A DNA stretch of 64,000 nucleotides. Source: a phage. Position numbers and translations under genes: made by a program. Under the pieces are notes generated by a model. It saw nothing but the letters and a program-made list of their open reading frames with translations, was not told where the DNA came from and did not search any database. Of this stretch, positions 1-64,000 are shown piece after piece. The DNA lies in sequence record OZ346228.1. The stretch is one strand, 5' to 3'. How positions within the stretch are numbered: position 1 is the stretch's first letter; the number at the start of each line of letters is the position of its first letter.

Positions 1-351
1 ACATCTGACGGTCAAACTGAAAGAATTTATTACTCCAAGGCAAACACCTACCGCCTAGATGTAAGAATTACCTACTCCGGTGCTGCGCTTTCTACAACCG
101 AAAAAGATGCCATTATAGAGGCTCTTTTGCAGGTTGTTAACGGACTGGATGTTGCAGATACGTTGTATAATATCCAATTGGTAGGTGCTGCATCTGCTGC
201 TGTGTCAATAGGCAGATTTAATAGGCTGGTAATTCAAGTTAAATCCGTAGGAGCTTCTGATGAAGCTTACACTACAAACGATATTGTTGCGAACATGACC
301 GAGGTGTTTGACCTCGACGAAAGTAATATAACTTTCCAACAAACTATTTAA
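1..351 (+). CDS. C-terminal fragment of tail/baseplate-like structural protein (5' end outside window)
   Basis: Frame 1 is open from position 1 to the stop at 349-351; sits directly upstream of the tail-fibre module. Confidence 0.5.
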   Translation, partial: TSDGQTERIYYSKANTYRLDVRITYSGAALSTTEKDAIIEALLQVVNGLDVADTLYNIQLVGAASAAVSIGRFNRLVIQVKSVGASDEAYTTNDIVANMTEVFDLDESNITFQQTI

Positions 352-362
352 GGCGGCGAGAT

Positions 363-1049
363 ATGGCAGAGATTAAGTCGGATGTTAACCACATCCACAC
401 TCTGCCAGATTTTGTTCAGGGAGGTCTTGACTACCTGCCTGGAGATTTTCTGGCTGAGAAGGTTAATTTAGTCACATTCTTAACCGTATACCTTAAAAGG
501 TTGGAGGATGTTGATAAGATGCTGGTAGGTTTGGCTGAAGGAAGATTGCTTAACAATGCCAGCGGAAGATACCTTGACGAAGTTGGTAATCAACTTGGTA
601 TTCTTAGGAATGGACTTTCAGATGCTGATTTTCGTGCCACACTAATTATTCAGCAGGCCGCAGCATCAATGGGCGGGACTCGCGAAGATGTCATCTCCAC
701 CTTGCGACAATTGTTCGGAAGAGACAATTTCGATACGTGGAAAGGAGACAACTTCAGGTTTGACATAAATATTAGAAAAACTTGCTTTGACATATTGCAG
801 TCTATCGATCAGATCTTAGATATGCTACCATTGCCTTGTCATTTGCGTCTTACAGAATCGCAAGGGCAAGCTTTTGGTTTTGAAGGGGACTCTACAGCTC
901 TTGGCTTCGGATCAGTATGGGAAGAAAACCAGTTTGGAGTTGGTGGACTGGCTACTTTGCTGTATGTTCCTGACGTAAGACCTGATTGGGACACCACAAC
1001 CATTTATTGTGAAAGTATTACAGTAAACGCAACTAGACAGGAGGGTTAA
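363..1049 (+). CDS. hypothetical tail/baseplate-associated protein
   Basis: 228-aa ORF with ATG start; stop overlaps the next start (ATGA-style coupling); position in tail module. Confidence 0.5.
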   Translation: MAEIKSDVNHIHTLPDFVQGGLDYLPGDFLAEKVNLVTFLTVYLKRLEDVDKMLVGLAEGRLLNNASGRYLDEVGNQLGILRNGLSDADFRATLIIQQAAASMGGTREDVISTLRQLFGRDNFDTWKGDNFRFDINIRKTCFDILQSIDQILDMLPLPCHLRLTESQGQAFGFEGDSTALGFGSVWEENQFGVGGLATLLYVPDVRPDWDTTTIYCESITVNATRQEG

Positions 1050-3121
1050 TGGCAACAGCTGTTTTTAAACCTTACCGTGATTACTCTACAATGGCTGCAC
1101 GGTTTCATTACCGAACAGTTCAGGATACTGCCGTTCCTGGTAGGGATTATGATCATGTTGAGGGCGATGTAACTATCCCAGTTGGGGCAACCAGTATTGA
1201 GATCCCCGTGGAAATTGTTGACAAATTACCCAACAGGTTGCCAAGAAGCTTCTTTATGGAGTTTTCATCAAAATCTCAAGGGGTGATGATTGGAACACAA
1301 AGGGCGAAATGTACAATAGTTTCAGATGAGAATCTTGACAGGATATCTTGGGATACTGTTGAGGAGAGAATGTTTCACCCAAGATATTGGGTTACAACCA
1401 CTCAGCAGACTGAAAGTACCTGTATTGTTGCAGATAACAACTGTTGTATTAACCGTTTAGTGTCAAGAACATATGGAGGTATGGCTGGGTGCATTTGGGA
1501 AACAGTTGACAAGTATGACCATTTCGGTATTGGGTTTGATGATCACTATGAGATGAGAAACACCAAGCTTTGGTTCAGAATGTCAATAACCAACGCCAGC
1601 AACTTCTCCACTCCTGAAAAGATGATTATGACTGTAGACCTTGTTGATGGCACAATCATCTATGTTCCTTTAGCTCAATATGCTGTCAGCATCTCAGAGG
1701 ATAAGAATGTTGCAGAAATTCATATTGATTTTGAGGACTGCGTCGGGATGGACCAGAACAACAACATGATGGGTGTTGATCCTCGGCAGGTGAGAAGGAT
1801 TTTAATACCGCTTATGCCTAAAGACTGGGTAAGTAATAGCACAGACCCGAGAACGGAAAATGTAAAGTGTGAGTTGCGCCTAGATCTGCTTCAGCCAGAC
1901 ACAGGCTGGAAAATGATGCAACTTAACAATATCCAGGTGAGAGAGCACGATGTTGGGATCTGCACCGCATATGACGATATGTGGAACGTGTCTCCTTTAA
2001 GGGTGTTGAACAATATCAAGCGTCTGGGCTATACCGGAACCATAAACCATTATGTTGGTATGAGTCATTATTATGACTACACATGGTCAGGAACCCAATG
2101 GTCTATAAACAGAACAGGAGCGCTAAACGCTGCAGCTTATAAATGGCATGATGATTTTATGTACAATGCCAAACGACATAACTTCGACGTTATGCAATCT
2201 GTAAGTTTTGAGCTTTTCAGCGATGCCTGCCCGTTGGAATGGACCCAAAGAGACTGGAACGATAACTACGCTAAAACAGGGTATACACCTTGTAGCTACC
2301 TCCTGTCTCCAACCATTGAAGAGGGTATGAATTTCCTTACTGCAGTATTTAAGAATTTTGCATCAGCCGCTATGAGAAACAACCTGCCAGTGATTATGCA
2401 GGTTGGTGAACCGTGGTGGTGGTACAATACCGATACTCGTAGACCTTGTATTTATGATTACCCTACAAAACAGGCGTTTTATGATGAGACAGGCGAGTAT
2501 GCATTAGATATTGGGACTATTGACGATCCTAAAACTGGCGGTGTTTACGATAAGTATGTAGCATTTTGTCGTGGTAAGCTTGGCGCTCGTATTGCGGCTA
2601 TTTCAAAGGCAATAAAGGCACACGCTGCATCAGCTCAGATGACAGCTCTGCTGTTTTTCCCAACCATTATGGAAACCGAGCTTACGCAAAAGCTTAACCT
2701 TGCTGACCAATATAAAAAGGAAGCAGGTGCTCTTGATTTCTTCTGCACCGAGTGCTACGATTGGGTGATGCAGGGAGGTATTGAAAAGGCAAAAGAGTCT
2801 GTAAACATACCTATCGTTAAGTTAGGTTGGCAACCGTCTGAAATACAATACCTTGCAGGGTTCGTTCCTAGTAAAGAGCTTGCTCCGGTATATGGCTACG
2901 ACCCAACCAGGAATTACCAAGAATTTTTATGGAGATGTATCTGCGGAAACATGGCAACCATAGAGTATAGATACCCTGAGGTAAAACAGTATGTGTGGGC
3001 ATACCCGCAAGTAATGTCTGACAGCATCACTGTTACAGCCAGAGATTCTACCGTGCTTCATATGGGGCAGGTTGCTCTGAAAGGGTATGTAGAAGATGTT
3101 GTCCCTCCAGACTTCTCATAA
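1049..3121 (+). CDS. hypothetical structural protein (690 aa)
   Basis: Long uninterrupted ORF, translationally coupled to the upstream gene; lies before the tail-fibre genes. Confidence 0.55.
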   Translation: MATAVFKPYRDYSTMAARFHYRTVQDTAVPGRDYDHVEGDVTIPVGATSIEIPVEIVDKLPNRLPRSFFMEFSSKSQGVMIGTQRAKCTIVSDENLDRISWDTVEERMFHPRYWVTTTQQTESTCIVADNNCCINRLVSRTYGGMAGCIWETVDKYDHFGIGFDDHYEMRNTKLWFRMSITNASNFSTPEKMIMTVDLVDGTIIYVPLAQYAVSISEDKNVAEIHIDFEDCVGMDQNNNMMGVDPRQVRRILIPLMPKDWVSNSTDPRTENVKCELRLDLLQPDTGWKMMQLNNIQVREHDVGICTAYDDMWNVSPLRVLNNIKRLGYTGTINHYVGMSHYYDYTWSGTQWSINRTGALNAAAYKWHDDFMYNAKRHNFDVMQSVSFELFSDACPLEWTQRDWNDNYAKTGYTPCSYLLSPTIEEGMNFLTAVFKNFASAAMRNNLPVIMQVGEPWWWYNTDTRRPCIYDYPTKQAFYDETGEYALDIGTIDDPKTGGVYDKYVAFCRGKLGARIAAISKAIKAHAASAQMTALLFFPTIMETELTQKLNLADQYKKEAGALDFFCTECYDWVMQGGIEKAKESVNIPIVKLGWQPSEIQYLAGFVPSKELAPVYGYDPTRNYQEFLWRCICGNMATIEYRYPEVKQYVWAYPQVMSDSITVTARDSTVLHMGQVALKGYVEDVVPPDFS

Positions 3122-3133
3122 TCAGGAGATAAA

Positions 3134-4174
3134 ATGTCAAAACCTAGTTTTCCATTAGAGATTTGGGCAGAGGAGGATCAGGTTCTGCCTAACACCCACA
3201 GACAGAACAGGCTACGCCCGATCGATGATTTGTGGAGAAAAGGTTGGGATCTTGGTCAAAAGCCATCCTGTGAAGAACTTAACTATATTTTCAATATGCT
3301 CGGAACTTGGGCAAAATACATTGCTGACGAGCAGATCCCCGCTCAAGAAGGCCGTTATCTGGTACGTGATAATAACTTGAGCGATCTTTTGAACATCCCT
3401 GTTGCCCGTAGAAACCTTGGGATTATCACTAAGGAAGAGGCAGACGCCAGGTATGTAAAAGTTACAGGTGATACAATGACAGGCCCCTTGGGGTTGCAAC
3501 GTATCAACTTTAAAGCTGCCGAGACAGATAAGGCTTGGATAGAGACAACTATTGGCCCAGATAAGACAACTCTCGACTTTGGGTTAAGTGATAATACCGG
3601 GTCGTTTGATGATGGTGGTACATCTACAGTGGATGCGTTTCGTTGGAGATTCCAGCCAACTCAGCCGGATATTAATCCAGAGTTCACTTTGATGTACCTT
3701 AACGCGATCACGGCTAATCGTGCGCTGTTGAAAGTGGTAGGCAATGTTGAAGTTGTCGATAACATGAGGTGCAATAACCTTACTATCAGCAATACAGCAA
3801 CATTCACCAACTGTAATGTGGCTAGTCAGTTGACGGCTGGGTCAGTATATGTTAATGGTGGTGCAAGTTGTGACAGTATGGTTGTAAGAAGCCAGCACTG
3901 TGTTGTCGGTAACAGAAATGTGGTGCGCTCCGTGAATGGAGTGACGGCTAACGGTAACGGTGATGTAACGATCACTATCCCGCAGACAGGTGTGCAAGAC
4001 ATCAGAATCGGTGCAAGACTTGTGGACGGCGTTTCTGAATCTCCAATCCGCAACGGCTACGTTGTCACAGGCTGGCATTTCGGTGACAAAAAAGAGATGC
4101 GTGGTTCAACCTACTGGGCAGGACCCTTACAAAAACTTGTAAATGGTCAATGGATCACTGTTAATTATGCATAG
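3134..4174 (+). CDS. tail fibre protein (paralog 1)
   Basis: 346 aa; GDTMTG-type fibre motif (VKVTGDTMTGPLGL); N- and C-termini conserved with ORF 5184-6230 (C-terminal QKLVNGQWITVNYA); followed by a Tfa-like chaperone. Confidence 0.7.
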   Translation: MSKPSFPLEIWAEEDQVLPNTHRQNRLRPIDDLWRKGWDLGQKPSCEELNYIFNMLGTWAKYIADEQIPAQEGRYLVRDNNLSDLLNIPVARRNLGIITKEEADARYVKVTGDTMTGPLGLQRINFKAAETDKAWIETTIGPDKTTLDFGLSDNTGSFDDGGTSTVDAFRWRFQPTQPDINPEFTLMYLNAITANRALLKVVGNVEVVDNMRCNNLTISNTATFTNCNVASQLTAGSVYVNGGASCDSMVVRSQHCVVGNRNVVRSVNGVTANGNGDVTITIPQTGVQDIRIGARLVDGVSESPIRNGYVVTGWHFGDKKEMRGSTYWAGPLQKLVNGQWITVNYA

Positions 4175-4188
4175 ATCGGAGGACTAGC

Positions 4189-4773
4189 ATGAAAATACTT
4201 CAAGAGTTTAAACTTTACCAACCAGGATCTGGCGAATACCACTCCAACAAGGAAACCAAGGAGCTGACCCCTCAAGAGGTAGAGGATTACACCGCATACA
4301 CTGGGTATTTTTTACGTAATGATGATGGTGATTGGTATGTGCAGTCACGAACATTACGACAAGAAAATCCAGGGTGTATCTTCCTACTTGTTGACGAGAA
4401 GGGAATTCTTAAGACATCTACAGAAGAACCTGATGCCTTATGGCCTGCTCCAGGTCTTCGTGTGGTTATCGCCAAAAAAGAAGAGGTACCAGAAAACATT
4501 ATGCTTCACCACGACGCTTTGCGTTTAGTTGGTGATGAATTTGTCACAGACAATGAATTCTTTGTTCAACAGGCAGAGGGTGTCATAGAGACAGAACTTG
4601 CTTGGGCTACTGCTAGAATTGGTGCCTATCAAGACATGATTGACCTTGAATATGATCTTACTGATGACCAGAAACGTAACATCAGAGATTTGAAAATGTA
4701 CAGGGTAAAACTTCTTGAAATAGATACATCTAAAGCCCCTGACATTTTCTTCCCAGAGCGACCTACCCTCTAA
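4189..4773 (+). CDS. tail fibre assembly protein (lambda Tfa / P2 G-like)
   Basis: 194 aa; C-terminal KMYRVKLLEIDTSKAPDIFFP matches the conserved Tfa C-terminus ([21 protein letters not shown] in lambda); GGAGG RBS. Confidence 0.75.
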   Translation: MKILQEFKLYQPGSGEYHSNKETKELTPQEVEDYTAYTGYFLRNDDGDWYVQSRTLRQENPGCIFLLVDEKGILKTSTEEPDALWPAPGLRVVIAKKEEVPENIMLHHDALRLVGDEFVTDNEFFVQQAEGVIETELAWATARIGAYQDMIDLEYDLTDDQKRNIRDLKMYRVKLLEIDTSKAPDIFFPERPTL

Positions 4774-4784
4774 GAGGAGGTGTT

Positions 4785-5099
4785 GTGGAGTTGGATTTGG
4801 CGGCATTGTACGGTATCTGCATGGGTACCGTTGTCCCGATCTGTGTATGGGCTTTCAACCAGTGGCACACCAAATGGAAAGACATTTCCAAGAGGTTGGA
4901 TGAGCTGGAGAAAGACCTCATCTTAGTGAAAAACAGTATGGTTACAAAAGATAAACTTGATTCCGTTATAGAGACCCGGTTAAGCAAGCTAGAGGCCGAT
5001 ATTAACGACCTTAAGCAGGATGTCAGGACAGATGTCTCCGGCATCAGAGCCGATGTACAAAAGATTTTGCACATGCTCGTAGAGCATAGTAAAAGGTAA
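4785..5099 (+). CDS. hypothetical protein, N-terminal hydrophobic segment plus coiled coil
   Basis: 104 aa, probable GTG start after GAGGAGG; hydrophobic N-terminus and heptad-rich C-terminal half. Confidence 0.45.
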   Translation: MELDLAALYGICMGTVVPICVWAFNQWHTKWKDISKRLDELEKDLILVKNSMVTKDKLDSVIETRLSKLEADINDLKQDVRTDVSGIRADVQKILHMLVEHSKR

Positions 5100-5183
5100 A
5101 CAAAGGTCAGAACGGAAAGGACTCCTCTTGCATTTTGTTCCCTAAAGTGTTAAAATAGTCCTAAGGAATTTTCTCAGGAGAAC

Positions 5184-6230
5184 GTGATGACTAAACCAGT
5201 TATCCCTCTTGATATTTGGGCCAATCAGGATGTTGTGCTTGAAAATACGGGAGAGTTGAATAAGTCTCAACCAAAAAAAGAAGAGAGATTGAAAGGTTGG
5301 GATATGACACAAAGAGTGGCATGTGAAGTTGTTAACTTTGAACTTCACATGCTTTCTGCGTGGTTAAAGCATTTAACAGAAGATGTTGTCCCAGGATGGG
5401 ATAATAGATTCTTAAGGGTCACTAATAATCTAGCAGACGTTCCAGACAAAGCTGCTGCACGTCAAGTTCTCAATGTATACTCGCCTGAAGAAATGGACGA
5501 TCTGTATGTTGACAAGTCTGGAGACATAATGACTCAGACTCAAACTTTAGGCCTTCAAAGAATCGAGTTTGCATCTGCGTCAACAGACAATGCGGCAATA
5601 TATACCACCATAACTCCAGACAAGACGACGATGGACTTCTGGATTATGGACAACATCGGTGGTGCTGACGGCACAGACCTTGATGATCCTTCTCACCAAA
5701 TAGACGGGTTCCGTTGGAGATTTCAACCTTCTGGTGGGCAGCCTGTGTTTTCGGCTATGAAGCTCAATGCTATAACTGCCAACCGTGCAAGACTGGCTAT
5801 CCAAGGAAATCTTGAATGCAACGATGCAAAAAGTTCCTCTGCAAATGCCAATGCGGTCACGATACCAAGAGCCACTGTTAACGGACAACAATCCTGCGGA
5901 AGCGCTCAAATAGGTGGAAGAGTTGATTGTAACGATGAAACCGTTAGAGGCCAATATGCAACCGTTGGTGGAAGAAACGTGGTCCGCAGGGTAAACGGTA
6001 ACAGCGCAGACGGTAGTGGTAACCTTACTGTCCCTATGCCCAGTAGAGGGGTTGACGATGTAAGGATAGCGAACCGTTTCAAAACCACCTACAGAGAGTC
6101 AAGGGTCTACCCTGGACATGTGATGTGCTCTGGTAACTACGCTTATAAACACCCTTATCAAGGTGATTACTGGACAGGTGCTATCCAAAAACTTGTAAAC
6201 GGTCAATGGATCACTATATCTTATGCTTAA
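5184..6230 (+). CDS. tail fibre protein (paralog 2)
   Basis: 348 aa; shares N-terminus (PLDIWANQD, KGWD) and C-terminus (QKLVNGQWITISYA) with 3134-4174; middle region divergent; KSGDIMT motif. Confidence 0.7.
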   Translation: MMTKPVIPLDIWANQDVVLENTGELNKSQPKKEERLKGWDMTQRVACEVVNFELHMLSAWLKHLTEDVVPGWDNRFLRVTNNLADVPDKAAARQVLNVYSPEEMDDLYVDKSGDIMTQTQTLGLQRIEFASASTDNAAIYTTITPDKTTMDFWIMDNIGGADGTDLDDPSHQIDGFRWRFQPSGGQPVFSAMKLNAITANRARLAIQGNLECNDAKSSSANANAVTIPRATVNGQQSCGSAQIGGRVDCNDETVRGQYATVGGRNVVRRVNGNSADGSGNLTVPMPSRGVDDVRIANRFKTTYRESRVYPGHVMCSGNYAYKHPYQGDYWTGAIQKLVNGQWITISYA

Positions 6231-6241
6231 AAAGAGGGTAA

Positions 6242-6508
6242 ATGAAACTAACTCAGTTTTTATGGGGACTGGTTGCGGAATCTGATGACCCTACGAAAGT
6301 ATCCCAATCTAAGCTATGGTCGAACATAGGCATGGTGGTGATGACTGGGGTGTTTATTCATATGGGGTATAATGATACGCTTCCTGAATGGTATGCGTGG
6401 ATATATGCACCTTCAGTAGCCTGCCCCCAGCTTATTAGCAAATTCATCTCGCTCCGGTGGGGTTGCCAGCACCCTGACCACGTTAAAAACGAAGAGCAAA
6501 AAGCTTAA
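6242..6508 (+). CDS. hypothetical small protein
   Basis: 88-aa ORF with RBS (AGAGGG) upstream; between fibre paralog and the 581-aa gene. Confidence 0.4.
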   Translation: MKLTQFLWGLVAESDDPTKVSQSKLWSNIGMVVMTGVFIHMGYNDTLPEWYAWIYAPSVACPQLISKFISLRWGCQHPDHVKNEEQKA

Positions 6509-6517
6509 GGAGAAATC

Positions 6518-8263
6518 ATGGCGCAAGACATGACAAGCTTCGAGCAGGCGGTAGATCAAGTAATTGTTGATTCTGAACGTTTGCACTTGATTGTCAACGG
6601 TAACGCTGTGGATGAAGTTGTCGTAGAGGATGGGACCACTATCCCTACGGTACGAAAAGCCATGCTTGACACCCTTTATTTTAAAACGCCACCAATCCCT
6701 TGGGCGTATGGTGCATCCACAACAGTTTTTAACCAGTTGTATGAGTTTAAAGGGGATACAGGCACTCAGTGGTGGTACGCCCCAGCAGCATCAAAATCTA
6801 ACCCGGTTAGAATGCCAGCAGATCCTTCACAATCTCCAAACTGGAGATTATACACCGACTCTGCAGTAATGGCAAAATACTACGCAAAACTTAACAGCCC
6901 AAGGTTCGAAGGTGACCCGCGAGTACCTACACCTCCAATGGACGATAAGTCAGAGTCCATAGCAAACACAGAGTTTGTTGTTGACTATGTTGATAGCATA
7001 TTTAAAGCCATGGAGGGGATGAAAGTTACTGTAGGATCTTTGGTGGTAAAAGGTCTTACAGAACTCGCTAACACTATAGTTGGTGGCACCCTTACCTTAC
7101 ATGGACCTGTTAATGGGGCAGATTCTACTGCACGCTTTAGGAATCTAATCCTCACGGCAAATACTTCTACACTTACTTTTGCGTGGAGCGATCCTAAGCA
7201 TGCAGACTGGAGAAGTACAGAGCTGCAACCTCATGAAGTGTCCACCCACAGGGTTATAGCTGACACTATAACTTCTGGGAAACCAGTGGCTAATAATAAC
7301 GATGTGCATTTTGATGGTCTGGGTAATAACTTTTTTGACTACGTGTACATTCGTGGTAATGCCATGAAGGCAGCAACCGAACCGACATTGCAGGTAGATG
7401 GGACCACCAGGGTTAAGAACCTTGAGGTGACAGGTACCGTTACAGGGATAACATACTCTGTCGATGGCACCATGATCTACCCTAGCTATATTGAAAGCAC
7501 TGGTGATGCATTGATAAATGGCGATTTGGAGGTTGGCGGGTCTGTAGTTATTCGAGGTACGGCCTCTATCCAAAACATAGCTCTGAATACCTTAAGAGTC
7601 AATGAGCGTGCAACTTTTGAAGGAGAAGGGCTTACAGCCAACAAAGGTGTAATTACCGAGCTGACAACAACCACTTTAACTGCAACAGCTGCAAACTCTG
7701 AAAACTGCAACGTTACCCGCAACTTGCAGGTAAATGGAGATGTCAGTTTAAACGCAGCAGGGCCTGGCACCACCTCTGTTCACAACCTTGAAATATCCGG
7801 CACGGTGACTGGGTGGTTGCCTGACTTCTCTAATGTCACCTTTGTCTGTAATGGCATTAACTCCAGTGGCAAGATAACCACCTCTCAAGAAATTGAGGCG
7901 GGTAAAACCATTACTGCCCCTACTTTCCACGCAGGAAAGGTAGATTTTGATTTAGAGGAGGTTGACGCGTCCAGTGGGACATGGACACCTAACGGGCAGG
8001 CCAGTATGTATGTTGTTCACGCGAAAGGGGATTTTACAATAGGACAGTGGCCTGGGACATCAGCGGAAGATAAACCTTATCCATTCACTGCGGTTATCTA
8101 TGTAATTCAGGATGCTGTAGGTCACAACGTGACTTTGCACGATAAGTATGCTATCCTGTCGGCAACACCTGTTATTAACAACAAGGCTAACAGTGTTACC
8201 TTGCTGCAATTAACGTATTGTGGTGTTGGTGATATCGTAGACGTAGTAATTGCACAACGTTAA
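6518..8263 (+). CDS. putative tail fibre / tailspike-like protein
   Basis: 581 aa; Thr/Gly/Val-rich repetitive beta-type sequence (LEVTGTVTGITY, NLQVNGDVSL); followed by a rho-independent terminator. Confidence 0.55.
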   Translation: MAQDMTSFEQAVDQVIVDSERLHLIVNGNAVDEVVVEDGTTIPTVRKAMLDTLYFKTPPIPWAYGASTTVFNQLYEFKGDTGTQWWYAPAASKSNPVRMPADPSQSPNWRLYTDSAVMAKYYAKLNSPRFEGDPRVPTPPMDDKSESIANTEFVVDYVDSIFKAMEGMKVTVGSLVVKGLTELANTIVGGTLTLHGPVNGADSTARFRNLILTANTSTLTFAWSDPKHADWRSTELQPHEVSTHRVIADTITSGKPVANNNDVHFDGLGNNFFDYVYIRGNAMKAATEPTLQVDGTTRVKNLEVTGTVTGITYSVDGTMIYPSYIESTGDALINGDLEVGGSVVIRGTASIQNIALNTLRVNERATFEGEGLTANKGVITELTTTTLTATAANSENCNVTRNLQVNGDVSLNAAGPGTTSVHNLEISGTVTGWLPDFSNVTFVCNGINSSGKITTSQEIEAGKTITAPTFHAGKVDFDLEEVDASSGTWTPNGQASMYVVHAKGDFTIGQWPGTSAEDKPYPFTAVIYVIQDAVGHNVTLHDKYAILSATPVINNKANSVTLLQLTYCGVGDIVDVVIAQR

Positions 8264-8272
8264 TATATCTAA

Positions 8273-8297
8273 CCGCTCCTGACGGGGCGGTTTTCTT
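8273..8297 (+). terminator. rho-independent terminator after 581-aa gene
   Basis: Hairpin CCGCTCC-TGAC-GGGGCGG followed by TTTTCTT. Confidence 0.6.
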
Positions 8298-8311
8298 ATC
8301 TGGAGAACACA

Positions 8312-11300
8312 ATGCTTCCAATCCCTTTGCTAAAACTTGGTCGTCATTTCCTCGATAAGAGGGGTGGAATTAAGGAACTTGCTGTTCTGTCATACCCAAT
8401 AGACAACAGTGATGGTACAAGCAACACAGTATCCTATGTAAATAGCTTAGCTATACTTTTTGATGATGGTCAGCTTAATATTACTGGCTATAACAAGTTC
8501 GGAGAGTGCCGCACTGGGGATCGTAGCCCTATAAACTATCCGAGCGAAACAGCCTGGAATGTTGATCATGTGTGGAGAGCAGACCGCGCGTTTGTGATCC
8601 GGACTTTTGATAACCAGTTTTTCTACATCGGCTGCACTGCAGGTCTTATCGGATCCACTGCGGCAGGCGGTAATGATGTTTGCGTAAACGAGTGGACACC
8701 ACTCCCAGAGCAGATTGTTAAAGGATTGCACCTTGACACCCACCCAGAACGCCTTATTGAGGTGATGGGCGGTATTAACAACACTGTCTGGGTTATTGCA
8801 GAGGCAGAAGGTACTGGCATACTTAACCTGTATGGATCTGGTAACAACACCTACGGATCTTTGCATGTAGATAAAAATCAGCATGCAACCCCTGTAAAGA
8901 TTGGTGAGACATCGGAAAATCCTGAAACAGGCCCTTGGAAAAACCCAAGCATCAACTGTGAGGTGCATGACAACTCTGTTATTTTCGGTGGTCCTAGGGG
9001 TTTCTGGATTGCTGGATACGACTTTCTGAGAAATAACAGTAGAAACGACCTTGTTTGGCCTCCTGTGCAGATTACTCGTAACGATTTGAGGGGCATTCCT
9101 GCAGATGAGGAGTGGAAAGGGTTTATGTGTGGTCCTAACGGGGCAGTAATTGCTACACAGAGGATGCATAGACCCGATGACCAGCAGCTTGTTAACGTAT
9201 TTTATGGTCAAAACATTTGGGGAGATGATACATGGCGGGAACTGAATATCACCTACACCCATGAGGTAATGATGGCTCGTGGGTACGGCACAAGTGGCAT
9301 TTTCTTCAATAATGGCACTAAGCAGTATCGTGGGTTCTCTCGCAACTTATGTAATGATATTGGTGCACAATCTGCAAACAATAGTCCTAGGGCCGATTTT
9401 ATCCACTATCAAGCTCTTGCTACAGCTAAATATGTTGAGCAACGCCTGCCAGTCAGCTGGACAGAGAGTGTTTATTTCCAAGGCATCCACAGAGAAGGTT
9501 TCTTAGGGACCTTTACTGTTGTTAATGGTAAACTTTGGTGGTCAGGTATCCCAAGGGGAAGTTTTACAGGCTCTAATAACCTGTTTGGCGGCAGACTTAA
9601 TAGTCAGGGGTTCACAGAGGTTCCTGAGAATTGGTATAAAAATGTCCCAGTAGACAGTTGGGGCGTTGATGATATTTTCGACGTTAATGGTGTTAGCAGT
9701 GTTAGCAATATCTACATTGGTGACACGGTCAAGATGAAATTGAAGCCTCAGCCAGAGGGAGCTACGTTCATCATTGACAAGATTGAACTGGTGAATGCTG
9801 CAGGTACGGTTGTTACAGATGCAAATTACCAATTCTCCACCAACTGGAACCACGGCGGGGCCAACGAAGTTGTTGTTACCCAGTATAACAGAAATGTTAA
9901 CAGACGTGGCCTGTACTCTGTAAAAATAACCTATCATGACAAGCATGGCACAGGCAGAACTCACACGACAAGGACTTTGAACTGGAACACCATAGTTCCT
10001 GCGTATCCGTCCAACGGCAAGTGGCATACCGTTGGTAGAAACAAGCAGTTCCATGTTAACGATACTGTATACTTTGGGCTGAATGGGACCCAGCCTGCAG
10101 TAGAAGGGGATACATCGTATATGGTCAGACTCCACAGAATGGATGCTGGATCAGTCACTTATGATGTGACCCAAGAGATCTACGATCAAAGACGCGCCAC
10201 GTATGACAATATTGTGAAAACACAAGCCTTGTGGGAGTTCAATCCTAATGGCAAGGGTGGTAAAATGTTGCAGGTTAATGAGCAGAACGGAACGTCGTTG
10301 ACTGTTCACGAACACCCAGACCCTTGGCCTGATCCTGGAAAACCTCACCCGGGAGCTCGTACACTGAAAATTGTCAGCCATGATGCAGGATATTTCGGAA
10401 TACGCTGGGAAGCTACAGTAAGATATGTCGACGGGACAACAAACAACATAGGGATTACACTTGGCGGCACTAGTGAAGATAGCTCGCTGAAAATTGCCTA
10501 CACGCCCAGAGGTATCTCTATTGATAATATGGATGTTGTTCGCAATGGTTACGGCGATGTGAATGTCAAAGTTACTCTTGGCGAACATCTTGGTGGGGAA
10601 AGGATCATCATGTATGCCTTTGATCATGATCCACGCACCAATGGAACTTATGCAAATCAGGCATGGAGTTACCTGATAAATGCACCTGAGCCGAATACTA
10701 AAGAGTTCTACTATGGCATGAAGCGAGATGTGTGCAAGAAAACAGGAACACATGACTGGATTGCTATCTGCGTTAAAGATGAGCGCACAGCTTGGGATGA
10801 GCCTGTTAACAGATGGTTCATAGGTATTCCTACCAGAAGTGATAAGTATGTCGCAGAATATATTGTATGCATGGGCGGTACCAACCTAAACATGTGTTGG
10901 AACGAAGATGTAAACAAATACTCTGATTATGACTATATGAGGGATTACTCTTGTAATTTGTGGTTTAACCAAACTACAGGTTACCCTCCAAGACAGGCGA
11001 GAGTAAACCCTGCAATCTTCACAGACACGCAGGTTTTCTTGACAAAACAGGCCAACGAGGTTCAGACCTTCAAGAATAAATACGATCCTAACAAGTGGTT
11101 CTACAACTGTTACGGCGCATTTTTCTGGGGACCTGGTGAGTTACCTGGTGGTGGATCTTGCTTGAATGAGGCAACTTACGCAAGTGACTACATCATGGGG
11201 CAGGTCAAGAAGTATAAGATAATCCCCGGTCCTGAGACTTTGGGCAATGCCGTTGACCCTTATATCATCATGACTGCACTGAGATCAAACATGGATGGGA

Positions 11301-13948
11301 CATCCATGTCCATGCAAATTCCGGTAACAAACGGATACAAACGTGTTGTGATGATCATTAAGTGCGACCTGATAGGTAAACAAGTTCTTGCAGAAAACGG
11401 GACATCCACACATCCTTTTGAGATCGCTCTGCACTATCAGTTTGCTGACTCACCTTTTGCAGGGGATAAGAGAATATCTGATACAGACGCACAGCGTTGT
11501 AAGAAAGTATTGTTGGGTGCAGGTTGGTGGTGGTATGAGTTTGATTTAACAGACAAATTCACCGACACGTCTAAAGTTGTAACAGGACTTCGTCTAGACC
11601 TTGGCGAGAACATGCACAAAGCTGTTTGTGATGGCACCTATGGTGACCCTACAATATACCTAAAATATGTTTCTTTTGAGCATCCGGAAGATGTTGTCTA
11701 CGGTCCAAAACTGAGATTGTTTGGCAGCTGGATTGCAAAAGATAGGGTAGGCATGGGTAAGAAGGTAAGAGGGTTCTTGGTTGATGCAGGAACAGAAGAC
11801 ATGCTGGTTAATGCAGTATGGCCTGAATTACCTGGGACTCAGTGGGACAACTCAGCCAAATCTATAAACTGGTTTAACATTCATAGGGCCATGTGGACCA
11901 CTAACTGCTACTTGTGGAGAGAGCTTAACGATCAGGCCTTTGGATTCAGCGAGGGTAGAAGGATGGCGATCATTTGCTGGACAACACTGCAAAGATGTTA
12001 TGACCATGACTATGAGATTGGGGGCAGGGCATGGAAAAATATCAGGGATAGAATCATAACCAATTTTGCAGACGACAACGGTGGTGGAGCACATAACTTT
12101 GGCACAAGCCGACTCATCCATTTGAACGGATCCTCAGCCTACAAGAAAGAAGGTTACTCTGGGTCTATGATCGAGCGGGGTCTGGTGAAAGATGCTCGCG
12201 TATTGATGGGCCAGCAACTTGCTGCCGCAGTAGGTCCCAGCGCAGTGCAGTCGGTTAAACCAGCGTGGTTCGATATTCCATTGTGGTCACCCGGAACACC
12301 GGGAACTGCTGCAATCAACCCTACCACTGGGGATCTGGAAATCTCCTGGGAAGACCTGAAGCAGGTCGGTGGTTGGGACAAAACAGGGTATCAGGTTCAA
12401 TGGTGGAGGGCTGACGGATCTTTAGCCGCTGATGAGTTTGTTAAGGACAATTTCTACACTATGTCCTCTGCAAAAGCACAGCAATTATTTGGTCAGGCAA
12501 CTCCGTCAACGATCACCATGTCTATGTGCTGTAAAGACAACAGGACTGGAGCTTTGGGGCCAAGGGTTGCTAAAGTTTTCTCAGGTATTAAATGGAATCT
12601 ACCTGTCCAAAGTATTTCATGGAAGCAAATAGGTGATAACAAGCTGCTGGTTACCCCTGCCTGTCAGTTCAACGCAACTCTTAACGTTGATCCTGCTGTT
12701 GCGGCAAACTCAGCTAAAGCTTCTGACTTCTCTGTGTCTAACACTGCTATGGCAGATGTGAGGAAGATTGACACGCTGAACGCCAGAATTACCTGTAAAA
12801 ACACTTATGGCACATTCCAAATCATCAACAACTTCACAGATGCTGATTCTAAGGTAGTGAGGACAGCAAGCCAGACTCTGAGTTTAGGAACTCTGGCCTA
12901 TGCGGCCCTGATCACCGAACAGTCGGCAACACTCCAAGGAGGTGGTGTAGGCAAGTCCATTACAACACCTGTGTGGAAGCCAAATGAGTGGGTTGTGTTT
13001 GATTTGACTGTGGACTTCTCCAGCGATAATAACTGGACATGGGTAAGGAATTGTTTGTCACAGTTGATGGGCGGTCCAAGCTCCGTTAGTGATAGTCACG
13101 ACTCTACTGACCCGAGTGTGTTCCAGGTAGGTAAAACTCACCCAGAGACTGGAGAAACGTTGCCTGACAGGAAGTATGCTTTGGTTTGCATCTCTTACGG
13201 GAAGGCAGATGTCGCCTTCTCAGGGACACACACTTATAACGGAACCTACAACTTCTCAAGGAAGTATAGTCTCAAAGCAGGGAACATTATAGACGAGGTT
13301 GGTGCGCTGTATAATCCGGGCAACGGCATAGGGATTGTTGGTGGTAAACTGCAGATGCAGGAACCTTCTATTACCCCTTCCAACGTATCCGGGATTAGAA
13401 AGACTTGGGAAAGTAGTAATACCAACATTGCAACAGTGGATGCCACCACAGGACTGGTAACATTTAAAGCTACTGGGAATGTCACCATAAAGTTTGTAGT
13501 TACTGATGATGTAGGGCGCAAAACGTCTTCAACATCTTTTACTGTCAAACAGATGGCACCACAGTGGAGAATGTGGATAGGTACAGCAACAAACGGGGCA
13601 TACCCTAATCCGTCAGGTACTTCTGGTATGAAGACTTTCTCTACAAGCAAACCGATGGAGTACGGCAGCGGTCCTAAGGTAGGGCAGATGGTGTACTTTG
13701 GTGCGTATATTCCTGAAATTATAGGGCTTCCTAGAAGTCAGCTTCAGTTGCTGTTTGGGGCTGGTGTTGACGATCTTGCCACTTTCGGGTATAGCGACAA
13801 CATCGAGGCTGCAAGGAGTTCAGGATGGGTAGGGTTCAGAATGGAGTCTGGAAAGGAAGGCAGGATTCTAGGGACAGCCTCTATAGGTGTTATGTTCCCT
13901 GGTGACCAGCAGTATCGTCTAGAAGCCTACGCAACCTTTTCTCGTTAA
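8312..13948 (+). CDS. large virion-associated protein with C-terminal Big_2-like Ig domain
   Basis: 1878-aa ORF; residues near the C-terminus (IATVDATTGLVTFKATGNVTIKFVVTD) resemble a bacterial Ig-like group 2 domain; strong terminator follows. Confidence 0.6.
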   Translation: MLPIPLLKLGRHFLDKRGGIKELAVLSYPIDNSDGTSNTVSYVNSLAILFDDGQLNITGYNKFGECRTGDRSPINYPSETAWNVDHVWRADRAFVIRTFDNQFFYIGCTAGLIGSTAAGGNDVCVNEWTPLPEQIVKGLHLDTHPERLIEVMGGINNTVWVIAEAEGTGILNLYGSGNNTYGSLHVDKNQHATPVKIGETSENPETGPWKNPSINCEVHDNSVIFGGPRGFWIAGYDFLRNNSRNDLVWPPVQITRNDLRGIPADEEWKGFMCGPNGAVIATQRMHRPDDQQLVNVFYGQNIWGDDTWRELNITYTHEVMMARGYGTSGIFFNNGTKQYRGFSRNLCNDIGAQSANNSPRADFIHYQALATAKYVEQRLPVSWTESVYFQGIHREGFLGTFTVVNGKLWWSGIPRGSFTGSNNLFGGRLNSQGFTEVPENWYKNVPVDSWGVDDIFDVNGVSSVSNIYIGDTVKMKLKPQPEGATFIIDKIELVNAAGTVVTDANYQFSTNWNHGGANEVVVTQYNRNVNRRGLYSVKITYHDKHGTGRTHTTRTLNWNTIVPAYPSNGKWHTVGRNKQFHVNDTVYFGLNGTQPAVEGDTSYMVRLHRMDAGSVTYDVTQEIYDQRRATYDNIVKTQALWEFNPNGKGGKMLQVNEQNGTSLTVHEHPDPWPDPGKPHPGARTLKIVSHDAGYFGIRWEATVRYVDGTTNNIGITLGGTSEDSSLKIAYTPRGISIDNMDVVRNGYGDVNVKVTLGEHLGGERIIMYAFDHDPRTNGTYANQAWSYLINAPEPNTKEFYYGMKRDVCKKTGTHDWIAICVKDERTAWDEPVNRWFIGIPTRSDKYVAEYIVCMGGTNLNMCWNEDVNKYSDYDYMRDYSCNLWFNQTTGYPPRQARVNPAIFTDTQVFLTKQANEVQTFKNKYDPNKWFYNCYGAFFWGPGELPGGGSCLNEATYASDYIMGQVKKYKIIPGPETLGNAVDPYIIMTALRSNMDGTSMSMQIPVTNGYKRVVMIIKCDLIGKQVLAENGTSTHPFEIALHYQFADSPFAGDKRISDTDAQRCKKVLLGAGWWWYEFDLTDKFTDTSKVVTGLRLDLGENMHKAVCDGTYGDPTIYLKYVSFEHPEDVVYGPKLRLFGSWIAKDRVGMGKKVRGFLVDAGTEDMLVNAVWPELPGTQWDNSAKSINWFNIHRAMWTTNCYLWRELNDQAFGFSEGRRMAIICWTTLQRCYDHDYEIGGRAWKNIRDRIITNFADDNGGGAHNFGTSRLIHLNGSSAYKKEGYSGSMIERGLVKDARVLMGQQLAAAVGPSAVQSVKPAWFDIPLWSPGTPGTAAINPTTGDLEISWEDLKQVGGWDKTGYQVQWWRADGSLAADEFVKDNFYTMSSAKAQQLFGQATPSTITMSMCCKDNRTGALGPRVAKVFSGIKWNLPVQSISWKQIGDNKLLVTPACQFNATLNVDPAVAANSAKASDFSVSNTAMADVRKIDTLNARITCKNTYGTFQIINNFTDADSKVVRTASQTLSLGTLAYAALITEQSATLQGGGVGKSITTPVWKPNEWVVFDLTVDFSSDNNWTWVRNCLSQLMGGPSSVSDSHDSTDPSVFQVGKTHPETGETLPDRKYALVCISYGKADVAFSGTHTYNGTYNFSRKYSLKAGNIIDEVGALYNPGNGIGIVGGKLQMQEPSITPSNVSGIRKTWESSNTNIATVDATTGLVTFKATGNVTIKFVVTDDVGRKTSSTSFTVKQMAPQWRMWIGTATNGAYPNPSGTSGMKTFSTSKPMEYGSGPKVGQMVYFGAYIPEIIGLPRSQLQLLFGAGVDDLATFGYSDNIEAARSSGWVGFRMESGKEGRILGTASIGVMFPGDQQYRLEAYATFSR

Positions 13949-13961
13949 CAAGGGGATAAAT

Positions 13962-13990
13962 AAAAAGGGGCCAAACGGCCCCTTTCTTTT
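13962..13990. terminator. bidirectional terminator between convergent genes
   Basis: AAAAA-GGGGCC-AAAC-GGCCCC-TTTCTTTTT; A-tract upstream and T-tract downstream. Confidence 0.7.
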
Positions 13991-13995
13991 TATAG

Positions 13996-14196
13996 TTAGT
14001 AATACTCCCAACATGCCCCATCTTCAGACGGCTTGACGCGCTTACCTTTATGGTCAACATAGGTATAGCCACAACCTTCACAAATAACAGGTGCTGCATA
14101 GCCTTCCTTCCACTGATCCTCAGTGATCAGACCTTCCAAATCTTTGCAGTCAAAGCCAAACAACTCTTCAGAGCAATCTTTACAAAAATCAGCCAT
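13996..14196 (-). CDS. small zinc-ribbon protein
   Basis: 66 aa with CxxC...CxxC cysteine pairs (CKDC, CEGC). Confidence 0.45.
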   Translation of the reverse strand: MADFCKDCSEELFGFDCKDLEGLITEDQWKEGYAAPVICEGCGYTYVDHKGKRVKPSEDGACWEYY

Positions 14197-14199
14197 TTC

Positions 14200-14664
14200 T
14201 CAGTCCTCGCATTTAACAAATTTTTCTATAGATCCACCAAGCACAGCTTGTTGTTTGATGGCACTTTCTTCATCATAGTGGATAGACTTATGTTCCGTAC
14301 CTCCAAACTTACCTGTGTGGAAGGTGTGCACCCAAATCTCTTTAGGAAGGGATTTATTCTCTTCCTCCACCAACTCCCACATACCCCACAAGTGATCTGT
14401 GATATCTCTGATGAAATATCCCTCGCCGAGGTTTGTATTCACACTGTAAGCTGATTCGTGATCTCCGCAAATATAACGGAAGGCAGTGTACTCTTTACCT
14501 GGTGTGAAGTGAGTATCCATTAGTATGGCTGTTAAAGAATAAGGGTCTCGAAAGCCCAAGAACTTTAGTTTAACAATTTCGACATTTACATCTGCAAGAT
14601 TATCCATGACGATCTCCTCTGTTTGGTTGGTGAGAATTATATATAGATCTGGTGGTGGCGTCAA
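14200..14664 (-). CDS. hypothetical protein
   Basis: 154-aa ORF contiguous with neighbouring minus-strand genes; true start may be an internal Met. Confidence 0.45.
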   Translation of the reverse strand: MTPPPDLYIILTNQTEEIVMDNLADVNVEIVKLKFLGFRDPYSLTAILMDTHFTPGKEYTAFRYICGDHESAYSVNTNLGEGYFIRDITDHLWGMWELVEEENKSLPKEIWVHTFHTGKFGGTEHKSIHYDEESAIKQQAVLGGSIEKFVKCED

Positions 14665-14768
14665 GCTTAATTTTAAGAGATCTGAGAGGGTATTTTATTC
14701 AGGAAGGCAATCGCACAGGGTGGAGAAATTTATGAAGGCACAGGCCTCGTTTGAGGCCTTAAATTCTA

Positions 14769-15149
14769 TTATGACACTTTGACATAGCGCTCTGACAAAG
14801 CTGGGAAGCCAAAAGTAGTGCCTATACTACCATAGGCTATCCACCATTGGAGTTCATCGTGACACCATTTTCCGATCAGGAAGGTGCTGGGATAGCGGGT
14901 CAGTATTTTGGCATAAGCTTTAGGATCTGCATCTTCTGGGATAATGATGCTTGGAATATCTTTGTTATGACCACAGCAGCAGTTTAGCGTTTTCAAACCT
15001 GCTGCCCACAAACTCATGATAGGCTTAGCCATACACTTATCAAGGCACACACGTTTTTTGCCGTCACGAAGATTTTTAGGCACATCAACGATAACATTTG
15101 GATGCTTGGCACCTTTTACTTTCCAATTATAGGATTTACACTTGCACAT
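14769..15149 (-). CDS. hypothetical Cys-rich protein
   Basis: 126-aa ORF with several Cys clusters (CKCK, CCCGH). Confidence 0.45.
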   Translation of the reverse strand: MCKCKSYNWKVKGAKHPNVIVDVPKNLRDGKKRVCLDKCMAKPIMSLWAAGLKTLNCCCGHNKDIPSIIIPEDADPKAYAKILTRYPSTFLIGKWCHDELQWWIAYGSIGTTFGFPALSERYVKVS

Positions 15150-15199
15150 TTAATCAGTCTCCGTCTAGAAAGCCGCACTATACGTTTTTGAGGTATACT

Positions 15200-15370
15200 T
15201 TACTTAAAGTCTTTATCACCTGCCACGATTGCATGAATCCACTCATTGTGATGCTCAATAGCGGTGAGATGTAACATGATGTAGTGATCGTCATTGCCAA
15301 ACATGATATGATAGGCTTTGGCAGCATTTTGATATAACTTCCACATCAGGTAATGATATCTTCGCCTCAT
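15200..15370 (-). CDS. hypothetical small protein (not in ORF track)
   Basis: 56-aa ORF read manually (MRRRYHYLMWKL...); ATG 5 nt after the upstream TAA stop, GGAG upstream; fills an otherwise empty gap. Coordinates approximate. Confidence 0.3.
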   Translation of the reverse strand: MRRRYHYLMWKLYQNAAKAYHIMFGNDDHYIMLHLTAIEHHNEWIHAIVAGDKDFK

Positions 15371-15375
15371 GGCTC

Positions 15376-15846
15376 TTACTCCGGTTCAGGATCTGGGTAA
15401 TCTTCAATAATAAAGGGCCATCCGTTCCGCTTAGCCTCAGACTTATACTCAATCTCCTTCATTGCAAACTCTAACTGATTCTTAGCCGGAATACATGCCG
15501 GAGAATCATCAATCCAGATATCTGGGTAGATATCAAACTGCGCCAGGTAGGCTGCCTTCTGAACACCACCTGTGTAGAACACACCAACATCGAGCTCCTT
15601 GCGCCAATACTCAATGTCTACATTGTCTTGAGTAATGAATCGGAAAGTCACAAGGTAGACTGTCCACCCCTCCTTCTTCAGATCCCTGATCAGGCGGGAG
15701 AAGATGAAAGGGCTCGCATTAAACGTTCCATCAAAGTCGATGGCAATGATGTGCGTGCCGTGGCGAGTCTCATATGGATTGCTCGTGGTAAGATTGCTGT
15801 AATTAAAAGGGACTTCTTCCCCGCAGTAGCTGTAGTCCATATTCAC
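15376..15846 (-). CDS. HAD-superfamily phosphatase-like protein
   Basis: 156 aa; HAD motif I (IAIDFDGT) and a downstream acidic motif (IWIDDSP). Confidence 0.6.
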   Translation of the reverse strand: MNMDYSYCGEEVPFNYSNLTTSNPYETRHGTHIIAIDFDGTFNASPFIFSRLIRDLKKEGWTVYLVTFRFITQDNVDIEYWRKELDVGVFYTGGVQKAAYLAQFDIYPDIWIDDSPACIPAKNQLEFAMKEIEYKSEAKRNGWPFIIEDYPDPEPE

Positions 15847-16118
15847 ACCTTCTCGTTGATAAATTTACGGGCGGTTTGGTGAGTTGTTTCTGCTGTCTTC
15901 AGAATGATATTAATTTTATCGTCAAGATCATTCATCTCGGCAGTTAATTCAGGAATCTCTCCGGCATGCATGGTGAAATCATACATAGACATGCCCAAGA
16001 TCTCATTGATGCGGCGGTTGCATTCTGCAGCACGCTGGTTCATTTTCCAAGCTAACACCAAAGCCTCCTGCGTAGCCTCTAGTGCAAAATCTAATACGTC
16101 GGCCTCTTCTTTCGTCAT
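15843..16118 (-). CDS. hypothetical protein
   Basis: 91-aa ORF overlapping the downstream gene start by 4 nt. Confidence 0.45.
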   Translation of the reverse strand: MTKEEADVLDFALEATQEALVLAWKMNQRAAECNRRINEILGMSMYDFTMHAGEIPELTAEMNDLDDKINIILKTAETTHQTARKFINEKV

Positions 16119-16175
16119 CTTAGTCTCTCCTGTTGTATTGTTGGTAGGTGTATGAATACCTTATAACTCACCTTT

Positions 16176-16742
16176 TTATTCAAACTGCAATAGTAAGTCC
16201 ACCACCGCGCTAGGTCTGTCAACAAATTCCCCAGGTCCACATGCCCACAGAGGGTATCCGTCTACATACCGCCAAATCCAACCTGCAGTGTGGAGTTCGA
16301 GCAGGGCAGTACCGTCCTTACTGTCAACCACTCTTTCCCACAGTGTCGGGCAGCGAAGCTTGAGGATCGGATCCCCTCCCTTATACCCATCCATGTAGAT
16401 ACCCATTGCAAAGTTCAGCATCATCTTTTTGTGCACTGATCTTTTACTGAGGGTACTCATCACTTCCTCTTTGTGAATGTTTGTAAGCTTCTCCTTGGCT
16501 ACCCGCAGATCGTTGCAACCATTGTTCAGCAGATCTTCCAGACACTTGATCCGAAGGTCGTGAATGTCTTTGTCGTGTACCGTTGGCACAGGGTCGTAGC
16601 GGTATAGCACTGTTGATACAAGGTTGCTCGGGTGTGGGTCTGACAGCAACCCATAACCCCAATACTCTTCTGTATCTGAAAGGACAAGACACCCAATGTC
16701 TCTGTCAAGCTTTCCTGTGTTGTAAGCCACATTGACCGCCAT
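16176..16742 (-). CDS. hypothetical protein
   Basis: 188-aa ORF in the minus-strand operon; no motif recognised. Confidence 0.5.
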   Translation of the reverse strand: MAVNVAYNTGKLDRDIGCLVLSDTEEYWGYGLLSDPHPSNLVSTVLYRYDPVPTVHDKDIHDLRIKCLEDLLNNGCNDLRVAKEKLTNIHKEEVMSTLSKRSVHKKMMLNFAMGIYMDGYKGGDPILKLRCPTLWERVVDSKDGTALLELHTAGWIWRYVDGYPLWACGPGEFVDRPSAVVDLLLQFE

Positions 16743-16744
16743 GA

Positions 16745-16990
16745 CTATAGCTCCACTAGCAAAGTGCTTTCAAAGTGACGTTCATGCAGACCGTTGTAAG
16801 GGACCACTTCCACAACGCCATCACGGACATATGGGGCCATCATGGTGGTATAATCTCCAAACGGGTTGGTATTGTCACTAACCACAACCACCTTCTGCCC
16901 TTCCTTGGCAGAGTGCCAAATAGATCTGCACTTCATCAGGTGTTCGAGAGCCCCAGGTAAAATTTTGTTACGTTCTTTACGGGTCTTCAT
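16745..16990 (-). CDS. hypothetical protein
   Basis: 81-aa ORF, tight spacing with neighbours. Confidence 0.45.
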   Translation of the reverse strand: MKTRKERNKILPGALEHLMKCRSIWHSAKEGQKVVVVSDNTNPFGDYTTMMAPYVRDGVVEVVPYNGLHERHFESTLLVEL

Positions 16991-17436
16991 AACAGGTATA
17001 GCTCCTTATGAAAGTGATCTTTTAATTTCTCACTGAGAAACTTCTTGATACCTTCCTCTAAAGTGTTTTCGATGTAGTCCAGCTTAACTGCTTCGATGGA
17101 CATATCATAGATCGCCAGCTCTAAGCTGTCAAGTCCCATCATAGCATGAACCATAAGATTTTCATCTTCAGATACATTCAGGGGACTTCCTATAACATCT
17201 GGAGGCAGAATAGTTTCCCAATTATTCTGGGTGGTAGTTCTCCCTCCCTCTACTTTACGGCGCAGTTCGAATGTGTTCTTAGTGTAGAACACTTCATAAG
17301 AAACGATACGACTGTCGCTCTCGTAATAAACGAAGTTCAGGTAGGAGCCTAGCCGCAGTCGGCAAACTTCTACCCCAAACCATTGTTTCTTATAAGAATT
17401 CAGGCTAATGCTGTCGCATTCACGTTTGCTCAACAC
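16987..17436 (-). CDS. hypothetical protein
   Basis: 149-aa ORF, 4-nt overlap with downstream gene. Confidence 0.45.
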   Translation of the reverse strand: MLSKRECDSISLNSYKKQWFGVEVCRLRLGSYLNFVYYESDSRIVSYEVFYTKNTFELRRKVEGGRTTTQNNWETILPPDVIGSPLNVSEDENLMVHAMMGLDSLELAIYDMSIEAVKLDYIENTLEEGIKKFLSEKLKDHFHKELYLL

Positions 17437-17452
17437 GGCTCTCTCCTTTTTG

Positions 17453-17689
17453 TTAATCTTCGTAAATCAGGATTTCTGCTTTAGGTTTTCGTGCTTTCAT
17501 GTCCAGCTCTATCCAGTGCACCATAGCTGTTTCAAGAAAAACAGCCTGGATGCATCCGTCCTCAGCAGCGTGTCCTAGCAGCATAACAAGATCTTCTCCT
17601 TCGTCATCTGCACCACGAACATACAGAATCTCCCCGGGTTCAAAATCTTTAACAACCTGATTGTTGGATAATTTACGAATTTTCGCCAT
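17453..17689 (-). CDS. small protein, member of tandem paralog array
   Basis: 78 aa; shares a G.(I/V)V core and overall pattern with the three 87-aa ORFs upstream. Confidence 0.5.
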   Translation of the reverse strand: MAKIRKLSNNQVVKDFEPGEILYVRGADDEGEDLVMLLGHAAEDGCIQAVFLETAMVHWIELDMKARKPKAEILIYED

Positions 17690-17690
17690 A

Positions 17691-17954
17691 TTAGAAACCC
17701 TCTAAAAAGCTCTTGTAGAAAATAATTTCAGTATCTACACCAGTCACGATCTTATCGTTCCTGATTTCATCTGTAAGGTAGGTGTCAAAACGCAGAACCT
17801 GTGTGGTGTTGTCACACATCCACTCAGCTGTGACCATTGCGAAAATCTTAGCATCTTCATTATCTGGTGTGAATGTTACCACCTCACCGCACTTAAACTT
17901 TTCGATAGGCTGAGTGTTAGCTTTCGGTTCTGCGATAGTGATTTTTGTGGTCAT
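17691..17954 (-). CDS. small protein, member of tandem paralog array
   Basis: 87 aa; KFKCGEVVTF core; same length as two neighbours. Confidence 0.5.
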   Translation of the reverse strand: MTTKITIAEPKANTQPIEKFKCGEVVTFTPDNEDAKIFAMVTAEWMCDNTTQVLRFDTYLTDEIRNDKIVTGVDTEIIFYKSFLEGF

Positions 17955-18217
17955 TATTCTCCTCCTTCTTTTGAATAGCTTGTCTCTCCAAGGATGGTAA
18001 TTTTGGTGTCAAGCTCTGTAACTTTCATGTTTGGCGGCAGATCGTACAACTCATTATTTTCTAAATCGAACCCCCACACACAATGTTCTCCTGTTTTGAC
18101 AATCATAACTATGTTTTGAATGCCGTCTCCGTCGCAACTTACCACAGTCCCACACGGAAAGCTGTCTGCACGCTTTTTGTTCTTCACCTTAGAATTGAAT
18201 ACAATGCTGGTAGCCAT
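17954..18217 (-). CDS. small protein, member of tandem paralog array
   Basis: 87 aa; MATSIVFNSKVKNKK and GTVV core; start overlaps upstream stop. Confidence 0.5.
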   Translation of the reverse strand: MATSIVFNSKVKNKKRADSFPCGTVVSCDGDGIQNIVMIVKTGEHCVWGFDLENNELYDLPPNMKVTELDTKITILGETSYSKEGGE

Positions 18218-18480
18218 TATTGTTCCTCCACCATAACTTCGCCAATAATTTCTATGCAGGCATCCATTTCTGTAACAACCAAACTGTGAGGTAGTTCTAC
18301 AAACACCTTTCTGAACAGGTCAAATACCCCAACATATATGTTTGCAGGATGTGATTTTACAACAAGTGCTGTATTCACATCCCCAAGTTCATCAACAAAC
18401 ATCACCACAGTGCCTGGAGCTACTGAGGACAGATACTTCTTAGTTTTACGGTTTGATGCAAATTTTAACTCTGTTGCCAT
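18217..18480 (-). CDS. small protein, member of tandem paralog array
   Basis: 87 aa; MATELKFASNRKTKK and GTVV core; FDL motif shared with 17954-18217. Confidence 0.5.
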   Translation of the reverse strand: MATELKFASNRKTKKYLSSVAPGTVVMFVDELGDVNTALVVKSHPANIYVGVFDLFRKVFVELPHSLVVTEMDACIEIIGEVMVEEQ

Positions 18481-18495
18481 AAATAACCTCCTCTC

Positions 18496-19977
18496 TTACT
18501 TAGCGTACTCGATTAATTCCACAGTTTTACCAAAGCTCGGGATATAATTTTTATTATACCCCTCAGTGAGGACCCATAGAGTATCGTACTTTTTCCACTT
18601 GTTGTCAACAACCTTTTGTTCAAAGTTATGCTCAAAGTATAGGTCGGTCAGGACGATGACATCTTTTGCATTAGGTATGTTGGCATCCAGATACTCGAAC
18701 ACGCAAGCAGCTGTTGTGCCCCATGTTGAGTGGACCTCATAGTTGATCATCTCGTCTATGTTGCCGCGAGTGTATACTTTAACCTCTCCAACCTCAGTTG
18801 ACCAACAGAACATTGTAACCTTAAACTCTTTATACAGATTGCACAATCCGGTGATTTCATTGAACATTTTCTTTAAAGTTCTTTGAGAGATCGAGCCAGA
18901 AACGTCTAAAGCCACCACAATATCTATAGTGTTTTCCGGATTACGACCAGGAACAATAACGTGCTGGTTCTTGTTTATAGCCCCAACTTTTCGCATTGTG
19001 CTGGTCAAAGACCCAGATCGGCGACCAGGTTTTCTGTAGGTCAGTTCGGCCTTTCTTTTAGACAACATACGTTGCTTAATGATGTCTATATAGTTGATTA
19101 CAGGCTTACCTCTGTTCTTGACAAACTCACGCACCGCCTCAGGGCAACGGCCTCCGGACGCTTGCATTGCTGCCTCCAGCATATCACCAGAGTCCTGCAT
19201 GGCCTGATCTTTATCAGATTGGCTGATTACAGGTTGTGGCTGATCATACCCCATAGCCTTTCCAAGATTATCACTGGTGCCACCGTTCCCACTCATGTGA
19301 TCATCGGTTTGTCGCTTATCACTTTGAGAGTTCTCACCTTTACCGTTCTTACTTTTACCGTTATTCTGATCTCTTTGCTTATCAAGAACTGCATAAACGT
19401 TCTCAGCAATCCATCCATGAAACTTCATGTCGCAGTAGCAGCTGGCTAAGAAGCCAAAAGGCTTACCTTTCATGAACGTAGTGCTTTTCCCCTTCGGGAA
19501 GAAAACACAAGGGGGTTTGCTAAAGTCAACCACAAGGCCTGTGTTGATAACGTGATCACAAGCAATATTGAACAGTTCCGGCTCAAAGCTTTTACCACGG
19601 ACTAGGTGATCACAGATAATATGCCCCACCTCATGTGACAGAAGGAAGGCCACCTCTTTCACAGATTTTGGGGAATAGAAAACTTCAGCCATCTCAAACT
19701 GCTCGTCAGTTAGAGAAGCCTTAAGAATAGCCTTGCGCTCATCAGCCAATCCCATAATGAACTCAGGACTGTAATAGATGCGTTTATGGTCGGTTGCCAT
19801 GGTGGAGCACCATGTGTGGTTTTCTACGAACTGCAACCCTGACAGTAGTGTGCCATAAAACGGCAGCTTTTCAAGGAGATACATACGTGCAGCCTGCAAC
19901 ATTCTCAGGGCATCATCTTTCTGCGAGGCAATGATTTCTGAACTTCTGCTATCCATTAAAACTCCAGAAGGGGCCAT
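18496..19977 (-). CDS. VWA-domain protein with N-terminal HExxH metallopeptidase-like domain
   Basis: 493 aa; HExxH (LSHEVGHIICDH) in N-terminal half; MIDAS-type DxSGS (VVALDVSGSI) in C-terminal half. Confidence 0.75.
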   Translation of the reverse strand: MAPSGVLMDSRSSEIIASQKDDALRMLQAARMYLLEKLPFYGTLLSGLQFVENHTWCSTMATDHKRIYYSPEFIMGLADERKAILKASLTDEQFEMAEVFYSPKSVKEVAFLLSHEVGHIICDHLVRGKSFEPELFNIACDHVINTGLVVDFSKPPCVFFPKGKSTTFMKGKPFGFLASCYCDMKFHGWIAENVYAVLDKQRDQNNGKSKNGKGENSQSDKRQTDDHMSGNGGTSDNLGKAMGYDQPQPVISQSDKDQAMQDSGDMLEAAMQASGGRCPEAVREFVKNRGKPVINYIDIIKQRMLSKRKAELTYRKPGRRSGSLTSTMRKVGAINKNQHVIVPGRNPENTIDIVVALDVSGSISQRTLKKMFNEITGLCNLYKEFKVTMFCWSTEVGEVKVYTRGNIDEMINYEVHSTWGTTAACVFEYLDANIPNAKDVIVLTDLYFEHNFEQKVVDNKWKKYDTLWVLTEGYNKNYIPSFGKTVELIEYAK

Positions 19978-19989
19978 CGGCCCCTGTCA

Positions 19990-21033
19990 TTATTTAACGT
20001 GTTTGAAAATACCTGCCAACTCGGTCATTGTCATGCGGGTGGTCTTCATAAGATCTGTCATAGCTTTCTCCATAATTGGAGATACTACCATAAAGTTTCC
20101 TTTAGTGAAACCTTTATTCCAGTCGGTCACCAACAGGGGTTTAAGTCCAGCTCCAAGACGTTCACCAGTTAAAGCACAGCATTTGCGAATATACGAACTC
20201 TTAAATTGGCTGAACGACAGATCAACTTTCATACCTACATCGTAGAACGTTTGACAATAGAAAGTGTAAGCTTTGGCAATCTCAACATCATCAGGTAGTG
20301 CAGGAACCTCTTCTGTAAGCTCCTCTTCGACCTCCTGAGTCTCTTTTTCCTCTTCATGCACCTGTTGCGTCATTTCTTCAATCTCTTCTGTGATAGGCTC
20401 GTTTACAATGTCGGAAATGTGCTTCTTGGGTGCACGATAAGTAACTTTAGACATCGGTAGCATATCTTCCTCCTCTTCTTCGTCAAAGAGTGCTAGTTTA
20501 TCCTCTTCCGTTCCATATTGCAAGATGAAATCTTCAAAAGTATAATCACCTTTCAATTTCTCCATACGCTCTTCGCTCAGGTGGAGCATCATCTGCTGGA
20601 CAATTTTTCGATCAGTTTCGTCTTTAATCAAGACTGCAGTCTTTTTATCTACCAGACAGTCCTTTAGAGAGTTGCATCTCAATCCCACCACACAACAGTT
20701 ATCAACCGCATAAGGACCTTCATCATCTATCCGCTCCAGAGATGGGTAGAAAGGATTCCCCAGCCCGTTTTCATCTGTGTGCATGTCAAAAGGTATAAGG
20801 GTATAGTCGCATACTCCATCTCCTAAAAGTTTTTTACCAAATAGGAGGTATTCTTCCCATGACAGGTCGAACTCTATATCTCGTTTCCGTGCGTTATTCT
20901 GTTTGCGTCTATATTTTTTGAGCAAGCGCTCTAACTCTTCTGGTGTATAATATTTTTCAAGATTCATGAGTCGTCTCTCGTGCTCTGTAAGTGAAGAAAT
21001 CGTATCAATTGTCTCAACAGATGTCAACATCAA
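19990..21033 (-). CDS. hypothetical protein with degenerate HNH-like motif and acidic linker
   Basis: 347 aa; PSLERIDDEGPYAVDNCCVVGLRCN resembles the SIDRID...GY...N...C..CN nuclease-like motif; Glu-rich linker; internal SD plus ATG at residue 194 sits inside a 29-bp inverted repeat. Confidence 0.5.
   Translation of the reverse strand: MMLTSVETIDTISSLTEHERRLMNLEKYYTPEELERLLKKYRRKQNNARKRDIEFDLSWEEYLLFGKKLLGDGVCDYTLIPFDMHTDENGLGNPFYPSLERIDDEGPYAVDNCCVVGLRCNSLKDCLVDKKTAVLIKDETDRKIVQQMMLHLSEERMEKLKGDYTFEDFILQYGTEEDKLALFDEEEEEDMLPMSKVTYRAPKKHISDIVNEPITEEIEEMTQQVHEEEKETQEVEEELTEEVPALPDDVEIAKAYTFYCQTFYDVGMKVDLSFSQFKSSYIRKCCALTGERLGAGLKPLLVTDWNKGFTKGNFMVVSPIMEKAMTDLMKTTRMTMTELAGIFKHVK
20431..20459 (-). 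repeat. 29-bp inverted-repeat copy spanning an internal ATG of the 347-aa ORF
   Basis: Reverse complement equals TACCGATGTCTAAAGTTACTTATCGTGCA at 22293-22321; perfect 29/29 match. Confidence 0.7.
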
Positions 21034-21109
21034 AAACGTGTTGACTTTACTCTAACTCCACAATATAGTGCACCCATTCGAAAGAAAACTAACATAGGAG
21101 CACTTACTT

Positions 21110-22009
21110 ATGGCAAATCTTAACAGTTTTAGTACGCGGTGGAAACAGGACATAACAACCAATCTTTCAGCTGGGGACATCCTTTCTGCAATTTACGAGG
21201 CTTTAGATGATAAAGCTACTTCAAAAGCGGTTTGTACCAACCCATTAATTCCTATAGTGATGAAGGTTATTGAGCGTAGATTGGTATCTGGGTCTGATAA
21301 GTGGACATATTTAGATAATGAAGGACACACCTATTCCAATGGGTATGTCGATATAAAAGTAGAATACGCGGTATCATACCGCCGGAGCGGTTCTGTAACT
21401 TTCAACTTCTCTGGAGGTTTTCGATCTCTGGCTACCTCACCTTTTGTTTCCTCAGAGGAGAAGTATGAGCTGCCATTTCTTTGGATGATGGCTAACGCGA
21501 CAGGAAAAACCCCCGTTAGCATCCGAGTAAAATACAACTACAACGGATCTAGTAAGATCTATGCCGAAAGTGTCTCAGCAAGTTTTTATTTTGTGATGGG
21601 GGATGGAATCCTCAAACATATAAAGATGTGCGATATGCATGATGTTATAAATGAAGTGACTGATAAGAATGTTCTAGTGAAAGACCTCAACAATTTTTAT
21701 ACACCTGGAGACTATTACGTCAGCCGTCCACTGTGCATCTTTAATGCCGCACACCCTCTAGGTGAGTATTTGATCGCCAATAGCGATATTGCCAATAACC
21801 GCTTCGAGGTAGCAAGAGTTCAGAATGAGGTATTGACATCTTGCAAGAGCGGTGATAAGTTTACCGAAGAAGAGATGGGTGTTTTAGAAATGATGGGATA
21901 TAAGTGTAGCCTTTGGGTAGATGAGGTGTTTAATGATTGCATCTATGGACAGGATATTTACCCATTAAAGAAGTATACTGATACAAGTTTAATTTATGCG
22001 AGGGTTTGA
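21110..22009 (+). CDS. hypothetical protein
   Basis: 299-aa ORF, first gene of the rightward cluster. Confidence 0.5.
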   Translation: MANLNSFSTRWKQDITTNLSAGDILSAIYEALDDKATSKAVCTNPLIPIVMKVIERRLVSGSDKWTYLDNEGHTYSNGYVDIKVEYAVSYRRSGSVTFNFSGGFRSLATSPFVSSEEKYELPFLWMMANATGKTPVSIRVKYNYNGSSKIYAESVSASFYFVMGDGILKHIKMCDMHDVINEVTDKNVLVKDLNNFYTPGDYYVSRPLCIFNAAHPLGEYLIANSDIANNRFEVARVQNEVLTSCKSGDKFTEEEMGVLEMMGYKCSLWVDEVFNDCIYGQDIYPLKKYTDTSLIYARV

Positions 22010-22284
22010 CTATGATGAAGGCATGTGGTAATGTATATTACGTCGGTGAACATGTTCAGGCAGACAGTGTGTGGAAATCTATTAAGTCCACCACTGACGA
22101 TGCCCTTCTGAGTGGACTATGTTTCCCCAATCCGGGAGACATCCTCCCTCATCCTGGAGATTTTGTTGTCAACAAGATGGACGGTTATACCGTGTGCCTG
22201 ATGGTTGAAAAAATCTTTTTAGACACTAGACACAATCACCGTCTTGTGTTAAAATTTCAAGAATGTAAAATGACAATTGCCTAA
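22006..22284 (+). CDS. hypothetical protein
   Basis: 92-aa ORF overlapping upstream stop by 4 nt. Confidence 0.45.
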   Translation: MTMMKACGNVYYVGEHVQADSVWKSIKSTTDDALLSGLCFPNPGDILPHPGDFVVNKMDGYTVCLMVEKIFLDTRHNHRLVLKFQECKMTIA

Positions 22285-22292
22285 GGAGACCT

Positions 22293-22321
22293 TACCGATG
22301 TCTAAAGTTACTTATCGTGCA
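22293..22321 (+). repeat. 29-bp inverted-repeat copy spanning the start codon of ORF 22298-22654
   Basis: TACCGATGTCTAAAGTTACTTATCGTGCA; partner at 20431-20459 on the opposite strand. Confidence 0.7.
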
Positions 22322-22654
22322 GCTATTTACTGCAATGAACACCCAATCAATAATGATGGTCACTGCCTTTTTAAAGAAAATCAATTGGGCTGTATTGTCC
22401 TCCCTGATGAAGGGGAAGGTTATCTGATTGCATTGACAGGGTTTGAACCTGAGGCTCTGGAAGCCAATCTGGACTACCTGGTAGAAGAGGGTGCTGCAGA
22501 CCTGGTTGCCAATGGCCTCTCCATAAGCCTTGACGAAGTAGAGCGCTTCATGGGCAATTACCGTGTAGTGCGTGAGTTTACTATCGAGGTGGAAACTCCC
22601 GAGTGGAGTAGCCATGAAACTAATGCCGAAGAAAAAGAAGAGGAGGTAGAATAA
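22298..22654 (+). CDS. hypothetical acidic protein
   Basis: ATG at 22298 preceded by AAGGAG; the track start at 22277 is TTG; the first 8 codons (MSKVTYRA) are identical at DNA level to an internal segment of 19990-21033. Confidence 0.5.
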   Translation: MSKVTYRAAIYCNEHPINNDGHCLFKENQLGCIVLPDEGEGYLIALTGFEPEALEANLDYLVEEGAADLVANGLSISLDEVERFMGNYRVVREFTIEVETPEWSSHETNAEEKEEEVE

Positions 22655-22911
22655 TGAAAGTGCAGATCTTGACTAATGCCGAGAAGATGTTTATTGAAGA
22701 TACACCTTTTGAAGCTGGTGAGCTACAGTTCGTTTATTTTGTTGACTTAGATAAGGTGTTTCCTGCACTGAATCTAGGTTTGGATGAAGTTCCTCATAAG
22801 GTTTTGTGCCAAGTTGTTCGTGCCTTAGCGGCAGAGGGGGAGTTCCACACCCTTCAAGATGTCCAGACCTACGGGTATCTTGAACTACAACGAGAAGAAG
22901 AGGTGGACTGA
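22654..22911 (+). CDS. hypothetical protein
   Basis: 85-aa ORF, coupled to upstream gene. Confidence 0.45.
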   Translation: MKVQILTNAEKMFIEDTPFEAGELQFVYFVDLDKVFPALNLGLDEVPHKVLCQVVRALAAEGEFHTLQDVQTYGYLELQREEEVD

Positions 22912-22913
22912 TA

Positions 22914-23294
22914 ATGGCTCAGTGGAAGACGACAGTTGACCTTCATGATCAGTGGTTAGGACGCATCACTGAAGACGGGAAGCTAGTGGAGTGGGACAAT
23001 AAGCATGTTAGCGAGTTGGCAAGTATTGTGGCTGGCAAGTTACGCTCCAAGTTCCCTGAACAACTGGATCCTGATAGTTCAAAGTTCGATCCTGAGTTGG
23101 AGGATGTTGTATACTACTTCGATACCGTGGATGACTACGATGCGTGGTTTGCAGCACGGGAGCTTTACCCACAAGGCTCTGCTATGCGCCAGATGGAAGA
23201 AGATTATCCTCCGTGTGAGCAATTCAATAGTGCAATGACTTGCCTCTATGATTGGGCAGATAAGAACCTTGTCTGGATTCGGACTGCATTTTAG
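22914..23294 (+). CDS. hypothetical protein
   Basis: 126-aa ORF. Confidence 0.5.
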   Translation: MAQWKTTVDLHDQWLGRITEDGKLVEWDNKHVSELASIVAGKLRSKFPEQLDPDSSKFDPELEDVVYYFDTVDDYDAWFAARELYPQGSAMRQMEEDYPPCEQFNSAMTCLYDWADKNLVWIRTAF

Positions 23295-23338
23295 TGGGCA
23301 GGAATGGCGGCAAGGATGCCGCTTAAGGAGTAGTAGAG

Positions 23339-23608
23339 ATGTTATACCAGCAATATGAACTTCGTGCAGAAAAAGAGTTAAATTTTGACAAAGATATTCA
23401 CAGATATTATTATGGGAAAGTTAGAGGGCAAGCAAGAAAGTGTACTCCAACACTCTTTTATGCCAGCAGACGACTAGCGCCAGAAGAGGCAACAGCAGAA
23501 AGGGTTGCGTACAACTGGAGAGTCACGTATGATATTGACAGATTCGATGTGATATCTGTTTTGGAAAACTTTGAAAACACTTACACACAAGTAGAGGACT
23601 TTTACTAA
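23339..23608 (+). CDS. hypothetical protein
   Basis: 89-aa ORF immediately upstream of the AAA ATPase. Confidence 0.45.
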   Translation: MLYQQYELRAEKELNFDKDIHRYYYGKVRGQARKCTPTLFYASRRLAPEEATAERVAYNWRVTYDIDRFDVISVLENFENTYTQVEDFY

Positions 23609-24792
23609 TGTCAAGAAACGTATTCGAAAGTGGTCAAATCACTGTCCGTGAGTTGCCAGCTATTATTCAGTTTGCCCAACGTCATAGCCGATCTGTCCTA
23701 ATTTTGGGACCAATGGGTGTGGGTAAAAGCCAGGTGATGAAGCAGATCGCTGATAATATGTTCGGTGAGCGAGATGACAACCTTGTTGACGTGCGACTGT
23801 CAGATAAAGATCCTGCCGACTTATCTGGGCTACCTATCCCTGTAGAAGCGGATGGAACTACACGTACAGTGTTTGCAATTCCAGAATTTTGGCCTGCGGA
23901 TCCTGACTGGAGCGGAATTATCTTTCTGGATGAGCTCACTCATGCAGATAACTACCTGCAAAAGGTTGCAATGCAAATTATGCTTGACCACAAGTGCGGC
24001 ACCTATGCATTCCCTAAGGGTTCTGTTTTTGTGGCTGCGGGTAACCGTTCTACAGATGGTGCGGTTCTTTCGGCGCTCGAAGCCCCTCTGGCTAACCGTT
24101 TTATCATTGTAGAGGTTACAAGCAATGCAGAGGTGTTTATTGAGGACTACGCATTCCTCAACGGGGTTCACTCCTCTGTAATTGGGTATCTGAAAAGAGT
24201 TCCATCAGCTATTGATAATTATGAGGCTATGGCTGAGATTAATTGTCCATCTTTTGCCACACCACGATCTTGGGTTGCTGCATCTGACATCTTGCACGAT
24301 TTTGACAGCGGTATTATTTCTGACGCTATGGCCCGTGTTCTTCTGCAAGGTGCTATTGGTCACACTGCAGCGGTAGAGATCTGGACATACCACACCAAGA
24401 AACGCAATTTACCGGAAATCGGTCGGATTATGGCAGGTGGCTGCAAAGAATACGTAGGCCCTAAGCAGCCAGACATTTTGTGGATTCTTGGATCTGAAGG
24501 TTGTATCGCTATTCGTAATATGATGGAAAATGCAAGTATCTCAGACGAAGATCTTGTCAGCTGTGTGGCAAACTTCCTCGATTTCCTTTGGGAAAACTTC
24601 AAGGACGAGAACCGAGATTTTGTATTCTCAGTCTTTATGGCGATGATGAAACCTAATGCCTTAGGAAATGCCTTGCTTATCGGTAAAGGGCGTGACAAGA
24701 TTGTTGCTCAGCTGATCAAAGCATACCCAAACCTGATGAAGATTGTAAAAGAGTTTGGTGAAGAGTTTAGCGCCATTTTGGCTAAAGCTTAA
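23608..24792 (+). CDS. MoxR-like AAA+ ATPase
   Basis: 394 aa; Walker A GPMGVGKS, Walker B IIFLDEL, AAGN sensor segment; fits MoxR/AAA_5-type ATPases. Confidence 0.8.
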   Translation: MSRNVFESGQITVRELPAIIQFAQRHSRSVLILGPMGVGKSQVMKQIADNMFGERDDNLVDVRLSDKDPADLSGLPIPVEADGTTRTVFAIPEFWPADPDWSGIIFLDELTHADNYLQKVAMQIMLDHKCGTYAFPKGSVFVAAGNRSTDGAVLSALEAPLANRFIIVEVTSNAEVFIEDYAFLNGVHSSVIGYLKRVPSAIDNYEAMAEINCPSFATPRSWVAASDILHDFDSGIISDAMARVLLQGAIGHTAAVEIWTYHTKKRNLPEIGRIMAGGCKEYVGPKQPDILWILGSEGCIAIRNMMENASISDEDLVSCVANFLDFLWENFKDENRDFVFSVFMAMMKPNALGNALLIGKGRDKIVAQLIKAYPNLMKIVKEFGEEFSAILAKA

Positions 24793-24802
24793 GGGGGGTT
24801 GT

Positions 24803-25183
24803 ATGGCTAAAGTAGGTAAGCGGGGAAACTACCTGGTGGTATTGACCGAGGAGCCGGAGAAGGAGTACGAATGCAGCTCCACTTGCGTGATCGATATCCG
24901 AGAAAAAGATGTAGATGAAATCTGGTTTAAAATATTGGACGCTTGCGATAGCAGTGATTATTTCTTCATTTATGTCAACGATAAGGCTGGATTCTTCCAT
25001 GACGACGGAGAGTTGCCGTATGAAATCTATGAACTTGTAGAGGCTTGCCATCGTGGAGATGCGGAGTTGTTTGGCCTACGGCTGAAAAGCGGTAAATTCT
25101 TCTATCAAGATGAGTGCATGAATCTTCATAACTTTGTAGAGGGAACTTGCAACGATGGAGAGATTTTGGCACACTACGATTAA
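24803..25183 (+). CDS. hypothetical protein
   Basis: ATG at 24803 after a G-rich RBS; the track start at 24755 overlaps the ATPase gene; terminator follows. Confidence 0.5.
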   Translation: MAKVGKRGNYLVVLTEEPEKEYECSSTCVIDIREKDVDEIWFKILDACDSSDYFFIYVNDKAGFFHDDGELPYEIYELVEACHRGDAELFGLRLKSGKFFYQDECMNLHNFVEGTCNDGEILAHYD

Positions 25184-25192
25184 TTTCTAAGA

Positions 25193-25222
25193 CCTCCCCC
25201 GCTTCGGCGGGGATTTTCTATT
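25193..25222 (+). terminator. rho-independent terminator
   Basis: CCTCCCCCGC-TTCG-GCGGGGGATT followed by TTCTATTT. Confidence 0.65.
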
Positions 25223-25232
25223 TGGAGTCATT

Positions 25233-25733
25233 GTGAAAATTAAGATCTTTGCTATTATTTTGAGCGCACTTTTATCGCTGCCTGTTGTTGCAGCACCAAA
25301 ACAAAAAGTATATCATACTTGCAAGCCCTCAGATACTAAGGAAAACATTCTGGCATGCAATATCTACAGGGAGGCTAGAGGGGATGGCACGATGGGTATG
25401 CTGGCATCAGGGTTTGCCACACTAAACAGGAAATCTCACCCCAAATACCCAGACACTATAAGAAAGATTGTCTACCAACCTAACCAGTTTTCGTGGACAA
25501 ACCACGGCAAAACTTTTAAGGTGACAGAAAAAGATTCATGGGATCACGCTAAAAGTCTTGCAAAGATGCTTCTAAAGGTCTATAATAACAACCATGTTGC
25601 ATACATGGCTATGGACATAACAGGTGGAGCAACACACTACCATACAACCAAAGTACGACCGAAATGGGCAAAAAAGATGCAGAGGACAGCTCAATTCGGG
25701 AGTCATATCTACTACAAGGAGCGCAATAAATGA
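25233..25733 (+). CDS. SleB-like cell wall hydrolase with signal peptide (endolysin candidate)
   Basis: 166 aa; N-terminal signal-like segment (KIFAIILSALLSLPVVAAP); CNIYREARGDG and QFSW motifs typical of SleB/Hydrolase_2 family; GTG start after GGAG. Confidence 0.7.
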   Translation: MKIKIFAIILSALLSLPVVAAPKQKVYHTCKPSDTKENILACNIYREARGDGTMGMLASGFATLNRKSHPKYPDTIRKIVYQPNQFSWTNHGKTFKVTEKDSWDHAKSLAKMLLKVYNNNHVAYMAMDITGGATHYHTTKVRPKWAKKMQRTAQFGSHIYYKERNK

Positions 25734-26275
25734 TTGTAAACAGTAATGAAACTAAAGCAGTACTAACCGGAAATATGGAGGTCACCAGGGGCTCAATTTC
25801 TCTGAACAAAGAGACTTTTGGGCTAATCATTAAAGGGATTTACGAAGATAAGGTGCTGGCAAGCTGCCGTGAACCAATCTTCAATGCTGTGGACTCCCAT
25901 GTTGAGTCTGGACGGGGTGATGTACCGATCATCATTCACTCTCCTACAGACCTTGAACCATACTTCTTTGTGCAGGACGTTGGATTGGGCATGTCGGAAG
26001 AGATGGTCCGCAACACTTTCATGAACCTCGGGGAGTCAACCAAGCGCAACAGCAACGCTCTGGTAGGTAATAAAGGTGTAGGTTCAAAGGCCCCGTTCAG
26101 CATGGTGGACACTTTCGATGTGATCAGTGTGCCATACCAACACAACAGTGCTAAGTGCCGTGCATGCCGCTACGAAATAGTAGCAGCACCGGAATCACGC
26201 AAAGATGGCGATCCGATTGAATACGTAGTTGACCGTGATGGTAACATCATCGACATTATCTACGAGGAGGCGTAA
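25730..26275 (+). CDS. stand-alone GHKL (Bergerat-fold) ATPase domain protein
   Basis: 181 aa; N box EPIFNAVDSH, G1 box VQDVGLGMS, G2 box GNKGVGSKAPF in canonical order; resembles Hsp90/MutL-type ATPase N-domain. Confidence 0.6.
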   Translation: MIVNSNETKAVLTGNMEVTRGSISLNKETFGLIIKGIYEDKVLASCREPIFNAVDSHVESGRGDVPIIIHSPTDLEPYFFVQDVGLGMSEEMVRNTFMNLGESTKRNSNALVGNKGVGSKAPFSMVDTFDVISVPYQHNSAKCRACRYEIVAAPESRKDGDPIEYVVDRDGNIIDIIYEEA

Positions 26276-27645
26276 TGGAAAAAGGGCAGTATGACGTAGG
26301 CACAGATGCTGCCCTCATTGCAATCATGAGTGGTGAGAATGTCTTCGTTTCAGGACCTGCAGGTTGTGGGAAGACGTATCTCATCAACATGATCCAGTCA
26401 ATGTATGGAGACTCTTGCATAACGGTTGCCCCGACAGGGGTAGCCGCTTTAAACGTTAATGGAGCAACAGCACACCGAACATTCGATCTTGCAGCAGGTG
26501 TGAGCATGGAGTCGGACTGGACCGCAATAAGGGCAAAAACAGCAAAGCCTTTGAAAAGCAAGGCATTTACCATCCTAATTATCGATGAAATCTCTATGAT
26601 CCGTGCTGATAAGTTTATAGAGATGGATAGGAAACTCCGCTTCCTTCGAAAAAATGACAAACCTTTCGGAGGCATACAGGTCATATTGTTTGGCGATTTT
26701 TACCAGGCACCTCCTGTTGTCTCTTCTATGGAGAAGGAAGCCTACTTCAACTTCTACCATACGGACCTGTGTTGCTACACCGAATCTTGGAAAGAGCTTG
26801 ACCTCCACAACATAGCCCTAATAGATCAGTTCCGACAGGAGTCTATTCGATTTGCCACAATGCTTAACTGTGTTCGTGAGGGTCGTCGCATAAAAGAGGT
26901 TGTAGCAGAACTTAATGCTCGCTGTTACAAAGGTGGTGTACCAACAGATGCTCTCACAATTTGCGCCACCAACAAACAAGCAGAGGAAGTAAACAGAAGG
27001 TTCTATGATGCCATCAACGCCCCAGAGAAGGTATACACTGGTGAAATGAAGGGTAAGTTTCCCTCCACCCTGCCAGTTGAGCAGGAGATGAAGTTGAAAA
27101 TTGGCATGAAAGTTATGATAACCGCCAACGATGTTGACCCGACGCACAAAGTACCTTATTATGTTAACGGAACACGTGCCACAATTGTTAAATTTAAGAA
27201 CAAGGCGGTGGTGGTAGAGCTTGAAGATGGAACACAGGTTGACATAGAGCAGAGGTTGTGGGAGAATAACGAGTATAAGCCCTCTCAGAGATACAACATT
27301 GCAGAAAGGAAGATGGAGAAGTTTATAGAGAGGGTAGTGATTGGGTCATACAAGCAACTTCCTCTGAAATCTGGGTACGCCGTAACATCTCATAAAAGTC
27401 AAGGACTTACGCTAGATTGTTACAACCTAGACCTTGGAAAGAACGGAGCTTTCTCTCCTGGGATGACGTATGTCGCTTTGAGTAGAGTTAAGACAATACA
27501 AGGAATAAACTTGTTGCGTCCCCTAAGAGAAGTTGACATTATTGTTGACCCGCGAGTAGTAGAGTTTTACAATACAACATTCCCTGACTTAGACAAAATT
27601 GTCAGGAAAGATTTTGAAACCAGAGCAGAAGAGGGGGACGTATGA
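26275..27645 (+). CDS. Pif1/RecD-family (Dda-like) DNA helicase
   Basis: 456 aa; Walker A GPAGCGKT, IIDEISM, FYQAPPV, SHKSQG, YVALSR helicase motifs. Confidence 0.8.
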   Translation: MEKGQYDVGTDAALIAIMSGENVFVSGPAGCGKTYLINMIQSMYGDSCITVAPTGVAALNVNGATAHRTFDLAAGVSMESDWTAIRAKTAKPLKSKAFTILIIDEISMIRADKFIEMDRKLRFLRKNDKPFGGIQVILFGDFYQAPPVVSSMEKEAYFNFYHTDLCCYTESWKELDLHNIALIDQFRQESIRFATMLNCVREGRRIKEVVAELNARCYKGGVPTDALTICATNKQAEEVNRRFYDAINAPEKVYTGEMKGKFPSTLPVEQEMKLKIGMKVMITANDVDPTHKVPYYVNGTRATIVKFKNKAVVVELEDGTQVDIEQRLWENNEYKPSQRYNIAERKMEKFIERVVIGSYKQLPLKSGYAVTSHKSQGLTLDCYNLDLGKNGAFSPGMTYVALSRVKTIQGINLLRPLREVDIIVDPRVVEFYNTTFPDLDKIVRKDFETRAEEGDV

Positions 27646-27983
27646 GTTTGTGGAGAAATATCGTTAACTACGTGTGTGGCAATCCGACTCCTGAAGAGAA
27701 GGATGTTGTGATTCACGATTTTACTAAAAGATCTCGTGAAAAAGATCTACTGCTAACAAAGGTGACTGATAAAGATCCTGCAGTAGGGGACTGGGCAGGT
27801 TTTGCGTTTACATCGGACAAATACACCTTTAACAAAGGTGACTACCTTGTTGTGGATTTTAACGAAGACATTGAGGGTGCTGAACCTTACTATCAAACCC
27901 TTATTGTTGCAGGGTGTGTTAATCTCTCTGCAGGTATGCACAGTTTGATTCTTTTTGAGCTTGACTCTGAAGACCTTGAGTAG
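27642..27983 (+). CDS. hypothetical protein
   Basis: 113-aa ORF overlapping helicase stop by 4 nt. Confidence 0.45.
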   Translation: MSLWRNIVNYVCGNPTPEEKDVVIHDFTKRSREKDLLLTKVTDKDPAVGDWAGFAFTSDKYTFNKGDYLVVDFNEDIEGAEPYYQTLIVAGCVNLSAGMHSLILFELDSEDLE

Positions 27984-28044
27984 TAAGATGTGAGTATAAA
28001 GGGGAGGCACTCCTCCCCACAAAAACTAAGGAGAGCACCAAACG

Positions 28045-29370
28045 ATGAGTAAAACCAAATTAGAACTAACCTGGATAGGTAAAAACGAGCGCAAAAAGTT
28101 AGAGCCGCACATTTTGTTAGAAGATTCTAGCAAGTCTTACCACAGCCAGAAAGTGACCGAAAACGATATTTTTGATAATAAACTGATTTTTGGAGATAAC
28201 TTATTAGCATTGAAGGCGCTAGAGCAAGAGTATGCAGGCAAAGTGAAGTGTGTTTACATAGACCCGCCATTCAATACCGGGAGGGCTTTTGAGCACTACG
28301 ATGATAGCCTGGAGCATTCCATTTGGCTGGGCTTAATGAGGGATAGGTTAGAAATAATTCGTAATCTTCTAAGTGATGATGGGGTAATATTCGTTCACTT
28401 AGATGATTGCGAAATGGCGTATTTAAAAGTTTTGATGGACGAGATTTTTGGTCGTGCAAATCAGTTAAATACCATATCGATGACCACAAATTCCCCTTCG
28501 GGATTTAAGGCAACAGGAGCCACAGTTTTCTCCACAGCAAACTTTTTGCTTGTATATGCAAAAGATCGCACCCAGAAACCGCTTAATAAAATCTATATAC
28601 CTAAAGGGTACGATACAGGATATAACAAATACCTATTAAACCCGGATGACCATTATAAAAATTGGACGTGGTGCAGTATTGCCGATGCGTTTGCAAAGGC
28701 CAATGGCTATAAGGATGCAAAAGAAGCCAAGAAAAAACTGCCTGACACATTCGATGATGAATTAGCACAATTCGCAATTGATAATGCAGAACGTGTATTT
28801 CAATCTGTTGCAATTGGTGGTGGTGCTAAAATAAAGAGAAAAGAAACTATCGAGAAGTCAAAGAAAGATAGGGATAAGGTTTATGTACATCCAAATGAGG
28901 ATGTTGAAGGATTTTATATCGCAAATGGTAGGCAAATGGTCTTTTACTCCAATAGGCTTTTGGAAATTGACGGTGAGATGCAACCTGCGGAACTAATAAC
29001 TGATGTTTGGACAGACATTAGTTGGAATGGAATAGCAAATGAAGGCGGCGTTAGTTTCAAAAATGGGAAAAAACCAGAAGCGCTTTTGAAGCGGATTTTC
29101 GAAATGTGTACGCGAGAAGGCGATTTGGTATTGGATTCATTCGGTGGTTCGGGAACTACTGCTGCTGTAGCTCACAAGATGAAAAGACGTTGGATCTCAA
29201 TCGAGCTAGGTGATCATTGTCATACCCATATTATTCCGCGCTTGGAAAAAGTGATCGATGGCGAAGATCAAGGTGGTATTTCTAAGTCTGTAAGCTGGCA
29301 AGGTGGTGGTGGCTTCCGTTATTACAAACTCACCCCGGCCTTAGTTGCGAAAGATAAGTCTGATCAATAA
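28045..29370 (+). CDS. DNA amino-methyltransferase (beta-class; N6-adenine or N4-cytosine)
   Basis: 441 aa; catalytic DPPF motif N-terminal (VYIDPPFNTG), AdoMet motif FGGSGTT C-terminal: order IV then I as in Mod/beta-class enzymes. Confidence 0.8.
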   Translation: MSKTKLELTWIGKNERKKLEPHILLEDSSKSYHSQKVTENDIFDNKLIFGDNLLALKALEQEYAGKVKCVYIDPPFNTGRAFEHYDDSLEHSIWLGLMRDRLEIIRNLLSDDGVIFVHLDDCEMAYLKVLMDEIFGRANQLNTISMTTNSPSGFKATGATVFSTANFLLVYAKDRTQKPLNKIYIPKGYDTGYNKYLLNPDDHYKNWTWCSIADAFAKANGYKDAKEAKKKLPDTFDDELAQFAIDNAERVFQSVAIGGGAKIKRKETIEKSKKDRDKVYVHPNEDVEGFYIANGRQMVFYSNRLLEIDGEMQPAELITDVWTDISWNGIANEGGVSFKNGKKPEALLKRIFEMCTREGDLVLDSFGGSGTTAAVAHKMKRRWISIELGDHCHTHIIPRLEKVIDGEDQGGISKSVSWQGGGGFRYYKLTPALVAKDKSDQ

Positions 29371-29383
29371 AGAGTACAATCAA

Positions 29384-29689
29384 ATGATGAAACGTTATAA
29401 ACCATACACTTTTGAAATCGATTTCGAACTTGACGATATGTTCACTGTGGAAGCTCAGGCAGTTGTCCAGTTGCCAGACCCAGAGTGTCGTGATTCTGAT
29501 GTTGACTATTATGGATTTAGACAGATCACTGATGTGCATGTTTACCACAACGGTGAAGAGGTGGACTTCCACCAATTGCCAAACGATATGCGCCACTCAA
29601 TTTACAAACGTGCAGCCCGTGAACTAGAGTCCTATCTGGATGCAGCGACGACAGCAGCTGCATTTGCTGAAGAAGTGGGAGGTTTCTGA
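29384..29689 (+). CDS. hypothetical protein
   Basis: First ATG after the MTase stop; the track start at 29345 is TTG inside the MTase gene. Confidence 0.4.
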   Translation: MMKRYKPYTFEIDFELDDMFTVEAQAVVQLPDPECRDSDVDYYGFRQITDVHVYHNGEEVDFHQLPNDMRHSIYKRAARELESYLDAATTAAAFAEEVGGF

Positions 29690-30084
29690 TGATTACAGGT
29701 GTGAAGATTATCCAATACCACTTAACCAAATTGGAAGATGCTGAAAAAGAGCTTGCAGAAGTTCTAAATAGTGGATATACTTTGCTATCATGCGCCTGCT
29801 CAGACACCTACGCTGTGTGGACACTTATCCGGAAGGAGGAGCCTGCAGGGATCTTGGTGCCAAACCCTAAGATTATCAGTGAAGTGGATGACTGCTCTCA
29901 GGACGGCCTGTCAGAAGACTGGGAAGCATGGGAAGGTGGTGAAAACCCTGCACCAGGTAAGTGGGTAAAATACAAACTACGTAGCGGTGCACAGCACGCT
30001 GGATACTCTGATAACCTGGACTGGAGTCATTCTTCACCGGAATCATTGGTAAGTGCATATGATATCGTTGCTTTTCAGGAATAA
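29689..30084 (+). CDS. hypothetical protein
   Basis: 131-aa ORF, start overlaps upstream stop. Confidence 0.45.
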   Translation: MITGVKIIQYHLTKLEDAEKELAEVLNSGYTLLSCACSDTYAVWTLIRKEEPAGILVPNPKIISEVDDCSQDGLSEDWEAWEGGENPAPGKWVKYKLRSGAQHAGYSDNLDWSHSSPESLVSAYDIVAFQE

Positions 30085-30096
30085 GGAGAGAGTGTT

Positions 30097-30579
30097 ATGT
30101 CAGATTTTATGTGGAAAGTAGGTTATGCCTCTCCTGAAATGTGCGAGGCTTGCTTTGTAAAAATAGGCCGCGAGGATATTGACAAAGTGATCTTTAAGTT
30201 TCGTGATGTATCTGTGATCGGCAACCGAGTGCTTAAGCACTTAAAGAATCTGAAGCTCACCAAAAAGAAGTTCTTCGGACTTTTCGAAGAGAAAGTTGAT
30301 GCTTGGACCCATTGCATTCAGGAAGCTAAATCTCACTACAGTGCTATCGTTACCCCAGAACGGGTAGCCAAGATGGAAGGATTCATCAACAGCACAGAGT
30401 TTGAGTGCCTAAAGGCTGCCCTTAATAGTTATCCAAAGTGCCTCAAACACCTTGACAAGTATGTAGAAAAGGATGGGGAAATGTATCTCACCCTGGACGC
30501 ATATTATGAGATGCAAGAAATTTTAAATTTAGATTTGACATTGGTATCCACCGAGTATACAATAGGTATCCGGGTTTAA
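30097..30579 (+). CDS. hypothetical protein
   Basis: 160-aa ORF with GGAGAG RBS; terminator follows. Confidence 0.5.
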   Translation: MSDFMWKVGYASPEMCEACFVKIGREDIDKVIFKFRDVSVIGNRVLKHLKNLKLTKKKFFGLFEEKVDAWTHCIQEAKSHYSAIVTPERVAKMEGFINSTEFECLKAALNSYPKCLKHLDKYVEKDGEMYLTLDAYYEMQEILNLDLTLVSTEYTIGIRV

Positions 30580-30585
30580 CACTAG

Positions 30586-30612
30586 GCCCTGCCCGAAAGG
30601 GTGGGGCTTTTT
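30586..30612 (+). terminator. rho-independent terminator
   Basis: GCCCTGCCC-GAAA-GGGTGGGGC then TTTTTG; near-identical to the terminator at 41575. Confidence 0.65.
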
Positions 30613-30630
30613 GCATTAGGAGACAGCAAA

Positions 30631-31395
30631 TTGAAATTTATCTACAAAGAACACTACCACAAAGGTGTTGTGTGGAGTCTATTTGACGGGTCTGGTGGTG
30701 CAGTCATTGACTGGGCAAAAGCTGGGTACCTGTGCCTGTGCTTTAATGCAGAAGGCGCTGATCACGGCAGTTATGCAGAGGTTATAACCGATCATCCCAA
30801 CATTCACTATGTGGATTATTGGATTGACCCATGGTTCCCTCAGGAAACTTTTTGCATGTACCCAGCTCCAGACTTTATTCTTGCATTTCCTCCGTGCACG
30901 CATTTAGCGGTATCAGGTGCTGCACATTTTAAGAAAAAGCTGGCTAAGGACCCTCTGATCCAAATTAATGCCGTAAAGGATGCTCGGGTTGCGGAAGAGC
31001 TGGGAGAGATTTACGATTGCCCGTGGCATGTAGAGAATCCTGTGGGTGTTATGTCCACACTGTGGCGCAAACCTGATTACCGTTTTCATCCTTCTGACTA
31101 TGGTGGGTATTTACCGGAGGATGATGTAAACCCTTGGTTTCCTGAATTTATAGCTCCACGTGATGCCTATCCAAAAATAACTTGCGGCTGGATAGGTAAT
31201 GGATTTATAATCCCGCCCACAAAACCTGTCCCGCAAATAGTTGACGCGGTTAGCGGGTATTCTATGCAACACGCCAAGCTGGGTGGAAAGAGTGCAAGAA
31301 CGAAGATGATTCGAAGTCTCACACCACGTGGCTGGGCAAAAGCCGTATTCTTAGCAAACGAGCCTGTAGTAAGGAGCAGAATTAATGGGAAGTAA
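30631..31395 (+). CDS. C5-cytosine methyltransferase-like protein (short)
   Basis: Motif I LFDGSGG, motif IV FPPCTHLAVSG (PC), motif VI HVENPVG (ENV); probable TTG start after AGGAGA, since the track start GTG 30601 lies inside the upstream terminator hairpin; too short for a typical target-recognition domain. Confidence 0.5.
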   Translation: MKFIYKEHYHKGVVWSLFDGSGGAVIDWAKAGYLCLCFNAEGADHGSYAEVITDHPNIHYVDYWIDPWFPQETFCMYPAPDFILAFPPCTHLAVSGAAHFKKKLAKDPLIQINAVKDARVAEELGEIYDCPWHVENPVGVMSTLWRKPDYRFHPSDYGGYLPEDDVNPWFPEFIAPRDAYPKITCGWIGNGFIIPPTKPVPQIVDAVSGYSMQHAKLGGKSARTKMIRSLTPRGWAKAVFLANEPVVRSRINGK

Positions 31396-33463
31396 ATTTA
31401 TGGCATCTGCATACAACCGTTTCGGTGAGCCAAACCCGAAAGCAACTAAGTATAAAAGTGGGGGGAGTGTGAAACGAGACTATCGTGATGAAAAAGAAGT
31501 TGAAACTGTAGAGACTGTTTTAGAAAATACTAAAATTGTCCCTGTCCCACAACAAAATATCGGTCTGATGGCTGCACAATATTTTGGTGTGCGATCAGCA
31601 TTGTCCCAAGAAGACGGTGTGACAGTCACTGCAACATATTTCCCATATTACGACCGCTACGGAAATCTGTCTGGTTTCAAAAAGCGTGACTGGACTATTC
31701 CTAAAGAGCAAAGGGGCCATTTCTCCGTTGTTGGCATCGTAAAGGCCAACTCCCAGATGTTTGGTCAAAAGCTGTGTGCATCTTCCAACAACCGTAAGCA
31801 GATTAATGTTTGTGAGGGAGAAGGTGATGTTATTGCAGCATGGCAGGCTGCATATCAAATACAAGTAAAAGGGATTCTCACCAACGCTAAAGCCCCGGCA
31901 AAGGTGAAACAGTGGGCTAAAGAGGTCCAGGACGGGATCGATGCAGTTATCAACGGGGGTGATTTGGCAGGAAAACCCTGCCTGCCTTTTGTTGGAATTA
32001 ACTGTGGATGTGCAAACGCAGTAGATACTTTTGCAAACAATGAGAAATTTATCCGTAGCTACGGAACAGTGGTCCTTGCAATGGACAACGATGCGGCTAA
32101 CGAGGTAGAGAAGCAAAAACACGTTATCAAAGGTGTTGAAGCCACACATAATATTGCAGCATTTTTGATGGCTGACAACGTTTACCACGTGGAATATCCT
32201 GGCGAGGTAAACGACCCTGATGGTGTAAAAGATATCCGTGACATGCTGAAGGCTAAAAAGCTGGAAGATATTGTAAACATGTTCCGGCATCCTGTTAAGT
32301 ATGTGCCTGATGCTGTGTCGGATTTAGAAGACTTCTCTATCGAATCTTTGCGGAAAAAGACTTCCAACGGGGTAGATATCAGCGCAGAGTTTCCAAAACT
32401 GCAAAAAATGCTAAAAGGCTTGCACAAAGGGACACTCGTAATGCTTACAGGTCCATCAGGAGGTGGTAAAACAACTGTAGCCAAAAAACTGGAACACTGT
32501 ATTGCAAGATACCTAATGGACCCGACATGTCCAAAGGCCGATGACTACGAAGAGGATGATCGTCTATGCATGATTCATCTTGAGGAGGACCCAGAGGAAG
32601 CAATTAACTCCTTGTATGCAAACCAGTTAGGGTTTGATGTTAAAGAGTTTGTTGAAGATCCTAGCCAGTTTTTAACTGATCAAGAACATGCAGAGATTCA
32701 CCAATCATGGGCAAAAGCTGGAAAAATCAAAGTGTTCAAACATTTCGGGTCTATTCCAGTGGACGAGTTGATTACCAAGCTTAAGCAAATGGTCTGCCTG
32801 TACCATTGTCGCTATATTGTGCTGGATCACCTGTCTATGGTAATTTCAGGGCTTAATGTTAAAGATGAGCGAAAAGAACTGGACATGGCTATGACTCAGC
32901 TGGCTGCGTTTTGTAAGCAGTTTAACGTGTTTATCTTGGTGATCGCTCACCTCAAACGTACAGAGATTGTGCCTCCTAAGGACAAGGATGGTAACCCATT
33001 ACCTTTCTGGTATCCTGTGCGAAAAGAGAATTTGCGAGGATCGGCTGGGCTTGAACAGTTGAGTTGGGTAGTCATAGGTGTCGAGGCCGAAGAAATGGTG
33101 GATCGTTCTCGTGGGCGTGTCCGTCTGGTAGGTCTTAAAAACCGTCCAGCAAAAACTTTAGGTATTGCTGACACTTTAGTTATGGACCCACATACAGGTA
33201 AGTTCCATGATGCCAGTAATTGGTACTGGGACAAAGAAATGCAGATGTTTACAGACGGAGAAGGTGGGGAGGTTGTTTGGAGACCTCAGGCCATGTTTGA
33301 GGACCAAGAGCATGCAGTTGTAGAAACACCTATGGGCAAGGTTGTAGCCGATAAGGTTGTAACTCCTACTATTAAGCCTGTTGACACGCAGGAAGACCTT
33401 CAGTACGATGATCCATCCTCTGATCCGGTCCCCGGTTTTGAGGATGATGAAACACCTTTTTAA
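31385..33463 (+). CDS. primase-helicase (T7 gp4-like; TOPRIM plus DnaB-type helicase)
   Basis: 692 aa; TOPRIM-like CEGEGDVIAAWQ, Walker A LTGPSGGGKTT, Walker B IVLDHL; AAGGAG RBS. Confidence 0.8.
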   Translation: MGSKFMASAYNRFGEPNPKATKYKSGGSVKRDYRDEKEVETVETVLENTKIVPVPQQNIGLMAAQYFGVRSALSQEDGVTVTATYFPYYDRYGNLSGFKKRDWTIPKEQRGHFSVVGIVKANSQMFGQKLCASSNNRKQINVCEGEGDVIAAWQAAYQIQVKGILTNAKAPAKVKQWAKEVQDGIDAVINGGDLAGKPCLPFVGINCGCANAVDTFANNEKFIRSYGTVVLAMDNDAANEVEKQKHVIKGVEATHNIAAFLMADNVYHVEYPGEVNDPDGVKDIRDMLKAKKLEDIVNMFRHPVKYVPDAVSDLEDFSIESLRKKTSNGVDISAEFPKLQKMLKGLHKGTLVMLTGPSGGGKTTVAKKLEHCIARYLMDPTCPKADDYEEDDRLCMIHLEEDPEEAINSLYANQLGFDVKEFVEDPSQFLTDQEHAEIHQSWAKAGKIKVFKHFGSIPVDELITKLKQMVCLYHCRYIVLDHLSMVISGLNVKDERKELDMAMTQLAAFCKQFNVFILVIAHLKRTEIVPPKDKDGNPLPFWYPVRKENLRGSAGLEQLSWVVIGVEAEEMVDRSRGRVRLVGLKNRPAKTLGIADTLVMDPHTGKFHDASNWYWDKEMQMFTDGEGGEVVWRPQAMFEDQEHAVVETPMGKVVADKVVTPTIKPVDTQEDLQYDDPSSDPVPGFEDDETPF

Positions 33464-33521
33464 TGTTTAACAAAGAGTGGGAGGGGTAGTACAACCGCCT
33501 CCCCTTTAAGGAGAACTGTAT

Positions 33522-35945
33522 ATGAGCATGTGGTCGTTCGACTTTGAGTCATCCGGTTTGCTGGAAGACCCAGATCTTTATTATCACTGCGGCCTGTTTA
33601 AAGAGCTGAATAAGAACCGTTTTATGCTGTTCCTTCCTCTAAATGACCGCACACACTACTCCGAGGAGGATATAGAAAAGGCTAAGAACTTCATTCTGGC
33701 AAAGAAAACTCTTTATAAAGATTTTGAAGTTCGCATAGCAGATTTTTCAGAGTTGGAAGGTTGGCTTACAGGAAATTCTGACTGGTCACCAACAGCTTTG
33801 AACTGCCATAACTGCTACAGTTATGACTTTATGCTGATGGAAAGATTATCTGGTATTCATTTTGATATGTTCCGTGATCCTAAGTGTATGGGGACTATCA
33901 ACGATCACCAGGTTAACCTGTTTGATACGTTGGCGATGAGCCGAATCTTGTGGCCTGATCGCCCTTTACCAAAAGGTTGTCCGGACTCTGTATTCAACCC
34001 GGTTACTAAGAAAATGCAGCCTGTTGGTCCTCACGGCCTTATGGCATGGGGCTACGCCCTTGGTAACCAGAAAGTTCAAATTGATGACTGGCGCGATCTT
34101 CCGTTATGGAAGTATGTGGATCGTGTATTTGAGGACGTTATCATCCAGGAGCTGCTCTGGAAAGAGCTGGTAGCGGAATCAAAAGGTGTATTCTACGGCA
34201 AATCTGACATGCAGAACTTTATGTACGATCCTGCCAAAGAGAAGCCGAAAGGGTTCAAGAAGATCACCTGGAAGAACGCATTACGTCGAGGCATGTTGCA
34301 GCACTTCCTGATGGAGCTGCAGGCCCGTCAGGGTGTATACTTCGACATAGATGGGGCTATTGCTTTACGTGACCGCTGCGATGCGTGGATGAAAGAGATC
34401 GCTGATCGTGTTGAACCACAACTGCCTTTAAAAGAGCTGTCAATGTCTCAGCGGCCCAAGTTCCCTGAAAAGCCGTTTAACCAAGATGGGACAATCTCTA
34501 ATAATGGTTGGAAATGGTTAAAAGATAAGCTTGGCTATCCTGTGGACATGAGTGCTTTAGAGTTCAAAGCCCCACCTAAGCGAGCATTTACCTCTACAGG
34601 AGATGTCAGTAAGATGGGGATAAAATGGTGTGAAGAGATGGGCTGCAAAGACCACGATAAGATGGCTGATTTCTTGAGAGGTTATATTAAGGGCACCTCC
34701 ACACCACAACCTTTACCTAAAGAGCTGATGGATCAGGCAATAAGCGATCTGCAACAGAAGCGAATGCCTGACTGCAAGATACCTATGAAAATCAGCAATC
34801 AGGACGACATTAAGCGATACCTGATCAGTGCTGGTTGGCTTCCGACAATGTGGAGAACTAAGGATGTAACTAAGGACAGCAAGAAGAAAGCTCTACCTGA
34901 TGCAGATGTTGATGCACGAGTATATGCATACATGGACGAGCTTTTAGAGTCAGAGTATTGTGACCTAATTATCAACTTCTGGAACAAAACTGATGCTAAG
35001 TTTCAGACAACAGTGCACAAGTTCCGAAGCTTTCCTAACTCCGAAAGGATTAAAAAGGAAGTGTTCGGGAAAATACGCAGAAAAGCCAGGGCACTTATTA
35101 CTTCTCCGCAACTGAAAGATACGTTTGGACACCTATGTCCGAATCTTGAAAAATTGAACGGAGAGATGGCTAAAGATATCGTCTTGTGGTTATCATTGCG
35201 AAACCGCAGATCGGTCCTTGATCCAATCAAGGAGGATAAGGTTGATACTGGTCTTCTTAATCACCCACGTTTGAAGATTGACCATAAGCTTCCTGCTAAA
35301 AGCTCTGGATTAACAAACACTTCCCGACAGAAACACAGTATTTGTGCAAACATGCCTAAACCATCTCCTAAAGTGGTTATGGGTAAAGAGATGCGTAGCT
35401 TGTGGGGTGTTCCTCCTGGATACTTTGAGATCGGTATTGACGGGTCCAACTTAGAGCAGCTTATCGGGGCTTGGGGTGCCTTTGAGTTCGACAACGGCTT
35501 GTACTATGATGTTGTAAGTAACGGGGACGCACACCAAAACAATGCTGAGGCATATACAAAAGTAGCAGGCAGAGAGGTGTCTCGTAACGACGGTAAACCT
35601 ATCACGTATGGGGTTATGTACGGGGCACAAAAAGATAAAGTTGCAGATATGCTGGATATCTCCCCAGAGTTGGGGCAAAGGGTGATCGATGCACTTTGGG
35701 ATGCCAACCCAGGTCTTAAGGGGCGCAAAGAGGATCTGGAGAAATTCTGGGAAGCAACAGGTAAGAAGTTTATCTACTCTTTTGATGGTCATGCTATCTG
35801 GACCCGATCTAAACACTCTTTACTTAATGCATACCAACAAAATGGCGGCGCATCGTTGTGTGACTTAGTTGGGATACTCATGCACCATCAAATGGTGAAG
35901 CGTGGGTGGTACGATGAAGGTGTTCGTCGTATTATCTATTACCAT
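33522..35945 (+). CDS. DNA polymerase family A, exon 1 (ORF continues to in-intron stop at 35951)
   Basis: 3'-5' exo motif FDFESSG, pol motif A IDGSNLEQL, motif B K..ITYGVMYG; ORF stops right after ...IIYYH-K, before motif C. Confidence 0.8.
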
Positions 35946-36787
35946 AAATAACATTGTGGCTTCGTGCAGTGATGCACGTCGAAAACCTCTTTAATTGACG
36001 GGAAGGCTAAGTTGACTTTTACACCTAAACATGGTAAAAGCTCAATATGCTAATCCGCAGCGAAGACTAAAGGGGTGTAGTTAAAATGGCTAGATCAGTT
36101 GAGTATCACGGATATACCGTGTTTGATGATGGAACAATACCTTTATCGAAACGTGATCATACAACAATGTTTTGTTTTGATAATGGTCGAGGTTACCTTT
36201 GCGTAACCATGTTCATCGAGGGGAAGCAGTGCACAAAAGGTGTCCACCACTTGGTTGCTGAATGCTTTGTATCAAACCCTGATCCTGAAAGGCTCACATG
36301 GGTGAACCATAAGGACGGAAACAAATACAACAATGCATACTGGAACCTTGAATGGACCACCCCTGGTGGAAATATCAAACACGCTTATGATAATGACCTC
36401 AGAGTAAGGCCAGTCGGTGAGTATAATGCCAACGCTGTACTGACCGAGGATGAGGTAACGGAGATTTGCGAACTGTTACAAAGTGGTTTACGACAATGCG
36501 AGATTAGGGATCTTGGGTATCCTTATGAGACGGTCAGAGCCATAAAGCAAAGAAGACAGTGGAAACATATCTCTAAAAACTACACCTGGTAGTAACGTTC
36601 AGAGACTATCGAAAGCATAGCGCCAACATAAATTGGTGCGAAGAAGCGAGTAGAGTAGACCAGCAAGTGCGGTCGAAATGGGAGGTGCCTTGGTAACAAG
36701 GTAGTGAGATAGTCCGATCCATACAGGAAACTGTATGGCTGTGCACGTAATGGTGCGGGGTAGCTTAACGACCTACCTGAACTATTG
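35946..36787 (+). ncRNA. group I self-splicing intron (842 nt) in DNA polymerase gene
   Basis: 5' exon ends in U, intron ends in G; IGS UUGUGG (about 35954-35959) complementary to CCAU|AA; P/Q/R/S-like elements aattgacgggaaggc (~35993), aatccgcagc (~36052), gttcagagacta (~36597), gagatagtcc (~36706); HNH ORF between Q and R. Confidence 0.8.
36086..36592 (+). CDS. HNH homing endonuclease (intron-encoded)
   Basis: 168 aa; HHLVAECF ... NHKDGNKYNNAYWNLEWTT HNH signature; out of frame with polymerase exons; lies within the intron. Confidence 0.8.
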   Translation: MARSVEYHGYTVFDDGTIPLSKRDHTTMFCFDNGRGYLCVTMFIEGKQCTKGVHHLVAECFVSNPDPERLTWVNHKDGNKYNNAYWNLEWTTPGGNIKHAYDNDLRVRPVGEYNANAVLTEDEVTEICELLQSGLRQCEIRDLGYPYETVRAIKQRRQWKHISKNYTW

Positions 36788-37141
36788 GATGAGTACCAAC
36801 TTCAAGTCCCTGACACACCGAAGTATAAGACTGTGTACACCTTCGACACAATCGAAGAACTGGAAGCATTTAAGGCAGAGCAGGAGGCCAAACTTCATGT
36901 GTTCGACGGTCATAAGTACAAAAAGGCACGCAAGGATGAGGACGGAAACGAAGTGGTTGACAGAGACGGAAACACGGTGTACGATCCTATCCTGAACGAT
37001 GACGGAAAGCTTGAACTTATCTGGAGCCCTGTGGGTGAAATGGTGGTGCATTGCTTCTGGCAAGCTTCTAAAATGATGGGCGTCCCGTTCCAGATCACGG
37101 GTGAATACCTGTGTGGTCGTAATTGGGGTGATTGTCACTAA
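36788..37141 (+). CDS. DNA polymerase family A, exon 2
   Basis: Reading frame open from 36764; DEYQLQV supplies the DE of motif C (YYH|DE) when joined to exon 1; ends GRNWGDCH like PolA C-termini (T7 ...GPNWAICH). Confidence 0.7.
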   Translation, partial: DEYQLQVPDTPKYKTVYTFDTIEELEAFKAEQEAKLHVFDGHKYKKARKDEDGNEVVDRDGNTVYDPILNDDGKLELIWSPVGEMVVHCFWQASKMMGVPFQITGEYLCGRNWGDCH

Positions 37142-37190
37142 TGTAAACTATCAACACATGGAAGTGTTGTTGAGCAAAGAGGAGACTTTT

Positions 37191-37475
37191 ATGGTAGTAG
37201 AACCAACAAAAACATTTACATCCATGACTATCCCTGTTATTATGCAGGTGGAGTGTGTTCAGGTATCTCAAGTGTGGCCTGGCACCAAAATCCCGACAGG
37301 GCCTGATTTCTTTCAGGTTGGCAAAGTGTACAATGTCTGGAAGGCACCAGATTGTTACCCTTTCATCAAAGATGACCGTGGGATGCTGTGGTATCTTGGA
37401 AATGATTTGACACTGCACCTTGGGAATGCTATTATTGCAGTATTCAGACTTAACAAGAAGGAGACTGATCAATGA
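37191..37475 (+). CDS. small protein, KDD-motif family
   Basis: ATG after AAAGAGGAG; GKVYNVW...FIKDDRGMLWYL motif shared with neighbouring paralogs; track start 37101 overlaps polymerase exon 2. Confidence 0.45.
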   Translation: MVVEPTKTFTSMTIPVIMQVECVQVSQVWPGTKIPTGPDFFQVGKVYNVWKAPDCYPFIKDDRGMLWYLGNDLTLHLGNAIIAVFRLNKKETDQ

Positions 37476-37699
37476 CGACTTTGGTTAAAGCTACCTTTGT
37501 AGAAGAAAAGATGACAGACCTGTCATTCTTTAAAGAAGGAAAGACCTACGAGGTTTATTACGATAAAGCTCGTGCAAATAAAATGATTAAAGACGAGGAA
37601 GGGGTTGCCTGGTTTATCTCCCATCTGGCAAACGGTGAGTATCATATCTACGGAACCACCCTGCTTGCCAAGTTTGTAGCTGTTGAAGAGGACCTATGA
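37472..37699 (+). CDS. small protein, KDD-motif family
   Basis: 75 aa; GKTYEVYY...MIKDEEGVAWFI. Confidence 0.45.
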   Translation: MTTLVKATFVEEKMTDLSFFKEGKTYEVYYDKARANKMIKDEEGVAWFISHLANGEYHIYGTTLLAKFVAVEEDL

Positions 37700-37890
37700 A
37701 AGTAAAGTATCTGGCTGAGGGTATGAGTAGGTATTTCACCCTTGGTGAAGAATATTGGCCATTTACAAGCAACGGCGATGTCTACGTGAAAGATAATTTC
37801 GGCACGCCATGGTTTTTGCACCCTAACGGGTTAGGGTATTCTATTTATCGCAGTGCAATGAGCGACACAACCCTTGCAGAGTTTGTATAG
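37696..37890 (+). CDS. small protein, KDD-motif family
   Basis: 64 aa; VYVKDNFGTPWFL. Confidence 0.45.
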   Translation: MKVKYLAEGMSRYFTLGEEYWPFTSNGDVYVKDNFGTPWFLHPNGLGYSIYRSAMSDTTLAEFV

Positions 37891-37900
37891 AGGAGGTAGA

Positions 37901-38272
37901 ATGTTAGTAAAAGGTACTCACACAGTCAAACAACGTATCGAAGTTGAGATCGATGACTGCGAGCTGAAGCATATTTTACGGTCATGTTCCAACGTTTTGC
38001 TCCTTAGTATTCTCCAGGAGCGAGCGGAGAACGAGTTCTTAAATGCACTGGCAGGCCGCCCTGGTGATTTCTGTGTGCGTAAGCGTGGTGACAACAAGTC
38101 ATGGCTGTGGGAGATAGACGCAGAATGGGATTACCATAAAAATGAGGGTATAGATGAACCTATTCGTGAATTGACGGACAACGAGGTTCAGATGTACAAT
38201 GAAGTTTGTCAGTGGGCAAAAAGTCAACAAACTTATCTTGATCCTTGGTGGATGATCGAAAATAGTCGTTGA
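37901..38272 (+). CDS. hypothetical protein
   Basis: ATG after GAGGAGG; the track start at 37874 overlaps the upstream gene. Confidence 0.45.
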   Translation: MLVKGTHTVKQRIEVEIDDCELKHILRSCSNVLLLSILQERAENEFLNALAGRPGDFCVRKRGDNKSWLWEIDAEWDYHKNEGIDEPIRELTDNEVQMYNEVCQWAKSQQTYLDPWWMIENSR

Positions 38273-38348
38273 CAGGAAGTAAGATTAGATATAAGATGCT
38301 TCACACAAACAGAGCGTTGATTGTTTAACACTTAAGGAGACCGCTAAG

Positions 38349-38603
38349 ATGAAAATTACTCTGAAGCCAGAATGCGTTGAAAATGACCGAGCTTTTAAAG
38401 ATTGCACAATCGGTGCAATTTATGAAGCAGAGTTTTGTGAGAACCCTTTGGTAAAAGCCCTTCTGGAAGAAGGAGCTCCTCTATCACAGGAAGAGCTTGA
38501 TGAGTTGGAAAACTCAGCACAGTGCCTTACCTTTAAAGATGATGAAGGAGACTCTGTCTGGTGCACTGTTAATGAAGTAGTTTTTGTAAAACCTGAACAT
38601 TAA
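38349..38603 (+). CDS. small protein, KDD-motif family
   Basis: 84 aa; AFKDCTIGAIYEA...TFKDDEGDSVWCT; AAGGAG RBS. Confidence 0.45.
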   Translation: MKITLKPECVENDRAFKDCTIGAIYEAEFCENPLVKALLEEGAPLSQEELDELENSAQCLTFKDDEGDSVWCTVNEVVFVKPEH

Positions 38604-38606
38604 TGC

Positions 38607-38641
38607 TTGACAACAGTCATAGGGCCTACTATAATGGCCCT
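38607..38641 (+). promoter_or_regulatory. sigma70-type promoter with palindrome overlapping the -10
   Basis: TTGACA, 17-nt spacer, TATAAT; palindrome AGGGCC-TACTATAAT-GGCCCT spans the -10. Confidence 0.55.
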
Positions 38642-38666
38642 ATCAAAACGAAAGGGGACCACAGCA

Positions 38667-38939
38667 ATGACCAAACAATATCAACGAATTAAAGCCAAGG
38701 TTAAGCCAGACTATCTGGAGAAGGACTCTGCTTTTCGGGACTGCACAGCTGACAAAGTTTACACAGGGGCCGTCCTGTTGAACGATGAACTTGAAGTAGA
38801 TATTCTGGGTAAAGAGGCCACTATTAAGGACGACCAAGGCGATTATGTTTGCTGCACCACACGTGAGCTAGAAATCTTAGAATACTTCGGTGAAATCTTC
38901 ACCTCTCTTGATGATTACTTAGATGATGAGGAAGCGTGA
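38667..38939 (+). CDS. small protein, KDD-motif family
   Basis: Start at the internal ATG after AAAGGGGA; the track start at 38607 lies inside the promoter; AFRDCTADKVYTG...TIKDDQGDYVCCT. Confidence 0.45.
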   Translation: MTKQYQRIKAKVKPDYLEKDSAFRDCTADKVYTGAVLLNDELEVDILGKEATIKDDQGDYVCCTTRELEILEYFGEIFTSLDDYLDDEEA

Positions 38940-39328
38940 TGAAAAATATTTGGGATATCGATATCTTTGAAGCCTCTAAGCTTGATGGTGCTGATGGAGT
39001 GATTATGGTGTCTGATGGCAAAGCAACACTAACTTCCGGAGATATCATCTATGCCTTGGACGAGCTGGCGCTTCTGAAATCTACCGGTAACACTTTAGAG
39101 GAGCGTCTTCAAGGCTTCGCCTTCAAAGAAGGCACAAATACCGCCATGATGTGCACCACACGGACAGTTCAAGTTGGTAACGGTGTCTATATGATCATTG
39201 CTGTGTGTCCTAAATTCAGCAACGTCAACAAAGATGATGCTGACGCTGTCAACGATGTGGTTGTTCTCTTCGTGGGTGACGCTATGGCAGATCTGATGAA
39301 TGCAGGAGAAGCAGCAAATGAAGACTGA
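38936..39328 (+). CDS. hypothetical protein
   Basis: 130-aa ORF coupled to upstream gene. Confidence 0.45.
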   Translation: MMKNIWDIDIFEASKLDGADGVIMVSDGKATLTSGDIIYALDELALLKSTGNTLEERLQGFAFKEGTNTAMMCTTRTVQVGNGVYMIIAVCPKFSNVNKDDADAVNDVVVLFVGDAMADLMNAGEAANED

Positions 39329-39620
39329 AAACATCACCCCCGCAGGGTTCTTAAAAGTATACCGTGAACTGCTATATACTACAGAGGACAGTGTTCTAGA
39401 GTATCCAGAATATCTTTTGCTGTATAAGTATCTGCAGGAGGCTGGTGAAAATCTGCCAGTTAGTGCAGAAGGTGGTCCGAACTGGATATACAGCGCATGG
39501 AGAAAGGTTGACATTCTCCCAGATCCGGGTAAAGATATGGTAGTTTGGCAGCTTATCAACAACATCGGGATTCCAATCTTTGATGAAGCTGTTAAAATCT
39601 ATTTTGAACTTGACGATTAA
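39318..39620 (+). CDS. hypothetical protein
   Basis: ATG after AGGAGA; the track start at 39300 overlaps the upstream gene. Confidence 0.4.
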   Translation: MKTENITPAGFLKVYRELLYTTEDSVLEYPEYLLLYKYLQEAGENLPVSAEGGPNWIYSAWRKVDILPDPGKDMVVWQLINNIGIPIFDEAVKIYFELDD

Positions 39621-39637
39621 TATCAGGAGACCTTAAG

Positions 39638-39883
39638 ATGGCTGAAGTAGTTGCTCGCGCAGGACAGAAAGTACGTTGTGTGGAAGTAGGTTTTGGTGGC
39701 AAAGGGTGTCAAAACTTGACTCAAGGTAAGGAATACGCTGTTATTTCTGGTGGTGGCGACGAGAGTATTGTGTTCGAGGGCCACATCCTGGATGCTGAAA
39801 ACTTTGAAATCTTTGACGACGATGGAGATCCGATCACCTGCCTGCTGGACGGGAATTGGGGAACTTTCGAAGTGATTGGCTAA
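39638..39883 (+). CDS. hypothetical small protein
   Basis: 81 aa with AGGAGA RBS. Confidence 0.45.
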   Translation: MAEVVARAGQKVRCVEVGFGGKGCQNLTQGKEYAVISGGGDESIVFEGHILDAENFEIFDDDGDPITCLLDGNWGTFEVIG

Positions 39884-39966
39884 CAAATACCTATTGTAAT
39901 TTACAGAAGGGGATGCTAAAATAGTGTCTCCTTCTATGTTGTTCAAATAAAATCGGAGATTCCATA

Positions 39967-40332
39967 ATGGAACAAATGAACGATCAAGCGTCGGTTGCGA
40001 TGAACGAGCAAGAACAACCTCAAGAATTTTTCTTAGGGTTAAGTAAAGATCAAGTGTCTCTTCTGCTAGTGCTTTCTTCTTTCATGGGAAGACTTCAGGA
40101 GCTCACACAACAGCCAGAGGCTGAACAATTATTCCAAGCTTTGCGTGAAGAAGAAAAATATCGTCGTTTGGACTATGCCTTAGGTTGGGTAGCTCAACAA
40201 CGAGATATGCTGATGGCCCTCTCTGGGACCACAAGTTTTGCAATGGGGCTGTTGGCTCAAGTTCAGGACAAATTAATTCAAGCAGGGTTTGCACACACGG
40301 CAAACACTAACGAAGAACAAGGAGACAAATAA
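39967..40332 (+). CDS. hypothetical protein
   Basis: 121 aa, Gln/Glu-rich, immediately upstream of SSB. Confidence 0.45.
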   Translation: MEQMNDQASVAMNEQEQPQEFFLGLSKDQVSLLLVLSSFMGRLQELTQQPEAEQLFQALREEEKYRRLDYALGWVAQQRDMLMALSGTTSFAMGLLAQVQDKLIQAGFAHTANTNEEQGDK

Positions 40333-41558
40333 TGAGCGTTATTCAACAATTCGCTAACCCGATGAATCCGCGTGAAACTGTTTTACTGGCTCACGGCATG
40401 ATTAAACGTGTCAGCATCAAGCCTATCAAAGGTGCTGATCCTACAACAGGTATTAAAACCACTGTGTGGCAAGGTAAGAAAATTGAATCCAGCCACACCA
40501 TCTCTTTACTGATTTCTGAACTGGATTCCTCTGATAACCTGCTTCAAGGTGGTGAAGAAGTTTGGATCAGCATGGGTGATAAGCTGCTTAAACCTGGTCA
40601 TCAAGACTCTGTCTCTGTTAAAATTGATGACAAGTGGGAAACCGTAACGCCGGGATGGATCGTAAATATTCCTTTGAAGGCAAACGAGCATAACGGTAAG
40701 ACCTATTACAAAGGCTCACTGGCTAAGATGGTCAAGCTGGGTGCAGGAGAGGCTCCAGCAGCGACTCAGCAGCAAAAACAGCAACAAGGTGCACAATCAC
40801 AAGGCCAGAAGCAGAAACCTCAGCAGAATGCCAATCAGGACGTTTTACGCATCTATGGTGATGTGACTCAGATTGTTGGCAACGTGGTTACTGTTAATGA
40901 CCACAAGATTGGCGAAGGTGCTATGGTTGTAACTGATGAGCAGCTTAAAGACCTGGTGGTAGGTGGTCGTGTTGCAGCCATTGTTGACAAAGACACCGGA
41001 AACATTATCAGTGGTTTCAAGGCCTATCCTCCTAAGGCAGAGAACGGCACTCAAGGCTCTGGTGGCAAGCGTAAATCCTCTTACGACCCTATCGGTGTGG
41101 AAACGGGGCATAGCATCAATGCGTTGCAGATCATCCTGGATCGCGGGTTTAAGGTAGACGACCCACTGGGCGTGGCTAAAACACTGCACGTAGTCACCAT
41201 TGAGCTTAAGAAAGAGTATGCTCAAGCCACCAACCGAGCTGAAGATGAAGTAGGTGCCAGTGTCGGTAATGCGGTGTTGAACGCTTGTCGCCGTATTGAC
41301 AAGAAAACGAAAGTTGATGATTTTGCAGTGGCAATTACTGCAGAAGCAAAAGATGTCTTGACTAATCTAGCTGAGCCGTTGTACGATTGGATCAAGAACG
41401 GTGCTGAGTCCACTGACCATCAAGAACCTCAGGCTGCCAAACAGGAAGCAGCTCCACAGCAAAACACTGTAGACGCTCCTCCTGTAAATGATGCGGAAGA
41501 TGACCCAATGGATCAGAATCCAGCACAGTACGTCTTTGATGATGACATCCCATTTTAA
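40332..41558 (+). CDS. ssb: single-stranded DNA-binding protein (SSB-like) with acidic C-terminal tip
   Basis: 408 aa; C-terminus ...YVFDDDIPF matches the bacterial SSB tail (DDDIPF); Gln-rich flexible linker; AGGAGA RBS; terminator follows. Confidence 0.65.
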   Translation: MSVIQQFANPMNPRETVLLAHGMIKRVSIKPIKGADPTTGIKTTVWQGKKIESSHTISLLISELDSSDNLLQGGEEVWISMGDKLLKPGHQDSVSVKIDDKWETVTPGWIVNIPLKANEHNGKTYYKGSLAKMVKLGAGEAPAATQQQKQQQGAQSQGQKQKPQQNANQDVLRIYGDVTQIVGNVVTVNDHKIGEGAMVVTDEQLKDLVVGGRVAAIVDKDTGNIISGFKAYPPKAENGTQGSGGKRKSSYDPIGVETGHSINALQIILDRGFKVDDPLGVAKTLHVVTIELKKEYAQATNRAEDEVGASVGNAVLNACRRIDKKTKVDDFAVAITAEAKDVLTNLAEPLYDWIKNGAESTDHQEPQAAKQEAAPQQNTVDAPPVNDAEDDPMDQNPAQYVFDDDIPF

Positions 41559-41574
41559 CATTTAGTTAACATAG

Positions 41575-41602
41575 CCCTGCCAGAAAGGGTGGGGTATTTT
41601 TG
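41575..41602 (+). terminator. rho-independent terminator after ssb
   Basis: GCCCTGCC-AGAAA-GGGTGGGG then TATTTTTG. Confidence 0.65.
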
Positions 41603-41620
41603 TATAAGGAGATCTAAAAA

Positions 41621-42037
41621 ATGACATTAGAAGATATCATTGTTAAACCTGAGAACTATGACCAATACAACCTGTCAACTCAATCTGTAGACCTTGGATG
41701 CGCCACGGTCAGTGCGTGGCTGGTTAACGGAAAAGAGCTGGATAAATGCTTAGAAGCTCACATGTCTATTAACAAGTTTCTGGATGAAAATACTCACTGG
41801 CTTGAGGGTGCAGGAGTATATGCTTCATGGTTGGAAAGTATGGGATTCGACTACCAATCTGAAGAAGGGTGGTGGAGCTATTTAGCTATCTGCCCAGAGA
41901 CGCTGCAATGCTTCATGAAATATTCTGAAGATTTGGAGTACCGGGCGGTGGTTGATAGTGCTATTGCCCGTTATAGCCGTAAACCTTTTTCCCACGACAT
42001 TAAAACTGTGGAAGAGTTTGTTGAAGTTTTCTGTTGA
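41621..42037 (+). CDS. hypothetical protein
   Basis: 138 aa with AAGGAG RBS. Confidence 0.45.
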   Translation: MTLEDIIVKPENYDQYNLSTQSVDLGCATVSAWLVNGKELDKCLEAHMSINKFLDENTHWLEGAGVYASWLESMGFDYQSEEGWWSYLAICPETLQCFMKYSEDLEYRAVVDSAIARYSRKPFSHDIKTVEEFVEVFC

Positions 42038-42133
42038 CACAGGTGGAAAGGTGTGCAATTATAACTTCATAGAACGGGAGGACGTGATGAACGAAGAAAA
42101 CTGGGATGTATAACTAACAGGAGGCCACTGCCC

Positions 42134-42331
42134 ATGATTTATCGAATCCGTGTAAGAGAAGATGCACCAGGCTGTTACTTTGACTGGCGTGGGTGGTGGT
42201 TTCTCCACCCAATGGATGGACTCACAGATAGAATGCTGGATGCTGCCCTTTATACAGATACCGACATAGAATATAATCTCTATCTGAAGGACGGTATAGA
42301 TAACGGCCTGTTTGAAGCAATTCCTGTGTAA
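42134..42331 (+). CDS. hypothetical small protein
   Basis: 65 aa with GGAGG RBS. Confidence 0.4.
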   Translation: MIYRIRVREDAPGCYFDWRGWWFLHPMDGLTDRMLDAALYTDTDIEYNLYLKDGIDNGLFEAIPV

Positions 42332-42399
42332 GAGACTGTAATAGCTATGTTTTATGATCTTCCTGTAGCACCACCACCTGTTGAACCCGGAGAACTAAG

Positions 42400-42825
42400 A
42401 TGATCTATGAAATGCCAAAACTGATTCGTGACGATGCCCAAAACGCCCACACCTTTATCATGGGCAAGCGCATGGATATTATTTGTCATAAAGATTTCTG
42501 GGAAGGTAGTTACTTCACAGAATATTTTGGTAAACTGGATAATGGTCTGCTGATCCAGTTCTACACCGATGCGGAAAACAATATCTGCTGGGAGTTCGAA
42601 ACTGAAGATATCCATAAACTTTTCACCTTCCTAGGTATTAAGGTTGAGGCCAAGTTTGAAGAAGGCGAGTGCGACGATTGTGGATTCTACGAGGTAACAG
42701 ATTTCTATCTCCCAAGTGGTGAGAACCTTTACTATGAAAGCCACTTCGGCAACTCAAATATGCCACAAGGTTGGGATGAGTTTTTTGAAATTGCGGAAGA
42801 GGAGCTGACATACCGTGATTATTGA
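42400..42825 (+). CDS. hypothetical protein (coupled to macrodomain gene)
   Basis: 141-aa ORF; 3' end overlaps the start of the macrodomain ORF. Confidence 0.45.
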   Translation: MIYEMPKLIRDDAQNAHTFIMGKRMDIICHKDFWEGSYFTEYFGKLDNGLLIQFYTDAENNICWEFETEDIHKLFTFLGIKVEAKFEEGECDDCGFYEVTDFYLPSGENLYYESHFGNSNMPQGWDEFFEIAEEELTYRDY

Positions 42826-43273
42826 TACTGTAGCGGGAGATTTAATCTCCCTTTTTAAGAGCGGTGCTGGTCACCTGATCCACGGTTGTAACTGCTTTCA
42901 TACAATGGGTGCAGGCATAGCGAAAGATATTGCCCGTGAGTTCCCTCAAGCACTGGCAGCCGACAAAGAGACTGCCTATGGTAATCTGGACAAGCTGGGT
43001 ATGTTTTCTTGTTGGGAGCATTTTGCCAAGAACAGGGTCGTATATGGAATCAACCTGTATACCCAGTTCTACCCAGGGCCCAATGCTGAATACTTCTCAA
43101 TAATGAAAGGTTTTGAGCGAGTCAACGAGGTATTCAAAGGTGTGTCATTGCCGTTCTACATTCCTAAAATTGGATGCGGTATTGGCGGTCTAAAGTGGGA
43201 ACATGTAGAAGATGTAATTAATCTTGCAACCACAGATATTGATGTGGTTGTAGTAGAGTACAAAAAGTGTTGA
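42815..43273 (+). CDS. macrodomain protein (TARG1/OARD1-like ADP-ribose hydrolase fold)
   Basis: 152 aa; HGCNCFHTMGAGIAKDI and PKIGCGIGGLKWEHV resemble the two signature segments of TARG1/OARD1-type macrodomains; probable GTG start. Confidence 0.7.
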   Translation: MIIDTVAGDLISLFKSGAGHLIHGCNCFHTMGAGIAKDIAREFPQALAADKETAYGNLDKLGMFSCWEHFAKNRVVYGINLYTQFYPGPNAEYFSIMKGFERVNEVFKGVSLPFYIPKIGCGIGGLKWEHVEDVINLATTDIDVVVVEYKKC

Positions 43274-43524
43274 CGACCATCTTCTGAGGTGATATAGTTT
43301 CCACAACAACTAAGAGAGGAGAGCACTGTGGAGACTAAAATCTTAATTCTTGCTGTGGTAGATACAACCGAAGGAGCTATATTCGAATCTGCAGGGGGGT
43401 ATTTCTACCTACCATACGGAAAAAGAACTTCCGAGCCAAGTAAAGATTCAATCCTCAAGGTGTTCCCGTGTGCTTTCTGGCTGGAGATTTTGGTATAAGA
43501 TTGCAGAGGATTTGGGAGAGAATT

Positions 43525-43719
43525 ATGAGAAACAAGAAAGAGCTTTACTCTGGTGAGTGGATCAACGATCAACAGGTGGGAGAGGTAACCTGCTTCCGAT
43601 GTTTTACCAGGTACAATCTTAAAACTGCACCAAAAAGTGTTCCAAAGACTGACGGTTATTACATAAAAGAACCTCATTGCCCAAAATGTAAATGCCGATT
43701 ATACTGGAGTAACCTGTAA
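43525..43719 (+). CDS. small zinc-ribbon protein
   Basis: About 64 aa from internal ATG (MRNKKELYS...); CFRC...CPKCKC cysteine pairs; start approximate. Confidence 0.4.
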   Translation: MRNKKELYSGEWINDQQVGEVTCFRCFTRYNLKTAPKSVPKTDGYYIKEPHCPKCKCRLYWSNL

Positions 43720-43782
43720 AAGATTGACATCTGAAAACTGCAGTGTATAATATATGCATAAACTAACAGAGAGTGATGTATT

Positions 43783-43974
43783 ATGGTAATTTTTAACCGG
43801 GATGGTATCATAGTTAGACAGCACCCGTTCCTTGAATACTATCAAATTGAGCAATGGTGCTACGGGGATTGCAGTCACTCCTATGGGCAAAGTTGGGGAT
43901 ATCGTACAGTTTTTGAATCCACAGACCTTGACAAAGTAAAACAGAAAGTTTTAGAACTTCTTAACAACAAGTGA
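43783..43974 (+). CDS. hypothetical small protein
   Basis: 63-aa ORF. Confidence 0.4.
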   Translation: MVIFNRDGIIVRQHPFLEYYQIEQWCYGDCSHSYGQSWGYRTVFESTDLDKVKQKVLELLNNK

Positions 43975-43984
43975 GTATCGTGCC

Positions 43985-44317
43985 ATGGTAACATTGGAAA
44001 GACGTAAAGCTATTGCCGCCACACTGGCAGACATCTTTTGGGATTGTAATTTAAAATCTACCCGAAATTGTGGTGCATCTGTAGATGTATTATTCCCACG
44101 GCCTACTATTGTTGCAATGGGCAACCTGCTCGATGTGGTATATGGAGCATGGGACAAGGAAGGTGGATTCTATATCTGGCAACCTGACTACGGGACTTGG
44201 AAAGAGGTTAGTGGTTCTTCGGACTTCACTCCTGCAGTGGCTAAAATGGATGGCTGGAAAATCTATGTCGGTAACGACATGGAACTGAAAGGCGAAATTG
44301 TTTACTGGTTACCTTAA
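43985..44317 (+). CDS. hypothetical protein
   Basis: 110-aa ORF. Confidence 0.45.
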   Translation: MVTLERRKAIAATLADIFWDCNLKSTRNCGASVDVLFPRPTIVAMGNLLDVVYGAWDKEGGFYIWQPDYGTWKEVSGSSDFTPAVAKMDGWKIYVGNDMELKGEIVYWLP

Positions 44318-44338
44318 GAAAGTCCAGGAGATAAAGTT

Positions 44339-44584
44339 ATGAACAAAGGGTGGACATTTGTAGACGGCGTTAAAAACATGCCTCTAGGAAAGTATATTGT
44401 AGCCATGGCAGATGAGAATGGCAAGGTTGATTTCGGAGTTTGCGAGGTTGTTCTTGCAGGATCTGGTGACTATGCTCACAAAACTGGGATAATTAACGGT
44501 CATTTCTACTTTGATTACAACCCTGTTGTGGCGTATATGGCTATGCCAGAGTTCGAGCTCCCAAAGGAAGGTGCAGATGTTTAA
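44339..44584 (+). CDS. hypothetical small protein
   Basis: 81 aa with GGAG RBS. Confidence 0.45.
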   Translation: MNKGWTFVDGVKNMPLGKYIVAMADENGKVDFGVCEVVLAGSGDYAHKTGIINGHFYFDYNPVVAYMAMPEFELPKEGADV

Positions 44585-44774
44585 GCTTAAATCTGCATGG
44601 AACATCGCTGTGGGGGACGAGATCCGTATCCCAGGTGGAAAGACCATTATGAAAATATCTCGTATCGAGTACGAAGGTGATCGTGTATTTCATATCTTTG
44701 CAGAAGATGGTCGAGAGATTTATATACAGGCAGGATCTCACATCTATATTCGTAAGAAAGGGGAGGACAAATGA
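44577..44774 (+). CDS. hypothetical small protein
   Basis: ATG overlapping upstream stop (ATGTTTAAG); the track start at 44511 is inside the upstream gene. Confidence 0.4.
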   Translation: MFKLKSAWNIAVGDEIRIPGGKTIMKISRIEYEGDRVFHIFAEDGREIYIQAGSHIYIRKKGEDK

Positions 44775-45100
44775 CAGAGATCATCATTTCAACTGCAGGG
44801 TATGTATTCCTGACAATCATTGCACTGGCTATTTTGGTGACAGTGTATGGGTTTGTTATCCTTCCTATCCTTGAGACATTTAGTTTGTGTCGGTGTTGGA
44901 GAAAAGCTTACGGTCCACAACCATGGAAGGACTGGCCCCACCTGGTGCGCTTAGCGTTCTCTTATGCTTACGATCACTCCAGTAGTGCATGCATAACCGG
45001 ATACCACGCCCACAACTGGAGCTGGGAAGGGTTGAGGAAATGGAATGTTACAAAGACCATACCTCTGCGCATGTACAAACCTAAAAACAAAGACAACTGA
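44771..45100 (+). CDS. hypothetical membrane protein
   Basis: 109 aa; N-terminal hydrophobic helix (YVFLTIIALAILVTVYGFVILPIL). Confidence 0.45.
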   Translation: MTEIIISTAGYVFLTIIALAILVTVYGFVILPILETFSLCRCWRKAYGPQPWKDWPHLVRLAFSYAYDHSSSACITGYHAHNWSWEGLRKWNVTKTIPLRMYKPKNKDN

Positions 45101-45139
45101 TACTTGAAAATTCCTGGCATATCAAGTATAAGGGGGATT

Positions 45140-45667
45140 TCTAAAATGGATTTCCTCCTTTTGATATTTCACCGGGCTGGATATTTTAAAATTCTTAGAA
45201 AATCAGAAAATGGATCGAAAACTAAAATGGATTTTTCAGAGTAGGCGCGACAAGCTGAATAACTCATCCTATCGTTTGCACCATATTCCAGGCCACCATT
45301 ATAGATTTCCCACACATGCTAACCTCTCCCTACTAGAACTTCCTCCACTTACCCTTGACCTTCTATGGTAACAATCTAACCGCTATCTTGAAGTTGCGGT
45401 GCAGCTTTCCAGGTACTCGATCTACTTTTCATTTCAGGGCTTGGATTTTCTGAAAATTTTTCTCGATAAATTTCTCAGTACTCGATCTGTTTTTCGTTTT
45501 CTGAATCGGATTTTCTGGAAATCGTTCCGGCTCTCAACCTGAAATTTTTGGGGACGAAATCGATTTTTCGTTTTCAGAAATGGATTTTTAAAATTTCTAT
45601 ATGGGAATATTTTAGTGGATACTGTTTTATAGGAAATTGTTACGGAGGGTAATTAGCATGCTAATTA
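45140..45667. repeat. AT-rich iteron-like repeat block with 18-bp perfect palindrome (origin-like)
   Basis: Three copies of TCGATCT-N-TTTTC-R-TTTTC-W-G (~45411, ~45476, ~45555); four AAAATGGAT motifs; GGATTTTCT twice; palindrome TAATTAGCATGCTAATTA at ~45650-45667; no ORF over 60 aa. Confidence 0.45.
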
Positions 45668-45702
45668 AATTTATTAAATGCGAGGAGTTCTCATTTAGAA
45701 TT

Positions 45703-45930
45703 TTGAATGATAATCATTCTCGTTTGCAGAATAACGGGCAGGCCCGGTGATTGTCTCCCGGCCCCTGTTGCCCCGGCTTGTTATTATAGTATCACACAGG
45801 ACAAAGAAAGCAAGGACTTTTTGCATAAATTTTTAAATGATAATGATAACCGTTCTCATTTTATGCAGCGCCCATCCCCGGTGGTTGTCTCCCCCGTCAC
45901 CGGTGCCTGCCGTCCTTTCGATATGTATAT
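45703..45930 (+). promoter_or_regulatory. two direct ~90-nt repeat units, each with a Fur-box-like GATAAT array and a GC-rich hairpin segment
   Basis: Unit 1 GAATGATAATCATTCTC ... CCCGGTGATTGTCTCCCGGCCCC ... TTATTATAGT; unit 2 GATAATGATAACCGTTCTC ... CCCGGTGGTTGTCTCCCCCGTCACCGG ... TATGTATATTGT. Confidence 0.35.
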
Positions 45931-46121
45931 TGTGCCACCTGGCGGGGCCGCTGTCAACACTTTTCAAAAAATTTTTCTAACCTGGTGCGCTAACCGTTGC
46001 AACCTGGCGGGGCCAGCCTGGCAGGACCTAACTGACCAGGTAGGGGAGAATGAAGGCTTGTAAACCTGGTGGGCCTATGCTACAGGATAGGTAACAATTG
46101 AAGAGGAGGTACAAAAATGAT

Positions 46122-46232
46122 ATGATCCCCCTGGAAAATGTAGCTATTAATGACTCTGAGGCTATCGCCCTGGTTGAAAAGGCTATGGCGGGAGCGTTGG
46201 AACATAAAGAAGAGTACGAAAATGGTGGTTAA
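46122..46232 (+). CDS. hypothetical micro-protein (not in ORF track)
   Basis: 36 aa read manually (MIPLENVAINDSEAIALVEKAM...); GAGGAGG RBS 11 nt upstream. Coordinates approximate. Confidence 0.3.
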   Translation: MIPLENVAINDSEAIALVEKAMAGALEHKEEYENGG

Positions 46233-46286
46233 CCTGGCGGGGGCGGCAGGTGGATTCTATCATAAAAATAATTTAAAATAGTAGTT

Positions 46287-46312
46287 GACAACAAGGTTAA
46301 TCATGGTATTAT
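46287..46312 (+). promoter_or_regulatory. sigma70-type promoter
   Basis: TTGACA, 16-nt spacer, TATTAT. Confidence 0.45.
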
Positions 46313-46362
46313 TACCCTACAAGGTGAACAACACCGCACTAACCAGTAAAGAGGATAAATTT

Positions 46363-46560
46363 ATGAACGCATACGGGATCAAAGTACGTCGCAACACTCG
46401 CCAGGTGGTCACCAATCAAGTGATTTGCCGGGTGGATGTAACCATCAACAACGGGCAAGGCCTTTATAAATTTCGTCGCGGTCATAGCTATACCCTGCAA
46501 CAGCTTAATCGTTGCGCCCTGACAAAAGGTCAGATCAACCACTGGTTTAATAAAAAATAA
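46363..46560 (+). CDS. hypothetical small protein
   Basis: ATG after AAAGAGGATAA; the track start at 46285 lies in the promoter region. Confidence 0.4.
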   Translation: MNAYGIKVRRNTRQVVTNQVICRVDVTINNGQGLYKFRRGHSYTLQQLNRCALTKGQINHWFNKK

Positions 46561-46563
46561 GTA

Positions 46564-46592
46564 TTGACATACAGTCAGACACCAAATACACT
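46564..46592 (+). promoter_or_regulatory. sigma70-type promoter
   Basis: TTGACA, 17-nt spacer, TACACT. Confidence 0.45.
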
Positions 46593-46624
46593 AAAAGCAC
46601 AAAAGACACTAAGAGGATAAAATC

Positions 46625-46810
46625 ATGAAAACCACTACCTTTAATTTTGATAATGCAGACTTTTCTTTTTCTGATGTCAAGAACTGCCGCCGTGATCGTG
46701 GATTTTACAAGGCTTATAATCTGGTGGGCCTGGACGATGACAATAATTTGCACGAAGTAGCTGAGATCCAGCTTGACAGATTGGACGGGAAAGTACTAAA
46801 AACTTATTGA
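46625..46810 (+). CDS. hypothetical small protein
   Basis: 61 aa; AGAGGATAAAATC RBS; promoter 46564-46592 upstream. Confidence 0.45.
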   Translation: MKTTTFNFDNADFSFSDVKNCRRDRGFYKAYNLVGLDDDNNLHEVAEIQLDRLDGKVLKTY

Positions 46811-46812
46811 GT

Positions 46813-46857
46813 TTATTTTTAGATGGCCTTGACACCAGGGCCATCAATAAAGTAAAC
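46813..46857 (+). repeat. palindromic promoter-associated repeat element, copy 1
   Basis: TTATTTTTAGATGGCCTTGACACCAGGGCCATCAATAAAGTAAAC; inverted repeat GATGGCC/GGCCATC around a TTGACA; identical to copy 2. Confidence 0.6.
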
Positions 46858-46890
46858 TAACCACAGTTGAGCGGAAAAGGAGGCTTAAAG

Positions 46891-47010
46891 ATGAGCACTA
46901 CACGCCAGCACACAAAGGTAACCATCATCGTTTGCATCATTGGGTACATCCTGGCGCAAATGTTGATGGGTAGCGCCAACGGTGTCGCAAAATTTTTCTT
47001 AAACTTTTAA
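46891..47010 (+). CDS. hypothetical small membrane peptide (not in ORF track)
   Basis: 39 aa read manually (MSTTRQHTKVTIIVCIIGYILAQMLMG...); AAAAGGAGG RBS; single hydrophobic helix. Confidence 0.4.
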   Translation: MSTTRQHTKVTIIVCIIGYILAQMLMGSANGVAKFFLNF

Positions 47011-47038
47011 TTGACAAGCTAACTTAAATCGATATAAT
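47011..47038 (+). promoter_or_regulatory. sigma70-type promoter (consensus -35 and -10)
   Basis: TTGACA, 16-nt spacer, TATAAT. Confidence 0.6.
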
Positions 47039-47089
47039 AAGCACATAAACGGGAAAACTTCCCAGAACACACAAAAGGAGAAAAACACC

Positions 47090-47431
47090 ATGACTACTAT
47101 GACCGCCTCAGAAAAAGCTATGCAGATCGCTGAACTGAAAAAACAGATCGCAGACCTTGAGAATAAGATCGATAACTTTGAAATCGACGAGGACAAGTAC
47201 GACGAAAACTATGATGAATGGTTAGACGAGATCTACGGCGAAATTATGATCGGAAACATTTCTTTTCTTCCGTCGCGTATCCTCAAGGAGCTAGATCCTA
47301 TCGCTTACCGCTGCGGATTTAGCGACTACATCGACAGCCTGGATATTGAGGACGATGAAGAATACCAGGAATTACAGACAGAGTTAGAAGAAGCAAAAGA
47401 AGAGCTTGCGGAGCTGGAAGAAAACGAGTAA
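47090..47431 (+). CDS. hypothetical acidic coiled-coil protein
   Basis: 113 aa; strong promoter at 47011-47038 and AAAGGAGA RBS upstream. Confidence 0.5.
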   Translation: MTTMTASEKAMQIAELKKQIADLENKIDNFEIDEDKYDENYDEWLDEIYGEIMIGNISFLPSRILKELDPIAYRCGFSDYIDSLDIEDDEEYQELQTELEEAKEELAELEENE

Positions 47432-47433
47432 GC

Positions 47434-47478
47434 TTATTTTTAGATGGCCTTGACACCAGGGCCATCAATAAAGTAAAC
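47434..47478 (+). repeat. palindromic promoter-associated repeat element, copy 2
   Basis: Identical 45-nt sequence to copy 1; intergenic between 47090-47431 and 47521-47766. Confidence 0.6.
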
Positions 47479-47520
47479 TTTATACTGTTAACACTGAACT
47501 AATGCATAGGAGTTAAAACC

Positions 47521-47766
47521 ATGGCAGCACTAATCACCAAATATTATGCCCCTACCAACACCAAAAGCGCCCGTATCATGGTAAAAGGCTTCGGACGTAA
47601 AAAGGTGTACACCTGGGATTATGCCTTAGACACGGAAGACAACTACACCAACGCAATGACCGATTTTATTAATGAACTAAATAAGCAGATCTTGACAAGT
47701 TATAAAGTGACCGATATTGCTTATATAGGTGAAGGCGGGATCTGTTTTGTAGGCATTGTGAAATAG
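47521..47766 (+). CDS. hypothetical small protein
   Basis: 81 aa; follows the palindromic repeat element and an AGGAG RBS. Confidence 0.5.
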   Translation: MAALITKYYAPTNTKSARIMVKGFGRKKVYTWDYALDTEDNYTNAMTDFINELNKQILTSYKVTDIAYIGEGGICFVGIVK

Positions 47767-47812
47767 TTATTTTTTCGGTGGTCCTGGTTGCAGGGCCATC
47801 TATAAAGATAAT
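47767..47812 (+). repeat. degenerate relative of the palindromic repeat element
   Basis: TTATTTTTTCGGTGGTCCTGGTTGCAGGGCCATCTATAAAGATAAT; same architecture, diverged sequence. Confidence 0.4.
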
Positions 47813-47840
47813 TTATTAACACCATGAAAGGAGAAAGTAC

Positions 47841-48194
47841 ATGATCAGCGGGGCAAGTTTTATTATTGGCGCTATTGCTACGGCTTTAATTGTAAATAAG
47901 ATCCAGGATAAAAAGGAAAGAGGAAGTACCGCCCTTGCAGAATATCCATTTTGGGCATTCAACGATAACGAAGATTATATTATAAAGTATAAAAATAAAG
48001 AAGGTGACCAAGTAACACCGCGACCGATCCCGGCTTACAAAATGCAGGAAACACTATACCGCCTGGAGGCGGGTGGCGCAAAAATTGTAGACTTTTGGGG
48101 ATACGACCACACAGATCAGGAAGTTATAAAGCGCCGTATCCGGGCTATTCAGGCCAATATTGAAGTTAGCAAGGGGGGAATATATGAAAATTAA
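47841..48194 (+). CDS. hypothetical protein with N-terminal TM helix
   Basis: 117 aa; AAAGGAGA RBS; hydrophobic N-terminus. Confidence 0.5.
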   Translation: MISGASFIIGAIATALIVNKIQDKKERGSTALAEYPFWAFNDNEDYIIKYKNKEGDQVTPRPIPAYKMQETLYRLEAGGAKIVDFWGYDHTDQEVIKRRIRAIQANIEVSKGGIYEN

Positions 48195-48381
48195 TTTCGA
48201 GAAAATTGTAAAGCGCCCTCATGATTCCGAAGAGCTGCCAGAACGCCGCCAGCGTAACAATAAACTGAATAAGCCAAAAAGGTTTGGGAAGATCTGGCGT
48301 AATCATTATGATCGTAAATTGCCCGGCCTACTTTTGGAACGTGAACGACAGGCAGAACGATACCGCCATAAAGACAAATAA
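48184..48381 (+). CDS. hypothetical basic protein
   Basis: ATG at 48184 after GGGGGGA; the track start at 48160 overlaps the upstream gene; Arg/Lys-rich; terminator follows. Confidence 0.4.
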   Translation: MKINFEKIVKRPHDSEELPERRQRNNKLNKPKRFGKIWRNHYDRKLPGLLLERERQAERYRHKDK

Positions 48382-48389
48382 CAACCAAC

Positions 48390-48418
48390 GCCCCGCCATT
48401 GTGCGGGGCTTTTTATTT
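48390..48418 (+). terminator. rho-independent terminator
   Basis: GCCCCGC-CATTGT-GCGGGGC then TTTTTATTT. Confidence 0.7.
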
Positions 48419-48538
48419 CTATCCTACGAATAGCGCCCCTGGTTGGCCCTGTAAGCGCCAAAAAGGCCCCCACCTATGCAATCGCCCCTTTAACCTGAAA
48501 ACATCGCCCAGGGCCGTTTCATGGCGTTAAAAATATCA

Positions 48539-48566
48539 TTGACATCGTCAACAGGTTAGCTATACT
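48539..48566 (+). promoter_or_regulatory. sigma70-type promoter
   Basis: TTGACA, 16-nt spacer, TATACT. Confidence 0.5.
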
Positions 48567-48598
48567 AACCACATCAAAGAGAGAAAGGAGTAAACGCC

Positions 48599-48859
48599 AT
48601 GCGTAAATTAAAAAATTTTGATAAAGTTGATGTTATCCTGAATAATTTTTACTACTGCAACAACAAGGCTATTTGGTGGCGTGATAGTTCCACCGATAAA
48701 GTCAGGGCGCGCTTTCTTCAGGGGCACTGGCAAGGCCGCCCAGTGATTAAAATCATGGGGCAATCGGTAGCGTTTAAAAATTGCCGCCGTGTTGATGACG
48801 TTGAGGAGATTTTAAACATTTTGCGCCACAATAATTTAAAAAATAGTGTTGACAAGTAA
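48599..48859 (+). CDS. hypothetical protein
   Basis: 86 aa; promoter 48539-48566 and AAAGGAG RBS upstream. Confidence 0.5.
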   Translation: MRKLKNFDKVDVILNNFYYCNNKAIWWRDSSTDKVRARFLQGHWQGRPVIKIMGQSVAFKNCRRVDDVEEILNILRHNNLKNSVDK

Positions 48860-48876
48860 GCCTCAATAAGTATACT
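48849..48876 (+). promoter_or_regulatory. sigma70-type promoter
   Basis: TTGACA, 16-nt spacer, TATACT. Confidence 0.5.
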
Positions 48877-48933
48877 TAAACACACAGGCGGGAAAACTTC
48901 CCGCCACTAACAAAGAAAATAGGAGAAAATATC

Positions 48934-49557
48934 ATGACCACCGTTAACATTACCGCAGGTTACAATTTATCTTTCGACGTGCTGACCGACGAACAAAAAG
49001 AAAAAGCCGTTGAAATGGTCCGCGAAAGAGAAGAACACAGCGGGGATAACTTTTTTGCAGAAAGTGTAATTGAATACTATAAAGAATATGTTTTTCCAGA
49101 GTATGGCCTTGAAGATACCGAAGTACATTGGTCAGGCTTTTGGTGCCAGGGTGACGGCGCGTCAATCAGTGCTGAAAACGTGGATTTAGAAAAATTTTTA
49201 CGTAAAGTAAAGGCCCTGACCAAGTTCCGATCAATTCGTCACTTGTTCGGCACAATGCACGATGGCGAGTTATCAGCCAGTGTTGAACGCGACAAGTACA
49301 GCCATTACAGCCATGAAAACACTGTAAGCGGGTACATTGATACCACTTGGCTAGATCTGACCGCCAAACAAGAAAACAAAGTGGAAGACCTGGAAGAACT
49401 GATCACCGAGACGGTACGGGAGCTATCCCGCAAGGTTTACGTAGACCTGGAGGAGGCCTATCTAGAACAGTTCACCGCAGAAAACCTGATCGGCCTTATC
49501 GAGGCCAATGATTGGCGGTTTGATGTCGATGAATATGGTGAGATGACTTTTTCATAA
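48934..49557 (+). CDS. hypothetical protein
   Basis: 207 aa; promoter 48849-48876 and AGGAGAAAA RBS upstream. Confidence 0.5.
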   Translation: MTTVNITAGYNLSFDVLTDEQKEKAVEMVREREEHSGDNFFAESVIEYYKEYVFPEYGLEDTEVHWSGFWCQGDGASISAENVDLEKFLRKVKALTKFRSIRHLFGTMHDGELSASVERDKYSHYSHENTVSGYIDTTWLDLTAKQENKVEDLEELITETVRELSRKVYVDLEEAYLEQFTAENLIGLIEANDWRFDVDEYGEMTFS

Positions 49558-49647
49558 ATAAAGTGTTGCAATAACCTAAAAACCTGCTATATTAAAACTC
49601 AAGGGGGCAAGACGTTTGCCCCAACACAAAACAAAGAGGATAACATC

Positions 49648-50028
49648 ATGAAAAACACTACCAAGGCTATTGACACCGTTATGTTTAACCTGGTTACATT
49701 CCGTGAAGATATGAAAGATCTTCCTCGTGAAACAGTGTGCGACCATATCGAAAACTATCGCAAACTAATCAAAGAGTTGCCTTTAAAACGTGATCAATAT
49801 GCGGCTAACGCCATGCTTAATGCCATGATCAAAAAGATGATCCAGTGTGATTTAACCCTGGCCTATGATTATGCAGGCGGTCGTTTTGCAGTATACAATC
49901 AGCCCGTGCCCGGTATGAGCACCACCGAAGAATTGCACGCGCTCAATCTAAAACAAGACGTGTGGGATAGTATGCCTCGCGTGGTGGTATGGGTAGAAAG
50001 CGGAAAGATTTACGGCGATAATTTTTAA
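49648..50028 (+). CDS. hypothetical protein
   Basis: 126 aa; AAAGAGGATAA RBS; terminator follows. Confidence 0.5.
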   Translation: MKNTTKAIDTVMFNLVTFREDMKDLPRETVCDHIENYRKLIKELPLKRDQYAANAMLNAMIKKMIQCDLTLAYDYAGGRFAVYNQPVPGMSTTEELHALNLKQDVWDSMPRVVVWVESGKIYGDNF

Positions 50029-50037
50029 TCAGGTAGC

Positions 50038-50064
50038 AGGCGGCATATTTGCCGCCTTATTGTT
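50038..50064 (+). terminator. rho-independent terminator
   Basis: AGGCGGC-ATATTT-GCCGCCT then TATTGTT. Confidence 0.5.
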
Positions 50065-50092
50065 AATCAGAACTGTAAAAGAGGTACATAGA

Positions 50093-50464
50093 ATGGAATT
50101 TATTATTTTGGCTGTATTGGTTGCCTTGTTTAACGCCTGGATCGCTGGCAAGATGGGAAGATCCGCCTTTTTATGGTTTATTATATCTATTTTCCTGGGG
50201 GTGGTTGCAACTATTGTATTGGTTATCCTTGCAATTGTTGACAAGGGGAATAATAGAAAGGGTAAAGTATTTTCAGACCTGTACGACGCTCAAACGTTTG
50301 TCAACGCCTATTATAGTGATCTTCCAGTCTCCCTACGTTGCAGCCTTGCACAACAGGTTTTCGATGAAGCTAAAACCAGAGATCACGCCCATGAGATTTG
50401 TTTAACTGAGGCGGATCGCCTATTTGAGAGGAATAGAAAATATGTGGACCAGCCGTTTAAATAA
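50093..50464 (+). CDS. hypothetical membrane protein (two predicted TM helices)
   Basis: ATG after AAAGAGG; the track start at 50060 lies in the terminator. Confidence 0.45.
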   Translation: MEFIILAVLVALFNAWIAGKMGRSAFLWFIISIFLGVVATIVLVILAIVDKGNNRKGKVFSDLYDAQTFVNAYYSDLPVSLRCSLAQQVFDEAKTRDHAHEICLTEADRLFERNRKYVDQPFK

Positions 50465-50683
50465 TGCCACGTTAATTAACCCCTTTAGTAAAGATTTGAA
50501 GCCAGCCGCCTGGCGGGATGGATTCAATAACGAACGCTTTATTTTCAGGCCTGATCTTGAGGAATTTTATAACAATGGATCGAACAACAGCGGAGATAAT
50601 TTTTCTTGTGGTGTGTGTCGTGATAGGACTCCTGGGGGGCCATTGTAGATCGCGTCACTACTACCAGAAGGAAAGGGGAGACG

Positions 50684-50803
50684 ATGACAACCAAGGATAA
50701 GCCCCGCACCGATAAGGTGCGCCGTGTTATGGTATGGCTTGAGATCATCGCCCTTGAAATATTGTTAGGCGTAGGGATGTATTTTATCTCTGTAAGTAAC
50801 TGA
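50684..50803 (+). CDS. hypothetical small membrane peptide (not in ORF track)
   Basis: 39 aa read manually (MTTKDKPRTDKVRRVMVWLEIIALEILLGVGMYF...); AAAGGGGAG RBS; terminator follows. Confidence 0.35.
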   Translation: MTTKDKPRTDKVRRVMVWLEIIALEILLGVGMYFISVSN

Positions 50804-50807
50804 TAAC

Positions 50808-50838
50808 GGCCCCCGATCCCTGGGGGGCCTAACTTTTT
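50808..50838 (+). terminator. rho-independent terminator
   Basis: GGCCCCC-GATCCCT-GGGGGGCC then TAACTTTTTTC. Confidence 0.6.
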
Positions 50839-50946
50839 TCAAAAAATTTTTCTTCCGGGGTGTTGCAATCCGGTCCTGAATATGGATAATAACAATCAAC
50901 GGGGAAACATCCCCACCAACACAAAAACCAGAAAGGAGAAACAAAA

Positions 50947-51147
50947 ATGAGCAACAATATCCGCGTTATTAACTTCAAAAAAGAAGAAAAAATTGCCGTG
51001 CTGATTGACGGTCAAGAAATCTTCAAGGGCGACTATGAAGATCATCAAACGGCGATTAGTATCACTCGCGTGATTGGTTACCATAATTTTTACCCCCAAG
51101 GCGCTGAGGCGGCGGTTAAACGAATCAAAGAGATTGTAGGCCTGTAA
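50947..51147 (+). CDS. hypothetical small protein
   Basis: 66 aa; AAAGGAGAAAC RBS; followed by palindromic repeat copy 3. Confidence 0.45.
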   Translation: MSNNIRVINFKKEEKIAVLIDGQEIFKGDYEDHQTAISITRVIGYHNFYPQGAEAAVKRIKEIVGL

Positions 51148-51150
51148 AAT

Positions 51151-51194
51151 TTATTTTTAGATGGCCTTGACTCTAGGGCCATCAATAAAGTAAA
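51151..51194 (+). repeat. palindromic promoter-associated repeat element, copy 3
   Basis: TTATTTTTAGATGGCCTTGACTCTAGGGCCATCAATAAAGTAAA; 3 substitutions from copies 1 and 2, all in the loop. Confidence 0.6.
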
Positions 51195-51240
51195 TTTAAA
51201 CCCTGTTAAAATACCACGCAGTTAACAAGGAGTAATGATC

Positions 51241-51540
51241 ATGTTTATCCAGGCTAATAATCTTTATTTCTTTGATGGTCAGATCGTAGATGGTGTGGAA
51301 GTGGAGATCACTGGGTGCCCTGGTGGTCAGGCTATGACTTTTCGGAATAATGCCTTTGATGATTCTCATATCGTTATGAGAATGGAAGTTACAAAGCTGG
51401 ACGACAAGAAAACGCTCATTGACTATTCCGTGAAAGATCATCCAGACTACCACATGATCTATGGTGATTTGTGCATTGTTGACCGTGACAAGGTGGGCGG
51501 CATTGTGATCGCTATTGTGAACGATGTTTTCTCTGTATAG
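51241..51540 (+). CDS. hypothetical protein
   Basis: ATG after AAGGAG; terminator follows at about 51598-51631. Confidence 0.45.
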   Translation: MFIQANNLYFFDGQIVDGVEVEITGCPGGQAMTFRNNAFDDSHIVMRMEVTKLDDKKTLIDYSVKDHPDYHMIYGDLCIVDRDKVGGIVIAIVNDVFSV

Positions 51541-51597
51541 TTCCGCAAATGATGCAAAAGAAGGCCCCTAGCAGGGCCTACAGCGATATAATCACAT

Positions 51598-51631
51598 AAA
51601 GGCCATGCAACCGCATGGCCTTTATTATTTT
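51598..51631 (+). terminator. rho-independent terminator
   Basis: AAAGGCCATGC-AACC-GCATGGCCTTT then ATTATTTT. Confidence 0.65.
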
Positions 51632-51763
51632 GGCGTTACAGCGGCCCCAAGGCGCTTAAAAATTTTTTAAAGAAGTACTTGCATCAAGCCCTACAATATG
51701 GATAATAGGACGTGTCAGGGGGGGAGGCCCCAATCATTAACCGGATAGATAGGAGTTAAAACC

Positions 51764-52048
51764 ATGGCTATTGTTACCGCTGGCGATGTAGTAGAAATGG
51801 AAGCAAAATACTTAAAAGCGGGTATGCATATCCTACGCAACGATCTTGAACTGGTCCTGACAATGGTTGACTATAACCCAGGGCAAGATTATCCAAGTGT
51901 TGACTACTTTTTTGAGTATGTTGATGAAGAGTTGAAAGAGGATGAGGCCTATTGCGGTGAGTTCTGCAACTTCTTTTGTCCTGATGAGGTTGTAAAGGTT
52001 ATCTATCAACCTGGCGTAGCTTTCCCGCTGCACGCTATCAATAAATAA
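51764..52048 (+). CDS. hypothetical acidic protein
   Basis: 94 aa; AGGAG RBS; terminator follows. Confidence 0.45.
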   Translation: MAIVTAGDVVEMEAKYLKAGMHILRNDLELVLTMVDYNPGQDYPSVDYFFEYVDEELKEDEAYCGEFCNFFCPDEVVKVIYQPGVAFPLHAINK

Positions 52049-52052
52049 ACCT

Positions 52053-52080
52053 GGCGGGGCCGAAAAGGCCCCCGCCTGAA
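52053..52080 (+). terminator. terminator-like hairpin
   Basis: GGCGGGGCC-GAAAA-GGCCCCCGCC with a weak U-tract (TGAAATT). Confidence 0.45.
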
Positions 52081-52110
52081 ATTATGAAAAATAAAAAGAG
52101 GCAAACTATC

Positions 52111-52344
52111 ATGATGGAACAAATTAAACGCGCTGAGGCTATTAATGGCAATGTAATCTATTTTGTCAGCAAAAACGAAAAAGGCGTACCCTATGCGGCG
52201 GTAATAGTACAGCCTGACGGCGATTATTGGTGCACTGTGTACGGCGCTTATTCTTTTGGGCGTCCAGTGCATGATAAAATTTTGAAAGTAGCGAACCCTA
52301 CCGGGAAAAATATTACAGCAGAAAAATTTTTTGAAAAAAGTTGA
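52111..52344 (+). CDS. hypothetical small protein
   Basis: ATG after AAGAGG; the track start at 52084 has no RBS. Confidence 0.45.
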   Translation: MMEQIKRAEAINGNVIYFVSKNEKGVPYAAVIVQPDGDYWCTVYGAYSFGRPVHDKILKVANPTGKNITAEKFFEKS

Positions 52345-52368
52345 CATGACCATATAAAACTGTAGTAT
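52341..52368 (+). promoter_or_regulatory. sigma70-type promoter
   Basis: TTGACA, 16-nt spacer, TAGTAT. Confidence 0.45.
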
Positions 52369-52421
52369 ATAAATCAAAAGGGGGCAACAAGCCCCACCAA
52401 CCACAAAGAGGATAAAAAATC

Positions 52422-52601
52422 ATGGCTATTATTGCAAAGACCGAGATCGTAGGCTTAGATTCTATTCTCCTCGCATATGAGGAAGCTATAGAAATGTATG
52501 TGGTTTCCTATGGTGAGTATATCCGTGAATATGAATCTATTGATCTAGCTTTTGAATGTTATATTCGCCAGGTTAATAAAGCGTACGATGATTATCGTTA
52601 A
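52422..52601 (+). CDS. hypothetical small protein (not in ORF track)
   Basis: 59 aa read manually (MAIIAKTEIVGLDSILLAYEEAIEMYVVSYGEY...); AAAGAGGATAAAAAATC RBS; promoter at 52341-52368. Coordinates approximate. Confidence 0.35.
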   Translation: MAIIAKTEIVGLDSILLAYEEAIEMYVVSYGEYIREYESIDLAFECYIRQVNKAYDDYR

Positions 52602-52692
52602 AATAGTTTGACAACAAACAACCATCTAACAAAGCATAATACATAAGGTGGTAGAATGATCCGCCACCCGGAACAAAGAAGAGGTAAACACC

Positions 52693-52938
52693 ATGAAAAG
52701 CAATAAAGGTTATAACGGTTACAAAAACAAAACTCATTGGAATGTAAGCCTTTGGATTAATAACGATGAGTCATTGTACCGGTTGGCCCAAGGATTTATT
52801 AACGCTAATGCTAATCGTAATGATGCGGCGCGGGATATGATGCTTTTTCTGGAGCTAACCGGACAAGATAAGACCCCGGACGGCTTCAAGTACAGCACTA
52901 CGGCGATCCGTGCCGCGATGGTTGGAATGAAACACTAA
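52693..52938 (+). CDS. hypothetical small protein
   Basis: 81 aa; AAGAAGAGG RBS; last + strand gene before the large non-coding region. Confidence 0.45.
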   Translation: MKSNKGYNGYKNKTHWNVSLWINNDESLYRLAQGFINANANRNDAARDMMLFLELTGQDKTPDGFKYSTTAIRAAMVGMKH

Positions 52939-53256
52939 AAGCACATAGCCGCCAGATCTCAGAATTTACGTACGCTCACCAGTCTATAGCCTGCTAAGTA
53001 TTTATTCCAACCATAGAATAACGGAATAGTCAATACCTGCATAAAATAATTATTCGTGTAAACTGCATAACATAAATCGGCTAGGATGTCAACATTTTTC
53101 GTAAACAGCTCGAAATTATAACGGTGAGTTATAATAAACAGAGAAATCTTTAGTCGTCTAATGTTTACTGTACATTACTATACTGACTGGAATCATTAGA
53201 TGACTAAGAGAAAGATAAGAAATCATTAACAATGCAATTGTTTTATTCGTAACAAT

Positions 53257-53692
53257 AAGGCAACTATGCAAACGGATGGCATGGCGCGACGGAGTCGCGA
53301 CATAATATAAAAGCAGTAACCATCACCCCCGTGATAGTTTGTCTGCAAACTATTAATCAGATCATAGTTGCCTTGTATTTAGTTAATCATGACATAACAA
53401 GCAAGGCAACTATAGATCTGCTAATAGTTGCCCTGCTTTTATATTATGTCATAGATTATTAGCCTGTTAATTGTTAGTCAGTCAAATCAACAACGTTATC
53501 ATTTCAGTCTTTATTGTTGTTGATCGTTATTGTTATCATGCAAACGAATGGCATGGCTTATCATTTTTGAGTAAACAATCTATACGTGAACAGTGAGGCA
53601 TGCAATAGTAAGGGCGGGAATAATGAGAGTGTAAACTGTCAGGCATGTCAATTATATCAATCGTGTCAGTTATGTCACCATTATGTCAGACA
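53257..53692. repeat. iteron and hairpin cluster within the large non-coding region
   Basis: GGCAACTAT motif four times (two forming a 12-bp stem hairpin at ~53364-53413); direct repeat ATGCAAACGRATGGCATGGC at ~53266 and ~53538; five spaced TGTCA repeats at ~53636-53692. Confidence 0.5.
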
Positions 53693-54215
53693 AGTTTTTC
53701 TCCTCTTTGTCAAGTGCTGCATGAAAAATTTACAATCTTGTATGGTAGCATTTTTGCGGCCCTGTTTACATTCAGTATTGTATGTATAATCCTTGTTGTG
53801 TGGGCGTTTAGACGTCTAGACGGTCAGAAGTCTGCAGGTTAATATCTAATCTATCGGCTGCTAACTATATCCCACACAAATAGTAAGAAATATAATTGTT
53901 ATGTGCGTAAACAGTAACTCATGTTATCAATCCCTGTATGTATCGCCAGTGGTGCGCATAATGGGTATTATGTTAAATTGCCCGTAATGATAATGGTTCT
54001 CACAATGATAGGTATTCTCATTCCCCCACACAAAATAGATTGCAAATGTTGTGCCACTATGTGAACGGCCTCACCTATTAATTTGCCTCACTGCCTCGAT
54101 ATTTGAGAATTATCATAAGAATGAGAAGTATTCCCATTTCGTCCGCCTGGCAGCACTCCAGTCGCTACGGCTCAGAACAGGGCAGAATTGTGTCCATTCA
54201 GATATTTCTGTCTGG

Positions 54216-55423
54216 CTCTTCAGGTCTGTGTGGGAAAAGTCCACCTCTCTGGCGGGGCATGGGGTCATGACGGGAAAATTGCAGGTCAATTAAAAAATTT
54301 ACGTGGTGTATGAAGCGCTCTTCAGGTAAGGCATGTATTATGGGATGAAACCCTCTTCAGGCAATGATATTTGTGGGTGTGATATTTGCTGGAAAGCCAG
54401 ATATGACGGGACTCCCGGCGGGGCAGGGGTAGTACAGACAGGGGAAATATGGAGGATGTGGTTAGGTGAATTGATCAGACAGGTAGAGTATGGAATATGT
54501 TACAGGTATGTTAAATAGGGCGGCTGAATATCTGTAGGATTTGTGTGTAAAATCAAAGACTTAAGTGGTGTTGTGGTATTTTCTATAAATAATTCAAGTT
54601 TAATAGGTAATATTTGTCTCTATTCGCTTTGTGTGGTAAACAGATTCAGATGAGATTGGTTTACAAGCGTATACATAATATACAAATTAAAGATACAAGA
54701 AACCCCCCTCCCCCTTCGGCTACCATTCACCTTTTCCTCTGACTGGTACTTAAACACTTATTCAGACTCTTCAGGTTATCACCCATATATCATATGGCAG
54801 TGACTGGTGTCCTCCGGCCCCTCTTTCGTCACCCGTCCGCTTCGCCATGCTAATGCCATAGCCAATGGTTCGGTTGTTCACCCTGTTCACTCAGGTGTAT
54901 CTCCATACCCCTTCAAAACGAAGAGAACAGAAAACCCGAATTACTCGGTAAAAGAAAAGAGAAGAACTTAATTTTATCAGGATAGGCAAGAATGTCAAGG
55001 CATGACTGCTCACTAAACAAGCAAACAGTCATGTGTGGGAGGTAAGTGATTGTGGTGGTAGGAAATTTAGTTGAAAGATGTGTTATAGGTGCTTCCAGCA
55101 CTTTAGCCGGGCAGCTAATTGTGTGTCAGTCCAGCGGTTCATCCTCTACTTCACTGAAATCAATGTTCATGGTCTCTTCCCAACCATCGATCTCAGCACA
55201 AGAGTGGAGTTCTTTAGGGTTTACTCCTAAAGCCTCAGCAACAGAGTCTATATTTAACACCTCTGGCAGGTATGATTCATCAAATTCAAGGTAAATCAGG
55301 CCACGAGTGTTGTCAGCTCCACCAAATATTTCTATCTTCATAAAATCTCCTCTGGAAATGAGAGTGTGAACAGGGTTTTATACGTCCCAATGCACAGGAA
55401 TTATGCACGTTTTCCTCTTCAGG
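54216..55423 (+). repeat. five same-orientation copies of the 9-mer CTCTTCAGG
   Basis: Copies at about 54216, 54318, 54353, 54767 and 55415, all on the + strand, in a region without convincing ORFs. Confidence 0.5.
55126..55341 (-). CDS. hypothetical acidic protein
   Basis: 71 aa; first minus-strand gene after the non-coding region. Confidence 0.4.
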   Translation of the reverse strand: MKIEIFGGADNTRGLIYLEFDESYLPEVLNIDSVAEALGVNPKELHSCAEIDGWEETMNIDFSEVEDEPLD

Positions 55424-55462
55424 CCATGCTTTAGCATGAGGAACCTGTGTGGGCTCGGTGCT

Positions 55463-55675
55463 TCATAGTCTACCACCTCTGAACTCTTCGTGCTCAGGCA
55501 TAATAGAGAACCAGATATCTACGATGTCCTCCCACGTCAGGTCATCAGCCTCAGGATCTGTCTGGGACGAAGATGAAGAGTCCTCAGAATCTAAGTTTTC
55601 CTCTTTAACTGGCTCATCCAAGGGACATATGGTCACTCCTTCGGATGTCTCTTCAGATGCATGTGTGTTGATCAT
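55463..55675 (-). CDS. hypothetical acidic protein
   Basis: 70 aa, Ser/Glu/Asp-rich. Confidence 0.4.
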   Translation of the reverse strand: MINTHASEETSEGVTICPLDEPVKEENLDSEDSSSSSQTDPEADDLTWEDIVDIWFSIMPEHEEFRGGRL

Positions 55676-56035
55676 GTTCCACCCGTGAGTATTCCGGCAA
55701 CAGCTGCTATGGACGTAATGATCATCAGGATCACCACTAAAACTTCGGACAATGTTCTCATTGTGTACTCCATATTCTACAAACTATGTGTGGATACTAT
55801 CACTGGATCGGTAATGTGTCAACAGAAACGCCGCGAGGGTTTGGTTAAAATCCGAGCGTATGGTGATTTGGGTCAAAACGGACGTGCGTTCTCGCTACGC
55901 TCGAAAGAGAGATTTGTTTGTAGGAAGCTCTTAAACGCTCTGTAATGAGATTATCTGTCCAAGGTATGCAATCGTGCACCAGATAAAGAAAAGGACGCCA
56001 CAGAGCGTCCTAGGTGTCTTAAATTTGATATTTTG

Positions 56036-56347
56036 CTATACCCATGAGGGCTTATCAAGGTTGGAGTAGCTGAAAGGTGTCAAAAGGTGACTGTCAAAAT
56101 CTCTCAAACTATCTAAATCTTTTTCCTCGTCCTGACACCATCTGTGCCTACATTTATTGTTGTAGTGCATAGAATGCATAGCGTTCTGCAACTTAACAGG
56201 TACAAGTGATTCAGGAGTAGATAGTATTGTTGGGTATGCCAGAATCACCTCAAACAGTGGAAACACATCGAAACTAAAGTCTACCTCTGCAGAGGTTGAT
56301 GGCATATAGGAGTATTTAGCCGCCTTTGTAGACATAATCCACCTCAC
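56036..56347 (-). CDS. hypothetical protein
   Basis: 103-aa ORF overlapping the upstream gene by 4 nt. Confidence 0.45.
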   Translation of the reverse strand: MRWIMSTKAAKYSYMPSTSAEVDFSFDVFPLFEVILAYPTILSTPESLVPVKLQNAMHSMHYNNKCRHRWCQDEEKDLDSLRDFDSHLLTPFSYSNLDKPSWV

Positions 56348-56670
56348 ACAGGTTTGATAATACCTTTACCGAATAATTCTTCGTATCTAATCTTATCCGG
56401 ATCCCACTCTTGGATAATTTCGAAGACAATATCCAACCCAGGGATAATCACTTCTCCAGTGTCAAGTTTGGCAAGAACAAAACCAGAAGGCTGAATGGTT
56501 TCCCAGTTGCGCCGATTGGAATAGAAGACCTCGAAAATATCGCCGACCTTTATCTGTTGATCAAGATGTTCAAGATTCTCTTTCATATAGACGCAGCGGA
56601 TTTTTCGTGCAGGCCATAGACCACCTGCATCACGTTCATTTAGCTCTTTTACAGTAATCGGTATACCCAT
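56344..56670 (-). CDS. hypothetical protein
   Basis: 108-aa ORF; GAGATTTGAG RBS-like region; downstream of the bidirectional terminator. Confidence 0.5.
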   Translation of the reverse strand: MGIPITVKELNERDAGGLWPARKIRCVYMKENLEHLDQQIKVGDIFEVFYSNRRNWETIQPSGFVLAKLDTGEVIIPGLDIVFEIIQEWDPDKIRYEELFGKGIIKPV

Positions 56671-56692
56671 CTCAAATCTCCTTCATAGATAG

Positions 56693-56722
56693 TAAAAAGA
56701 GGGGCCCAAGCCCCCTCTTTGT
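56693..56722. terminator. bidirectional terminator-like hairpin
   Basis: AAAAAGAGGGG-CCCAAGC-CCCCTCTTTG; A/T tracts on both sides. Confidence 0.55.
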
Positions 56723-56724
56723 CA

Positions 56725-57030
56725 TCATTCTACAGAGCGTTTGAACAGAATGTCTGCCTCAGACATGTGCTCAACCTCTTCTTCGATTTTAGCGCGACGT
56801 TTTTCAGCCTCATAGCGAATATCGAACTCGGTAGCCACCAGAGATTTGATGAATTTAGGAGAATACAGGTGATCCTGCTTCTCAACGAGAATGATATCCT
56901 TAATGGCATCTTTCAGATCTTTAATCTGAAGTTGGAGTTCTACCAGTTCTTCGATTGTTTTGCGAAGGCGATCACGCTCTGCAGTGTCAGAAGGAAGAGA
57001 GGTGAACAGTTCAACTTTAGATTTAGCCAT
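56725..57030 (-). CDS. hypothetical coiled-coil protein
   Basis: 101 aa; AAGGAGA RBS; heptad-like pattern. Confidence 0.5.
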   Translation of the reverse strand: MAKSKVELFTSLPSDTAERDRLRKTIEELVELQLQIKDLKDAIKDIILVEKQDHLYSPKFIKSLVATEFDIRYEAEKRRAKIEEEVEHMSEADILFKRSVE

Positions 57031-57058
57031 AGTAAGAGTCTCCTTATGTTGTTTTAAA

Positions 57059-57310
57059 TTAACGTTCTACAAAAATACCGTTCAGTTCAATAACCAGGAA
57101 TTTCTGGTCTTCACTATCGTCTCGTGCCAGCACCTCACAGACGTATCGGTCATCCCCATCATCATCGCAGTCAAATACAAGACTGAGGACTTTATCATGG
57201 TAAACCTTCGCCACTACCGCCTCGTAAGTATTGCCGATTGTGAATCCAAGATAATCTCCGATGCATTTGACAACAACATGGTCTCCAGCATTTAAGTCAA
57301 TCTTCGTCAT
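57059..57310 (-). CDS. hypothetical protein
   Basis: Start at internal ATG (MTKIDLNAGDHVVV...) preceded by AAGGAG; the track start at 57376 is further upstream. Confidence 0.45.
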   Translation of the reverse strand: MTKIDLNAGDHVVVKCIGDYLGFTIGNTYEAVVAKVYHDKVLSLVFDCDDDGDDRYVCEVLARDDSEDQKFLVIELNGIFVER

Positions 57311-57465
57311 TACTGCGCTCCTTGGGTAATAATACTGTATGTAAAACTTTAACCAGAGATGTGAATAACGCCCCAAAACACACCGATAGCGCTAAAACAG
57401 ACAAGGCCATCATTAAAGCTTCAGTAAAATCAGTCATTCCTCACCTCTTGTTAGCCACTATACTA

Positions 57466-57729
57466 TCATTTATCCTTTTCGTCAAGAACTTTTTTAAATC
57501 TTTCAGGGATATCTCCCGTTCTTAGATAGTTCATGACCTCGCAAGGTTCCCACTTGAATTTCTTACAGAGCAGGGCGGCTGAGATTGTTTCATTGCGAAA
57601 AGAAAGGATATTAATATCCCACTCTGAGAACCCCAACTTCCGAAGGGTAGCTACAGAAATCCTCACCGCAACCCAGCAGCAAAAACATGCAACAAACGCC
57701 ACTGCTACAACCCACATCAGGATGTTCAT
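57466..57729 (-). CDS. hypothetical membrane protein
   Basis: 87 aa; N-terminal hydrophobic helix (ILMWVVAVAFVACFCCWVAV). Confidence 0.45.
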   Translation of the reverse strand: MNILMWVVAVAFVACFCCWVAVRISVATLRKLGFSEWDINILSFRNETISAALLCKKFKWEPCEVMNYLRTGDIPERFKKVLDEKDK

Positions 57730-57818
57730 ATAAGCACCTTACTGAAATACAAGACACAGTGTTAAGGTTACTGACCAGCAAATAATTAGCAGGACCATTG
57801 CAACCTTGGCAAGATTTA

Positions 57819-58106
57819 TCATAGTGCCTCTAAGATTTCATATCCTTCAGGTCGAAATACAAGCCACTCCGTGGCTCCGTTTGGTCGATACGCTTTATAC
57901 AGAACAACCTGATCTCGGCACATGCACATGGCTACATAGTTTTCATCCACACCTGCAGCCTGCATTGCATCTTCTTCTCCGGCAACTGCTTTGCTTACAA
58001 CTTCCTTGGTAGGTAGGTGTGCGATCAGCTCGTCACCATCATTAATTCCAAAATGACTGAGTTCTCCATTGGTATCTTTAATCTTAATCTTAACCAGATC
58101 TTTCAT
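57819..58106 (-). CDS. small acidic protein (paralog family)
   Basis: 95 aa; MK..KIKIKD start and acidic EILEAL end. Confidence 0.45.
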   Translation of the reverse strand: MKDLVKIKIKDTNGELSHFGINDGDELIAHLPTKEVVSKAVAGEEDAMQAAGVDENYVAMCMCRDQVVLYKAYRPNGATEWLVFRPEGYEILEAL

Positions 58107-58435
58107 TAGTCTTTCTCCAGGTTCAAAGGTCCTAAGATTTCATATGCCAGATTAGAAGTTACCAGAGGGTCTTCTGCATCTTTAGTATTGTACCACCCGT
58201 GAATAACCAGAGTCCCACTTTGTTTCATATCCAACTGGAACTGTTCTGCAGTTTCCTCATCCAGCTCCAAGATTTCCATAAGGTATTTGATGTTAGGAAG
58301 GTATGCAGCTGTTACAGTTCCCTCCACCAAACCTTCGGGCCAACCTACATCCGGATGACAAGTAGGAACCAGGTTGGTCAACTTAATGGTGTACGCTTTT
58401 TCTGCACGAGCCTTCAGTAACGGGTCAATCTTCAT
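58106..58435 (-). CDS. small acidic protein
   Basis: 109 aa; start overlaps upstream stop. Confidence 0.45.
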   Translation of the reverse strand: MKIDPLLKARAEKAYTIKLTNLVPTCHPDVGWPEGLVEGTVTAAYLPNIKYLMEILELDEETAEQFQLDMKQSGTLVIHGWYNTKDAEDPLVTSNLAYEILGPLNLEKD

Positions 58436-58785
58436 TATTCGTCCTCCTCTTCGGTGCCTGCTTCCAGTAATAAGTTAAGAATATCTTCTGCACAAGGCTC
58501 ATAGAACTCTTGGCCTTCATTATCGATGATTTTGTAGTCATCTCCACGAATAATCAGGGGATCACTCTCAAAATTATCGAGACCTTTAACAACGACAACA
58601 CGATCGATTGCCATCATTGTAAGAACTTTATCGACATCTTCCTCTGCTACACCATACTGCAGCAGAATGTCTTTGGTAGGAGGAACAGCATCCACCACAA
58701 CGCCGTTACCAAAACCTTCTGGAAGTTTAGCTAAAATATCTTCCGGAACCACATTCACATCAAAACCGGTAATTTCTACTTTCAT
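58435..58785 (-). CDS. small acidic protein (paralog family)
   Basis: 116 aa; MKVEITGFD start; poly-Glu C-terminus. Confidence 0.45.
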   Translation of the reverse strand: MKVEITGFDVNVVPEDILAKLPEGFGNGVVVDAVPPTKDILLQYGVAEEDVDKVLTMMAIDRVVVVKGLDNFESDPLIIRGDDYKIIDNEGQEFYEPCAEDILNLLLEAGTEEEDE

Positions 58786-59046
58786 TTACAGCACCTCTTC
58801 GTCAACTACTTCATAAAAATGGCCTGGGATTGCAATAGCGTTCTCACCTTCACCTGCAAACACAGTTCCGTCAAGAATCAACATCATAAGAATTTCTGTA
58901 ATATCCTCTTCCGGAACGTTGCCAAAACCTTTAATCAGCTCGTAGGTTGGAATATTTACATCTAAGATGTCACCATCTTTAGAACGGAAATCAACACCGT
59001 CCTGAATCTCTGCCGTTTCAAGGTTTTTCAATTTAATCTTCATCAA
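58786..59046 (-). CDS. small acidic protein (paralog family)
   Basis: 86 aa; MMKIKLKNLE start; YEVVDEEVL end. Confidence 0.45.
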   Translation of the reverse strand: MMKIKLKNLETAEIQDGVDFRSKDGDILDVNIPTYELIKGFGNVPEEDITEILMMLILDGTVFAGEGENAIAIPGHFYEVVDEEVL

Positions 59047-59122
59047 TCGGTCTCCTGTCTTGTTAAGATGAAGGTATTATTTCACACAGGGTTGGCGTTG
59101 TCAACACCTGTGTGCAAGAAAA

Positions 59123-59518
59123 TTACTGAAACAGTGCGGATAAATTACCTTCTGGTGGGAACTTATCTGCCAAAAACGGTGTTAGCACAGTAGCCTTCTG
59201 AAGATCTGGGGTCCACTCGTTGTTCAGAACATCCCAGTAGTACGCAATGTTGCTGTGTGGGTGCCGCATTACGAACTTTTTCCCTTCGTAGTCGTCTGAA
59301 ACCTCTACAGAAGAAATAACAACAGAATCTTCAAGGGTTTCTTCATAGAAAGATCCCCCTTCAAATTTCCAACGAGATGCAAGAGCCCCTGCCTTGAACG
59401 CTGCAGATAACGGACTGTCGGCAAGAACATACATTTCTTGCACTCTGTCGCTGCGATCTTTGCTTCTTACGTTGTATACAGTATCTGAGCTATACTCAAC
59501 ACGGTATAGGCTTACCAT
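59123..59518 (-). CDS. hypothetical protein, paralog of 61330-61728
   Basis: 131 aa; FVMRHPHSNIAYYWDVLNNEWTP matches FVIVHPDSRVKHYWNSRTKTWTP in the other ORF. Confidence 0.5.
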   Translation of the reverse strand: MVSLYRVEYSSDTVYNVRSKDRSDRVQEMYVLADSPLSAAFKAGALASRWKFEGGSFYEETLEDSVVISSVEVSDDYEGKKFVMRHPHSNIAYYWDVLNNEWTPDLQKATVLTPFLADKFPPEGNLSALFQ

Positions 59519-59850
59519 TACCGCACCTCCTCAATAACTTCCACATCTGAACCTACCACAAATGCAAAAGGACAGGTTTCATGAAAGACATCTGGATCGC
59601 CGCCAAGCTTGCTAACAATCTCTCCACCACTAATAAACACAAGCTCACCGATATTCATCAGATTGCTGAAATAGTACCCATAATGATTAAAGAATGCAGC
59701 AGGGTCAGGTAGACTGGTAGCCTCAAGCACTACATCGGTTGAGGTTACTTTCTTATCATAACCTCTCGCCTTTTGAGATGCAAGATCTGCAGAATCCTCA
59801 GGAGACCGGAGATGCACAGGAATTGTTTCACCAATAAAGCGTACTTTCAT
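59518..59850 (-). CDS. small acidic protein (paralog family)
   Basis: Start at ATG (MKVRFIGE...) 4 nt after the upstream stop; the track start 59877 is TTG; ends VGSDVEVIEEVR. Confidence 0.45.
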   Translation of the reverse strand: MKVRFIGETIPVHLRSPEDSADLASQKARGYDKKVTSTDVVLEATSLPDPAAFFNHYGYYFSNLMNIGELVFISGGEIVSKLGGDPDVFHETCPFAFVVGSDVEVIEEVR

Positions 59851-59854
59851 ATTA

Positions 59855-60118
59855 TCACCCAACAACCATAGCTTCAAAAGGAGTCATGAACGAATAAACG
59901 GCATCATCATCTGCTTCAGGGAATGCTCCCAAAGACTTCATATCTGAACCCTTGACAAATACAAGGTTTTGATCAAAGGCTTCTTGGGGGTCAATCCGAT
60001 ACATATTTCGTAGAATATCGCTTACCTCCTCATCAAGAGGTGAGTATGCTGTGCACGTTTTTCCGATCAAGCTTTGAGAATCAGGGTATCCACCTGAAGT
60101 TTTAAAATAAACAATCAT
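59855..60118 (-). CDS. hypothetical small protein
   Basis: 87-aa ORF. Confidence 0.45.
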   Translation of the reverse strand: MIVYFKTSGGYPDSQSLIGKTCTAYSPLDEEVSDILRNMYRIDPQEAFDQNLVFVKGSDMKSLGAFPEADDDAVYSFMTPFEAMVVG

Positions 60119-60209
60119 ATAGTATCACCTCTGGTAAGAGATTGGGATTCCTTTCCCACAAATAATTACAAATCTTCCTTATCGAGGAAGTATGCTAATC
60201 CAAGCAGGA

Positions 60210-60479
60210 TTATTCCTCTACAATCTCATACACATCAGGAGTTACAATCAACTCTTCTCCGTTACCCGGTGCAACAAACACCACCAAACCTTCAGGTGTG
60301 TGCTTTTTAGCCATCTCGATAACATCTTCTCGCAGAGCTGGCTCCATCAGATCAAAACCTTCACCCAGGGCATCACGAACCACCTTCATATAGTCAACTG
60401 GTTGTGCTTCAACAATCATGCCTTCAACCAGTCCACAGTTTTTGTCTGCCAGCTCAGTTTTGAATAATTTAATTTTCAT
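60210..60479 (-). CDS. small acidic protein (paralog family)
   Basis: 89 aa; MKIKLFKTELAD start; TPDVYEIVEE end. Confidence 0.45.
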   Translation of the reverse strand: MKIKLFKTELADKNCGLVEGMIVEAQPVDYMKVVRDALGEGFDLMEPALREDVIEMAKKHTPEGLVVFVAPGNGEELIVTPDVYEIVEE

Positions 60480-60616
60480 TTAGAGGTCTCCTCAATTATT
60501 TGATATTAATAGCCGTAACCTAACACATTAACTACAACTGCGATTGCAAACATAATTTCAAAGCATGCAATCTCTACATTTGGGACTAATTTCTTAATCA
60601 CACCCATTGTAGCACC

Positions 60617-60937
60617 TCATTCTCCAAAGTCAATCTTTACTTTGCCTTTCCCCTTACCTTTCTTTCCACCGCATTTAGCCAGCTGACGTGCTGCAACATC
60701 TACCATACGGTCAGTTGCCTCGTAAGCATCACTGCCTTTAGCCTTGGCAATAACTTCTTTTCCAGAATTGTCAAAAATGAACGCCATAACTTCCTGGTGA
60801 TCATTTTCAACTTTTACACTTACACGTGCATAGTTAACAGAGGGATGTAAACGCTCCAGCTTGGACATTTTGCGGGAAATAAAAGATACCATACCTTCTG
60901 TGATTTCTACATTGTTGCCAGTGATTTCAATTTGCAT
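60617..60937 (-). CDS. hpf: ribosome hibernation promoting factor / RaiA-like protein
   Basis: 106 aa; MQIEITGNNVEITEG...KLER...VKVE...GSDAYEATDRMVDVAARQLAK aligns along its length with bacterial HPF/YfiA (MQLNITGNNVEITEA...KLE...LKVEK...GQDMYAAIDGLIDKLARQL); Lys/Gly-rich tail. Confidence 0.75.
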   Translation of the reverse strand: MQIEITGNNVEITEGMVSFISRKMSKLERLHPSVNYARVSVKVENDHQEVMAFIFDNSGKEVIAKAKGSDAYEATDRMVDVAARQLAKCGGKKGKGKGKVKIDFGE

Positions 60938-61021
60938 AACGTGTTCCTTTTAAGGAAGAGGGAATAACTATCTCTCTTTGAAAACAATGATACTAAATCT
61001 GAAGCGTTGTGTCAACAGTTT

Positions 61022-61312
61022 TTACAGCTTGTTGTCGATAGTTTTTAAAATATCCACAGCAAGATCTGCCATTTTTCGAACATACTCTGCAAACTCAACA
61101 GGATCCTTGATCAAAGAATTCACAGGGTCGTACCCTAGAGCGTTTAAAATGGCTGCAGCATCTACAACCTTCTCATCATTTGCGAAGATCTCTCCGTCAA
61201 ACTTGTAGGTCCATTTTGAGTCAACCTTAGCAGAGCAGGGTTTGTCCATGCTTGTTACACCATCGTCTTTAAACTCTCCTGCGTTATCAATATTTAGAAT
61301 TAAATCCATCAT
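61022..61312 (-). CDS. hypothetical protein
   Basis: 96-aa ORF. Confidence 0.45.
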   Translation of the reverse strand: MMDLILNIDNAGEFKDDGVTSMDKPCSAKVDSKWTYKFDGEIFANDEKVVDAAAILNALGYDPVNSLIKDPVEFAEYVRKMADLAVDILKTIDNKL

Positions 61313-61329
61313 GGTGACACCTCACTGTT

Positions 61330-61728
61330 TCAGTTTAGCTTTTCTTCAACAACCCCATAACTTGGGGCAGAGTCAAGAGCTTTCTGGTTTAAAAGTGGCG
61401 TAGCAGAATCTGCAAACGGTGTCCAAGTTTTTGTTCTGGAATTCCAGTAATGCTTCACTCTGGAATCTGGATGCACTATAACAAAAACTTTTTCACTTGT
61501 CAACACATTAATTTCTTCTACACCCTTGCTGATAATTTCTCCGTCATAGCCCCCAGTCTGGTATCCTTCGTACCAGGTTCTTGCATAGGCATAGCCAGCC
61601 TGCCAGCATGCAGCCTCCTCCGAGGTGGAGACTACGTAGAAGTCTTTCTCAAATTCCGGAATACGCCCTTGCTTTACGCTCCAAGCTCCGCGAATTTTCA
61701 TTGTTACTTTGAAAAGCTTGTTCTTCAT
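61330..61728 (-). CDS. hypothetical protein, paralog of 59123-59518
   Basis: 132 aa; shared HP.S...YW.....WTP segment. Confidence 0.5.
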   Translation of the reverse strand: MKNKLFKVTMKIRGAWSVKQGRIPEFEKDFYVVSTSEEAACWQAGYAYARTWYEGYQTGGYDGEIISKGVEEINVLTSEKVFVIVHPDSRVKHYWNSRTKTWTPFADSATPLLNQKALDSAPSYGVVEEKLN

Positions 61729-61729
61729 A

Positions 61730-61984
61730 CTACCGCTCTACAATCTCTACGTCTGTTCCTACACCGAAGGCATAGTAATGTTCTTCCCCAAAGTAATACT
61801 TGGGGACACCCGCTTTGATCAGATCTAACCCGCGAATAAATACCACACCGTGTGATACAGTGGAATGCTTCTGACGCACAGGATCGTTGTCAGGCAACCA
61901 TTCAAAGTACACCGCAGGTACAACCTTTCCCTTCAGGAAGGATTGTCCCAAGTAGACGTTAGAATCAAGAATTTTAACCTTCAT
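61730..61984 (-). CDS. small acidic protein (paralog family)
   Basis: 84 aa; MKVKILDSNVYLGQ start; GVGTDVEIVER end. Confidence 0.45.
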   Translation of the reverse strand: MKVKILDSNVYLGQSFLKGKVVPAVYFEWLPDNDPVRQKHSTVSHGVVFIRGLDLIKAGVPKYYFGEEHYYAFGVGTDVEIVER

Positions 61985-62201
61985 TCTCGTCCTCCACTAT
62001 CTCTGCATCCTCACCAAGGGCAAAGTTGTAGGTCCACTGGCTGTCAAAGCAGTCTTGAGATGCACCAGCGGCAATAAGATCTGCACCTTTTATTTTTAAA
62101 AGGTCAGGATAATCTTCGTTAGGGATAGCGGTAAACACTTTCCCCACTAAGGGCTCCTGACCAATATAGAAGCTTGAATCTAAAACTTTAACTTTCATCA
62201 A
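61974..62201 (-). CDS. small acidic protein (paralog family)
   Basis: 75 aa; MMKVKVLDSSFYIGQ start; EDAEIVEDENEG end. Confidence 0.45.
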   Translation of the reverse strand: MMKVKVLDSSFYIGQEPLVGKVFTAIPNEDYPDLLKIKGADLIAAGASQDCFDSQWTYNFALGEDAEIVEDENEG

Positions 62202-62485
62202 CGGTCTCCCTCAGGCGGTTGTGGGACGTAAACACTGTTACGAATATCGTCAGCAGTGTAGTAATAAGTGGTTCCAACCCTATCTCGGGCTGCAATGTAC
62301 TCTGCTATACCAACAAGTGCCATTGATTTGGTGGCGTATCTTCCCCACTCGTTAGCTCCCCAGTAGAATTTAGACCAGTAGGGAATAAGACCGAACAAAT
62401 ATACCTTTTGACGAACTTCCCAGTAAGTGCCTTTTCCGACAAGTTTAAACTCTACTTCACTACTGTTAATCTTTTTCATTATCAA
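62198..62485 (-). CDS. hypothetical protein
   Basis: 95-aa ORF, 4-nt overlaps on both sides. Confidence 0.45.
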   Translation of the reverse strand: MIMKKINSSEVEFKLVGKGTYWEVRQKVYLFGLIPYWSKFYWGANEWGRYATKSMALVGIAEYIAARDRVGTTYYYTADDIRNSVYVPQPPEGDR

Positions 62486-62778
62486 TCTCCCTCTACCGTG
62501 GTCGGATTGTCAGTAAGAAATTGAGCATTGGCTGGAGGCACGCCTGACATTTTCCACACAACCATAAGTTTATAACCAGGCACTCTATTAAGTGCAGATC
62601 GAGTAGAGTTTGTGCACGTATACTTTCGCTTTCCAAACCCGTTCTCCATCATAATCCAGTACCCAGTATCTTTGTCACCAGGTATCGGTAGACCACCTTC
62701 ATCAACCCACTGAATTGACCACGGCACGATGGCTACAGCTTTATATTTAAACTTTTTAAACCACTCAAAAAGTTTCAT
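62482..62778 (-). CDS. hypothetical protein
   Basis: 98-aa ORF. Confidence 0.45.
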   Translation of the reverse strand: MKLFEWFKKFKYKAVAIVPWSIQWVDEGGLPIPGDKDTGYWIMMENGFGKRKYTCTNSTRSALNRVPGYKLMVVWKMSGVPPANAQFLTDNPTTVEGD

Positions 62779-63078
62779 AATTCAGCCCCGCATAGACATA
62801 ATCACTATAAATAGGCAAACAATGAATCCGAATGCCACGCCACCCATAAACGTTAATATTGATGCAATCATAGTCAATCAGCCTCGCCTGGCAACTCTTC
62901 TACCTTAACATGCCGAAAAGTGTTACCGTAATGGTTGATCCATGACATCAGCTCACTTTCTTGCTCTTCCTCTGGGATGAACTCTCGAATACTGACAAGT
63001 TTTAAGAAAACCTAATCACAATCTGCACCCATTCTACCAGACAGACAATAGTGCTTCATAAAAACCCTCCCGCCCGGT

Positions 63079-63273
63079 TTAGAATATTGCTTCTTCCATT
63101 GCGCCTGAGAGCAACAAAGAGGTGATCTGGCTAACATTCATCTCAGACTCTACTTCCTCCCCTTTGAAAGGTTCGCGGCAGAATAGGACTGTTTCAGGAC
63201 TTTTACTTCGAACAATATAATACAAATCATTCAATGTGTTGTAGTAATAAGTGTTAAAACGTAAGTTTTTCAT
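63079..63273 (-). CDS. hypothetical small protein
   Basis: 64-aa ORF overlapping upstream stop. Confidence 0.4.
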   Translation of the reverse strand: MKNLRFNTYYYNTLNDLYYIVRSKSPETVLFCREPFKGEEVESEMNVSQITSLLLSGAMEEAIF

Positions 63274-63557
63274 TTTCTAGTCCTCTTCTTAGATTTTTGG
63301 GGAGAAACGCTTTCTGCAATACGAGACAGACGTTCTTCTGAAGCCTTACCTACTCCAGGTTTTTTGAGTGGATTATCTTTATGACCACAATCCAACTGGA
63401 TATTGGATACCTCTCCAACTTTGTAAGTCAATTCTAGCAAAAGGTTGTCGTCCTTGTCAAATGTTTTTACGATAAATTTTTTATCGTTCTCCTGAACTTC
63501 ATATCTGGTACCTGCAGTATACAGCATGGTGCCATCAGCATAGGATATCCAGATCAT
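63270..63557 (-). CDS. hypothetical protein with basic C-terminus
   Basis: 95 aa; C-terminal KSKKRTRK. Confidence 0.45.
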   Translation of the reverse strand: MIWISYADGTMLYTAGTRYEVQENDKKFIVKTFDKDDNLLLELTYKVGEVSNIQLDCGHKDNPLKKPGVGKASEERLSRIAESVSPQKSKKRTRK

Positions 63558-63901
63558 TGAGCCTCCTTTTGCTGCAACAGCATTAACTCTTTGTTAGAGA
63601 TCTTTACTGCTGTTTTTATTGTTCCATCTTCACGAAACCACGACCAGAACTCTACAGTGTCACCACTATCAAGTAAAGCATGCCCATGGTAAAAATCTTT
63701 GTCCTTAGACAGTTTCTCATCTATATCTGCATCAACACATTCGTGATCCAGAGCATTTTGCCTGAACGCATCGGTTATGCCAATGCACGCCTTGCTCTCA
63801 AGACTGGTATATCCGATATCTTTTAATTCAGTTTCCCAAGTCCAGTACCCTATAAAAGCTAAAACAGCTACCCACAGTAATAACGTTTTAATCTTTGGCA
63901 T
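63554..63901 (-). CDS. hypothetical secreted/membrane-anchored protein
   Basis: 115 aa; N-terminal hydrophobic signal/anchor (LLLWVAVLAFIGYWTW). Confidence 0.5.
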   Translation of the reverse strand: MPKIKTLLLWVAVLAFIGYWTWETELKDIGYTSLESKACIGITDAFRQNALDHECVDADIDEKLSKDKDFYHGHALLDSGDTVEFWSWFREDGTIKTAVKISNKELMLLQQKEAQ

Positions 63902-64000
63902 TCTCTCTACCTCTTTCTTAGTTTATTTCACTATGGCACATCCTTTGTGCCATATCTCAACTACTACTTAAATAGTAGTTCAAAATAGTGCAAAATTAAC

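Follow-up and report, generated by a model that had tools for sequence, protein, structure and literature searches.

Gp54 of phage Bas11 is a non-essential protein of 66 residues that binds CapRelSJ46 and activates it by partial unfolding (PMC11578894). Its solved structure (PDB 9AXB; Pfam PF25180, "Phage antiviral trigger protein Gp54") is a six-stranded β-barrel, a topology called "very rare" by its authors, and even close homologues of Gp54 fail to activate CapRel (PMC11578894). Enterococcus phage 47 encodes TifA (Orf65), a small, acidic inhibitor of type IV restriction enzymes that binds these enzymes directly and has an SH3-like N-domain (PMC11322646).

Here we describe five small genes (A–E) in a 64-kb window, which is the whole stretch of DNA that was analysed and the genome of a phage of Vequintavirus type (an rV5-like coliphage). 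Gp54, known solely as a trigger of the CapRelSJ46 immune sensor, is the closest solved relative of the proteins of this locus and supplies no mechanism for them.

The gene cluster

Genes A–E have the same orientation and lie directly 3' of the primase-helicase and DNA polymerase genes. All five ORFs of the original prediction were found in place, and they are real, intact genes under purifying selection. The first three are gene A (37191..37475, plus strand, 94 amino acids), which has an AGGAGA ribosome-binding site upstream and a long insertion in the region of the β1-β2 loop, gene B (37472..37699, plus strand, 75 amino acids), and gene C (37696..37890, plus strand, 64 amino acids). Between A and B, and again between B and C, the stop codon overlaps the next start codon as ATGA, so that the three are probably translated in series. 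The second set consists of gene D (38349..38603, plus strand, 84 amino acids, net charge -13) and gene E (38667..38939, plus strand, 90 amino acids, net charge -12.5), the latter with an acidic C-terminal tail, DDYLDDEEA. A neighbouring protein of 408 residues has the C-terminus DDDIPF, which is also the known tip of E. coli SSB.

The cluster is kept, with strong conservation, in 114 of 118 related genomes, and a scan of IMG/VR added only two further close loci, both with the usual three-plus-two layout. Four divergent relatives have intact copies of all of the genes, and dN/dS values range from 0 to 0.27 (gene C, 0.08–0.11; gene E, 0.05–0.27; gene H, described below, 0.05–0.10). Gene A differs from these divergent relatives by 28–30 synonymous and 0–1 nonsynonymous changes. 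Within the genus, the A–E proteins are highly conserved, and A is nearly invariant. Word-indexed homologue searches returned almost exclusively proteins of Vequintavirus type. Each of the five proteins falls in its own PHROG, a family without assigned function; Pfam and NCBIfam yielded no family above cut-off and no curated match for any of them, nor did a sequence search against solved structures give a match.

Alignment shows A, B, and C to be full-length paralogs, attributable to tandem gene duplication (Smith-Waterman against shuffled sequences, z = 9.6 for A-B and 7.2 for B-C, with full-length alignments in support). By the same measure, D and E are shown to be a second, strongly acidic pair in tandem (z = 14.3; 43% identity, including KDDxGD and the AF(K/R)DCT segment that had been predicted as common to both). 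The scores of A-B, B-C, and D-E, all adjacent on the same strand, were reached by 0 of 300 shuffles. The five had been proposed to be paralogs of one another; this stands within A/B/C and within D/E but is unproven across the groups, where every pair is at background (z < 2.7). The HMM of either group misses the other among the 905 ORFs of the window.

Predicted barrels and the shared motif

Structure models cover B and D, with A and C placed by homology to B. The B model is a six-stranded β-barrel with a prominent β1-β2 connection, as in 9AXB, and B, and by homology A and C, are thus modelled as Gp54-type barrels. Among phage proteins, many small, uncharacterised ones are similar to the B model. 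The link between A/B/C and Gp54 is structural only. In hmmscan with E-values up to 1, none of A–E matched PF25180 (cut-off 27 bits), for which Bas11 Gp54 itself scores 116 bits, and in hhalign the A/B/C profile had no significant match to six Gp54 homologues (P = 0.31); identity is 14%. Gp54 also lacks the tyrosine and D[DE] of the motif described below, and its family is confined to siphoviruses of the Drexlerviridae.

The D model is a five-stranded SH3-like barrel that superposes on solved SH3-type domains. Its confidence is moderate (pLDDT 74; three of five models score below 55). Eukaryotic SH3 domains, Mib/HERC2 domains, the C-terminal domain of retroviral integrase, and YorP of the SPbeta prophage match D at the level of the fold only (4–16% identity). 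Unlike canonical SH3-like barrels, D is predicted to have an extra two-helix insert of about 25 residues, located between G22..Y25 and the F62-K-D-D-E-G67 hairpin, and it lacks the proline-peptide-binding signature. A role for D and E as nucleic-acid binders was rejected on their net charge of about -13.

The pattern [IVF]KD[DEN]xGxx[WV] has exactly five matches in a six-frame translation of the window, one in each of genes A–E, where about 0.012 are expected from composition and none of 2000 shuffles exceeded one. This nine-residue pattern was defined post hoc. Since the members within A/B/C, and likewise those within D/E, are homologous, the matches amount to about two independent occurrences rather than five. 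An upstream G..Y had been predicted in all five proteins and was found in A, B, C, and D but not in E, which has A-D-K-V-Y; G..Y does occur in some variants of E and in an E-like protein that is divergent. The predicted spacing of 10 to 25 residues between the two elements is seen in A (11), B (12), C (10), and E (20) but not in D, where the gap is 36 residues because of the helical insertion.

In the B and D models, the motif is shown to belong to the fold rather than to form a catalytic site. In both, G..Y lies at the start of strand 2, and hKD[DE]xGxx[WV] runs from the end of one strand through a Gly turn of four residues into the beginning of the strand that follows. In the B model, strand 2 begins at G23..Y26, and I39-K-D-E-E-G44-V-A-W47 forms the hairpin of strand 3, turn, and strand 4. 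By their secondary-structure strings, the two models agree in the hairpin that carries the motif. D, however, matches SH3 domains in general and not Gp54, to which the B model has a strong match. The reading of the motif as a catalytic or metal site was rejected, as there is no enzyme-family match and the motif maps to a hairpin.

Wider relatives and possible roles

Judged by its sequence, the domain of A/B/C falls in an uncharacterised superfamily that is scattered among phages and has the signature FxxGxxY ... hxD[DE]xGxxW, an informal grouping defined in this analysis. An HMM built from non-window relatives only retrieved A, B, and C from the 905 window ORFs with E-values of 1.5e-7, 9e-11, and 1.6e-11, respectively. 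The five genes are not the full set in the window, as two more are probable members. Gene H (39638..39883, plus strand, 81 amino acids, net charge -10; TQGKEYAV ... IFDDDGDPI) was found at an E-value of 0.0026 and has a sub-threshold match to Pfam DUF7244 (14.5 bits, E-value 0.039, cut-off 27 bits). The other, at 57059..57310 on the minus strand (83 amino acids, net charge -10; VKCIGDYLGFTIGNTYEA ... DCDDDGDDRY), was found at an E-value of 0.0089, and the same protein exists as cluster P0092.

The gene is present in three copies in Vequintavirus and in seven in a relative, L013. Elsewhere, some single chains carry two to five copies of the domain, which also occurs fused to DUF3310, and in other phages it is located among small early genes and not among replication genes. 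An exhaustive profile search gave 18 matches only. P0080, P0082, and P0083 were set aside as long repetitive proteins whose scores sum many weak repeats; P0077, a β-helix protein of 1743 residues in which six or seven repeats score moderately, is a possible member.

At least 15 PHROG families without assigned function, DUF7244, the multi-repeat proteins, and the DUF3310 fusions share one signature and may be linked. DUF7244 (PF23896), related small uncharacterised proteins such as Bas11 gp41, and multi-repeat proteins such as P0078, P0079, P0087, and P0088 share with A/B/C the signature h-K-C-h ... F-T-x-G-K-x-Y-x-V ... h-x-D-D-x-G, in a domain of the same size as that of A/B/C (about 60 residues). 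Bas11 gp41 is a clear DUF7244 member (92.5 bits, E-value 1.7e-26) and a weak match to the HMM of non-window relatives (E-value 0.0067). None of A–E matches the DUF7244 model (cut-off 27 bits). In DUF7244-type relatives the domain is often repeated or fused to DUF3310 in one chain, whereas here there is one gene per copy.

Besides its N-domain, TifA has a second domain, which is unrelated. The phage 47 ORF was identified as TifA by Leu32 and by 84.4% identity to the phage SDS2 homologue. A 210-residue, two-domain protein of the same phage was ruled out as TifA, since its residue 32 is Glu; that protein is itself a clear superfamily member (E-value 5.6e-16). TifA contains 21.5% Asp plus Glu, to which D and E are comparable in acidity, and in its N-domain LGKAYEIV ... 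VYVDE lines up with the motif. The N-domain matches the superfamily profile weakly (E-value 0.008 among 308 ORFs). In hhalign, TifA gave P = 0.0011 with the broad profile (probability 21%), 0.043 with A/B/C, and 0.19 with D/E, and homology of either group to TifA fell below significance. We know of no Vequintavirus protein with anti-restriction activity.

Sequence profiles are no more than suggestive of a link between A/B/C and D/E. Direct profile-profile comparison of the groups gave a probability of 1.65%, and with the HMM of non-window relatives the E-values were 10 for gene D and 1.2 for gene E (0.057 and 0.93 with a broader HMM). Three broader profiles aligned co-linearly with D/E in hhalign (P = 7.6e-5, 3e-4, and 8.9e-4; probabilities of 62%, 40%, and 23%), in a register of strand 1, FxxGxxY, and then xDDxGD. 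In a profile ranking of 320 ORFs, D was 6th and the top among ORFs outside the profile (P = 1.9e-4, about 0.06 when corrected), and gene E, at 13th, was not significant.

We consider it an even question whether A–E, H, and the gene at 57059..57310 all derive from one ancestral barrel domain, an extension of the single family first proposed, with D and E as divergent members from which the sixth strand was lost and to which a helical insert or acidic tail was added. The recurrence of one co-linear register in three different profiles, the rank of D, the agreement of both models in the order of secondary-structure elements, the adjacency of the genes, and the restored G..Y of the divergent E-like protein argue for such an origin. 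Set against it are the result of the direct comparison, the E-values above 1 in HMM cross-searches, the values for D and E after correction for 320 tests, and the list of matches to the D model, which has generic SH3 domains and no Gp54. Convergence or chance, by which two unrelated small barrels would be neighbours by accident, is possible but somewhat doubtful: hairpins in which an acidic Gly turn (KDDxG) joins the strands would be common, but the broad-profile match extends over three separate segments, and in many superfamily members, among them the P0079 repeats, FxxGxxY is likewise followed by a similar xDDxGD hairpin. Given the weak cross-group link and the different fold matches, "five paralogs" is unproven, and an arrangement of three plus two, possibly within one superfamily, fits.

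Genes A–E form two tandemly duplicated families of small cytoplasmic proteins, modelled as β-barrels, in which the aromatic residue after the turn would pack into the barrel core. The chances seem to us balanced that the proteins of these families serve as non-enzymatic binding modules in the takeover of the host or in counter-defence. Such modules would be expressed from host-polymerase promoters matching the sigma-70 consensus and would act stoichiometrically, without catalysis, and the divergent surface of each paralog would engage a different partner, of host or phage origin. Duplication would adjust copy number, and CapRel and similar host sensors could be detecting these same barrels. 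The lack of an enzyme or nucleic-acid signature, the net charge of -10 to -13 for D, E, and H, and the modular behaviour apparent in domain repeats, DUF3310 fusions, and variable copy number are consistent with binding modules, and TifA offers a functional parallel. Counter-defence genes often evolve fast; the high conservation within the genus argues against that role and fits a housekeeping partner equally well. These functions are inferred, and no new mechanism is demonstrated.

It is rather unlikely that the proteins are instead accessory replisome or recombination subunits that bind the polymerase, the helicase-primase, or a nearby SSB-like protein. Their place directly behind the primase-helicase and polymerase genes in the same orientation, their strong conservation in 114 of 118 genomes, the occurrence of SH3-like barrels in RecD, the acidic tail of E, and the SSB-like end of the adjoining 408-residue protein would suit such subunits. 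However, the structural relative Gp54 is dispensable in Bas11, the copies number three to seven and differ between relatives, members also occur elsewhere in the genome on the other strand, and other phages keep the domain among small early genes. That the proteins are minor virion or assembly proteins is highly improbable. One weak match to a PHROG labelled virion structural protein (E-value 7e-4) and one BFVD neighbour labelled putative minor capsid protein point that way, but these labels are untested annotations, and the genes lie in the replication/early region behind sigma-70-type promoters. Searching the supplementary files of the rV5 paper for the neighbouring gene numbers gave no hits, a result that is uninformative on virion content.

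A broader version of the binding-module proposal, which we regard as unlikely, is that the FxxGxxY ... hxD[DE]xGxxW barrel, with the Gp54-like six-stranded form included, is a widespread modular "decoy or clamp" domain that neutralises host defences and is sensed by CapRel-type sensors. In phages of Gram-negative as well as Gram-positive hosts, the barrel would have been duplicated, strung together, and fused so as to bind different host defence proteins, as TifA does type IV restriction enzymes, and the three- to seven-copy arrays beside the Vequintavirus polymerase would be a counter-defence arsenal. 

Gp54 is the only solved example of its barrel topology, and if the models hold, the fold is common in phages. 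These conserved "hypothetical proteins" of Vequintavirus are candidate triggers or inhibitors of host defence systems. Testing these candidates is relevant because rV5-like phages are in use for typing and therapy of E. coli.

Promoters and the start of gene E

The authors of the rV5 genome described 33 sigma-70-like promoters scattered over it (PMC3606486). Upstream of D is a sigma-70-type promoter-like site (38269..38297, plus strand; TTGACA-N17-TAAGAT) with 10 of 12 matches to consensus and both hexamers unchanged in five phages. The gap between D and E contains a perfect consensus promoter (38607..38635, plus strand; TTGACA-N17-TATAAT, 12 of 12 matches), supporting the one predicted there; its hexamers are invariant in six phages and its spacer is variable. 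Both sites are carried as predicted promoters in the annotation of phage Gotham.

The promoter lies within the longer reading frame of gene E, for which the internal ATG at 38667 had been proposed as the true start. This ATG is the most likely start, as supported by the promoter upstream and by a conserved Shine-Dalgarno sequence, AAAGG(G/A)GA, located 7–8 nucleotides ahead of it. The annotations of phages Gotham, isim, and SYGMH1 likewise begin gene E at this ATG. Transcription from the promoter is predicted to start near 38642, which would rule out the TTG at 38607 and the ATG at 38634 as starts of the gene. The -10 hexamer of the E promoter lies between the arms of an 8-bp inverted repeat (ATAGGGCC / GGCCCTAT), and the corresponding hairpin has a folding energy of -15.6 kcal/mol (z = -2.1).

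Motif distribution and paralogy

The genes in question lie on the + strand, directly preceded by the primase-helicase and DNA polymerase genes. They comprise the motif-bearing ORFs A (37191–37475, 94 amino acids), B (37472–37699, 75 amino acids), C (37696–37890, 64 amino acids), D (38349–38603, 84 amino acids), and E (38667–38939, 90 amino acids), along with X (37901–38272, 123 amino acids), which is without the motif, and a further gene, H (39638–39883, 81 amino acids). Window 37100–39000 is matched at ≥88% identity by 118 phage records, nearly all of Vequintavirus (rV5-like) myoviruses, with the Escherichia phages naswa and magaca at 99.9%; the ORFs are annotated throughout as 'hypothetical protein'. 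Four relatives, at 81–98% nucleotide identity, keep all five motif ORFs intact, and dN/dS ranges from 0 to 0.27, which indicates that the + frame is coding and constrained. Gene A differs from its relatives by 28–30 synonymous and 0–1 non-synonymous changes. Sixteen records named 'Campylobacter phage' (e.g., C2, A112b, and A141) have 91–95% identity to the same interval, suggesting that phages in that data set were mislabelled or were contaminants.

The original prediction had united A–E as paralogs through a G..Y segment and an (I/F)KD(D/E).G..W motif. Translating the whole window in all six frames yields five instances of the pattern [IVF]KD[DEN]xGxx[WV], one per ORF and none elsewhere. The chance expectation is ~0.012 matches, a figure that overstates the case because the pattern was defined after the five ORFs had been seen and the five are not independent. 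The upstream G..Y is present in A–D but is A..Y in E, and the predicted Y-to-hairpin gap of 10–25 residues holds for all except D (36 residues). AF(K/R)DCT is indeed common to D and E. Two clusters of gene A variants (P0004 and P0009) carry an in-frame 11-residue tandem duplication immediately before the hairpin motif (KAPDCHPFIKE-KAPNCYPFIKDD).

Paralogy was evident within two groups but not across them. Smith-Waterman scores against 300 shuffles gave z = 9.6 (A–B), 7.2 (B–C), and 14.3 (D–E), whereas all pairs between A/B/C and D/E were at background. The alignment of A, B, and C spans the whole of each protein, with a long insert in A after the first strand; D and E are 43% identical, with a helical insert in D and an acidic tail in E. 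PHROGs places each protein in a separate family, the sole cross-matches being D–E (about 1e-6) and, weakly, B to the family of A. Among 905 window ORFs, neither group HMM found the other group, and direct profile-profile comparison aligned only the 16-column hairpin (probability 1.65%). ATGA overlaps at the A/B and B/C junctions suggest that these genes are translationally coupled.

Wider family of barrel domains

Word-indexed searches found relatives of Vequintavirus type only. A profile of A/B/C searched against 1.84 billion representative proteins gave 18 matches at E ≤ 1e-3, among them single-domain proteins of 60–71 residues, proteins with 2–5 tandem copies of the A/B/C-type unit of roughly 60 residues each (P0078, P0079, P0084, P0085, P0087, and P0088), and two DUF3310 fusions (P0088 and P0091). 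P0088-type proteins come from Enterococcus siphoviruses. A profile built solely from non-window sequences recovered C (E = 1.6e-11), B (9e-11), and A (1.5e-7), and matched H (E = 0.0026) and an 83-residue gene at 57059–57310(−) (E = 0.0089); it did not pick up D (E = 10) or E (E = 1.2). The signature can be refined to F-x-x-G-x-x-Y, 10–13 residues, then h-x-D-[DEN]-x-G-x-x-W, with no conservation of the Lys in 'KD'.

Borderline matches to the barrel-domain profile (E within 0.02–0.25) came from three more small ORFs, 63270–63557(−), 14203–14694(−), and 58435–58785(−), which contain segments such as YTAGTRYEV, FTPGKEYTAF, and IIDNEGQEF and may be additional divergent members. Several small proteins of Escherichia phage Bas11 were also borderline with the non-window profile, including gp41, a clear member of Pfam DUF7244.

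The broader profiles brought D/E closer to A/B/C. Against D/E, the 33-sequence profile of the superfamily of phage barrel domains bearing this signature gave P = 1.4e-4, improving to 7.6e-5 (probability 62%) with D-like and E-like sequences added from L013, a divergent Vequintavirus-like metagenomic contig (Logan SRR3715619). The non-window profile gave P = 3e-4 and an extended A/B/C profile 8.9e-4, and these three kinds of profile align with D/E in one shared co-linear register. In a control over 320 window ORFs, D headed those not included in the profile, with P 1.9e-4 (about 0.06 corrected), and E ranked 13th. D/E are possibly related to A/B/C, and we consider the chances of common ancestry to be roughly even.

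At 2930–5352 of L013, with the polymerase arranged as in the window, there are seven A/B/C-type genes instead of three, one each of the D-like, E-like, and H-like genes, and two insertions behind the A-like gene, one Ead/Ea22-like and the other a gene of 63 residues. The layout at other Vequintavirus loci is three plus two plus H. The polymerase-to-X interval is therefore a place where genes are gained and lost.

Structural relatives and candidate functions

In the predicted structures of B (a six-stranded barrel) and D (an SH3-like barrel, at moderate confidence), G..Y lies at the start of strand 2 and KD[DE]xG forms the turn between the two strands that come next; the aromatic residue falls near the beginning of the strand following the turn. 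These positions identify the motif, as modelled, as a fold element. The observation behind the original prediction is real but over-unified: the models point to three Gp54-like barrels (A, B, and C) and two acidic SH3-like proteins (D and E), and other parts of the window hold at least two more probable members. All belong to kinds of small phage protein that are already known but whose function is uncharacterised.

Gp54 of Bas11 is a non-essential 66-residue protein of unknown function that opens its barrel to bind the antitoxin domain of CapRelSJ46, activating the toxin; its six-stranded topology was described as very rare, the nearest fold being SH3 (PMC11578894). By sequence, no link emerged between A/B/C and the Gp54 family (Pfam PF25180): hmmscan gave no match and hhalign P = 0.31, although the hhalign alignment sets F-x-x-G against F-K-K-G and G-x-x-W against G-L-T-W. 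Foldseek searches of viral models returned many small uncharacterised proteins at TM-scores of 0.7–0.8, mostly from phages of enterobacteria and including a Cronobacter relative.

From their size and fold, and with no match to an enzyme family, we infer that these proteins would serve as non-enzymatic binding modules. This reading is favored by the occurrence of the domain as repeats and fusions in variable copy number, and by the binding of a host protein by Gp54, the sole characterised structural relative. With net charges between −10 and −13, D, E, and H are strongly negative, and this speaks against nucleic-acid binding. A possible functional parallel is TifA of Enterococcus phage 47, an acidic protein that has an SH3-like N-domain and inhibits type IV restriction enzymes by binding them (PMC11322646). 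TifA, taken as the 135-residue ORF with Leu32 (84.4% identical to its counterpart in phage SDS2), matched the superfamily profile weakly (E = 0.008, P = 0.0011). A counter-defence role has a serious rival in a replisome-accessory role, since very high conservation within the genus and position beside replication genes speak for the latter and count against the former.

Promoters and neighboring genes

A perfect TTGACA-N17-TATAAT promoter precedes E at 38607–38635(+); in six phages both hexamers are invariant and five spacer positions vary. A conserved AAAGG(G/A)GA lies 7–8 nt 5' of ATG 38667, the start of E in three database records; two others use an ATG inside the −10 hexamer. The proposed re-assignment to ATG 38667 is accordingly the better-supported choice on these sequence features. 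Another conserved site that resembles a promoter lies ahead of D (38269–38297(+), by sequence match), and 33 sigma-70-like promoters have been described across the rV5 genome (PMC3606486). Predicted sigma-70-like sites also occur inside gene A at 37407–37435(+) and 37215–37243(+), with 11/12 and 10/12 consensus matches and both with an extended −10 (TG), and may be candidate internal promoters for B and C.

The −10 hexamer before E is flanked by a perfect 8-bp inverted repeat (ATAGGGCC / GGCCCTAT; 38619–38643(+)), with an RNA fold of −15.6 kcal/mol (z = −2.1). Two natural variants are seen, one with G for A in the 5' arm and one with T for C in the 3' arm; in + strand RNA, either would still allow a G-U pair. 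The repeat could be an operator, or the 3' hairpin of transcripts ending after D.

The DNA polymerase gene is split by an 842-bp insertion (window 35946–36787) that is absent from naswa, and the coding sequences on either side of it fit together exactly (...RRIIYYH | DEYQLQ...). Positions 35936–36737 match the Rfam group I intron (RF00028; 39.1 bits, E = 9e-8), under the gathering score of 50. The insertion contains a 168-residue HNH-type ORF (36086–36592), which the annotation of phage isim names an HNH endonuclease. The split also occurs in isim, SYGMH1, and contig L013, and not in naswa or Gotham.

A 408-residue protein of unknown function (40332–41558(+)), with no match in Pfam or NCBIfam, ends in ...VFDDDIPF. 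DDDIPF also forms the C-terminal tip of E. coli SSB, where it recruits proteins of replication and repair, and this product is possibly an SSB-like protein of the phage or an SSB-tail mimic.

Follow-up and report, generated by a model that had tools for sequence, protein, structure and literature searches.

A macrodomain gene of the T4 Tk.4 (AdfM) family in an rV5-like coliphage and its probable role against DarTG2

Two phage macrodomain proteins have independently received the name AdfM. The first is encoded by tk.4 of phage T4, which was the single significant hit when a T4 transposon library was grown on a DarTG2 host (HIDEN-SEQ); a clean tk.4 knockout sensitises T4 to DarTG2, and the gene, conditionally essential on the DarTG2 host, was named adfM, for anti-DarT factor Macrodomain, with enzymatic removal by T4 AdfM graded only as “likely” (bioRxiv 10.1101/2025.11.20.689424). 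A role of tk.4 as a DarTG2 counter fits the lasting resistance of T4, which is still resistant to DarTG2 when both adfA and adfN are missing (PMC11825919). The second is gp104 of the chimallivirus PhiKZ, a stand-alone macrodomain that protects the phage and that was found biochemically to remove DarT2-made ADP-ribose from DNA (Cell Rep 2026, PMC13309987). Among cellular proteins, SCO6735 (5e3b), a DNA-damage-induced protein of Streptomyces coelicolor, removes ADP-ribose linked to thymidine in DNA and rescues cells from the toxicity of DarT, for which its Gln85 is essential (PMC9411070). Other relatives of solved structure are the macrodomain of DarG2 (5m3i, 5m31, 5m3e), BT1257 of Bacteroides (2fg1), human TARG1/OARD1 (4j5r, 4j5s) and Poa1p of yeast (6lfq-6lfu). 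Here, we compare with these systems a macrodomain gene found in a window of 64,000 nucleotides, which is the whole stretch of phage DNA that was analyzed (sequence record OZ346228.1).

From 41600 to 44400, the window shares 99.8% identity with Escherichia phage JLBYU08 (Vequintavirus murica); identities of 96-99% were found to over 100 further rV5-like phages, among them the BASEL phages Bas53 and Bas54 (the latter, MaxBurger, being ~96.5% identical to the window in the region of the macrodomain gene). Both open reading frames of the original prediction were recovered on the plus strand, as part of a long cluster of small genes on one strand that follows the DNA polymerase and SSB-like genes. 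The upstream one, ORF1 (42400-42825), encodes 141 aa and runs from an ATG to a TGA stop codon at 42823-42825; the macrodomain gene, a homologue of T4 tk.4/adfM (42815-43273), encodes 152 aa from a GTG at 42815-42817, so that its start overlaps the end of ORF1 by 11 nt. A Shine-Dalgarno-like GAGGAG (42799-42804, plus strand) can be read from the sequence 10 nt upstream of the GTG, within the 3' end of ORF1, and the GenBank record of phage Murica has a ribosome-binding site annotated at the equivalent position. The GTG start is supported by identical gene calls in GenBank records and by the relatives L007, JSE and L008, in which this codon is ATG. A chance origin of either ORF can be dismissed, given that both have profile matches, that 279 homologues of the macrodomain ORF were found and that ORF1 is conserved in Krischvirus. 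The macrodomain gene is already annotated as encoding a macro-domain protein in the JLBYU08 record; labels across GenBank records include “macro domain protein”, “phosphatase”, “Poa1p-like family protein” and “Tk.4 conserved hypothetical protein”, the last being the one used in the record of rV5 itself. No RNA genes were found in the window by tRNA and Rfam scans over its full length.

The 152-aa protein matches phrog_335 (1.4e-59), and the profile search proposed with the original prediction gave a match to the Pfam Macro profile (PF01661) of 25.9 bits, above the gathering score of 22, aligned only over residues 22-53. [quoted passage not shown] A profile built from 39 homologues scored 46-55 bits on DarG, SCO6735, BT1257, TARG1 and Poa1p, and ~21 bits on coronavirus Mac1; as the first five all fall within 46-55 bits, assignment to a subfamily by score was rejected. 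An AlphaFold2 model of the protein (pLDDT 91, pTM 0.86) returned TARG1, Poa1p, DarG, BT1257 and SCO6735 as top Foldseek matches in the PDB, at TM ~0.75, with TARG1 at the head (E 7e-10, TM 0.75-0.81); all top matches are macrodomains or designed enzymes of the same fold. The DarG model of PADLOC also matches (1.4e-13), while the NCBIfam DarG equivalog scores 47.3 bits, far short of its cutoff (250), since the match covers the macrodomain half of that model alone (positions 4-144 of 338). With solved-structure relatives in this class closer than MacroD, PARG or viral Mac1, we are confident that the protein is a macrodomain of the ALC1-like/TARG1-like class, to which TARG1, DarG, SCO6735 and Poa1p belong.

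The two signature segments that had been pointed out in the translation, HGCNCFHTMGAGIAKDI (residues 23-39) and PKIGCGIGGLKWEHV (residues 117-131), are indeed present; they are the counterparts of the pair of glycine-rich loops with which macrodomains bind ADP-ribose. The key residues of the protein are H23, N26, the G32-A-G34-I-A36 loop, Q84 and the P117-K-I-G-C-G-I-G-G125 loop. Across 39 homologues of ~40% identity, the invariant positions are H23, G24, N26, C27, M31, G34, A36, P44, D50, N80, Y82, Q84, P117, G120, G122 and G125. In profile-to-structure alignments, Q84 aligns with the catalytic lysine of TARG1 (K84) and of DarG (“PTK”) on the one hand, and with the glutamine of SCO6735 and BT1257 (“NMIGQH”) on the other. 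TARG1 and the phage protein have similar glycine-rich loops, but the Lys84-Asp125 dyad of TARG1 is replaced by Gln84 (“lYtQ” versus “LITK”) and Gly125 (“GcGigGl” versus “GCGLDRL”), and orthology to TARG1/OARD1 was rejected on these grounds. Of the description as a TARG1/OARD1-like macrodomain, the assignment to the class is thus borne out by sequence and fold matches, while a TARG1 orthologue is ruled out by the absent catalytic dyad.

The comparison with DarG2 has a similar outcome. The active-site asparagine of DarG2 (N22 in the Taq protein) is kept, N26 aligning with the asparagine of the DarG “VNC” motif, and the spacing from N26 to Q84 is 58 residues, equal to that from N22 to K80 in DarG; Lys80, however, is missing, with “NLYTQ” aligned to “NFPTK” of M. 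tuberculosis DarG. The phage protein also differs from DarG2 in having neither the C-terminal DarT-binding domain nor an adjacent darT, its neighbors being small phage ORFs. PhiKZ gp104, which is of the same structural class, likewise shares the asparagine (N23, aligned with N26 here), but is only 22% identical (E 8e-5), and has Lys78 in “FPTKDNW” where the 152-aa protein has Gln84 in “YTQFYPG”; moreover, gp104 is imported into the phage nucleus, and rV5-like phages build none. The site instead matches the lysine-less type of SCO6735 and BT1257 (H24, N27 and Q85 in SCO6735), as judged from the alignment of the profile to 5e3b, in which His24, Asn27 and Gln85 correspond to the family-invariant H23, N26 and Q84. 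At ~22% identity, the resemblance to SCO6735 does not extend to K34 and K89 or to the longer mobile loop: “MGAGIA” stands against “WGKGF” and “QFYPGPN” against “QHGMKTGSKG”, and the two lysine positions fall at A33 and in the Y86/P87 region.

In terms of sequence, the protein belongs to the family of T4 Tk.4 (AdfM), to which it aligns over residues 1-150 with 39% identity, 65% positives and an E value of 1e-43. The two have in common the motifs HGCNCFHTMG.G.A, NLYTQF.PGPN and P.IG.GIG, and both are stand-alone proteins of similar size encoded by non-essential accessory genes; they differ in the phages that carry them (Vequintavirinae versus Straboviridae) and in their neighbors (ORF1 versus vs and tk in T4). 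Beyond Vequintavirinae, its closest relatives are the Tk.4 proteins of Krischvirus (JSE), at 69% identity. A tblastn search of 50,697 phage records returned relatives in 2,742 of them, spanning T4-like phages (in which tk.4 lies between vs and tk), FelixO1-like and Vi1-like phages and many other myoviruses. An anti-DarTG2 phenotype has been demonstrated within this family for the T4 member only, and a literature search found no direct data on Vequintavirinae against DarTG2.

On the strength of this homology, we consider it probable that the gene encodes an accessory counter-defense enzyme, an ADP-ribose-binding macrodomain that removes DarT2 marks. In the mechanism that we propose, the DarT2 toxin of the host would ADP-ribosylate thymidines in single-stranded phage DNA; the phage protein would bind the ADP-ribose through its loops G32-A-G34-I-A36 and G120-C-G-I-G-G125, and would hydrolyze the base-ribose bond with a His23/Asn26/Gln84 site, by which replicable DNA would be restored on DarTG2 hosts. 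The active site is lysine-less as in SCO6735, and not of the lysine type of DarG2, TARG1 or chimallivirus AdfM, and ORF1 would be a separate, lineage-restricted gene that is co-transcribed and whose end overlaps the start of the macrodomain gene. The suggestion in the original prediction that the gene is an anti-defense factor against DarT-type systems gains support from the homology to T4 Tk.4. Because that homologue has been characterized experimentally, the anti-DarT role is already in the literature and the idea is not new; the gene appears to be a further member of a recently characterized kind of phage counter-defense. Several observations speak against this reading: the identity to T4 Tk.4 is only 39%, the protein has neither the catalytic lysine of DarG nor counterparts of the lysines K34 and K89 with which SCO6735 positions DNA, its pI of 5.9 is mildly acidic, the motif most like its N-terminal HxCNCxx[ST]xGxGIA is that of Poa1p, an ADP-ribose-1''-phosphate phosphatase, and homologues in some Vibrio and Acinetobacter phages lie beside NAD-salvage-like genes, which hints at small-molecule substrates.

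The last two of these observations bear on a different function, in which the protein would mainly process soluble ADP-ribose derivatives rather than modified DNA, be it as a Poa1p-like phosphatase or as a hydrolase of ADP-ribose-derived immune signals or toxic metabolites, and might thereby feed the reconstitution of NAD+. Near the N terminus, LIHGCNCFHTMGAGIA aligns in register with LIHSCNCNGSWGGGIA of Poa1p, giving a nearly identical LIH.CNC..[ST].G.GIA in which H23 is identical and S30 is conservatively replaced by T30, and these two positions are the ones mutated in PDB entries 6lfs and 6lft. Annotations as “phosphatase / A1pp” occur in the family, the neighboring genes in the Acinetobacter and Vibrio phages are those for nicotinamide phosphoribosyltransferase or ribose-phosphate pyrophosphokinase, and Iyer et al. 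make the case that low-molecular-weight ADP-ribose derivatives are the main targets of phage Macro domains (PMC9503650). The similarity to Poa1p, a protein of 177-180 aa, is nonetheless limited to the loops, and at 50 bits is no higher than that to DarG, SCO6735 and TARG1 (52-55 bits). Poa1p acts in tRNA splicing, and the macrodomain gene has no such pathway context; in the record that matches the window, its annotated neighbors include none for NAD salvage or RNA repair (KptA/2H). As the sole known genetic phenotype of the family is the DarTG2 sensitivity of T4 delta-tk.4, we regard a main role on soluble substrates as unlikely.

Slightly less probable again, in our estimate, is that the protein counters an ADP-ribosyltransferase defense by a route other than the hydrolysis of thymidine-linked ADP-ribose, such as inhibiting DarT2 by binding, or erasing protein- or RNA-linked ADP-ribose made by other systems (for example, mRNA modification of the CmdTAC type). 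Catalytically dead SCO6735, DarG and TARG1 inhibit DarT in vitro by interaction, and SCO6735 and TARG1 act on protein substrates too (PMC9411070). TARG1 also removes ADP-ribose from RNA and from DNA 5'-phosphate ends (PMC11833690); for SCO6735 on RNA phosphate ends, the results of the same study report no activity, while its discussion calls the protein active (PMC11833690). The absence of the catalytic lysine, in addition, leaves the chemistry open. Against such a route, H23, N26, Q84 and both phosphate-binding loops are strictly kept among homologues of ~40% identity, which points to a catalytic pocket and not to a binding surface; the protein is a single domain of 152 aa that, as its low score on the DarG equivalog reflects, has no counterpart of the DarT-binding C-terminal domain of DarG; and no data tie the family to CmdTAC or other ADP-ribosyltransferase-based systems. 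Removal of DarT2 marks from DNA is the function that we prefer for the macrodomain protein.

ORF1 corresponds to phrog_8157 along its entire length (4e-81). Its product is acidic, with a pI of 4.2, and shares with its relatives a C-terminal motif, EGECDDCG..V.D..LPSG..Y.E.HFGN.N.P..W.EFF, which includes C91-x-x-C94 and H115. No match to it was found in Pfam, PADLOC or NCBIfam, and its confident structural model (pLDDT 89) has no structural neighbor in the PDB or BFVD. It forms only 8 clusters among 5.8 billion proteins, and an exhaustive profile search yielded ~10 small true relatives among 1.84 billion representatives; long, multi-stretch matches to VWD/TIL, Ig and HA-domain proteins were rejected as spurious, as these are without an ORF1-like domain. 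Within phages, ORF1 was found in 177 records, from Vequintavirus and, at 37-39% identity, from Krischvirus.

From the overlap of the two genes, the original prediction had suggested a two-gene module. In its strongest form, this would make ORF1 and the macrodomain an obligate pair coupled in translation, with ORF1 as a partner, regulator or specificity factor. The 11-nt overlap and the Shine-Dalgarno sequence within ORF1 would fit such a pair, as would the strong acidity of ORF1, which some phage inhibitor proteins share, and the same order and overlap are kept in the relative L007, whose macrodomain protein is only 80% identical. The distribution of the two genes, however, does not follow this pattern: the macrodomain family is present in 2,742 phage records, ORF1 in 177. 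In the Krischvirus Phi1, the ORF1 homologue adjoins dam, and more than 20 genes (~9 kb) separate it from tk.4. In a 138-kb Vequintavirinae-like contig (L095), which has an ORF1 homologue of 71% identity, the next gene, in the place of the macrodomain gene, is an unrelated one of phrog_12958, so that ORF1 is present there without the macrodomain gene. As L007 keeps the arrangement and Phi1 and L095 do not, the adjacency is stable within the genus, and not beyond it. The overlap as such is unremarkable, since start/stop overlaps are common in the cluster (in the JLBYU08 annotation of this region, 14 pairs of neighboring genes on the same strand overlap, by 1-44 nt); in T4, tk.4 overlaps the unrelated upstream gene vs by 4 nt, and vs also stands before tk.4 in JSE. 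No domain or fold relative is detectable for ORF1. We consequently hold an obligate module to be very improbable, and we conclude from the comparison of genomes that ORF1 is a lineage-restricted neighbor rather than a conserved partner of the macrodomain gene.

Both genes have equivalents in Bas54, namely bas54_0091 for ORF1 and bas54_0092 for the macrodomain gene, and a saturated transposon library of Bas54 was screened on three hosts, Escherichia coli K-12, CFE303 and CFE311, on which the macrodomain gene was non-essential (bioRxiv 10.1101/2025.11.20.689424). On K-12, both were classed as non-essential, with 21 of 23 TA sites disrupted in bas54_0091 and all 31 of 31 in bas54_0092, and neither gene was depleted on the clinical isolate CFE303 (bioRxiv 10.1101/2025.11.20.689424). 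Natural variants agree with these data that both genes are dispensable. Deletion or truncation variants of the macrodomain gene occur in P0017, P0018, P0046 and phage V18, the forms in P0018, P0046 and V18 being truncated. In a 135.5-kb contig, an in-frame deletion between two copies of CCAGTTCTAC (at 42555 and 43063 of the window) fuses residues 1-55 of ORF1 to residues 85-152 of the macrodomain protein.

A further feature lies within the coding sequence of the macrodomain gene. At 42835-42856 on the plus strand, 10 nt after the stop codon of ORF1, codons 7-13 contain a hairpin (GGGAGAT-TTA-ATCTCCC) followed by TTTTT, which was picked up as a terminator-like scan match and which is annotated as a terminator in phage Murica. 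The stem recurs at these codons, as GGGCGAT..ATCGCCC in Krischvirus, GGGTGAT..ATCACCC in an uncultured T4-like phage, GGGCGAT..GTCGCCC in T4 and other T-even-like phages and AGGCGAC..GTCGCCT in L027, and is absent from more distant members of the family. Covariation links the third position of codon 9 (Gly) to the first position of codon 13 (Ser/Ala/Thr), and a stem of at least 6 bp arises in only 4-12.5% of the synonymous encodings of each peptide. In an alignment chosen by protein similarity, and not by the hairpin, the covariation score was 0.246, compared to 0.168 for shuffles; this score was reached by 2 of 500 shuffles, and controls slid along the sequence gave at most 0.121. These comparisons suggest that the hairpin is a selected RNA (or DNA) structure, which may possibly act as an attenuator or translation-control element.

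Taken further, the lysine-less pocket, the hairpin and the position of ORF1 could be read together as the marks of a distinct lysine-less anti-ADP-ribosyltransferase branch formed by AdfM of the Tk.4 type, with broader substrates than AdfM of the DarG2 type (DNA as well as protein or RNA-phosphate ADP-ribose), a dosage attenuated by the hairpin and ORF1 as an accessory in Vequintavirus; we put this forward as a long shot. What can be said with less reserve is that the invariant glutamine of the Tk.4-type AdfM family, opposite the lysine of DarG2 and chimallivirus AdfM, is not stated in the papers cited here. This glutamine groups the Tk.4-type family with SCO6735, and implies that macrodomains of two distinct chemistries were recruited by phages to counter one toxin. 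We regard this contrast between glutamine and lysine as a modest mechanistic lead, and not as a new kind of system. For the biology of these phages, the rV5-like (Vequintavirinae) coliphages, themselves candidates for use in therapy, join with this finding the phages with a probable DarTG2 counter-defense, and the predicted counter may help to forecast their host range on DarTG2-positive E. coli.

Two phage contigs differ from the window at the macrodomain gene (42815-43273, + strand) and ORF1, the upstream gene that overlaps it (42400-42825, + strand). In a 135.5-kb phage contig (locus L096, 2501-2866), the fusion protein P0017 consists of residues 1-55 of ORF1 joined to residues 85-152 of the macrodomain protein. 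The boundaries of this natural in-frame deletion are formed by copies of CCAGTTCTAC, one per gene, which in the window lie at 42555-42564 in ORF1 and at 43063-43072 in the macrodomain gene; joint loss of both genes is therefore possible. In a 138-kb ENA contig from a Vequintavirinae-like phage (locus L095, 2501-3380), a homologue of ORF1 with 71% identity is followed by an unrelated gene of 133 aa, phrog_12958, in the place of the macrodomain gene. This slot behaves like an exchangeable accessory-gene position.

Within the macrodomain gene, codons 7-13 contain a hairpin with a 7-bp stem and a U-tract (42835-42856, + strand), which is labeled as a terminator in one GenBank record. Vequintavirus and Krischvirus keep the hairpin, as do T4 and further T4-like phages, and 3 of its 7 pairs carry compensatory changes; its counterparts lie at 3021-3045 in both of the compared loci L004 and L008 and at about 4350-4375 (- strand) in the T4 locus (L090). 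More remote members of the family do not have the hairpin.

Downstream, a 10/12 match to the sigma-70 consensus with an extended -10 TG begins at the macrodomain stop codon (43270-43298, + strand), and a perfect sigma-70 consensus, TTGACA-16 nt-TATAAT, is found 450 nt 3' of the gene (43724-43751, + strand), suggesting that the surrounding small-gene cluster holds several host-type promoters. The second gene 3' of the macrodomain gene, an 83-aa ORF (43468-43719, + strand), matches the phage zinc-binding domain PF23903 (Pfam, 1.6e-22).

Elsewhere in the window, few ORFs are present at about 56800-58400, between gene clusters transcribed in opposite directions, and no tRNA, Rfam family or strong repeats were found in this stretch. 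Judged by position, it appears to be the counterpart of a roughly 2-kb intergenic region of the near-identical phage Bas54 that yielded no transposon insertions in the HIDEN-SEQ study (preprint, bioRxiv 10.1101/2025.11.20.689424).

Among the database records, 16 GenBank MG0656xx entries (e.g., MG065659.1 and MG065655.1) are titled “Campylobacter phage”, with C. jejuni as host. Across the macrodomain-gene region they show about 96-97% identity to the rV5-like E. coli phage of the window, and they are probably mislabeled or contaminant assemblies.

In Acinetobacter and Vibrio phages, macrodomain homologues adjoin genes for nicotinamide phosphoribosyltransferase or ribose-phosphate pyrophosphokinase (MT188223.1, PV611675.1, NC_055801.1 and MT460515.1; matches H67, H72, H80 and H81), which hints that the homologues are tied to NAD+ reconstitution in those lineages.

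Follow-up and report, generated by a model that had tools for sequence, protein, structure and literature searches.

The region at 45101-46100 in the genome of this Vequintavirus, an rV5-like E. coli myophage, raises the question of what a conserved kilobase without genes does for the phage. In the paper on the rV5 genome, all that is marked is a "non-coding" box and no origin is defined; the paper places genes upstream of the block in one transcription unit with the replication genes gp230 and gp237 (PMC3606486). All features named in the original prediction for the window (the whole 64-kb stretch of DNA that was analysed) were found in place when checked against the sequence, and they are listed with those added by our analysis in Table 1. 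We conclude that the block is a conserved non-coding control locus of rV5-like phages. Its left half is a phage-specific array of three long iterons and an A/T tract. Its right half can be read as one module in two tandem copies, each of which would comprise, in minus-strand order, a leftward sigma-70 promoter of host type, a conserved GC-rich leader with the core GAGACAAUCACCG and a high-affinity operator for host Fur. The two units are direct repeats 134-136 nt apart, with a 33-nt segment that is 73% identical and a core, CCCGGTG[A/G]TTGTCTCCC, that is 94% identical. Among seven Vequintavirus genomes, the conserved blocks between 45403 and 45960 retain 93-99% identity, as opposed to 72% in the spacer to their left.

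Table 1. Features of the control locus and its immediate surroundings; positions refer to the window.
Feature	Position	Strand	Details
Left repeat cluster	45138..45234	+	TTTCTAAAATGGATTT-type motif at 45138-45153 and 45219-45234; AAAATGGAT also at 45207; GATATTT at 45163 and 45180
Variable spacer	45241..45402	.	Mean pairwise identity only 72% among seven Vequintavirus genomes
Three 47-nt iterons	45403-45449, 45468-45514, 45542-45588	+	Plus strand rich in T; 95% identical within the genus
A/T tract GGATTTTTAAAATTTCTATATGGGAATATTTTA	45582..45615	.	Counterpart of the GAAAAAATTTTTT tract 3' of the last iteron in other genera
Perfect 18-bp palindrome TAATTAGCATGCTAATTA	45650..45667	.	Exact match in the sequence
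Degenerate third Fur-like box AAATGCGAGGAGTTCTCATTT	45676..45696	.	10.3 bits with the E. coli-trained matrix
Fur operator 1 (predicted) TTGAATGATAATCATTCTCGTTTGC	45703..45727	.	Two overlapping sites, at 45703 and 45709, offset by 6 bp
Called 118-aa ORF, judged spurious	45707..46063	+	ATG inside Fur box 1
GC-rich conserved block 1	45736..45773	-	Core CGGTGATTGTCTC (45745-45757); 5' leader of the leftward transcript if the promoter is used
Leftward promoter, unit 1 (predicted)	45783..45813	-	-10 TATAAT (45788-45783), -35 TTGCTT (45813-45808), 19-nt spacer, non-optimal, in this genus
Fur operator 2 (predicted) TTAAATGATAATGATAACCGTTCTCATTTTA	45833..45863	.	Three sites (45833, 45839, 45845) in 6-bp phase
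GC-rich conserved block 2	45865..45911	-	Core CGGTGGTTGTCTC (45879-45891); conserved within the genus
Leftward sigma-70 promoter, unit 2 (predicted)	45929..45957	-	TTGACA, 17 nt, CACAAT; invariant within the genus
Five same-strand ACCTGGYGSGS copies	45937..46242	+	At 45937, 45980, 46002, 46064 and 46232; some in short GC hairpins
First plausible gene after the block, 36-aa acidic peptide	46122..46232	+	Shine-Dalgarno GAGGAGG at 46103-46109

The 118-aa ORF called across both units had been suspected of not being a gene, and the comparison with relatives bears this out. Over the ten genomes compared, the frame read from the same ATG is 7, 40, 92, 92, 93, 95, 109, 119 or 132 aa long in the relatives; near-identical ones retain only 7 or 40 aa of it (the closest, with 98.8% identity, 40 aa), poly-T and poly-A indels shift it, and we found no Pfam match for its product. 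That the ORF nevertheless encodes a real protein, with the repeats as part of its coding sequence, has a negligible probability: a frame of 118 codons with an ATG does exist and similar ORFs are annotated in some relatives (e.g. rV5 ORF 198), but apart from its unstable length, frameshifts and lack of Pfam matches its start codon lies within a Fur box, and the conservation across genera is at the level of DNA, in regions annotated as non-coding. The annotated ORFs over the block differ from genome to genome, and those called across it in many GenBank records should be regarded as spurious. The first plausible gene after the block encodes a short peptide conserved in the relatives as MKGNMIPLENV...; in the window the usual start (ATG at 46117) has become ATG-ATA-TGA through a 7-nt deletion, and 46122 is where the frame begins anew. 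A search for tRNA and tmRNA genes was negative.

The left half is AT-rich, as proposed (GC content 0.325-0.42 over 45100-45700, and 0.325 in 45500-45699). The iterons had been described as three copies of a unit of about 25 nt; the number stands, and the unit is longer, 47-57 nt in each copy by our measurement, with spacings of 65 and 74 nt and 70-74% identity to the middle copy. The architecture is upheld by exactly three repeats in every genus examined: CR3, SSE121, Ro1 and Hena1 carry three iterons at 63-78 nt spacing, with a sequence different from that in the window, and ESCO13 carries three 34-nt repeats spaced 48 and 90 nt. Apart from the shorter and differently spaced repeats of ESCO13, the layout of three iterons and an A/T tract is common to the window and the genera compared. 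Of the short motifs reported as repeated, AAAATGGAT is indeed enriched (3 copies within the block and 5 in the window versus 1.13 expected), and GGATTTTCT is present with a weak excess (2 copies within the block; 4 in the window versus 0.82 expected, a number reached in 2/100 shuffles). The left repeat cluster is 86% identical within the genus, and GATATTT repeats also occur 3' of the upstream gene in CR3 and ESCO13. The 18-bp palindrome was confirmed in the window; its symmetry is not conserved, with one-sided substitutions (e.g. TAACTA, GCGTGC) in rV5, JEP1, HMD-6 and EdH4, and it is absent from the corresponding position in other genera.

In the right half, the resemblance to Fur boxes exceeds the 14-15 of 19 positions originally noted. 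Compared with the classical 19-mer GATAATGATAATCATTATC, the boxes match at 15/19 (45703) and 16/19 positions (45839; operator 2 reaches 17/19 in rV5), and compared with the 9-1-9 form box 1 matches at 17/19 and box 2 at 16/19; by identical measures, real E. coli control regions score 13-16 (classical) and 14-17 (9-1-9). These are the best two Fur matches in 64 kb, a length in which 0.24 sites with at least 15/19 matches are expected (0.01 per local 1.2 kb). We also scored the window with a weight matrix, a check that the original prediction had proposed, training it on six E. coli control regions only (fepA-fes, fepD-entS, fepB-entC, ryhB, fhuA and cirA). The scores were 23.1 bits at 45706, above all six training sites (17.7-22.2 bits), and 20.9 bits at 45842, above five of the six, where the null expectation for sites of at least 20 bits is 0.003 per 64 kb; a second site in operator 2 scores 15.7 bits. 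Box 1 has the 15-mer ATAATCATTCTCGTT in common with the E. coli fhuA operator, and overlapping sites in 6-bp phase have been described for footprinted E. coli Fur clusters (PMC2189734). By sequence, nothing sets the two operators apart from genuine Fur operators of E. coli. The degenerate third box matches in position the extra full boxes of CR3, ESCO13, 4MG and Ro1, and within the genus its centre is variable. Another, weaker cluster of Fur-like sites lies at 53986-54138 (16.7, 15.7 and 14.4 bits) and is conserved within the genus; the six best matrix matches of the window all fall within these two non-coding clusters.

The boxes are found at the equal position in ten lineages of Vequintavirinae and Stephanstirmvirinae, amid flanking DNA that has diverged. 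Box and adjacent 35 nt form the sole island of the block that blastn still detects in other genera (72-88% identity), among them Certrevirus, Seunavirus, Mydovirus, Henunavirus and Phapecoctavirus, in phages whose hosts include Escherichia, Klebsiella, Salmonella, Cronobacter and Erwinia. Between genera, the iterons and spacers have diverged beyond recognition, and boxes that stay constant under these circumstances behave as one would expect if their reader is a conserved protein of the host. Within the genus, 34/35 columns are invariant in box 1 and 93/95 across 45866-45960 in unit 2, compared with 72% and 61% identity in the spacers beside them; the operators are under strong selection. The arms of the boxes vary independently between GATAAT-type and GAGAAT-type hexamers, as read from cross-genus alignments, and the fact that sequence is kept rather than symmetry argues for a protein-binding DNA site and against an RNA hairpin. 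In other genera there are two to four boxes at 29-38 nt spacing, and a second conserved block (GAACTACCGGCGATCCACC..., GCCCCGCCTTTNCGCCGTGGGGTGGCG) that is absent from the window; in its place Vequintavirus carries the duplicated Fur-box unit. A scan of bacterial genome contigs with the pattern GCANNNNCGGTGWTTGTCTC was uninformative, the matches listed being chance ones in unrelated bacteria (by our own estimate, about 500 are expected in 596 Gb). In viral contigs the same pattern gave mostly noise, and a filter for an upstream Fur box left seven matches, six of them useful; for the contig L012, which is unrelated and possesses a Fur box, megablast returned no match. Near-perfect Fur sites beside repeats, kept across many related phages, suggest that rV5-like lytic phages probably read the iron status of their host.

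Who reads the boxes is a separate matter. A tblastn search with E. coli Fur found no homologue in any phage of Vequintavirinae or Stephanstirmvirinae, which makes the host protein the simplest reader. The boxes could instead be operators of a dimeric DNA-binding protein encoded by the phage, their likeness to Fur sites being only apparent: early promoters of virulent phages are often under repressors that the phages themselves encode, an AT-rich 9-1-9 palindrome is a common form of operator, and most neighbouring ORFs have no known function. We consider this quite improbable, as the match to the host consensus equals or beats that of real host operators, including the fhuA 15-mer, the boxes are constant across genera whose iterons changed completely, and no Fur-family homologue is encoded. 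The boxes could also serve as a decoy, with replicating phage genomes titrating Fur, derepressing iron uptake by the host and feeding iron-dependent enzymes of the phage. Multicopy Fur boxes are known to titrate Fur, which is the basis of the FURTA assay, and there are several boxes per genome (two or three here and three weak ones at 53986-54138; up to four in other genera). Fur is an abundant protein, however, with thousands of molecules per cell, and a few sites per genome would require a very high copy number late in infection; a decoy, moreover, would have no need for boxes set at fixed positions with respect to promoters and GC block, and we regard such a function as very improbable indeed.

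The core of the GC-rich blocks occurs in the window only within the two units, and in block 1 the half on the side of the Fur box is conserved across genera and the other half is variable. These segments had been taken for GC-rich hairpins with short CCGG inverted repeats, possibly parts of small-RNA genes. The inverted repeats are there, but the stability of the hairpins does not exceed that of shuffled sequence in most lineages: the z-scores for folding are -1.3 (minus strand) and -0.2 (plus strand) for unit 1, -2.1 and -1.7 for unit 2, -2.8 to -2.9 only in Certrevirus and about 0 in lineages other than these. The minus strand has a lower z-score than the plus strand in 12/13 sequences, which are non-independent, and several G-U pairs are valid on the minus strand only, as judged by eye with no formal test. 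RNAalifold detected no consensus structure among 13 unit sequences, whose variable half MAFFT did not align reliably. Rfam gave no match in the whole window at the gathering score, only two chance-level matches (Lst thermometer and fungal U3) in the region at E<=5, and none in six related loci at E<=1. A terminator scan of the units found no terminator-like site and no U-tract, only UCUGC-type tails after the helix. The idea of small-RNA genes finds no backing in Rfam matches, consensus structure or terminators, and we dropped the reading of the units as a structured small RNA because fold stability is not distinctive in most lineages.

The -10-like hexamers TATTAT and TATATT, which the original prediction had placed after the GC-rich segments, are present and seem to have another role, namely that of the -10 elements of leftward sigma-70 promoters, with TTG-type -35 elements at 16-17 nt in every other lineage examined and in unit 2 of the window. 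The predicted leftward promoter of unit 2 (10/12 matches) is among the best in 44000-47500. At the homologous position elsewhere we found TTGCAA, TTGATC, TTGACC or TTGACA, 16-17 nt, and TATATT, TATTAT or GATAAT; the lineages concerned are CR3, F1M1E, SSE121, 4MG, Ro1 and Hena1 and the IMG/VR contigs L018, L024, L043 and L057. In ESCO13 and L021 the promoter was assigned by manual reading; the scan chose another match for ESCO13 and for L052. A TTG-type -35, a GC-rich and variable spacer of 16-17 nt and a -10 with A2 and T6 at equal offset recur in the Vequintavirinae lineages tested, and by this comparison the leftward promoters are conserved. The Fur boxes lie 45-85 bp downstream of their predicted start. 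The plus strand has weak or extended -10 candidates (TGTTATTAT at 45779-45787; GGGTCA-17-TATAAT in CR3), and the direction of transcription is therefore not proven.

The only promoter candidate that the Fur boxes overlap is a weak and non-conserved one on the plus strand (TTGAAT, 18 nt, CAGAAT, 45703-45732; 8/12 consensus positions). If this were a Fur-repressed rightward promoter, low iron could yield a RyhB-like short RNA exposing GGUGAUUGUCUCC, or a long structured leader of 46122-46232. In covering the -35 and spacer of the candidate, the box has the position that is classical for Fur; about 83% of the Fur clusters in E. coli overlap sigma-70 promoters (PMC2189734). No strong promoter lies directly 5' of the small ORF, and in some lineages the hexamer after the GC block is an extended -10 on the plus strand. 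In SSE121 the conserved core also has the 12-mer TTGTCTCGCGAT in common with the promoter/start region of ryhB (0/300 shuffles as good). This likeness beyond the Fur box has p ~0.01-0.02 for ESCO13 and L018, but p ~0.11 (not significant) for the window, in a setting of many comparisons. The -10 of the candidate loses the essential A in Mydovirus (CTGAAT), L018 (CGGAAT) and L075 (CTAAAT); L043 has a different sequence in place of this -10, unit 2 lacks it (CAGCGC), and no terminator follows on the plus strand. The iron-responsive promoter pair of the original prediction, when read rightward, is not supported by this comparison, and we consider rightward transcription under Fur control rather unlikely.

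Two leftward promoters would aim at a region without coding capacity, which brings up the possibility that the block is mainly a replication origin, made of iterons, a phage initiator and an A/T unwinding element, with leftward transcripts that activate or prime it and with Fur-like boxes that are architectural or incidental. Three iterons and an A/T tract that keep their architecture and change their sequence by genus fit co-evolution with a phage-encoded binding protein, and an RNA made leftward through the iterons would be rich in purines (AT skew -0.27 to -0.30). The undefined origin of rV5 and the transcription unit that upstream genes share with gp230 and gp237 are also compatible with it (PMC3606486). 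However, iterons of 47-67 nt at 63-78 nt spacing are unlike the classical ones of 17-22 bp; the block contains no DnaA box (TTWTNCACA, zero mismatches) and no cluster of GATC, of which there are 3 sites in 1 kb versus 4.8 per kb window-wide. At the block (45-46 kb) the cumulative GC skew shows no inflection and is still climbing; its maximum, at 54-56 kb, coincides with a switch in gene orientation. The skew of rV5 follows transcription (PMC3606486), which makes this a weak test. No recognisable initiator-like gene is found nearby, the flanking ORFs having no informative Pfam domain except NADAR in ESCO13 and a weak AP2-like match in SSE121. Since it also leaves the precise match to the Fur consensus across genera unexplained, an origin with architectural or incidental boxes seems to us fairly unlikely.

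Our preferred reading, to which we would assign a probability of about 0.45, is that host Fur-Fe binds the operators 45-85 bp downstream of the leftward promoters and thereby gates non-coding transcription toward the iteron and AT-rich block. In an iron-replete cell, Fur-Fe2+ dimers would sit on the operators and block leftward RNA polymerase short of the A/T tract and the iterons; when iron is scarce, Fur would leave and non-coding transcripts would enter the iteron block. The activity of this block, for which replication initiation is the most likely candidate, would then depend on host iron. We infer Fur binding, the roadblock mode and the function of the iteron block as an origin from the arrangement of these elements. 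Several observations speak against gating by Fur: a box 45-85 bp downstream of the start is not in the classical promoter-occluding position, in this genus 19 nt separate the -35 and -10 of unit 1, conservation of an RNA structure in the GC blocks is unconvincing, the iteron block bears no independent mark of an origin and the flanking proteins have no initiator-like domain, and the same palindrome could be recognized by a protein of the phage that is unrelated to Fur. In a wider form, virulent enterobacterial myophages of two subfamilies would use Fur as a direct input, and host-grade operators would gate leftward transcription into the iteron element, so that replication (or another function) starts only in a particular iron state. 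This generalization we hold to be distinctly unlikely; if true, it would amount to a metal-gated phage origin and, together with the cluster at 53986-54138, to a small phage-borne Fur regulon.

Fur boxes are textbook elements, and to our knowledge those of phages are known only as switches of prophage cargo genes. The stx1 promoter of Stx1 phages carries a Fur box. Another is carried by the sitABCD operon of lambdoid coliphages (PMC6969025). These temperate phages resemble the present case in that phage DNA is tied into the host Fur regulon, but their boxes control prophage cargo (a toxin or a metal transporter), whereas here the phages are strictly virulent myophages from two subfamilies, and the boxes lie in a control region that has no genes and is very strongly conserved. 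Full-text searching of the literature turned up no description of Fur boxes in virulent phages, Vequintavirinae included. With E. coli operators such as fhuA and ryhB the phage boxes share the AT-rich 9-1-9 inverted repeat and overlapping sites 6 bp apart, with equal or higher scores, and the boxes of other phage genera have ATAATCATTCTCATT in common with the ryhB operator. Unlike host operators, which overlap the -10 and start site of the repressed gene, they overlap no convincing promoter and are accompanied by a conserved GC-rich block and an iteron array.

Iteron-type origins are known from lambda (ori), P1 (oriR) and the plasmids R6K and pSC101, with repeats of about 20 bp in helical phase. 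There, as in the phages studied here, several direct repeats adjoin an A/T-rich tract and the sequence differs between related replicons; the array described above, a candidate origin, differs in its units of 47-67 nt at 63-78 nt spacing and in having neither a DnaA box nor a recognisable initiator gene. Promoters directed at an A/T-rich non-coding element are also a feature of transcription-dependent phage origins (T4 oriF and oriG, the T7 primary origin, and the activation of lambda ori from pR). We know of no host metal-sensor operator between promoter and origin in any of these, whereas the present locus would have one between its predicted promoters and its candidate origin.

Phages of this kind are widely isolated, and E. 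coli O157, Salmonella, Klebsiella and Cronobacter are among the bacteria against which they are used. Should Fur bind, they sense the iron status of the host; in the gut, and in the course of infection, iron is in limiting supply. Effects on the timing of replication and on burst size could follow, and with them effects on the performance of phage therapy in iron-poor tissue. The locus is the first concrete candidate for the undefined replication/control region of these phages. At its right-hand end, ACCTGGYGSGS occurs in the same-strand copies listed in Table 1 (7 in the window versus 0.15 expected), and relatives have deletions of 24 and 48 nt in this segment.

The window comes from a Vequintavirus (rV5-like) myophage of Escherichia coli; its stretch 44800-46400 is matched in 122 phage records, with phage EdH4 as the best (98.8%). 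All genes around the conserved non-coding block at 45101-46100 are on the plus strand, and downstream of it runs a series of small early genes, each with a strong sigma-70 promoter ahead of it. The annotation of small ORFs in the ~1 kb between the upstream cluster and the early genes differs among GenBank records, some of which have none. Among the matching records, 16-18 are labelled "Campylobacter phage" (host Campylobacter jejuni) and show 80-98% identity to this E. coli Vequintavirus region; mislabelling or contamination is the probable explanation. A 49-nt module, consisting of the -35 box TTGACA within a hairpin GATGGCC...GGCCATC followed by TAAACT, recurs between the early genes (46810-46858, 47431-47479, 47765-47813, 51148-51196) and is a promoter cassette common to several of them. 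Compared with six relatives, the window has lost 7 nt at 46110-46124, directly behind the ATG that opens the first gene past the block; this usual start has become ATG-ATA-TGA, which leaves 46122 as the only possible start of the conserved peptide (MIPLENVAINDSEAIALVEKAMAGALEHKEEYE...).

Features of the block and its flanks in the window; invariance and identity refer to seven Vequintavirus genomes
Feature	Position	Strand	Property
Last gene of upstream cluster	44771-45100	+	
Spacer	45241-45402		72% identity
Iterons, three copies	starts 45403, 45468, 45542		47-57 nt each
Palindrome	45650-45667		18 bp
Box 1 (predicted Fur operator, unit 1)	45703-45727		
Box 1, aligned columns	45701-45735		34/35 columns invariant
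Box 2 (predicted Fur operator, unit 2)	45833-45863		
Unit 2	45866-45960		93/95 columns invariant
Unit 1 leftward promoter (predicted; weak case in this genus)		-	TTGCTT, 19 nt, TATAAT
Unit 2 leftward promoter (predicted)	45957-45929	-	TTGACA, 17 nt, CACAAT
Stretch after unit 2	45961-46100		61% identity
Sigma-70 promoters of small early genes	46285, 46564, 46829, 47011, 47450		

Every feature named in the original prediction is found in the sequence, and the two units are indeed direct repeats. The likeness of their 5' parts to Fur boxes is borne out: they match the classical 19-mer at 15/19 (45703) and 16/19 (45839) positions and are the top two sites of the 64 kb, while a first-order Markov null predicts 0.24 sites of at least 15/19 for 64 kb and 0.01 for 1.2 kb with the local composition. 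As a comparison set we used six well-known Fur-controlled regions of E. coli K-12 (fepA-fes, fepD-entS, fepB-entC, ryhB, fhuA and cirA), measured identically to the phage boxes. Their best sites reach 13-16/19 for the classical consensus (phage boxes 15 and 16) and 14-17/19 for the 9-1-9 form (phage boxes 17 and 16). The proposed matrix scoring, with a weight matrix built from the six host sites only, also favoured the boxes, giving 23.1 bits for box 1 and 20.9 for box 2 compared with 17.7-22.2 for the training sites; the matrix null is 0.003 sites of at least 20 bits per 64 kb. Box 1 and the fhuA operator have the 15-mer ATAATCATTCTCGTT in common. The matches fall in 6-bp phase (45703/45709 and 45833/45839/45845), which is the cluster structure of footprinted E. 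coli Fur sites (PMC2189734). The arms of the boxes change independently between GATAAT-like and GAGAAT-like hexamers, so that sequence is kept rather than self-complementarity, and this points to protein-binding DNA sites rather than an RNA hairpin.

Within Vequintavirus (seven genomes), 45403-45960 is conserved far above its surroundings. A sensitive blastn search extended the matches to 248 phage records, and outside the genus only 45665-45814, i.e. box 1 and the adjoining GC-rich block, still aligns (72-88% identity), in Certrevirus, Seunavirus, Mydovirus, Henunavirus and the separate subfamily Stephanstirmvirinae, whose hosts include Klebsiella, Salmonella, Cronobacter, Enterobacter, Erwinia, Raoultella and others. 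The aligned stretch bears no annotated feature in most matching records, and the corresponding place in each of these genomes is a 0.8-1.2 kb gap without annotated genes. All share one order of seven parts: three iterons of lineage-specific sequence spaced by 63-78 nt, an A/T tract, one to four Fur boxes spaced by 29-38 nt, a conserved GC-rich block with the core CGGTG(A/T)TTGTCTC, an AT-rich hexamer, a GC-rich spacer of 16-17 nt, and the sequence CAA(G/C). The sites that stay constant amid drifting phage-specific repeats are those matching the consensus of a host protein, and we regard the quality of the predicted operators, their conservation and the selection on them as established at the sequence level. 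A tblastn search detected no Fur homologue in these phage groups. That a phage-encoded protein reads the boxes comes second among the rival explanations, and a role of the boxes as a Fur decoy comes third. In other genera (L003-L011; e.g. L003 2640-2745) the second Fur-box unit is replaced by a different, very well conserved block, GAACTACCGGCGATCCACCTTCC...GTTAGCCCCGCCTTTTCGCCGTGGGGTGGCG, with tandem CTTTACA-N3-CTTTACAAA ahead of it and a leftward TTGAC-type promoter of its own behind it; this block, absent from the window, could be a separate non-coding RNA.

The TATTAT/TATATT motifs, originally taken for rightward -10 boxes, are -10 hexamers with A2 and T6 when read on the minus strand. A minus-strand -35 element (TTGCAA, TTGATC, TTGACC or TTGACA) stands at 16-17 nt in CR3, F1M1E, SSE121, 4MG, Ro1, Hena1 and several IMG/VR contigs; in ESCO13, manual reading gives a leftward TTGCTT, 16 nt, TATTCT, while the promoter scan gave a different, weaker match. 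The TTG and the spacing are kept while the spacer sequence varies, which is the signature of a real promoter. A rightward promoter repressed by Fur shares first place among the rivals, and its candidate over box 1 (TTGAAT, 18 nt, CAGAAT) matches at just 8/12 positions. The -10 of this candidate has no essential A in Mydovirus (CTGAAT), L018 (CGGAAT) and L075 (CTAAAT), is replaced in L043 and is missing from unit 2. Leftward starts near 45776 and 45922 are therefore favoured, the promoters being predicted by comparison only. Past the operators, leftward transcription would meet only the A/T tract and the iterons, with no conserved ORF.

Most likely, we infer, Fur-Fe2+ of the host binds the predicted operators and forms a roadblock for leftward transcription starting at the two predicted sigma-70 promoters. 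The GC-rich block would be the 5' leader of the leftward transcript, with the Fur operator 45-85 bp downstream of the start; entry of the transcript into the A/T tract and iterons, and likewise the function of this element, would depend on low iron. Full-text literature searches returned no account of Fur boxes from Vequintavirinae or any other virulent phage. In temperate phages, a Fur box lies upstream of the cargo gene stx1. Together with the Fur boxes upstream of the sit operon cargo of temperate phages (PMC6969025), this is the nearest precedent, and the present site is of a known kind in a new and strongly conserved context.

The GC-rich hairpins of the original prediction can be drawn as stems, but a conserved structure finds no support in formal tests. 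RNAalifold gave no consensus structure, Rfam no match, and no U-tract terminator follows the GC blocks on either strand. Dinucleotide-shuffle z-scores are significant in Certrevirus only (-2.8, -2.9), with -1.3 and -2.1 for the window units and about 0 elsewhere. In 12 of 13 sequences, which are non-independent, folding is better on the minus strand than on the plus, and several stem pairs are G-U on the minus strand and A-C on the plus (e.g. in the 4MG/Mydovirus and SSE121/L057 lineages). Conservation lies in the primary sequence, in the half adjoining the Fur box, which suggests that the block is recognised by sequence rather than fold. At 45741-45742 (same position in L003/L010) a dimorphism, CAGGCC vs CACCCC, recurs regardless of phylogeny: the window, slur16 and EdH4 differ from rV5, Mangalyan, JEP1 and HMD-6, and in Certrevirus F1M1E has AGGTC vs ACCCC in CR3. 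The GG form gives 2-3 more pairs in the predicted minus-strand helix (-21.6 vs -16.5 kcal/mol); template switching or recombination may be the source. The SSE121-type core (L004 2545-2575) contains TTGTCTCGCGAT, a perfect copy of the junction between the ryhB promoter (last 7 nt) and RyhB itself (first 5 nt) in L224, and ACCC(C)TCGC follows at similar spacing. This resemblance was matched by 0/300 shuffles for SSE121 and is not significant for the window (p ~0.11).

A real protein-coding ORF ranks last among the rivals. The called ORF (45707-46063, plus strand) opens with an ATG inside box 1 and runs for 118 aa in the window; the frame from the same ATG has 40 aa in EdH4, 7 aa in an IMG/VR contig and 92-132 aa elsewhere. 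In relatives it contains indels in poly-T and poly-A runs as well as deletions of 24 and 48 nt, and there is no Pfam match. As originally suspected, and judging by these comparisons, it is not a gene.

Level with the rightward promoter is the reading of the block as a replication origin in which the boxes are merely architectural. Compatible with it are the design of three iterons plus A/T tract, its lineage-specific sequence and non-coding character, and the promoters aimed at it. Independent markers do not support this reading: the block shows neither DnaA boxes nor GATC clustering, the skew has no inflection at 45-46 kb (its cumulative maximum falls at 54-56 kb, together with the switch in gene orientation), and the proteins flanking the block have no initiator-like domain. 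The rV5 paper leaves the origin undefined (PMC3606486). GC content in the block drops to 0.325-0.42, and both GC skew and AT skew are negative across 45200-45600. The three iterons stand as predicted, each longer than the ~25 nt given; AAAATGGAT is enriched (5 in the window vs 1.13 expected, 3 of them inside the block) and GGATTTTCT only marginally so; and the palindrome, perfect here, loses its symmetry in relatives via single-sided changes. The motif ACCTGGYGSGS occurs 7 times on the same strand of the window (45937-46242, plus 44940 and 52049) vs 0.15 expected; five copies lie within 300 nt after unit 2, some are in short GC hairpins, and one is the spacer of the unit 2 leftward promoter.

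A second region, 52939-55045, lacks long ORFs over ~2 kb and coincides with the reversal of both GC skew and gene orientation; it may correspond to the box marked "non-coding" in the rV5 paper. Several relatives' GenBank/IMG records start or stop within 53900-54300, where one has a repeat_region annotated; this region may therefore contain a terminal repeat or the physical ends of the genome. It also holds a second Fur-like cluster (53986-54138) with matches in 6-bp phase, AATGATAATGGTTCTCACA (16.7 bits), AATGATAGGTATTCTCATT (15.7) and AATGAGAAGTATTCCCATT (14.4), which together with the main locus makes up the six best Fur-matrix matches of the window. These boxes are nearly invariant in four Vequintavirus genomes, with 30-50-nt indels just downstream, and blastn matches to the region are confined to the genus. 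Perfect-looking Fur boxes (AATGAGAATCATTCTCATTT) are also present in the unrelated IMG/VR contigs L012/L029, L015 and L028, so that Fur control may extend to further phage groups. L012 had zero megablast matches in the phage collection; its tandem TTGACA...TAAAAT promoters have the boxes immediately downstream of the -10, and the boxes of L015 and L028 are in tandem.
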